A stretch of 35,791 bases of DNA, taken from the NCBI RefSeq assembly GCF_001194135.2, contig NC_068986.1:57510384-57546174 (forward strand), in the 5' to 3' direction. Below the pieces are notes generated by a model. It saw only the letters and a list, made by a program, of their open reading frames with translations. It was not told where the DNA came from and did no database searches. Position numbers and translations under genes: made by a program. The stretch's first letter is position 1; every line of letters begins with the position of its first letter. This DNA is from Octopus bimaculoides. Its lineage: Eukaryota. Of this stretch, positions 1-35,791 are shown one piece after another.

Positions 1-17
1 TATATGGTCGCCTGTAA

Positions 18-235
18 GGCGGCGAGCTGGCAGAAACATTAGCACGCCGGGCGAATTGCTTAGCGGTATTTCGTCTGTCTTTACGTTCTGAGTTCAAATT
101 CTGCCGCGGTTGACTTTGCCTTTCATCCCTTCGGGGTCGATAAATTAAGTGCCAGTTGCGTACTGGGGTCGCTCTAATCGACTGGCCCCCTCCCCAAAAA
201 TTTTGGGCCTTGTGCCTAGAGTAGAAAAGAATATT
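18..235 (+). mobile_element. Group A tRNA-derived SINE, full length
   Basis: GGCGGCGAGCTGGCAGAA head (A-box-like), GAGTTCAAATTC (B-box-like), central CTTTCATCC..GGGGTCGATAAA..CCAGT..ACTGGGGTCG..ATCGACT and 3' GCCTTGTGCC. More than 10 homologous copies occur in this window. Confidence 0.9.
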
Positions 236-529
236 GGAACGATGTATACTGTTAGGTGCAAAGATAGACAGCAAAATATATAAACTCTCGTTGTTGTTGT
301 TGTGGTGGTGGTGGTGGTTGTAGTGGGTGAAGGTGGTGGAGGTAGTGATGGGGTTATGGTGGCTGTTTATTAACGCCAATACTACCCTGAAAGAATAGAA
401 CAATGATTAAACTAATCCATGACTGCATAATGTATCCCTTTCATAAATGCCACGTTATATAGCAGTTGAACCCTCAGCGCAGAGGCATTTATATCGGTTC
501 GGTAGTTGTTGCTGATGTTATAGAGCTCC

Positions 530-605
530 AGCGCTGAGTAAAAACGAGCGAAATGCTGCCAAGCATTTTGCCCGGCATGCTAACGATTCTGCCAGCTAAC
601 CGCCT
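530..605 (-). mobile_element. Group A SINE, head fragment
   Basis: Reverse complement of the group A head: ..GCATGCTAACGATTCTGCCAGCTAACCGCC. Confidence 0.75.
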
Positions 606-640
606 TTGTAGTAGTAGTAGTAGTAGTAATAATAATAATA

Positions 641-849
641 ATCCTTTTTACTATAGGCACAAGGCCTGGATTTTGTAGGGAGGAGGAGGACAGTCGATTA
701 CATCGACCCCAGTGCTCAACTGGTATTTAATTTATCGACCCTAGTAGGATGAAAGGAAAAGTCGGAATTTGAACTCAGAACGTAAAGACGGACGAAATGC
801 TGCTAAGCAATTTTCCCGGCGTGCCAACGATTCTGCCAGCTCACGGCCT
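641..849 (-). mobile_element. Group A SINE, near full length with a small internal deletion
   Basis: Colinear with the reverse complement of 18-235. The (TAG)n(TAA)n run at 609-640 lies at its 3' end as a simple-repeat tail. Confidence 0.9.
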
Positions 850-851
850 TC

Positions 852-852
<1 letters not shown>

Positions 853-890
<38 letters not shown>

Positions 891-891
891 G

Positions 892-925
<34 letters not shown>
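853..925. repeat. (AAT)n(ATT)n microsatellite, self-complementary
   Basis: Direct reading. Confidence 0.95.
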
Positions 926-1131
926 TCAAATTTTGCCATAAGGGTTGCTTGGAGTAAGTGGGATGAATCGGTTACATCGACTTCAGTGTTCACCTGGTAC
1001 TTATTTTATCGAAGCCTAAAGGATGAAAGGTAAAGTCGACCTCGGCGGAATTTGAACTCAGAACGTAGCGACGGGCGAAATACTGCTAAACATTTCGTCC
1101 AGCGCGCTAACGATTCAGCCAGCTCACTACC
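926..1131 (-). mobile_element. Group A SINE, near full length
   Basis: GGTACTTATTTTATCGA..GGATGAAAGGTAAAGTCGACCTCGGCGGAATTTGAACTCAGAACGT..CGATTCAGCCAGCTC. Confidence 0.88.
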
Positions 1132-1135
1132 ATTA

Positions 1136-1136
<1 letters not shown>

Positions 1137-1199
<63 letters not shown>

Positions 1200-1275
1200 C
1201 GATGATGATGGTGATGATGATGACAATGATGATGATGATAGTGGTGGTGGTGGTGGTGGTGGTGGTGGTGGTGGT
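1137..1275 (+). repeat. (ATG)n then (GTG)n microsatellite
   Basis: Direct reading. It explains the poly-Met/poly-Val ORF. Confidence 0.97.
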
Positions 1276-1339
1276 TTATTAACATCAAGACACGATGACT
1301 GTATCGTTAGAGTTTAAAAAAATATGCCTTGCTGTACTT

Positions 1340-1445
1340 GTTCCAGGGTTGACAAAATAATAGACCGGTCAAGCACTGGGATTGATGGATTCGACATAGT
1401 ACTTTCATTAAAATAGCAGGTCTTGCGCCAAAACAAAGAAACAAA
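1340..1445 (+). mobile_element. Group A SINE, degenerate 3' half
   Basis: GGGTTGACAAAATAA..CCGGTCAAGCACTGGG..GGTCTTGCGCCAAAA, followed by a (TATCAT)n tail. Confidence 0.6.
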
Positions 1446-1478
1446 TATCATTATCATCATTATCATTATCATTATCAT

Positions 1479-1580
1479 TCGGAGTCGATAAAAATGTACC
1501 AGTTGAGTTCTAGGGTCGATGTAATCGACTTACTTCCTTCCTCGAAGTTGTTGACCTTGTACAAAAATTTGAAACCATTA
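1479..1580 (+). mobile_element. Group A SINE, 5'-truncated 3' half
   Basis: GGAGTCGATAAAAATGTACCAGTTGAG..GGGTCGATGTAATCGACTTAC..CCTTGTACAAAAATTTGAAACC, followed by a (TATCAT)n tail. Confidence 0.8.
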
Positions 1581-1636
1581 TTATCATTATCATTATAAAG
1601 ATATATGCTTCGTGTCATTTGTTCCTGCTCTTTGCT

Positions 1637-1781
1637 TTCTGAATTCAAATCCTACTGAGGTGAAATTTACCTTTCATCCTTTCAGGGTTGATAAAATAAT
1701 ATACTGTAATCAACCGCACTCAACCTAATCAACCAATCATTTCCCGTCAAAACTGCTGACCTTGTCCCTAGATAAGAAAGC
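1637..1781 (+). mobile_element. Group A SINE, degenerate
   Basis: TCTGAATTCAAAT..CCTTTCATCCTTTCAGGGTTGATAAAATAA..CCTTGTCCCTAGA. Confidence 0.6.
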
Positions 1782-1894
1782 GTTATTTTGGCGACATGCT
1801 ATCAGATTCGTTCTTCGAAGAATACCTTGTGGTATTTGTTGTAGCTCTATACATTTGGAATTTATATCCCTCCAAGGACAAGCTTGCAATACAG

Positions 1895-2000
1895 CCTCAT
1901 CGGAGTCGATAAAATTTGTATCAGTCATGTCCTGGAATCGGTAGCATCGAATAAACTTCTCCCCTCATAAGTTACTGGCCTTGTGCCTAAATTACAGACC
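1895..2000 (+). mobile_element. Group A SINE, degenerate 3' half
   Basis: CGGAGTCGATAAAAT..CTGGCCTTGTGCCTAAA. Confidence 0.6.
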
Positions 2001-2221
2001 TTTATTATTAGCATAGGTTGTGGGAGGAAAAAAATATGTGGTGTTCAGGACCAAAAAGTATAAGAACAGCAGCAACAACAAAGTCATCCTAAAATAAAAA
2101 CAAAGATGACGAAAATAGTGTTTCTCTGACCTTTCCAACGATCCGCTCCGTTTCACTCAACAAACTCTTCCTTATCCAATTTCCCCTACTCTTACCTCTA
2201 ACGTACCTGTTTGCTGCTGCT

Positions 2222-2222
2222 G

Positions 2223-2283
<61 letters not shown>
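2222..2283 (+). repeat. (CTA)n microsatellite
   Basis: Direct reading. Confidence 0.97.
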
Positions 2284-2483
2284 GCCCGATGCTACTGCTG
2301 TTGCTGCTGCTGGTTCTACTTTATAGTCGCATAATCGCATCACACGATTGTATATGCACACGTACAGATCTGCATACATATGTATATATACACAAACATA
2401 CATACACGTGGAAATTGATATTATATTTTCGTTCTCAGCCTCCTGTGCCACACACAGCTTTCGCCCATATTTGTTTTTATATC

Positions 2484-2486
<3 letters not shown>

Positions 2487-2565
<79 letters not shown>
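2487..2565 (+). repeat. (TC)n(AC)n compound microsatellite
   Basis: Direct reading. Confidence 0.97.
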
Positions 2566-2571
<6 letters not shown>

Positions 2572-2598
2572 ATATAAATATCTGTCTGTGTGTATATA

Positions 2599-2902
2599 GT
2601 GACACTACATCGCTTACGACGACGCGGGTTCCAGTTGATCCGATCAACGGAGCAGCCTCTTCGTGAAATTAACGTGCAAGTGGCTGAGCACTCCACAGAC
2701 ACGCGTACCCTTAACATAATTCTCAAGGAACTTCAGCGTGGCATAGAATGTGACGAGGTTGACTCTTTGAAATACAGGTACTACTCATTTTTGTCAGCTG
2801 AATGAACAGGAGCAAGGAAAAATAAAATCTCTTGCCACCGTGAATTAAACTCGCGACCTTACGAACATGAGCTGAATACCCTAACCACTAATCTAAGCGC
2901 TT
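2599..2902 (-). mobile_element. Group C tRNA-derived SINE (tail type 1)
   Basis: The minus strand reads TAGTGGTTAGGGTATTCAGCTCATG..GGTCGCGAGTTTAATTC (A/B-box-like), then TTGCTCCTGTTCATTCAGCTG..AAAATGAGT, which is shared with 11668-11972. Confidence 0.75.
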
Positions 2903-3020
2903 TCATGTGTGTATATAGAAATATATGAATATGTTATGTATATGTATATGTATGTACATACATATATGCGTGTGCATATACAACTATGTATATTGTGTGT
3001 GTGTGTGTGTGTGAGCGAGG

Positions 3021-3051
<31 letters not shown>

Positions 3052-3652
3052 GAGAGAGTTAGTGCATGAGTGTGCGTGTACCTTTTTGGTGGGTACTGGA
3101 TCGATCTATTATTGATATCGGGCTAGTTTCATTAAAATACAATATCTCCTTCTCAGTAAACACATTGCGTTCTCCTTTTCTTAGAGATTCTTCATAGGAA
3201 ATCCCCACCTAATGTAAAGAATTCTGGGAGTATTCATATAGAAATTTGTACATTTTTGCGATTATACATATTCATTTGGGCGCTTATAGCTATCTTTTAA
3301 TTTATATATAAAAAAAAATACTTTTTTTGAAAGTCGTTATCATAACTTGGTATTTCATGCAGATTTCAGAAGCACGCAAGTACAATGGATATGAAAAGCG
3401 AGGCTGTTTGAAGATTGGCGGATTTATCTGCTTCGAAAGACACGGGACTTTCCCTTTATATCCCTGTCGGAAAATACAATTAGTTCTGAAAATGAAATTT
3501 CATTATTTTCTATAAAAAAAAGTCCTTTTGTCATAAATTTTAAGTGAAGTTGAGTCTTCAAAATTTGTCAATGTTACTTCTCTTGTGCTTTTGAATTCTA
3601 ATATAATGAAATCTAGACTACAAACAACTCGAGCGCAGAAATGTGTCTTATC

Positions 3653-3861
3653 AATAATCCTTTCTACTATAGGCCTGAAATTTTGTGAGAGGTGACCATC
3701 GATTACATCGACCATCGATTACATGGTACTTATACTATCGAACCCAAAAGGATGAACAGCAAAGCCGACCTCAGCGGAATTTTAACCCAGAAGGTGAAGG
3801 CGGACGAAATACCGCAAAGCATTTTGTCCGACGTGCTAACCATTTTGCCAGCTCACCACCT
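3653..3861 (-). mobile_element. Group A SINE with a short internal duplication
   Basis: Colinear with the group A reverse complement. GACCATCGATTACAT is duplicated at 3694 and 3710. Confidence 0.85.
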
Positions 3862-5272
3862 TTAACTGTAACACAAGTTTAATGATATCAAACTCTATGA
3901 TCACATTTAAATCCAGCAAAATTGATAAACTTGAAGAAGCGTTAGCAGTGACCGATACCACGGGAAATACTCTGAAGCGTCAATTATAAATTGCTTTCTG
4001 CAATAAATCCACAGAGTTTGAGCTCTGCAGCTACTTTCTATGTTGCGTGAAGGTTTGATATGTACATTACATTAGTTATTTTTTAAAAGTGTTTGTTAAC
4101 TTCTGTTTGTTAATGTTTTTCTGTATTTTTAGCTCCTTCACTTGAACTCGAGCAATTTTGCAATGGAATAATTAGTAGAAACCTGTGATTTATATTTATT
4201 AACTCGCCAAGAAGAAAATTTCCGTGCGTCAACAACTTAGATGACACGTCTATTTAGAAAGAAGTAATGGGCATTTGTTTCTCGGGAGTACTTTTCTTAA
4301 GTCATTTTCATCATTGTCTGAGCAAGTAAACGTATTTTTCTCTTCATTCAAATCATAGGCTTGCAAGAAACAACTTGGAATCTTAAATATTTCACAAAAC
4401 ACAGAAGAAACCAATACTATGGAAAGGAACATTGTACAGACTGCTATTGAAACTGAAGCGACCACGTGAGCAAACGATTATATTACATAATTGCGCACGT
4501 AGATTAAACTACAAAAATATGGATGAACATTTGCTAAACGTAAGAAATGTTAACGTTTTATAAATGAGCGTCGAACACAAAAATATATCCAAGAGAGACT
4601 TTCAAAACAAAAATTTATATTAACACAACATTCCTCAAAACGCACCGAAAAGAAAGGGAGTTCTACCAAATATATGATAGAAGCAAATGGCACCAATTTC
4701 GTAAGAACCTAATAGCTTTGTCAGTCCTAGAATTAAACCAATAAATAAATAAATAAATTGCACTATTTGGATAACTAAAATTTCTTCTAAAAGTGATGGA
4801 TCATCCAAAATTTACGTTAGGCCGTATGTTGAGTCTGCTCTGAACGAGCTATAGTGATAACTCTTGGCATGCTTCCGTCTTATCTGACCACTCCAACGAA
4901 GCACAATCAATACAACTATCAAAACTACAGAAAAGCTATAAGATATATCTGCGTGAAAGATATATTCACAATGGGAATAAATAATTTGAAATAATAGACA
5001 TTTAAAAATTTCGGGTAATCCCCTTAACTGCAGAAAGCATAATTAGGTTGTAATAATGTGAATTCCTTAATTTGGAATAATCATAAAACCCAAAACTATA
5101 CCTTCTATCTGTTCCGAAGTCTTAGCTGTAGTCGGTAACATAGCTAGAGGGAACGAGGAAGGCAGACAGCTGTGGACGACGCTTTTGCGCAGGGTGGCTA
5201 TTTTAGGTCTGCATTAGTCAGAGGACGACAAACTCTAGAGCGGCCTGGGTGGCATACACTCTAGTTGTGTGT

Positions 5273-5332
<60 letters not shown>

Positions 5333-5364
5333 GTGCGTGCATGTGCGTGCGTGCATGTTCGTGC

Positions 5365-5412
<48 letters not shown>

Positions 5413-5438
5413 AAGAGAGAGAAAGGAAGAGAGAGAAA
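5273..5438 (+). repeat. (TG)n ... (AG)n compound microsatellite
   Basis: Direct reading. Confidence 0.97.
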
Positions 5439-5440
5439 GG

Positions 5441-5930
5441 CATATGTATTTAGGCGTGTATCATGTAATGCAAAGATGTATCAATGTTTTCCATATTGTG
5501 ATAATGACGTCCTGATACCAGTGACATTTGTGCGGAGCTTTTGTTTCAGAAATACTGAGTCTCTTTCAACCGTTCGCGGTGATTTAACGAAAGGGAATGT
5601 GAGCGTTAGAGGTCTCGGCCTTGTTTTTCGCTATTTGTGGAGTAGTTTTCTGCCCATTAAGTTCTTAATTACGCTCTGTAACGTGCTGGTTTGTACCATA
5701 ACATTGTTATAAGTGGTCCGGTAGTATTACTGTAACCGAATGCACATTTAACCAAGCAATTTCAGTACAGGAAACTTGGAGGTTTGAAACAACAGAAGTA
5801 TGTACTTCACTCTCGATGCTTTCATTCAGAATAATTTATAATAGTTACACAACAATTAAAATAAGGAACACAAAATGATGATTCTGCGACACAGTCATAC
5901 ATATAACAGGCCATAGCTATAAACGCAACG
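5441..5930. other. Diverged local duplication, copy 1 (partner 8818-9260); possible decayed coding sequence
   Basis: Colinear anchors shared with the partner: CCATATTG, CAGTGAC, AGTTCTTAA, TTTGTACC, GTAACCG, AATTTCA.TACAGGAAACT, TACTTCACTC, AAAATGATGA, ATAGCTA. Both copies are preceded by (TG)n then (AG)n tracts. Confidence 0.8.
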
Positions 5931-6144
5931 AAAAGGAAGAATTTTATCATCATTAATTCTGACCAAGAGTGCCAAAGGACTTCTATTGCAAGAAATAAAA
6001 GGTAAAAACTCTTGATATTGTAACAAGCGCGCAATATATATATAAACATTGACAGGGGAGATAACCGCCCCATAAGCGTCTCTACACTACACTAAACTAG
6101 TTTCACACATCAGTCGTAGGCTCGTTAGTAGTGACTACTCACAC

Positions 6145-6262
6145 GCTGGAGTGGCTGAGTGGCTGTGTGGTAAGAAACTTGCTTCGCACATGGTACCAGA
6201 TTCAGTCACACTGCGTGGTACCTTGGGCAAGTGGCTTCTACTGTAGTCTCGAGCCAACCAAA
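6145..6262 (+). mobile_element. Group B SINE, head fragment
   Basis: GAGTGGCTGTGTGGTAAG..TTCAGTC.CACTGCGTGGTACCTTGGGCAAGTG.CTTCTACT. Confidence 0.8.
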
Positions 6263-6432
6263 ATAGATTTCATGCATGATTGTGAGAAATCTATCTTCAT
6301 GTATCATTGGTTGTTTGTTGCAATGAGCATGGTATCGATTTTCGATGAAACAATTACACTACAATGTTACTCTTGGATATATTAGGTATGGCAGTGATAT
6401 TTCCTTTAAAATTTTACCTAGTGCCATGTATA

Positions 6433-6624
6433 TTCTTTTATTTGTTCAGTCATTTCACTGCGGCCATGCTGGAGCACCGCCTTTAGTCGATCAAATCGAC
6501 CCCCAGGACTTACTCTTTGTAAGCCTAGTACTTATTCTATCGGTACCTTTTGCCGAACCGCTAAGTTACGAGGACCTAGACACGTCACCATCGGTTGTCA
6601 AGCGATGGTCGAAGGACAAACACA

Positions 6625-6666
<42 letters not shown>

Positions 6667-6950
6667 NNNNNNNNNNNNNNNNNNNNNNNNNNNNNNNNNN
6701 NNNNNNNNNNNNNNNNNNNNNNNNNNNNNNNNNNNNNNNNNNNNNNNNNNNNNNNNNNNNATATATATATATATATATATATATATACGACAGGCTTCTT
6801 TCAGTTTCCGTCTACCAAATCCACTCACAAAGCTTTGATCGGCCCGAGGCTATAGTAGAAGACACTTGCCGAAGGTACCACGCAGTGGGACCGAACCCGA
6901 TCCATGTGGTTGGTAAGCAAGCTACTTACCACACAGCCACTCCTGCACCT
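6433..6950 (-). mobile_element. Group B composite SINE, full length, spanning a gap at its internal microsatellite
   Basis: Minus-strand order: tRNA-like head, CCTT.GGCAAG domain, (TA)n/(TG)n tract, GATAGAATAAGTACTAGG..GGGGTCGAT domain, AAGGCGGTGCTCCAGCATGGCCGCAG tail. Confidence 0.9.
6667..6760. other. Assembly gap (N run)
   Basis: N run between (CA)n and (AT)n tracts. Confidence 1.
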
Positions 6951-7338
6951 ATATGTACACAAAGTTTGACCGTTAAACTGTCGCGCAACCCATGAGAAAT
7001 ATCAAACTATTCCTGATAAAGTCATAGCATACTCTCAAAATGTAGGAAATTTTATGAGACACCTACTTGATTTAGGGTCAAAACTGACGGCAGCCACATG
7101 TCTTTTGTAAGACATATTGAGCTTGTGAAAAATTTTACTGCATTCAGATTGCATATAAATCTGCATGGATCAGAAACACGCTATGTGCTAGGTACATATA
7201 AGCCTTATACGACTGGCTTAATTGAATGTCCTGCATATGCATATAAAATTTGGTACTAGGCCAGAAATTGCAAGTGAGGGTTAAGATATTAGATCGGCTC
7301 CGATGTACAACTGGTGCCAATATTAGCTGTTTGGTTAA

Positions 7339-7553
7339 GGCGGCAAGCTGCCAGAATCATTAATGTGCTGGGCAAAATGCTTAGCAACATTCCGTCTGTC
7401 TTTACGTTCTCAGTTCAAATTCCGCAGAAGTTGACTTCACCTTTTATACTTTCGGAGTCGATACAATAAGTACCAGCTAACTACTGGGGTTGATGTAATC
7501 GACTTAGCCTCCCCGCCAAATTGCAGGTCTTGTGCCAATAGTAGAAAGGAATA
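7339..7553 (+). mobile_element. Group A SINE flanked by a ~20-bp direct repeat (putative target-site duplication)
   Basis: Full colinearity with 18-235. AATATTAGCTGTTTGGTTAA at 7319-7338 vs AATATTAGTTGCTTGGTTAA at 7550-7569 (18/20). Confidence 0.88.
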
Positions 7554-7569
7554 TTAGTTGCTTGGTTAA

Positions 7570-7848
7570 GGTGGTGAGCTGGCAGAATCGTGTTAGCACA
7601 CCGGACAAAATGCTGCAGCAGCATTTTGTCCGTCCTTACATTCTGAGTTCAAATTCGGCGGTGACCGACTTTGCGTTACATCGTTTCCGGGCCGATAAAA
7701 TGAGTACCAGTTAAGCACTGGGGATTGATATAATCAACTTACTCCCTCACTGCTGGGGTCAACTTTTTCATCCCTTTTAGGGTTGATAAAGTAAGTACTA
7801 GTCAAGCACTTCCCCGAAAGTGCTGGCCTTGTGCCAAAATTTGAAATT
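7570..7848 (+). mobile_element. Group A SINE followed directly by a second 3'-half fragment
   Basis: GGTGGTGAGCTGGCAGAATCG head to ..ATCAACTTAC (~7748), then TCATCCCTTTTAGGGTTGATAAAGTAAGTAC..GGCCTTGTGCCAAAATTTGAAA. Confidence 0.85.
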
Positions 7849-8817
7849 AGCAAAAATCGAAACTGAGTCGTCAGATTTGTAAGTTTTAATCACGGCGTAG
7901 CAACACTTTGTTCATATGGGAGGCTAGACTTTACATGACAAATCATTCTAGAAAGCCCTAAAACATTTCCCTACAAGGGTAATAACTTGCCATGTCTTTA
8001 GCGCCGATTTCGCAGAGAGTCGTAGACGTCCGGGCGGAATGACGTCTCTACACTTGTCAAGTGTGTTTGCTCATAGCCCGGCCGATTCATTCCCTCGTTG
8101 CTTTAAACATTCGTTCTTATGACTATTACTCAACCTAGTAAACCGCAGCCACAGATATACGACATGAACCGAGCGTATTTTTTTCGCCTGTCTTGGCAAG
8201 CTTAATTACAGAGCCTTTATGATCAGCTCTTGTAAAGCTACAGAAATATTCTTTCTATTGTGTCGACTTTGTTGTTGCAATTTCTAATTCATGACCAACA
8301 TAAAAATGTATTTGTGCGGTGAAGTAAAAGTTACGATTAATTGTTCGCGAGGTGTTGTTGCATGATTTACACGCAGCCACACGCAAACCCAGTCTCGACA
8401 AAACCAATATCAGTTGCTTGGTTACCGTTAAATTTGGTGGAAAGAATCACACACACACACACACACACACATGCGCGCGCGCACAAACACACAAATATAT
8501 ACACAAATACATATATATAAATACAACCCACATATATTTATATACACATTTATATACCCCCACCAAATATACACACACACACCGTGTATGTATGTATATT
8601 ATACATATTCCAAAATATATGCATTTTGAATAATTTTGAGTACCTTTGAACGTGCCTGTGCGTTTGCTCGCGCGCGCGCGCGTTTGTGCGTGTGTGTGTG
8701 TGTGCATTTGTGTGTGTGTTTCTGTGTGTTTGTGTGTGTATGTGTGTAAGAGAGAAAGAAAGAGAGAAACAGAGACACAGAGAAGCAGAGAAACAGACAG
8801 ACAGAAGGAGAGATAGA

Positions 8818-9260
8818 AATGTATTTCATAGAGTCCAAAGAAGTTTCAATTTTGCCATATTGGGATTATGATGTCATAATGTCAGTGACGTTTCTCCGAC
8901 GCTTTTCTCTTAAAAACTTTCAGTCGTTTACACGTTGAAAGACTAATGTAAAATCTAAGTTGTATTCGCTTTATTTTTCGGAGTTTGTGGGGTTGGTTTT
9001 TATGTATCTTTGAGTTCTTAAGCAGCCTCAGTAACATGTGGTTTTGTACCTTAACATAGATGCAATGTGTACAGTAGTGTTACGGTAACCGTATGAAATT
9101 TTAAGCAGATAATTTCATTACAGGAAACTCGGGGTTTCAACAAGAAAGATATACTTCACTCATTCATGCAGCATAACTTATTGTAATTCAATGACCATAA
9201 AAATGATGAATACAGAATAATGGCTACAATATACAAGCAGATTATAGCTACAAATATGGT
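8818..9260. other. Diverged local duplication, copy 2 (partner 5441-5930)
   Basis: Same ordered anchors as copy 1, offset by about 3.37 kb. Confidence 0.8.
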
Positions 9261-9450
9261 AAGTGCTTTAATTATAAGTACATTTTCTATTAAAATGTTC
9301 GAGATTCCTTTGAAAATATTTCTATAATAAAGCAAAACAGATTCTTCATTAGATGTTCGATATACTATACATATCACTAGTCTCGAAAAAACAAAATGAC
9401 CAGGTACAACTTTAGCTTCACGTATGTGTATGTGTCTGTGCTTGTATGTC

Positions 9451-9497
<47 letters not shown>

Positions 9498-9912
9498 GTG
9501 TCTGTATGTGTGTGGGTATTTATTTGTCTACGTGCGCTTGTATGACACATGCACGCACACAAATCGTATGTATCTGCAAAAGGCCCTTAAGAAACTTCGG
9601 GAGTGAATCTCCCAAAATTTCTTATGTTAGAAGGTTCTTTAGTTAGATATTGGAGTAGTCGTTCAATCCCTCTTAAATCACAACCCAATACATCGATTCA
9701 CATGAGACATCCGCCTCGGGCGATGATCTTATGGGTGCGGCACATTTGGATCTGCTGTATATAACTTATATGCTGAAGCAGGTGCGGCAAATCCACAGGT
9801 TACCCGGGTGGGACACAATAAAGCTACGCACAACCTTCGCTTCATATTGATAAAACTGAAAACAACACAGAATTGTCAACTTAATTACTAATAATTTAAA
9901 TTCACCCCATAA

Positions 9913-10129
9913 AGCGGCGAGCTGGCAGAATTATTAGCACGCCGGGCAGAATGCTTAGTGGCATTTCGTAAGTCATCACATTCTGAGTTCAAATTCCGAT
10001 GACGTTGACTGCGTCTGTTATATTTTCGGGATCGATAAAATAGGTACCAGTAAGAACACTTAGGGTCGATGTAATCGACTTACCCCTTTCACCAAAATTG
10101 CTAGCCTTGTACCAGTATTTGAATCCATT
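9913..10129 (+). mobile_element. Group A SINE, full length
   Basis: GCGGCGAGCTGGCAGAATTATTAGCACGCCGGGC..GAGTTCAAATTCC..GGGTCGATGTAATCGACTTAC..GCCTTGTACC. Confidence 0.88.
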
Positions 10130-10634
10130 AATTTTTACATATTCATCCCTCTTGCACATCTCCAGTCAAATATTGGTTCACTTAAAAATTCGTGTTTTGT
10201 CCGTTTCAGAATAATTTCATCAACGTTATGATTCATCTTTTCTTCACGACTCTAAGATCATATTACTTCAATGTATTTCCTGTCCACCACATCAAGTATG
10301 AGAAGCAGGATTTAACCACTCATACACACACATACAAAAACAAACATACATACACACATACACGTGTATGTGTGTGTGCTTGTGTGTGAATGTTTATGTA
10401 CATATAAATATGTATGTTTGAGTGTGCGTGTGTGTGTGAGCGCGCGCACATGTGTGTAGATTTGTTTGTGTGTTTTATTAGCAGATTTAATGAAACTGAA
10501 TTCATCAAAAGATGTTTCGTTTCGTTATTCGAGGGAAACGTCACTCCTGAACGTATCCTCAGAGTTACAGTGACATTCTGGGATAAAACTGGACCTTTGA
10601 ATTAAAGACGTAACACATGCACCTGGCTTCCATA

Positions 10635-10753
10635 CAATTGCCGTCTATCCATTTTACTCATAAAGCTGGCATTGTGTCCAAGACGGAATGCATTAAGATC
10701 GAACCGAACAGAACGCAAATACAGTCAGCTTTTTAACCATGCGAACTGCCTGC
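10635..10753 (-). mobile_element. Highly degenerate group B-like SINE head
   Basis: TTGCCGTCTATCCATTTTACTCATAAAGCT resembles TTTCCGTCTACCAAATCCACTCACAAAGCT. It ends in ..TTAACCATGCGAACTGCCTGC. Confidence 0.45.
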
Positions 10754-11126
10754 TCAACGATTTAGAAAAATTATGCACACACGCACCCGCATAAACACAC
10801 ACACACACATACGTACACACACACATACACACACTCTCTCTTTATCTGTCTCCCACACGCATATATATATAAGTGAGAGTGTGTGTGCAATATGAGTGTG
10901 TGGGTGTGTGTGCGTGTGCGGGCGCATATATATATATATATATATATTCGAAACGCCGGTGTTAAAACGGGGGTAGCTGATGAAGTAGAATGTTCTCTAT
11001 GTGGCTTGTGTGTTTTCTCGTCTACGTTTTGTTTGCAATGTCCTGTACCCAGATATGCACCTATACATACAGATGGATGTCGGTACGCACATACCTGTAC
11101 GTATATATGCATATACTCATTTACTA

Positions 11127-11130
11127 TTTG

Positions 11131-11192
<62 letters not shown>
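11127..11192 (+). repeat. (TA)n microsatellite
   Basis: Direct reading. Confidence 0.97.
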
Positions 11193-11197
<5 letters not shown>

Positions 11198-11667
11198 GCG
11201 GCACCTTGCGCTCTGGGTTACTCTTTGCTTTTTGAATGAATCTGCTAGACGACGAAGTAAGGAAGCCTGTTGCATGTATGAGTGTATATATGCATGTATG
11301 TGTGCGTGTGTGTGTATTTATGTGTGTGTTCAAGTGTATGTAACCGTGTATGTCTTTATATCCGTCTTCCATTGCCACTTTACAACCGGAGTTTATATTA
11401 CTGTAACTAAGCGCCCCCTCCCCCAAAAAAGGAAATAGAAAAAAAAAGACCAATACGTACCAAACTTTAAGAAGAACAAGTAATGTTGTCAATCTGTTCA
11501 AATTAAACGTTAAACTCTTCAAAACGGTGCCCTGACATACTCGCAGTCCAGTGTCTGAAACAATTAAAAGGTAAAAAGATAAAATTACATACATGCATAC
11601 GTATGTATGTATGCATGTATGTATGTATGTATGCATGTATTTGTGTGTGCGTGTATACATAAAAGAC

Positions 11668-11972
11668 TCCCGCCCTTTCGGTCATGAATGACCATGGATT
11701 GCCCTTAGAAAGTCCCCCTTCAAGGCACCAGTCTGGGCAATGTTGTTTATGGAAGACCAGTCTCCCTTTTCCATGCCACCGATGTTATCCAAGGGAGACG
11801 CCAAAGGCCGATACTGATTGGCACCAGTCACGTGGCAACTCATTTCTACAGCTGAATGAACTGGAGCAACGTGAAATAAACTGTCCTGCTCAAGAACACA
11901 TTACATAGTTGGTCCGGGAATCGAACTCACTATCTCATGATTGTGAGCCCGACACCCTAACCACTGAACCAT
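11668..11972 (-). mobile_element. Group C tRNA-derived SINE (tail type 2)
   Basis: The minus strand reads GGTTCAGTGGTTAGGGTGTCGGGCTCAC..GAGTTCGATTCCCGG (A/B-box-like), TGTGTTCTTGAGCAGGACA and TTGCTCCAGTTCATTCAGCTGTAGAAAATGAG. Confidence 0.8.
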
Positions 11973-11995
11973 ATATATATATATATATATATATA

Positions 11996-12829
11996 NNNNN
12001 NNNNNNNNNNNNNNNNNNNNNNNNNNNNNNNNNNNNNNNNNNNNNNNNNNNNNNNNNNNNNNNNNNNNNNNNNNNNNNNNNNNNNNNNNNNNNNNNNNNN
12101 NNNNNNNNNNNNNNNNNNNNNNNNNNNNNNNNNNNNNNNNNNNNNNNNNNNNNNNNNNNNNNNNNNNNNNNNNNNNNNNNNNNNNNNNNNNNNNNNNNNN
12201 NNNNNNNNNNNNNNNNNNNNNNNNNNNNNNNNNNNNNNNNNNNNNNNNNNNNNNNNNNNNNNNNNNNNNNNNNNNNNNNNNNNNNNNNNNNNNNNNNNNN
12301 NNNNNNNNNNNNNNNNNNNNNNNNNNNNNNNNNNNNNNNNNNNNNNNNNNNNNNNNNNNNNNNNNNNNNNNNNNNNNNNNNNNNNNNNNNNNNNNNNNNN
12401 NNNNNNNNNNNNNNNNNNNNNNNNNNNNNNNNNNNNNNNNNNNNNNNNNNNNNNNNNNNNNNNNNNNNNNNNNNNNNNNNNNNNNNNNNNNNNNNNNNNN
12501 NNNNNNNNNNNNNNNNNNNNNNNNNNNNNNNNNNNNNNNNNNNNNNNNNNNNNNNNNNNNNNNNNNNNNNNNNNNNNNNNNNNNNNNNNNNNNNNNNNNN
12601 NNNNNNNNNNNNNNNNNNNNNNNNNNNNNNNNNNNNNNNNNNNNNNNNNNNNNNNNNNNNNNNNNNNNNNNNNNNNNNNNNNNNNNNNNNNNNNNNNNNN
12701 NNNNNNNNNNNNNNNNNNNNNNNNNNNNNNNNNNNNNNNNNNNNNNNNNNNNNNNNNNNNNNNNNNNNNNNNNNNNNNNNNNNNNNNNNNNNNNNNNNNN
12801 NNNNNNNNNNNNNNNNNNNNNNNNNNNNN
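11996..12829. other. Assembly gap (N run)
   Basis: N run after an (AT)n tract. Confidence 1.
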
Positions 12830-13116
12830 GTATCCTTCTCTCTCTCTCCCTCCCTTTCTCTCTTTTACACGCGCACGGCTCTTGTCTATTCTGGCTCTAA
12901 CTTCTCTGTATCCCTCTCTCTCTTTTTTTTTATCTTATCTTTTATATGTTGATATCATTGCCAAGTTTCTTATGCTTTGTCCCTATCATTGTCTCTGTTC
13001 CTCTCTCTACCCCCCTCTTTAAACACACTCTAGCACGCATAGATATATATTCATGGATGATATATATATATATATATACACATACATATAAATACATACA
13101 CACTCACGCGCACACA

Positions 13117-13156
<40 letters not shown>

Positions 13157-13984
13157 AAAATGTGTGTGTATGTATGTATTATATATGTATATTTCGATAT
13201 GCATTTGCTGTTTCAGACCTGTTGAGACATATAATATGCTTGTACACAGGCAACGATAGTAACTAAATAGATTTTTGCCCGGACTCCATCACCCCAGAAA
13301 ACACTCTACATTATAGTCGCCCTCCAACCCCATCTCGGTAGCATCAACACCTCACTCATATATATATTATATATGTGTGTATGTGTGTGTGCGTGTGCGG
13401 GTGCGGGTGTGTTCTTTCCATCCCACTCCTTCCCATTAACGTATACATTTTTCATTTTATTCTCTCACCTTTCACCTAAAGAAGAAGTAGATAAATAAAT
13501 AAATATATACAAATAAAGAAGTGGAAATAAAAAAGAAATAAAACACCATGGCAATAACGTTTGTCTGTCATCGGTTAGTGATGACCCTTTGGTCAGTTAA
13601 TTTATAGAAGAAATGTGTGAATTTAATGTCTTTTAGCAGGTGCTTCTATAATGACACAGTGGCCCCGTTATGAATTTGTTTCCTCTTTGCCTTGTTTATA
13701 TATTCTACTTATCTCATACTATCTACTTTGAGTTGCAGGATTCATTTTTAAGTTTTTAAAGCTCATTTATTCTTTATTATATTTGTTTTTCGTGAGAGAA
13801 GGAGAGCACCGCGGCAGATTAAAGGCAAGTGCTAGTTGTCCCGAATCTGTTAAAGATTTTCTGTGAGTGAGAAGGAATATTTTCTTATACTAAAAAACGC
13901 GACTGTAATTTGGAAAATCAAGAACTTTCACAATCACTGAAGTCTTATTGCTTCAATAATGAATATATAATAACCTTGAACTAT

Positions 13985-14220
13985 GAGGCAGCGAATAGAC
14001 AAAATTGTTTGAGCATCGGTTAGAATGCTCTACTGTAGTTTTCCAGCTCTCCAGGCTCTACATTCAATTGCTGCATAATTTAACTTTCTTTCGGACTCAA
14101 TAAATAAAATATCATTCAAGGGTGGCATATTATTTTAACTGTTAGAGCATCGAATGCGATATATTGCGATATCTTTTTCAGCTCTTTTTGATCTGATTTC
14201 AGATTCACAGTGGTAGGTTT
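13985..14220 (+). mobile_element. Two very old group A-like SINE remnants in tandem
   Basis: Weak matches to the head (GAGGCAGCGAATAGACAAAA.., GTTAGAGCATCG) and to the ..CTTTCTTTCGGACTCAATAAATAAA segment. Confidence 0.35.
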
Positions 14221-14729
14221 CTGCTCTCTTACAGAACAACGCAACGATTGGAGCAATATCTCTGGTTGCATCAATAAAATGAGCTAACCCACCACAAAGT
14301 GAGATTACGGATAAACATTTTTAAAAATTAAATATCGTACATGAGAACAACTCACTTTTTGTTGCAAAATATGTGGAGCCGTTGCTGTATATTACCCGAT
14401 ACAACGGTTCACGTACTGATTTCGATTCCAGTTCGATCTGTTTTCTTATATTTCTCAGCTTGACTTAACAAAAAATATTAAAATAACAATTTCGTATTTC
14501 ATTCATACGTTATAATTCCGTTGACTTTTGTTAACGTGCGACAACCTATTATATATTTCAGGATGGTAGTGTTAGTGGTTGTGATGGTAATTAAAATGTG
14601 ATGTTTCGAAGTGCAGTTATGATTCATATTATATACTAGATGTTATAATAATCTATTTAAATACTCTGCACTTCTTTCCGATAAAAATTTAAATATTAAA
14701 ATTTAGAATGCATGCACTGGTTGACTGTA

Positions 14730-14930
14730 CAAGGCATATTGTTTGGCAGAATCGTTATATACCCAGACAAAATACCTTATGATATATGTTGCTGCCAGAG
14801 CAATTTTAACCTTTATTCTTCAGAAGTCAATGAAATATAATAACGGTCTTGGGCAGTGGATTGGCGGCGCGAAATGCTTTGACGTATTTGTTCCGGCTCT
14901 TTATGTTCTGAATTCACCTATTCACTTTTG
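14730..14930 (+). mobile_element. Degenerate group A-like SINE head fragments
   Basis: TGGCAGAATCGTTA..CCCAGACAAAATACCTTA and GGCGCGAAATGCTTTG..CTTTATGTTCTGAATTCA. Confidence 0.45.
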
Positions 14931-15106
14931 GCTACACTAGTGTCGTCCTGTTTCAGCCTTTGATTTTCCTTTAGATAAAACTAATGATATATACAGAGTA
15001 ATCTTGCTACGGGTAATACTGGTCTTCTTTCAAAGCACATATTATTCTTTTTAATAATTTCAGGTTTATAAAGTGGGAAGTTTTAAGTATTTTGATTAAA
15101 TGGTAG

Positions 15107-15232
15107 ACGGAGATGTGGCTGTGTGGCAAGAAGCTTGGTTCCAGACGACATGGTTCGGGGTTCAGTCCTTTTGACCAAATCCTTGTGAATAGATTTAGTA
15201 AACGGAAACTGAAAGAAGATCGTCTATATATG
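15107..15232 (+). mobile_element. Group B SINE, 5' module with an internal deletion
   Basis: GTGGCTGTGTGGCAAGAAGCTT..GGGTTCAGTCC joined to GACCAAATCCTTGTGA..ACGGAAACTGAAAGAAG. Confidence 0.75.
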
Positions 15233-15346
15233 CATATGTCTTGGATCGTATTATATATACTTTATGCTTTGTAGAACGATACATCAAAGAGTTTTTTCTA
15301 TTGGTACCACCGAATTAGTTGTATTCATATATTATATCTTAAATTT

Positions 15347-15394
<48 letters not shown>

Positions 15395-15408
15395 TTGCCG
15401 ATAGAATA

Positions 15409-15874
15409 NNNNNNNNNNNNNNNNNNNNNNNNNNNNNNNNNNNNNNNNNNNNNNNNNNNNNNNNNNNNNNNNNNNNNNNNNNNNNNNNNNNNNNNNNNNN
15501 NNNNNNNNNNNNNNNNNNNNNNNNNNNNNNNNNNNNNNNNNNNNNNNNNNNNNNNNNNNNNNNNNNNNNNNNNNNNNNNNNNNNNNNNNNNNNNNNNNNN
15601 NNNNNNNNNNNNNNNNNNNNNNNNNNNNNNNNNNNNNNNNNNNNNNNNNNNNNNNNNNNNNNNNNNNNNNNNNNNNNNNNNNNNNNNNNNNNNNNNNNNN
15701 NNNNNNNNNNNNNNNNNNNNNNNNNNNNNNNNNNNNNNNNNNNNNNNNNNNNNNNNNNNNNNNNNNNNNNNNNNNNNNNNNNNNNNNNNNNNNNNNNNNN
15801 NNNNNNNNNNNNNNNNNNNNNNNNNNNNNNNNNNNNNNNNNNNNNNNNNNNNNNNNNNNNNNNNNNNNNNNNNN
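15409..15874. other. Assembly gap (N run)
   Basis: N run. Confidence 1.
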
Positions 15875-15905
15875 CACACACATACATATATCGTTTACCT
15901 TTTAA

Positions 15906-16036
15906 CTTTTACTTGTTTCGGGCATTAGACTGCAGCCATGCTGGGGCACCGCCTTGAAGAATTTTAATTGAATGATTAAGCTTGGTACTTATTCTATCGA
16001 ACGCTTATGCTAAACTGCAAGATTAAGAGGTCGTAA

Positions 16037-16037
<1 letters not shown>
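15906..16037 (-). mobile_element. Group B SINE, 3' module
   Basis: CTTTTACTTGTTTC..GACTGCAGCCATGCTGGGGCACCGCCTT..GGTACTTATTCTATCG. Confidence 0.8.
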
Positions 16038-16086
<49 letters not shown>

Positions 16087-16207
16087 TTGCCGATAGAATA
16101 GATACAAGCTTTAAAAAAAAAAGTACCGGGGTCGAAACGTTCGATTAAAAATCCTTGAAGGCGGTGCTCCAGCATAGCCGCAGTCTAATGACTGAAACAA
16201 GTAAAAA
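16087..16207 (+). mobile_element. Group B SINE, 3' module
   Basis: CCGATAGAATA..GGGGTCGA..AAGGCGGTGCTCCAGCATAGCCGCAGTCTAATGACTGAAACAAGTAAAA. Confidence 0.82.
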
Positions 16208-16711
16208 GGAGAAAAAACAAACTATATATAACAATATCACTAGAGTGTCGATTTCAAATTCTGCTTAGGTCTGTTTTAACTTTTATACCTTGATAAAAAT
16301 AACACTAGTCGGTAAAAATTAAAAGTTGGGTTGGTTTAATCGATGACATGCACATGGAGGTGCTCCATCCTGGCCGTAAAATGGTAAGTGATGCAAAGTA
16401 AATCCATGTCTGATCAATCAATCTTAAACCCCTGCTAGCCCCTTATATACATCGATATAAAACTGATATTTTCAGATATTAATCCATAAATTATGTTACA
16501 GTGGGTGCTGCTGCCGTTCTTGCTGCTACTGCTGCCGTTGCTGCTGTTGCTGCTGCCGCTATGGCTATTCTTGCTGTTGTTTTGTTGTTGTTGTTTCTAT
16601 CATCTGTGTTTTCATTAAAAACTATATATTTATCTACTTATTCATGTTTCTTGATAACATAAGAATAGATGATATCAATACAAACAAGCAGGTAAACAAA
16701 TGAACAAGGCA

Positions 16712-16712
<1 letters not shown>

Positions 16713-16768
<56 letters not shown>
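16713..16768 (+). repeat. (CTA)n microsatellite
   Basis: Direct reading. Confidence 0.97.
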
Positions 16769-16769
<1 letters not shown>

Positions 16770-16954
16770 GTTATACCGCACAAACACAAACATTAATAAG
16801 CAAAATAGCAATAATGAGAATGTCGTCATAAAACTTATCACTTAGTATTCTCCCGAACTGTATAAAGACGTATTCTTGGAAGAAGAAACGATAAATATTT
16901 ACATACAAACGTGCATGCATATATACATACACATCTGTCAGTCTCTCTCTTTCC

Positions 16955-16992
<38 letters not shown>

Positions 16993-17242
16993 NNNNNNNN
17001 NNNNNNNNNNNNNNNNNNNNNNNNNNNNNNNNNNNNNNNNNNNNNNNNNNNNNNNNNNNNNNNNNNNNNNNNNNNNNNNNNNNNNNNNNNNNNNNNNNNN
17101 NNNNNNNNNNNNNNNNNNNNNNNNNNNNNNNNNNNNNNNNNNNNNNNNNNNNNNNNNNNNNNNNNNNNNNNNNNNNNNNNNNNNNNNNNNNNNNNNNNNN
17201 NNNNNNNNNNNNNNNNNNNNNNNNNNNNNNNNNNNNNNNNNN
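16993..17242. other. Assembly gap (N run)
   Basis: N run between (TC)n and (AT)n/(GATA)n tracts. Confidence 1.
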
Positions 17243-17252
17243 ATATATATAT

Positions 17253-17288
<36 letters not shown>

Positions 17289-18775
17289 GGAATAGATAAA
17301 CAGACATGTATATATAAATACGTATAAGTGTGTATATATATATAACACACACACACACACACACAACACATAACATATCTAAATATACTTATATCAGTGT
17401 AACTAAGTGTGTACGCATATGCATCGTAACAAAACCATGCATCCCTCTTTTTAAATGATCTATTCATCAATTTGATATTCTTCTCAGAAAATTTCTATAT
17501 TGTTGACAATTTTATCGGCATTTCTGCAGCTATAATGCATTATTTATTAAGGCATTATAAATTTTATGTTTGCTTCGAAACCAAATATATGTACATTTTA
17601 ATGTTTTCAGTGGAAGAAGACAAATTTATTAGGGTTATTCAATTTAATAAAATAAATATTATAAATATATTCAAAAGGCTATCTCTTTTAAAATATAACA
17701 TTCCCTCAAACAATATAAAAGTGGCTGCAGTTTTCGCATTTTCTTCTGTCTTGAAATTCTATGCAAAGTACTCGAAGCATCTTTCCGTTTTTCCTCATTC
17801 AGATTATATGTATAGCTCCTATAGATAATGTATCCACCAATCTATTTATCATGGATACACAAATACACACACGTAAAAAGACATACATACACATACACAT
17901 ACTTACACATACACACAGATATATATCGGATTAATTAATAAGAATATATATTAGGAAGTCAACCAATATTCAAAAATAGATTAACATTAGTAGTTTAATA
18001 GTATTAATTATAAAAACGACTCTGAGTTTAAATTCGATATTGTTGAAGTTTCTTATTGTCTTCAAATTACTCTTAATAAGAGACTGAAATTCTCTAAGAC
18101 ATAACAATATAGATATGAAGGTTCTACTCGTCCTTTCAGAGATCAGACTCATAGTTGCAATCGTTGTCAGCACGGAGTTATTTGCCAGCTCAGAGAAATG
18201 CGATGTTGTGTAATATAAATGTATACTCTACATATACTGAGTAAAAAAAATTATCACTACAAACGTCGGTTTATTTGGAGATAATAGTTTGGCTGTATTC
18301 CAACAAGTCGGTGGACATTTTTGTCTATTTCTTGGAAATACCTCATTAATAACTTCAGATATATCGCCCTAAGTCATTGTCACTAGCTAAATTTCTTTAA
18401 TGTTACCCTTAACTTTCCAACAAATGAACAGGAACTTATACTAAACCTAATTCAAAACTCATATTAAGTATAGACATCCTTAGCTTTCAAAAATACTGGT
18501 ATTGATAGAAATAACTTCAAACTGTGGTCAGATAAAATGAGAAGCTTCTGTTTATGTGTGTTTATTGCGTTGTCTCCATGGGAGGCTATAGCATTCATGG
18601 TGTAGCTGACCTTGTAATCCGTTTATCTAGTTTACCACGACACTGTCAGTATATCAGTTACCCACACACATCTCATGTTTTTACAGGGGTTTGGCCTTGG
18701 CAGTCTCACGTATTATGAACGGCCACACCAAGAATAGATTCATAAATGATCTGATATGCTTTTCTTTTATTCTCT

Positions 18776-18987
18776 TATTCTTTTACTTGTTTCAGTAATT
18801 TGACTGTGACCATGCTGGGGCACCGCCTTTAGTCGAACAAATCGACCCTAGGACTTATTCTTTGTTAGCCTAGTACTTATTCTATCGTTCTCTTTTGTCA
18901 ACCGCTAGGTTACGGAGACGTAAACACACCAGCATCGGTTGTCAAGTGAAGTTGGGAGGACAAACACTGACACAAACACACACACAC

Positions 18988-19020
<33 letters not shown>

Positions 19021-19376
19021 CGACGGGCTTCTTTCAGTTTCCGTCTACCAAATCCACTCACAAAGCTTTGGTCGGCCCGAGGCTATAGTACATGGCACTT
19101 GCCCAATGTGTCATGCAGTGCGACTGAACCCGAAACCGTGTAGTTGGTAAGCAAGCTACTTTATTTCATTTAATTGGATATAAAAGCCGTACATAGAGGT
19201 AGTAGCTGCGGGCTGGACAAGAACTCAATGATGATGGAATGAAAGAAATGGTTGGTGGGAGAAGCAAACAACGCCCGCCGATTGTTGCATTCTCGAAAAC
19301 ATTGTTCTCTCTTGTTTTTTTTTTAAACAACAAAACAAAATGAGGTAGTAAACCTCACACAGCCACTCCTGCACCT
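18776..19376 (-). mobile_element. Group B composite SINE, full length, interrupted in its head by a 194-bp insert
   Basis: Colinear with 6433-6950. GCAAGCTACTT ends at 19161 and CACACAGCCACTCCTGCACCT resumes at 19356. Confidence 0.9.
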
Positions 19377-21189
19377 AACTTATTCAAAGTGTCTACATTA
19401 AATATAATGATCTCGGCTATCCTAACAATACCTAATTCTTTGATATTGCAATAGATCGTAGTACACGTAAACACATACTTCAAAAGGAGACGAATACCAC
19501 TAAGAACTTCAATTATCATCATCTCCAGCTATAATCAGGAACCTAGTTGCAGGCACAAGCACAAAAGACTTTTATTCCCTGAGAGAAAAATTTTCGATTG
19601 TATCCTGTAGGGAGGTTTCAATGAGATGAGAAATTCGCCCACTCAGCACCCAGAGGAGTGGTAAAAGAAATCTTGTTTAATCTTCCCCATAATTCAGGTT
19701 TCTCATATTGCTGGGAACGTTCACTCTCTTGTATGGTACCTATTTCGGTCCAAAAACATTTTTCACAGGCGTTTCAATGCACTTAGTGCTAAATTTAGAT
19801 ATTTTAACCCTGATTGTGTTGCTCCGAGCATTACTTTCTTCAACGTAGAGTAGATATCGGGACTGTTCTCACTCTATCAACCCACTCGCTATTTCCGAAA
19901 TCGAACCATTTGTTTTTTTGAGAAGATTTTGCTCTTCCAATGCCATGGTATATGGAGTGACATTTATCCAACTAGCTGGTATCCAGAAAATCTATATAGG
20001 AACTTCTAACGTCTACAAAGGATTAGTGTAACTAAATCTGATCTCCTTCAGGTAAAGGGCATAATGAACACCATTTCACTCTCCCATTTCATTTGACACT
20101 ATATTCTGGAGCCTCTCCATACTTCAATTGATTGTTTTTGAAGGTTCTCTTTTTCCAAGAAAACTTGTATCACTTAACAGAAAAATCTAAGTGATTTTCA
20201 AAATTTTATCCTGGGACTAGTCGACTGGCTCGGAAAATAATGTTGCGAAAATCGGGCAATTAATTTCTTTAGAAACAAAATTTAATCACACGCGAATTGC
20301 TTCTCTATATACTAGTAGCGGTTCTACAATTTTAAAACACATCGCAGTTTTTTATGCAATTATGTATCTCTGTAACTTCAAACGGGTCAGTGTATCAACA
20401 AGGATCCATCTTTTAAGCCGAATGCAATTAAAGCTCCATTTTAAAAAAAATATTGGCTCTGTCACACGTACTTTTGTTCCTATAAAATTTTGAGTAATAG
20501 TCAGCCAATTCTTCAACTTCCTACCTACAAATATATGTAAACTACATGATGTATAGAAAGGTAATGTTTTGCTTCTACACATATACAAGTAGAAGCACAT
20601 ATACACACACATAAACACGTACATACACACACAAACAGACACATATATATCCATCTAACTTGTGAAGATGATGTCGGACACTGTTTTCGGATAAGCACTT
20701 CATCGTGTTGTATAAAAGCTTACATTCTTAAGGAAAAGAAATCAAAATACCTGCACATAGAGTTATTATAGTTTTAAGCAACAGCCACACATAGCTTTTA
20801 CCCGACAGACATACAAGTTTTCCACTAGATGATTGAACTGAATGTGACAGGTGGTGAGTATGGAAAATATTTCAGTGATGTACTACTTATAGACCGCACA
20901 CAATCGCACATATACGCGCGCGCGCACACACACATACACACACAACACATATATTATAGCTGTTAACATACATATACAAATGTTTCATATCAAATTCGCA
21001 GTTCGAGCTAATGACATTCTCTTGCTATATATGAATCACACACACACATGAGCGCGCGCACACACACTCACACACATACACACGCGCACACACTCACACA
21101 CACGCACACACACACACACACAGACACACACACACACACCTTTAAAAGCGCTTATTACTTAGGTATATATGAGTACATACATAGTATGA

Positions 21190-21370
21190 CTGGAAGGAAA
21201 TCTCCCCTCAATCTAGCGAGGAAAGGAAGTTCGTACATTAAGTTATTATTGAAAACTGTAATATTAGGAATGGATTAATTGTCAGTTATTGCCAAAAAAT
21301 TCACACTGAAATATCAACAAAAAATTAGAACAGATGTATTTGTAAGCGACACCATATCTGATCCTGTTTC
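21190..21370. other. Diverged local duplication, copy 1 (partner 25254-25420)
   Basis: Exact ordered blocks CTGGAAGGAAATCT, GTTATTATTGAAA, GATTAATTGTCAG and GAAATATC with similar spacing in both copies. Confidence 0.75.
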
Positions 21371-21751
21371 GTAAGCAACTCAGGGTAACGTAATTGTGTG
21401 AAACAGAGAGAGAGAAAAAAGAGACAGACAGACAGAAAGACAGAGATTGAGGGAGAGGAGGGGGAGAGATGGATAGATAGAAAGGAAAAGAAAGAAAAGA
21501 TTCGACCAAGTACAGGAAGAACTAGTACTTTTACAGTTAGAGCGCAGACGGCAGGAAAGAATAACGCGAATCAATCTCGTTGAAACTAACGATACGTCGC
21601 ATTTACCGTCTTTTGTATGTATGTATGTATGTATGAATGTATGTATGTATGCATGCATGAATGTATGTATGTATGTATGTATGTATGAATGAATGTACGT
21701 ATGAATGAATATATCTATGAGTGTATAAGTATTTAATAATTATATATGATA

Positions 21752-21973
21752 GGGCGGCGAGATGACAGAACCGTTAACATACCGGGTGAAATACTTAGCA
21801 GCATTTCGTCTGTCTTTTCGTTGTGAGTTCTAATTCCGCCGATATCGACTTTATCTTTTATCCCTTTCGAAGTCGATAAAATAAGCACCAGTTGAGCACT
21901 GGTATCGATGTAATTGACTTACCCTCACCCCCACGAAATAGCTGGCTTTGTACCAAAATTGGAAACCAATAAT
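21752..21973 (+). mobile_element. Group A SINE, full length
   Basis: GGGCGGCGAGATGACAGAA..GAGTTCTAATTCCGCC..GTCGATAAAATAAGCACCAGTTGAGCACTGG..TGTACCAAAATTGGAAACC. Confidence 0.85.
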
Positions 21974-22011
21974 TCTTCAATGTGATGTATTTTATATATT
22001 CTTTTATCCTT

Positions 22012-22430
22012 TATCCTTTTATTTGTTGCAGTCAGTTGACTGCAAACGTGCTGGAGTACCACCTCGAAGGGTTTTAGCCGAGCAAATCGACCCTAGGACT
22101 TATTCTTTAAGCCTAGTACTTATTTTATTTGAAACTTTTGCCGAACCGGTAAGTTACATGGACCTAAACACACCAACACCGTTTGTCAAGAGGTGATGGG
22201 GAGGGGACAAACGCAGACACAAAGACGCACACACAGAGCTACATACATGCACACACACACAAACATATACGACGGGCATTTTTCAGTTTCCATCTACAAA
22301 ATCCGCTCAAGGCTTTGGTCGGCCCGAGACTATAGTAGAAGACACTTAGTCCAAGGCTCCACGCAGTGCGACTGAACCCAAAACAATGTGGTTGGGAATC
22401 AAGCTTCTTACCACACAGCTACGCCTGCGC
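22012..22430 (-). mobile_element. Group B composite SINE, full length
   Basis: Colinear with the other B copies, including a CA-rich internal tract at ~22210-22268. Confidence 0.87.
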
Positions 22431-22880
22431 TTATTTATAATTTTGTTGGCACTAACTTCACAATTTCGCCAGTAAATCCAAACTGATTGTAGGTATAGTT
22501 ACATAAACACTGCACCCTACACTTAATTTGTTTCTCTTTCTGTCTTTATTTCTTTTTCCTTTACGCATCTGATCTGAAATTTGGACTCATGCAACAGCGT
22601 TTTCTTTTCGAACTGGAACAGTCTCAGCATTCATTGAGGCAGTCATTGACCACCAACATTCTCTCAAAAGCACGAACACACCTCCTCTGTCGGTGCCCTG
22701 TTCAAAGTCACTCTTCTGTGGGTCGTTGCTTTTTTTTTTATTTAGTGAAAAGCGTTGCTGTACTCTATATTAGGAAAAAATGGCCTTGTTATACGTGCAA
22801 AGCTAAACTGCATGCTTGTGGATTCCAACCGTCTCTCAGCTCTGGTATTGGAAACTTCCTGTCAGATTGCCGGTATGTGA

Positions 22881-22882
<2 letters not shown>

Positions 22883-22959
<77 letters not shown>

Positions 22960-23510
22960 AATTGAGATTCAATTGAATTAGGTACTTAAGTTGAAGCATC
23001 AAGTCAGTGCAGTATTGTCCGTACAACTCAAAGTAAGATGAATAGAATTAAAATAAGTAACAGTATATCAAGAGTTGATGCAGTGCGACCGTTTTAAGAT
23101 TAAAAAAAAAGACTAATAAATTAAAAATTAATCACAATCCGTTACAAGCTATGACCCTAACAAACTGCATACAGTTCTTAGAAGTGTAGTATATTTTGAG
23201 CTACATTAGTAGCAACATGGACTTTTTCCCTCTTCTTGCTCTATTGGAGAATTTGAGTAAAATTATATTAATGTGTTCAACTGATTAAAAAATTCTATTT
23301 ATTTATGCAGCTGAGGATAGCCCTGCATTTAAATTGATGTAATGATTGCATTGTCTAATTAAATGGAGCCGCTTGAAACGGTCGTGCTGCATCACCTCTT
23401 GATATCCTGTTGCTTATTTTAATTTTATTCACCTTACTTTGAGTTGTACGGACAATACTGCACTGACTTGATGCTTCAACTTAAGTACCTAATTCAATTG
23501 AATCTCAATT

Positions 23511-23579
<69 letters not shown>
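22883..23579. repeat. Long inverted repeat / foldback structure (MITE-like)
   Basis: Arms 22955-23098 and 23372-23515 (144 bp each). The outer 83 bp are identical and the inner 61 bp have 8 mismatches. The spacer is 273 bp. Flanks are (AT)n(AG)n and (CT)n(AT)n in mirror image. Confidence 0.92.
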
Positions 23580-23840
23580 NNNNNNNNNNNNNNNNNNNNN
23601 NNNNNNNNNNNNNNNNNNNNNNNNNNNNNNNNNNNNNNNNNNNNNNNNNNNNNNNNNNNNNNNNNNNNNNNNNNNNNNNNNNNNNNNNNNNNNNNNNNNN
23701 NNNNNNNNNNNNNNNNNNNNNNNNNNNNNNNNNNNNNNNNNNNNNNNNNNNNNNNNNNNNNNNNNNNNNNNNNNNNNNNNNNNNNNNNNNNNNNNNNNNN
23801 NNNNNNNNNNNNNNNNNNNNNNNNNNNNNNNNNNNNNNNN
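23580..23840. other. Assembly gap (N run)
   Basis: N run directly after the right foldback arm. Confidence 1.
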
Positions 23841-23871
<31 letters not shown>

Positions 23872-23889
23872 TAGATAGATAGATAGATA

Positions 23890-24003
23890 GATCACTGACC
23901 ACTACACATTTTCTTCTCTCCTTGTTTCTCTCCTTATTTCATTCCGTGTTCCTTTCTGTTGAAGAGCGCAGGCTCGAAATGTTAAAGACTTTCTCTATTC
24001 CCG
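23890..24003 (+). mobile_element. Short interspersed remnant with a hammerhead-like core (Penelope-like terminal repeat?)
   Basis: Homologous to the reverse complement of 35245-35362. It contains CTGTTGA-A-GAGC-GCAG-GCTC-GAAA. The Penelope assignment is inferred from motif resemblance only. Confidence 0.55.
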
Positions 24004-24361
24004 ATATATATATATATTTATATATATATATATATTTATATATATATACACACACACGCACACACACACACACAAATATATATATATAGGAAGTAACCTT
24101 TATTGCCACCTAAACATGGATGTTCTATAAGAACAGACGATACTGCTAGTTTAACCCCAGGAGGACGCCTCCTCCAACTGATTATTCAGTTCACTTCGTA
24201 CTCGATATATATCCAACAATTCCAGCCCCGAGACCAATATCGTTTGTTCTTACAGAACACTCAGGTTTAGGTGGCGATAAACATTACTTCTCGGTATAAA
24301 TACCACTTTAGTCTCTAATAGTCTAACAGAAATTTTCTGAATATGTACATATATATATAAT

Positions 24362-24760
24362 CGTTTACTTGATTCAGTCATTAGACAGCAGCCATACTGG
24401 AGCACCACCTTCGGAGAGTTTTGCTGAAAAGAATCGACCCCAGTACTTAATTTTTTGCTAAGCCTGGTACTTATTCTATCGGTCTCTTATGCCGAAACGC
24501 TAAGTTACAGGAACGTAAGCACACCAACACCAGTTGTCAAGCGGTAGTGGGTAACAAAGACACAAAGACACATACATAAATATATACATACATAAATATA
24601 TACATACATGACGGGCTTCTTCCGGTTTCCGTTTACCAAATCCACTTACATGGCTTTGGTCGGCCTGACGTTATAGTAGAAAACACTTACAGAAATTGCT
24701 ACGCAGTGGGACGGAACCCGGAACCATGTGGTTTGGAAGCAAGCTTGTTACCACACGGTT
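24362..24760 (-). mobile_element. Group B composite SINE, full length
   Basis: Colinear with the other B copies. The internal tract is (CATA/TA)-rich at ~24555-24608. Confidence 0.87.
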
Positions 24761-25253
24761 ACATGTATGTATGCATGTACGTATAATAAAACAAAAAGAC
24801 AAATGGTCAGGCAACAAGTATCGAGTCAGATGCATAAAGAAGTATAGATTTAATGAAGTCGACAAAAGTTCCGACTGTAGGAAGTCTTCAACGTTTGCAA
24901 TGTAAACAGTGGTCTTCAGAAAGATGCAGAAGGTGAGAGTAGTTTTCTCCGTAAATAAAAGTTATCATAGGTAAAAGCCATTCTAACTGAAACTAAAAAA
25001 CAAAAACCGTTTGTCCCTTAGAGGTGGTTCACTATGTGTATATATATGTATATATATATATATACATACATGGCTACATTCATATACACTCATATATACA
25101 CTCATGCGGTGCATCTAATTACGTACACTCATTTATTGAAACTTTCAAAAGCAAAATGTGTGTGTGTGCGCGTGTGTGCGCGCATGAAGGGGGGCGGAGG
25201 GTGTATAAAAGTGTTTAGCAGCCTATGATCATTCTGTGTGTACGTATTTGTGT

Positions 25254-25420
25254 CTGGAAGGAAATCTGAAGTAATGAACGGAAATATGTATACTGAGCTG
25301 TTATTATTGAAATGTTAATGTAAGCAACAGATTAATTGTCAGCCATTACTGAAATACATACGGAAATATCGAGAAATATGAGATGAAATGTATATAGGCG
25401 CAAAACCCGAGACTTTCGCA
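25254..25420. other. Diverged local duplication, copy 2 (partner 21190-21370)
   Basis: Blocks at 25254, 25300, 25330 and 25363 match those at 21190, 21242, 21273 and 21308. Confidence 0.75.
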
Positions 25421-25707
25421 TATTTCATCACATAATCAAGAAATAGGAATGAAATCTCCCTCCAATCAAACCCTATAAACATGAGCCATGTTCTAATTCT
25501 ACTTTCGATACATATTATGGCATATTCTTCGCAGAGTTATTTCAGACAAAAAAAGCAAATCAAAAGAAAAAACGGATGCAATGACCATGAATGAAAACTC
25601 ATTTGGTGATATTTATGTTCAAGCAGGTTAACTTTCGGTTGATAGATTAAGTGCAGTATTTTTTGCGAACGTCGTGAATAACATCGCCATCATTGTTGCA
25701 GACACAG

Positions 25708-25788
25708 CCGTAGTCGTCGTTGTCGTTGTCGTCGTCGTCGTCGTCGTCGTTGTCGTCGTCGTCGTCGTTGTCGTCGTCGTCGTCGTCA
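25708..25788 (+). repeat. (GTC)n microsatellite with GTT variants
   Basis: Direct reading. It explains the poly-Thr/poly-Ser ORFs. Confidence 0.97.
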
Positions 25789-26659
25789 TCATCTTGGCAA
25801 TGCTTAGTTGTTTGTTTTTCAAGCTATAAATGGGTATTGCTTCCGTTTTTGCTGAGGTTTTTTTTTTTTTTTTCGTTTTACAGTTGTCCTAAGAGAAAGA
25901 ATGTTATTTAATGAGTCTGATAAAGAATATAATGAGAAATTAGAAAATTCAGACTGGCATTCATACACACGCATACATATACACACGTTTAAGTTAAATA
26001 CATGTATATATATATGTATGTGTGTGTGCGTGCGTGTGTGTGTGTGAGATTCGTATATGGCAGGTCGTATTGGTTCAGCGTGCATATGTATATATTTATA
26101 TATATACATATATGTATGTATATCTATCTATCTATATATATATATGTATGTGTGTGTGTGTGTGTGTGTGCATAAATATACGTACGCATATGTGCATAAG
26201 TACATACACATAAACTAACACATGTGCTAAAAGTGGAGGAGAGTATTAATGACCGTGCATCCGTACGTGCGCATATTTGTGTATTTGTGTTACAATTAAA
26301 CCTATATTCTTCGCACGAGTCTAAATTTATAACTTATCGTAAACACTGTGTTATTGTGGCCAAGTGCATTTTAATGAGTCTGTGTATCTTGTTATCATAA
26401 GTTTTGTCAGAGGACGAGGTGGGAGAGTACACATGACCTTTCCAGATCCTCCTAAACTGCTAAGATTAATACGGTTGAAATACTGAGCAGGGAAATCTGC
26501 AGGTCAATGTCTTAATGAGAAATAAGAGCAAGGATAAAACCGGAGAAGTGTGATACGTTACGAATGCTTACAGAATATCATAAATACCGCCAAATGCGAT
26601 CATAGACTGTGTTGAACGTTATATAGGAGTGACGTGCTAAAATCTATCTAAAATTTTAA

Positions 26660-26690
<31 letters not shown>

Positions 26691-26734
26691 GAGTTATATA
26701 TACATATAAAATACACACAGATAATGAATTATAT

Positions 26735-26804
26735 ATACATTTAATGAGGGATAACAATTGCTTCGGATAATACATTTATTGAGGACTAACAATTGCTTCA
26801 GGTA
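26735..26804 (+). repeat. 35-bp tandem repeat, 2 copies plus a degenerate third
   Basis: ATACATTTAATGAGGGATAACAATTGCTTCGGATA vs ATACATTTATTGAGGACTAACAATTGCTTCAGGTA (30/35). Confidence 0.85.
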
Positions 26805-27945
26805 AACATTTGACGGGGTCTAATTTCCATAGAACAATTTCAGTGAACTGAATCAATTCACTTCGGCCCTGAAGAGGATAACAGGTTTGTTTTTCTATTT
26901 TCACTCGATAGACCAAGAATTGAATGATTAATAACATTGGTCTATGGAACTAAATTCCTCCATATACTTATCCAAAACAATTATTAGTCCTCAATAGATG
27001 TATATAATCCAATACTTGTTTGTATTTTCCATATCACTCTGCAGTGACATTACAAAATTACAGGTTTTGAATTCGGATTACTGAATACCCAACATAAATC
27101 TCAAGACCAATTTGTTAGCCTGGTGTATTTTTATTTTCAGAGAGTTCACGAGTTATTTCGTCTGGATTACTAATATTTTAGTCAGGAAGTCTGAGTAGCT
27201 GTATTTCAAAAGGCTTTTAGTGGTTTCTATCATGAGATCTTTTCTCTCTAAACTGATCGAATGTCGCACTACTTGTTGAAAATCTTACCACACAATATAT
27301 ATGCATACACATACACACAAACACATATATATACCTATTTATTTATATATATTTACACACACATATACACACATATATACAAACATACACATCCATACAT
27401 TCATGTGTGTGTGTGTGTGTGTGTGCGTGTGTGTGTGTGTGTGTGCATACATACGTGTCGGTCTGGGTGATCCACGTATTCGATCACTTGGATTCCTACT
27501 TCTGAAATTAGAATATAAGTGACTGGTTATTCCTCAAGCACCTGCACTCTTAACGTAATAATCAGACGGAATATAACAATTTTATAAAGTTGGACTTCTG
27601 AATTGCACGTACAATCAACATTAAAAAAGTAAGAGGAAAGACGAAGAATCTACTTTAATATTGAAACGATGAAAATGAATTTTGACCTCTGCAGGATTTG
27701 CACGCAGAAATCCAGAATAAATATTCCCAGGCAGGCCTTCTACCTACAGATCGCCCAACATTTCAGCTAATACACCGACTTTATATAATGTATCAAAAAG
27801 GAGCAGAATTCAGAATGATGACATGCCTAGAAACATTAAATGTATCAAAGGAGCCTCTAAGTGAATCTGCAACAGAACATATACATGTTCACCCAATTTG
27901 TTAGAAATAACAGCCAAATCTCTTTCTTATCATATTTTGCTATTC

Positions 27946-28155
27946 TGGTTTTAAATTTTGGCAGAAGGCCAGCAAGTTTGTGGGAAGGGATAAGTCTATT
28001 ACATCGACCCCAGTGTTCAACTGGTACTTATTTTATCGACCTCGAAAGGATGAAAGGTAAAGTTGACCTCGGAGACATTTGAACTCAGAACGTAATGTCG
28101 GAAGAAATAACACATCGCATTCCGGCGCGGTAACGCATCTGACAGTTTGCAGCCT
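27946..28155 (-). mobile_element. Group A SINE, full length
   Basis: ATTACATCGACCCCAGTGTTCAACTGGTACTTATTTTATCGACCTCGAAAGGATGAAAGGTAAAGTTGACCTCGG..TTTGAACTCAGAACGTAA. Confidence 0.87.
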
Positions 28156-28313
28156 AAGAGTATGTTATATTAATTAAAGAAAGTCTTAAATAGTGCTAAA
28201 AAAAACACGATGTTCACGAGTGAAAATTTATTGAACATATATCTGCCTGGGTAGAATTTACCTTCAGTTAAACAACACCTGCAACATCAACAATCACTTT
28301 GGGTACCTTCCAC

Positions 28314-28820
28314 TGACAGTCAAAAACTCGAAACATCGATGTCTGGACTTCCTGGTAGATGGAAACACTGAACAAACTGGGTGTTTTCACACCTTTTACC
28401 ATAAAAGAAATGCTTTCCTCACAGTAACTGGGATATATTTGCCTTTTAGCATTTGAAATATTTCACAAACATATTTTAAGTAACCTACATTTTGCCCAAC
28501 ACTGCTTGGCGATAACATTTCTTTATTTTCTTCGATCGGGCGATCTACCAGCGCAAATCAGTCAACGTGTTAACTAAACTTTTCATAAAGCTATTACTTT
28601 ATAAGTTTGTTCAGAGTTGCCTCTCTCAGGTACATCCCATTGACAAGAGTCAAAAGACTCGAAACTTTGATGTTTTGGATTCTTGATGGCGACACTGAAC
28701 AAGCCGAGTGTTTTCACTCCTTTTACCATAAAAGATATTTTCTCCACGATAACTGCAGTGTATTTGTCTTTTAGCAGTTGAAATGTCACAAACATATTTT
28801 AACTAACCCAAATTTTGCTT
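28314..28820. repeat. Tandem duplication of a ~180-bp segment (28314-28497 and 28641-28820)
   Basis: Shared CTCGAAAC, ACACTGAACAA, GTGTTTTCAC.CCTTTTACCATAAAAGA, CTTTTAGCA.TTGAAAT and TCACAAACATATTTTAA. Confidence 0.88.
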
Positions 28821-28841
28821 ATACATACATACACACATACA

Positions 28842-28877
<36 letters not shown>

Positions 28878-28948
28878 TGTATATATATATGTATATATAT
28901 ATGTATATATATATGTATATGTATATATATATGTATATATATATATAT

Positions 28949-29304
28949 NNNNNNNNNNNNNNNNNNNNNNNNNNNNNNNNNNNNNNNNNNNNNNNNNNNN
29001 NNNNNNNNNNNNNNNNNNNNNNNNNNNNNNNNNNNNNNNNNNNNNNNNNNNNNNNNNNNNNNNNNNNNNNNNNNNNNNNNNNNNNNNNNNNNNNNNNNNN
29101 NNNNNNNNNNNNNNNNNNNNNNNNNNNNNNNNNNNNNNNNNNNNNNNNNNNNNNNNNNNNNNNNNNNNNNNNNNNNNNNNNNNNNNNNNNNNNNNNNNNN
29201 NNNNNNNNNNNNNNNNNNNNNNNNNNNNNNNNNNNNNNNNNNNNNNNNNNNNNNNNNNNNNNNNNNNNNNNNNNNNNNNNNNNNNNNNNNNNNNNNNNNN
29301 NNNN
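28949..29304. other. Assembly gap (N run)
   Basis: N run inside a (TA)n tract. Confidence 1.
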
Positions 29305-29354
<50 letters not shown>

Positions 29355-29979
29355 GTACATTAATGATATAAAAAGGATTACCCCTTAATCTTGAAATCGA
29401 TATGTAATTGAACATTTTCATGAATCTGCTTCGTTTATTTGCATGTGTACGCTACGAGTTTATACTTTATGGAGAGAGATAACTTAAGGTAGATAGGCGT
29501 CTTTCTCTAGCATGTTGGTGAATTGTATATGTACTCGTTTGTCCTTGATTATATATAAGTGTGAACAATTCTATGTACTATGCTGGATACATGTGGTGTT
29601 CGTCTGTTATGTTGATTTTTTGTTCATTTTTATGTGTCTTGGTTATGCTTGCACTGACGATTAAAAAGTTCATTTTGTGCACTAATTATGAAATCATATG
29701 CTCTGCAGCTGAATCTGTTTTTAAAAAAGGCTCGCTTCGTGAGTTGCATTCCCTCGCGTTCGGTACAATGTGTTTATTATGGTAGTTTTGACTTTAAGAG
29801 TCCCTCCTAGCGTGAGGCATTTATGTATAATAATGCCCTTAATATAAATAAATATATTTAAAGGGAATAATTAATAAAATTTTCCCTTATGAGTTTTCTA
29901 CTTGATAAATTCTTATAAAGATTTTATCCTATTTTTAAATTGTGTGTGTATACACACACAAACACACACACGCACACGC

Positions 29980-30035
<56 letters not shown>

Positions 30036-30179
30036 GTATGTATGCATGTGTGTGTAGAGAGAGAAAGACAGATACATACATTCATACATATATATGTGTG
30101 TGGTTGGATATTCAAACAGTATTCTCTATTTGTATAACCAAGTATATACGCATTGCCATAATAGTACGAAAATGGAGTT

Positions 30180-30221
30180 ACACTATTGGTTGTATGGTTC
30201 ACACTATTGGTTGTATGGTTC
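30180..30221 (+). repeat. Perfect 21-bp tandem duplication
   Basis: ACACTATTGGTTGTATGGTTC twice. Confidence 0.95.
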
Positions 30222-32559
30222 TTTGATAATTTGATTAGTCTGGAGATCATAAGTCACTAATAGAATTAACAGAATTTACCCTGACGAATTATAAAGAGTT
30301 AAACTTTATAATGAACAACACCCATCAAATAAACCAACGGCTTCTGTAACATTTTCATTGGCCATATAGGATTTTCATCGATACCATATGAATACGTTCC
30401 ATTATTTCAAAACCAAAAAAACAGGTGTCAATAACACAGTATTGAATATTCCCTAACCCCATTATTTGATTTTTAAATAGAAGGGGTATAATCGATTAAA
30501 TAAGCTTTTATGGAGTGAACTCTATGAAGCTGTTAGCTGTCTTTGGCGGTCCTCAGTTCTGTCCAACGCCAGATTTCCAACAAAATCCTATGTCAATACA
30601 GAGTTTATATATGTATATATATGGACCTGTTTTGTTTTCCTTTTCTTTATATTCTAGAGAAACATAATCGTTGGCATGAACTTTATATGAAGTACTTTCT
30701 TAGCAATAAACAGCTGATGGCTTCCATGGAAGCAGTATGTTTCAAAATTTCTAAACCGTGAATGTATCGAATTATATCAGTTCCCTGAATGAAACGAAAT
30801 GAAAACTCCCAGTAGTATTATGCTGATAGTTTTGCGGAGGGGAATTAGAGTTCTTTCATTTAAATGAATTATGCTAGTTAATAGCAGAAAACATAGATGC
30901 TAATATATACAATGACTGACGTAAACTACAAGTCTTGCTGTAAAAGTAGATTATAAATTTGACACTAATCACCAAGTGTTTTATACAGATTAATTTTTGT
31001 GTCATACAATATAGGCAGAGGAATTGCAGTATAATTCATAGTTCCTATGAATTCAGAATTACGCTATAATTCATAAATCTACAATTCGTAAATTGTTTCT
31101 TTTTGTGCGAGATGATATTTACTTGTGTGTGTGTGTGTTTGTGTATGTATGTATGAATATATATATGTATAAATGTGTGTGTGTGTGTTTACATACATTT
31201 ACATAAATAAATGCATACGTCATAATTACACCATCGTTTCAGAAACAATCCAAAAGAGCAGATGATACTACCGGCATATGAGTAGAGCCGTCTCTTTTTT
31301 TTTTGCGTAAAATACTTTTTAGTTTGAATAATTACGCCAGTGGCGAAATTTACTATCAAGTAACAGACTTTTGGCCGTGTCTTGTTCACTGTGATTGCAA
31401 GACATTTTTCTTTCTATCAAGAGTCACGTTTCAAAAACTATATAAATAACTTCCCGCATACCATAAACAATTTCACACAAATTTGTTATGATTTCTGCAA
31501 CCTGAAGTAAGAACTTTGGACTTTATTCGAAACAGCTATGACTTTTAGAAATGTGTCTTTTCTTTGAAACCTATTGAAACTGTCCCGAACAATTTATTTA
31601 GAATTAAGCAAATATTTTAGAGATTTTCAAAACAAAGCGTTAACGTATTGAATTCGTTGAGCATTAAAATGTTAACCAGAAATAAATATGCACTGACATA
31701 TGATAGAAAGATCCAATTACATATTTTAGAAAGTTAATTTGGATTTTTCTCTCCTGAGTAAATAAACCAAAACATGAATGGCTAACGGAACTGATGTTTA
31801 GAAATTTTATTTGGCAGTAAGGTGACCTCGTTCGAAGCAGGCCTTCTCGCCAGATTACTAGGCTGTTAATACAGTTAATGTCGTTTCATTTACTATTATA
31901 GTTTCCTGAAATAAATTTAGAGCACATTTGCAAACAGCTTCTAACAAAAACATTAGTCACTGAACCTAAAACGAAGTCCAGTGATGACACCATTTATGTA
32001 CATGTACCGATTCCATTCGCATTCACTTGTTTGGTTGTGTCTCATAATACAGTTTTATATGCGTATAAGTAACTGAAACCAAAATGTTCTGTAGATTAAA
32101 TACGTTTTAAATATTTGCAGCATACAGTGATATTTTAGACTGGTTCTGAAAATTTTCATTTATTGAAAAGAATTGTTTAGTTTGACATGTTTTTATATCA
32201 GAGTTTATGCGCGTTAAACTTTGTCGTTTCCATAAAATTTGATGCTACTGAAAACATATCTTTAGTGGCTTACACTTATGAGCCCATACATTTACTACAG
32301 CTTCTATACACTCTGCTTTGTATCATTATTTTCAGCACCTCCTTTCGCTTTCCATCAAAGTAATTTGTCTCATTATTTTCCTAACTCTTAATGCTAGATT
32401 CAATAAACCATTTTATCATTTATTTGCAAGACCATTAATACTTGACTTTGTACAGGGAAAACTCAATCTCAAAGTTATCTTAGGAGCCTTCGATTCTTCA
32501 TCCGGTCCAAGAAGCAGGACACCTGTCGACTGAACAACCTTTCCCTTGGATATCTACCT

Positions 32560-32750
32560 TAGAGACAAAATTTCAGGGGAGAACTGAGTAGCCAGTTATA
32601 TAGATTTGAATTCTGACTGATATTTACCACGGAAAGAAAAAGAATGCATAATTGATCTCGACAGATCTCGAAAACAGAACGTAAAGATTTGCAGTTAAAC
32701 ATCGTGACGCATTTTCTTCAATGACCTAGCGATTTTGTCAATATCCTGCA
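32560..32750 (-). mobile_element. Very degenerate group A-like SINE
   Basis: Scattered matches in the expected order: CAGAACGTAAAGA, GCATTTT, CGATTTTGTCA. Confidence 0.35.
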
Positions 32751-33649
32751 TTCATACTTAGTAAGACAATGAAATGTTAAAGATAATCATCATATTTTAA
32801 TAAACAATTTACTTAATTATATATACATGAATTCATCCGCAGTACATTATCATTGCAATAAATGGAGATAAACTTATTAAAAATTGCTTTTTAGTCTGAT
32901 TGAGAAAGGTAATTTCAGAAGGTGATGTATTTATTATGCAGCTGAAGGTGTTGCGTTAATTAGAGGGTCTGATAGAATACCTTATGGTTCAGGCTCTCTA
33001 CACTCAAAAATTAATTCAGCCGAAGTCAGCTTTTGGAGTTAATATATAAATTACCTATCCCGTACTGAGGCCGATTCTTCTTCAGTTTCAATTTCTCTAT
33101 TTTTTTTCTCTCTAAAAAAAAAAAAAAATGACTGCGTTCTGACCCGTAGAGGAATAGGTACCATCAAGTTTAAAATTACCTAAACACTCCGTATATAGAA
33201 ACAACACAACGATTCCATCAAAAGTTGTGTATAATTATACATCTTGATAGGTAGTTAACAAATCTGGAGCAAAGAACGGTGGAAGTAGAGAAATGACAAA
33301 ACTTTTCCTGACAAATTACTATTTTAAATGAATTTGGAAATATGAATAATTAAATTACCGCTTCTCATTTACATGGATCATAAATGTATGTGTGCGCGTA
33401 TATACGTACAAGTAAGAGAATGTGTATCCATGTTTCTCTTCGTCTTTATGCGTTCTTGTAAAAATAATCATTATTACATCATATTCATATTTATATATGT
33501 GTATGTGTGTATGTCTGTGTGTCTGTGTATATGTGTGTGTGTGTGTAAGCACAAATATGTATAAGTGTGCGCATGTGTTTGTGTAGTTATATAGACACAT
33601 GTATGTACATATACAAAAATACATACACGGGCACGCCCACGACATGAAA

Positions 33650-33729
33650 ACACACACAGATGCACACACACACACAGTCACACAGACACACACAGACACG
33701 GGCACACACACACGGGCACACACACACGG

Positions 33730-33783
<54 letters not shown>
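33650..33783 (+). repeat. CA-rich compound microsatellite with CACGGG variant units
   Basis: Direct reading. Confidence 0.95.
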
Positions 33784-33786
<3 letters not shown>

Positions 33787-34769
33787 CAAGGGTGGTGAGA
33801 GGAGAGAGTGTGGGTTAGAAACATGAGACACTGAAGTGAAACCAACAGAGAAATTGTAAATATAAGAGGGAGGGATCATAAATACAATTGCTGGCAAACG
33901 TTGCCATAAAAATTGAGCAGTTGATTACCTAATTGTATCATATAATCTCATAAATACTCGTACGCAAATTATTTTTGCATTGAAAACAAAATTAAATGAA
34001 GAAAATTACGTACATACTGATTCATAGAGAGACCTTGTAGAGGAGCAGACATACAAATATACACGAGTCAGTTTAAAGAGATCATTTTCATAGTGTAATT
34101 TCCAATGGTTAGAAAACTGATTTATATGCTTGTGTATATATTTTTTTACCCTAACATTCAATTATATTTGCATTATTATAACCAAAACTGTAAAATTACC
34201 GAATGTATTTTTTCTGCGACTAATGATTAAAATTTCTCTCATAGCCATTTTCTAGGGATTTGTATGGTAAATGTATAGTCTATTAACAATTTAATGTTTA
34301 AAAGATGTTAACTAGGAGGCAAATGATGCGACCAGTATAATAACTATATGAATGTGTTATTACATCGTTATGTAGCAGTATATGTATTTCAGTACAATAT
34401 TTTATTGCTATTTTCTATCGTATGATCGCTCGTATGGCTGGTCGAACACCCACTGAGCTGAGAGGGAGACGGTTTAGATTTTCTAGAAAATAATGTGATT
34501 TAAACGTGACCACTACATTTCATTCGCATTTCAGATAACAAAACCAGTTGCTAAATGAGTATATTAAAATTCGAACCATCAGCTAAATGGATGACCGTTC
34601 ACTCTCGTATTGCATAGCATCCCTTTTGTTTTACTAACTACTCCCCGAACGAAAATCTTTGAAATGGGATGAAAATACTAAGAAACATTGAAGTATTAAA
34701 CGTGCATTACTCATAATAAAATTAAACTCAGTCTCCATATTTGCTTTATATATATATATATATATATAT

Positions 34770-35110
34770 NNNNNNNNNNNNNNNNNNNNNNNNNNNNNNN
34801 NNNNNNNNNNNNNNNNNNNNNNNNNNNNNNNNNNNNNNNNNNNNNNNNNNNNNNNNNNNNNNNNNNNNNNNNNNNNNNNNNNNNNNNNNNNNNNNNNNNN
34901 NNNNNNNNNNNNNNNNNNNNNNNNNNNNNNNNNNNNNNNNNNNNNNNNNNNNNNNNNNNNNNNNNNNNNNNNNNNNNNNNNNNNNNNNNNNNNNNNNNNN
35001 NNNNNNNNNNNNNNNNNNNNNNNNNNNNNNNNNNNNNNNNNNNNNNNNNNNNNNNNNNNNNNNNNNNNNNNNNNNNNNNNNNNNNNNNNNNNNNNNNNNN
35101 NNNNNNNNNN
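34770..35110. other. Assembly gap (N run)
   Basis: N run inside a (TA)n tract. Confidence 1.
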
Positions 35111-35244
35111 ATATATATATATATATGTATGTATATATATAAATGTGTATATATATATATGTATGTATATATATATATAGTGGGAATTTACAATAAAACA
35201 AAAGACAAAGACGGGTGTGTAAATAACAAACATACGTATTAGTT

Positions 35245-35362
35245 TAACGCTCGGAAAGTGAGAAAGTATTTTACGTTTCGAGCCAACGCTCTTCGACAGA
35301 AAGGAACACAGAAATAAACAGGGAGTGAAAATAGAAAAAGGTTTAATGGCTAGTGATCGATC
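35245..35362 (-). mobile_element. Second copy of the hammerhead-like-core remnant
   Basis: The minus strand reads GTGTTCCTTT-CTGTCGA-A-GAGC-GTTG-GCTC-GAAA-CGTAAAATACTTTCTC, matching 23946-23995. Confidence 0.55.
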
Positions 35363-35551
35363 TTGGCAAATGCCGGACAGAGGTCTCAAACAAGAGAGCT
35401 AGAAAGAAAGGGAGACAATAATGTAGGGGTGATCCCAATACGAAGGTGCGCGTGCATGTGTATGTGAGAGCGTGTATGTGCGTGTGGAAGGGGGCAGGTG
35501 ACATTGACGTGTGCGTGTGTGCATGTGTAGGTGTGTAGATGATGGTGTAGA

Positions 35552-35791
35552 TGCTGGGAAGTGGTCAATGCTACTGTGTGCGCTGATGTGGGTGCTGGAA
35601 AGTGGTCAGTGCTAGTGTGTTTGATATGGTGTACTAGTGTGTGTGATATGGTGTGATATGGTGGTATGATATGGTGTGGTGTGGTATGGTGGTGAGTGGT
35701 GTGGTGGTGTGGTGGTGTGGGAGTGTGGTGTGGTGGTGTGGTGTGTTGGTGTGGTGTGGTGGTGTGGTGGTGTGGTGTGGTGGTGTTGAGG
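35552..35791 (+). repeat. GT-rich satellite-like tract: 41-bp period duplication grading into GATATGGTGT and (GGTGT/GGT)n
   Basis: TGCTGGGAAGTGGTCAATGCTACTGTGT at 35552 vs TGCTGGAAAGTGGTCAGTGCTAGTGTGT at 35593, followed by simpler repeats to the window end. Confidence 0.85.

What the first reader, a model, noticed from the sequence alone, without database searches (positions are those of the whole stretch)
22883..23579. Foldback element with graded arm identity, wrapped in mirror-image microsatellites
Seen: two 144-bp arms (22955-23098, 23372-23515) around a 273-bp spacer. The outer 83 bp are identical and the inner 61 bp differ at 8 positions. Faint complementarity seems to continue into the spacer (CAATCCGTTACA vs the reverse complement CAATCATTACA; CTGCATA on both sides). 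The symmetry extends outward through (AG)n/(CT)n and (AT)n. Known: some MITEs target or carry (TA)n tracts, and long hairpins are ADAR and Dicer substrates. Inference: this is either a microsatellite-associated foldback/MITE family, or an old palindrome whose outer ends are homogenised by arm-to-arm conversion. If transcribed it forms a dsRNA stem of at least 144 bp. Caveat: the right arm abuts a gap, so the perfect outer part could have been copied by the assembler. The 8 inner mismatches show the inverted repeat itself is real.
Basis: partly seen in the sequence, partly recalled or inferred. Interest (0 to 1): 0.7.

Follow-up and report, generated by a model that had tools for sequence, protein, structure and literature searches.

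The report
Hairpin-forming inverted repeat flanked by microsatellites
A real 144-bp inverted repeat around a 273-bp loop lies between simple-sequence tracts in a gap-rich, repeat-dense animal scaffold (probably octopus); it is most likely an ordinary non-coding foldback/MITE-type transposon copy, but no genome of the organism could be searched, so its copy number is untested.

Summary
The inverted repeat is there as described. The arms are 22955-23098 and 23372-23515. The outer 83 bp are identical, and all 8 mismatches fall in the inner 61 bp (clustering p about 0.001). One mismatch pair looks like CpG decay on both arms, so these are two real, separately mutated copies.

Two details do not hold. 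The spacer shows no complementarity above chance. The microsatellite "mirror" is inexact: (AT)n-AC-(AG)19 on the left against (CT)15-(TA)n on the right. (AT)n is its own reverse complement, so only (AG)n/(CT)n needs explaining.

The window is non-coding, 36% GC and full of SINEs and microsatellites. It has 7 N-gaps, six abutting a simple repeat and one 17 bp from one. The arm has no second copy in the window. Searches of viral, metagenome and prokaryote DNA and of the protein collections found nothing, so copy number could not be tested.

- **Best reading (about 0.4):** a non-autonomous long-TIR DNA transposon inserted in a (TA)n tract.
- **Rivals:** a local palindrome with a converted outer segment, two head-to-head retroposon tails, or an assembler-made outer right arm.

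It would fold into a long dsRNA if transcribed. Such structures are reported to be unusually common in octopus. I rate it ordinary and of low interest.

The parts
22883..22915 (.). Left (AT)16.5 tract. Read here as the left half of a (TA)n target tract.
   Evidence: TRF; sequence
22916..22954 (+). Junction C followed by (AG)19. This is the outermost part of the left arm, and the junction reads TATA|CAGAG.
22955..23037 (+). Left arm, outer 83 nt. It is 100% complementary to 23433-23515.
23038..23098 (+). Left arm, inner 61 nt, with 8 mismatches to its partner (87% identity).
23099..23371 (.). 273-nt AT-rich spacer or loop. It has no self-complementarity above chance, no ORF longer than 30 aa and no copy elsewhere in the window.
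23372..23432 (-). Right arm, inner 61 nt.
23433..23515 (-). Right arm, outer 83 nt, identical to the reverse complement of 22955-23037.
23516..23545 (-). (CT)15, the partner of the left (AG)19. It is four units shorter and its junction lacks the C/G.
23545..23579 (.). Right (TA)17.5 tract, cut off by the gap, so its true length is unknown.
23580..23840 (.). Assembly gap of 261 N. It hides the right flank and any target-site duplication.
23841..23892 (+). (AG)n(AGAT)n immediately after the gap. It is in the same orientation as the left (AG)n, so the symmetry does not visibly continue past the gap.

Best explanation
The segment from about 22916 to 23545 is one copy of a short, non-coding DNA transposon of the foldback/MITE type. 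It has long terminal inverted repeats, made of the 144-nt arms plus an outer (AG)n tract. The terminal part of the repeats is perfect and the subterminal part is imperfect. A non-palindromic 273-nt core sits between them. The element lies inside a (TA)n microsatellite, which it split into the two (AT)n tracts now seen on either side.

Shown: the anatomy, the absence of coding capacity, and the mismatch pattern expected of two separately mutated copies.

Inferred: that the element moved as a unit through a transposase supplied in trans, that (TA)n was the target, and that (AG)n grew from the element's own CAGAG-type terminus.

If the region is transcribed, the arms would pair into a stem of at least 144 bp. 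This is the kind of substrate that ADAR and Dicer enzymes act on. No transcription was shown.
For: - The element is about 560-630 bp, with 144-nt arms at 94% identity, and is non-coding. Its longest internal ORF is 30 aa.
- Identity is perfect at the termini and drops abruptly to 87% inside (p about 0.001). The spacer has no palindromic remnant. This is the usual TIR-plus-subterminal layout rather than a decaying perfect palindrome.
- Only (AG)n/(CT)n needs to belong to the repeat, because (AT)n on both sides is what a split TA microsatellite looks like.
- The left junction reads TA|CAG, as at TA-targeting Tc1/mariner-type ends (sequence; the motif is from my own knowledge).
- TA-microsatellite-targeting TIR elements are documented (MuTAnT, PMC4486113).
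- In Octopus vulgaris, Tc1-Mariner is the most numerous recently active TIR group, and 65 MITE families were annotated (PMC13282606).
- A second small hairpin element (24090-24290) also directly follows a compound (AT)n microsatellite 1.2 kb away.
Against: - There is no second copy of the arm or the spacer in the 33 kb of readable window, and none in any searchable collection. Those collections are not expected to hold this genome, so multi-copy status, the defining property, is untested.
- No target-site duplication can be read, because the right flank is simple repeat and then a gap.
- The right terminus lacks the G that would mirror the left CAG.
- A simple repeat as the outermost part of a TIR is unusual.
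- The arm contains no internal direct repeats that would suggest paired transposase-binding sites.
Confidence: 0.4

Rival explanations
1. This is a single-copy local inverted duplication (a palindrome with a spacer) that arose at an (AT)n/(AG)n compound microsatellite. The arms have since diverged by about 13%. A recent arm-to-arm gene-conversion tract re-homogenised the outer 83 bp and the adjoining (AG)n.
For: - The arm is single copy in the window.
- There is an abrupt switch from 0 of 83 to 8 of 61 mismatches, p about 0.001, as expected at the edge of a conversion tract.
- The symmetry includes the flanking (AG)n/(CT)n.
- The CpG-decay pattern at arm positions 130/131 indicates that the inner arms are old.
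Against: - There is no trace of palindromic sequence in the 273-nt spacer.
- The simple-repeat tracts that would lie inside the conversion tract differ in length and at the junction, although microsatellites mutate fast.
- After the gap the sequence is (AG)n(AGAT)n, not the mirror of the left flank.
- Local inverted duplications are rarer than TIR elements in repeat-rich animal genomes (my own knowledge).
Confidence: 0.25
2. The outer right arm is an assembly product. A real inverted repeat exists, covering the inner part and some of the outer part. The identical 83 bp plus (CT)n(TA)n up to the gap were then filled in by the short-read assembler or gap closer following the collapsed left-arm path.
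For: - The perfect segment ends in simple repeat directly at a 261-N gap.
- Six of the 7 gaps in the window abut simple repeats and the seventh lies 17 bp from one. This shows the assembler breaks there.
- At another gap in this window the 62 nt before the gap (15347-15408) are 100% identical to 16039-16100, 165 nt after it. So exact duplicates at gap edges do occur in this assembly.
Against: - The two outer tracts are not copies of each other: (AG)19 against (CT)15, and a junction C present on the left only. The duplicate at the 15.4-kb gap, by contrast, is exact including its microsatellite length.
- Both inner arm-to-spacer junctions are unique sequence inside one gap-free contig, so two copies of at least the start of the shared segment must exist.
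Confidence: 0.15
3. These are two independent, 5'-truncated, head-to-head copies of a retroposon (a LINE 3' end or a SINE) whose 3' tail is a (CT)n(TA)n-type simple repeat. The arm is the part the two copies share. The better-conserved outer part is the 3' region the reverse transcriptase must recognise.
For: - The simple repeats sit exactly where 3' tails would be, at the outer end of each arm.
- Retroposons with SSR 3' tails that seed microsatellite families are documented for the RTE clade (PMC2887409).
- The window is dense in SINEs, including head-to-head SINE pairs.
- Another repeat in the window (23885-24004, matching the reverse complement of 35251-35363) ends at or about 70 bp from (AT)n in its two copies.
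Against: - A family abundant enough to land twice within 600 bp should appear again in 33 kb, and it does not.
- Two independent old insertions should differ along their whole length, not show 0 of 83 and then 8 of 61 mismatches.
- No target-site duplications or poly-A-like features are visible.
Confidence: 0.1

Closest known systems
Foldback-type DNA transposons with long, partly repetitive terminal inverted repeats (Drosophila FB, Galileo; Tetris of D. virilis, PMC4079207 listed)
   Same: Long inverted arms around a short non-palindromic core, no coding capacity in short copies, and tandem or simple repeats inside the arms.
   Different: In those elements the arms are hundreds to thousands of bp long and are built from family-specific tandem subrepeats, and the families are multi-copy. 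Here the only repetitive part is a dinucleotide (AG)n at the tip, and copy number is unknown.
TIR elements that target TA microsatellites (MuTAnT Mutator-like elements of Medicago, TAFT of maize; PMC4486113)
   Same: An element with inverted ends flanked on both sides by a variable number of TA repeats.
   Different: MuTAnTs are plant MULEs with a known mudrA-like autonomous partner and 218 copies. No partner, superfamily or other copy is known for this element.
Palindromic MITEs that fold on themselves and are hyper-edited (about 200-bp Harbinger repeat of Xenopus tropicalis; PMC5625713)
   Same: A single element that can form a tight long dsRNA without a neighbouring inverted copy. The same paper reports that Octopus bimaculoides has an exceptionally high fraction of loci (4.4e-3) able to form long, near-perfect dsRNA.
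   Different: The loop here is long (273 nt). No transcription or editing data were available, and membership of the Harbinger group was not tested.
Microsatellite-carrying MITEs and retroposon tails in molluscs and insects (DTC84 of Donax trunculus, PMC3879986, listed; RTE 3' SSR tails in Lepidoptera, PMC2887409)
   Same: Simple repeats physically tied to the ends or interior of mobile elements. This explains why microsatellite flanks recur in such genomes.
   Different: Those families have defined consensus modules and many copies. No sequence similarity to them was or could be tested here.
Large genomic palindromes kept uniform by arm-to-arm gene conversion (for example primate sex-chromosome palindromes and plastid inverted repeats; my own knowledge)
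   Same: Inverted arms with a unique spacer and much higher arm identity than neutral divergence predicts in part of the arm.
   Different: Those arms are kilobases to megabases long and uniformly near-identical. Here only 83 bp (plus simple repeat) are identical and the remaining 61 bp are 13% diverged.

Membership tests
MITE / non-autonomous TIR transposon | Terminal inverted repeats | tested here: met
   144-nt arms at 94% identity, or 208 nt counting the simple repeats.
MITE / non-autonomous TIR transposon | Small size (under about 800 bp) and no coding capacity | tested here: met
   561 bp from arm to arm. The longest internal ORF is 30 aa. There were no Pfam hits in window ORFs.
MITE / non-autonomous TIR transposon | Target-site duplication flanking the TIRs | not testable with these tools
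   Both flanks are (AT)n and the right one runs into a 261-N gap.
MITE / non-autonomous TIR transposon | Many dispersed copies in the genome | tested here: inconclusive
   There is no other copy in the 33 kb of readable window. Viral, metagenome and prokaryote DNA collections gave no hits. No eukaryote genome was searchable.
Tc1/mariner-type element (TA target, 5'-CAG terminus) | TA dinucleotide flanking both ends, with ends beginning CAG...CTG | tested here: inconclusive
   The left junction is TATA|CAGAG. The right junction is CTCTCT|ATAT, without the expected G. The motif is recalled from memory.
Foldback (FB-like) element | Long arms composed largely of tandem subrepeats | tested here: not met
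   Only the outer (AG)n is repetitive. The 144-nt arm has no internal direct repeat above chance.
Palindrome maintained by arm-to-arm gene conversion | Arm identity higher than expected from the age of the duplication, with tract-like boundaries | tested here: inconclusive
   0 of 83 against 8 of 61 mismatches, p about 0.001. This is compatible with conversion but equally with a TIR layout. Orthologues or population data are needed.
Known structured RNA or miRNA precursor (Rfam) | Match to a curated covariance model at its gathering score | tested here: not met
   There were 0 matches at gathering thresholds in the whole window. Sub-threshold hits are only microsatellite-driven, such as mir-297.

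The most novel reading that the evidence does not exclude
The element represents an undescribed cephalopod foldback family that carries and seeds (AG)n/(TA)n microsatellites. Its outer arms would be kept identical by intra-element conversion, and its transcripts would be long hairpin substrates for the unusually active cephalopod ADAR system or for siRNA production.
Probability: 0.05. Interest if true: 0.5.

Novelty: new member of a known kind. Interest (0 to 1): 0.15.

Why it matters
If it belongs to a family, it would add one more example of mobile elements seeding or targeting microsatellites. It would also be one of the many self-pairing repeats behind the very high dsRNA potential and hyper-editing reported for octopus (PMC5625713). 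As a single locus in a draft scaffold, with no evidence of transcription, it changes nothing in current understanding. Its main practical value is as a test case for assembly quality at simple-repeat-bounded gaps.

Tried and rejected
- **Other copies in the window:** BLASTN with word size 7 found only the two arms.
- **Public DNA collections:** exact 24-29-mers from the conserved outer arm and from the terminus found nothing in viral contigs, metagenome contigs (both scans used) or genome contigs. These hold essentially no animal genomes, so the result says nothing about copy number.
- **Route to orthologous loci through a gene:**
  - The left-flank ORF gave no candidates in the protein collection.
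  - A 4895-aa concatenation of 77 non-repeat ORFs of at least 45 aa, plus both arm ORFs, gave nothing at E<=1e-3.
  - Pfam on 96 such ORFs gave nothing.
  - I conclude that the window has no detectable exon, so neither the locus in other assemblies nor the organism could be obtained this way.
- **Known RNA families:** none at gathering score. Only microsatellite-like sub-threshold miRNA hits appeared.
- **tRNA-derived heads:** ARAGORN found none.
- **Residual palindrome in the spacer:** rejected.
- **Internal direct repeats in the arm (paired binding sites):** rejected.
- **Bacterial promoter/terminator scan:** run once, uninformative for a eukaryote.
- **Confirming the organism from printed SINE sequence in papers:** no paper holds the strings. 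The octopus attribution therefore rests on my memory of the SINE sequence only.
- **10-nt match between the inner arm and the neighbouring SINE (D9):** dismissed as chance, because dozens of such 10-mers are expected.

Full report
**What is in the sequence**

Reading 22600-24200 and running the repeat finder confirm the structure. A script gives the details.
- The arms are 22955-23098 and 23372-23515, 144 nt each, separated by 273 nt.
- They differ at exactly 8 positions, all between arm positions 84 and 141.
- The outer 83 nt are therefore identical, and the inner 61 nt are 87% identical.
- Arm against arm scores E=4e-61 by BLASTN.
- With the adjoining simple repeats, the ungapped pairing runs to 208 nt at 94% (I1).
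- Placing all 8 mismatches in the inner 61 of 144 sites has probability about 0.0008-0.0016. The two-tier identity is therefore a real feature of the sequence as assembled.

**What the mismatches say**

Six mismatches are transitions and two are transversions. At positions 130/131 the left arm reads TG where the right arm (reverse-complemented) reads CA. This is the pattern expected if an ancestral CpG decayed independently on each arm. These are two separately mutated copies, not sequencing noise.

**What does not hold**

- *Spacer.* It carries no residual palindrome. Its best local self-complementary alignment is matched or beaten by 326 of 500 shuffles. A global alignment of its two halves, anchored at the arms, is matched or beaten by 424 of 500.
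- *Microsatellite mirror.* It is inexact. The left side is (AT)16.5-AC-(AG)19. The right side is (CT)15-(TA)17.5, with no C/G at the junction, and is cut off by the gap.
- *(AT)n.* It is its own reverse complement, so (AT)n on both sides is not evidence of symmetry. Only (AG)n/(CT)n needs to be part of the repeat.
- *Beyond the gap.* After the 261-N gap (23580-23840) the sequence resumes with (AG)n(AGAT)n, in the same orientation as the left (AG)n. It is not a mirror of the left flank.

**Context**

- The window is 36% GC and has 7 N-gaps. Six abut a simple repeat directly and the seventh (15409) lies 17 bp beyond one. It has 84 TRF rows.
- It holds many copies of two SINE-like families at 70-90% identity.
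- Two copies of the larger family (21999-22434 and 24353-24762) bracket the region in direct orientation at about 75% identity. They look like unrelated old insertions.
- The sequence of that family matches what I remember of the abundant octopus SINE. I could not confirm this with any tool, so the octopus attribution is a recollection, not a result.
- No tRNA genes, no Rfam family at gathering score and no Pfam domain in 96 non-repeat ORFs were found.
- The foldback is non-coding. Its longest internal ORF is 30 aa.

**Copy number, the key question, could not be answered**

- The arm and the spacer have no other copy in the readable 33 kb.
- Exact-word scans of the viral, metagenome and prokaryote-genome collections were empty. 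These do not contain animal genomes.
- I tried to reach the same locus in other assemblies through a gene. The left-flank ORF and a 4895-aa concatenation of 77 candidate ORFs plus the arm ORFs found nothing. The window has no detectable exon, and this route is closed.

**Folding**

As RNA, 22883-23579 folds into one continuous stem of -373 kcal/mol, with z = -37.6. On the + strand five of the eight mismatches become G·U pairs, so only three positions are unpaired. The strand asymmetry is not significant. Whether the region is transcribed is unknown.

**Interpretation**

The most economical reading is a non-autonomous long-TIR DNA transposon (foldback/MITE type) sitting in a (TA)n tract.
- It is small, non-coding and has long inverted ends. 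The ends are perfect at the tips and imperfect subterminally.
- The core is not palindromic, and TA repeats lie on both sides.
- The left junction reads TA|CAG, reminiscent of TA-targeting elements (from memory). The right junction lacks the mirrored G.
- TA-microsatellite-targeting TIR elements are known (PMC4486113).
- Tc1-Mariner and MITE families are numerous in Octopus vulgaris (PMC13282606).
- A second small hairpin (24090-24145 / 24235-24290; 56-nt arms, 84%) directly follows another compound (AT)n microsatellite 1.2 kb away.

Against this reading, multi-copy status and a target-site duplication are both untested, and a dinucleotide repeat at the TIR tip is unusual. I give it about 0.4.

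**Rivals**

1. *Single-copy inverted duplication with a recently converted outer tract (0.25).* It explains the abrupt identity step. It gets no support from the spacer and has to accept differing simple-repeat lengths inside the converted tract.
2. *Assembler-made outer right arm (0.15).* The perfect part ends in simple repeat at a gap. This same window holds an exact 62-nt duplicate at another gap edge (15347-15408 = 16039-16100). However, the two outer tracts of the foldback are not exact copies of each other. Both arm-to-spacer junctions also lie in one gap-free contig.
3. *Two head-to-head 5'-truncated retroposon copies with simple-repeat tails (0.1).* There is precedent in RTE-type tails (PMC2887409). 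It is hard to reconcile with no further copies in the window and with the 0-of-83 against 8-of-61 pattern.

**Comparison with what is known, and verdict**

Whichever reading is right, the kind of object is familiar.
- Self-pairing repeats and inverted repeat pairs are the main source of long dsRNA and ADAR hyper-editing across animals.
- Octopus bimaculoides is reported to have an exceptionally high fraction of loci (4.4e-3) able to form long near-perfect dsRNA (PMC5625713).
- At that rate, roughly one arm's worth of such sequence is expected per window of this size.
- This window also contains several SINE-SINE inverted pairs.

I therefore rate the finding as a real but ordinary feature, at most a new member of a known kind. 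The question that remains open is a technical one: copy number and long-read confirmation.

Noticed in passing
window 24090-24290: A second small hairpin element: 56-nt arms (24090-24145 / 24235-24290, 84% complementary) around an 89-nt loop. It starts directly after a compound (AT)n(AC)n(AT)n microsatellite (24004-24088). It is single copy in the window. Its first 10 nt (AGGAAGTAAC) resemble the big arm's start (AGGAAATAAT), which is probably chance.
   Followed up: partly
window 15347-15408 and 16039-16100 (gap 15409-15874): The 62 nt just before this gap are 100% identical to a stretch 165 nt after it, including the same (AC)n length and 18 nt of unique sequence. This looks like a gap-edge duplication made by the assembler or gap closer.
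   Followed up: partly
window 15886-15972 and 16140-16229: Head-to-head fragments of the larger SINE-like family (about 81% complementary over 90 nt, spacer about 167 nt). This is another potential dsRNA-forming pair.
   Followed up: no
window gaps at 6667, 11996, 15409, 16993, 23580, 28949, 34770: Six of the seven N-gaps abut a microsatellite on at least one side, and the one at 15409 lies 17 bp beyond one. The gap at 6667-6760 sits inside the internal (AC)n/(AT)n region of a SINE-like copy. The pattern is typical of a short-read scaffold assembly.
   Followed up: partly
window 16942-17288 and 23516-23892: Two compound simple-repeat loci of similar make-up, each interrupted by a gap: (CT)n | gap | (AT)n(AGAT)n, and (CT)n(TA)n | gap | (AG)n(AGAT)n. 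Their unique flanks are unrelated.
   Followed up: partly
window 23885-24004 and 35251-35363: A roughly 120-nt repeat (76% identity, opposite orientation). One copy ends directly at an (AT)n tract and the other lies about 70 bp from one, and both are near a gap. This may be a microsatellite-tailed interspersed element.
   Followed up: no
window 15-235, 637-850, 968-1125, 3652-3862, 7336-7555, 7567-7748, 9910-10113, 21750-21971, 27946-28155: At least nine copies of a SINE-like repeat of about 220 nt, at 70-80% identity and in both orientations. Several form inverted pairs within 1 kb, for example 16-235 against 637-850.
   Followed up: no
window 6426-6934, 18762-19161, 21999-22434, 24353-24762: Four copies of a SINE-like repeat of about 420 nt with an internal (AC)n/(AT)n region. 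It matches my recollection of the abundant octopus SINE. This was not verified by any tool, and ARAGORN finds no tRNA-like head.
   Followed up: partly
window 25709-25787: A (CGT)26 trinucleotide tract with about 25 CpGs in 150 nt. This is an unusual CpG-dense island in a 36% GC, otherwise CpG-poor region.
   Followed up: no
window 5291-5880 and 8682-9222; 28302-28495 and 28629-28818: Two further direct repeat pairs that are not part of the SINE families: about 590 nt at 68% identity, and about 195 nt at 78% identity. Their nature is unknown.
   Followed up: no
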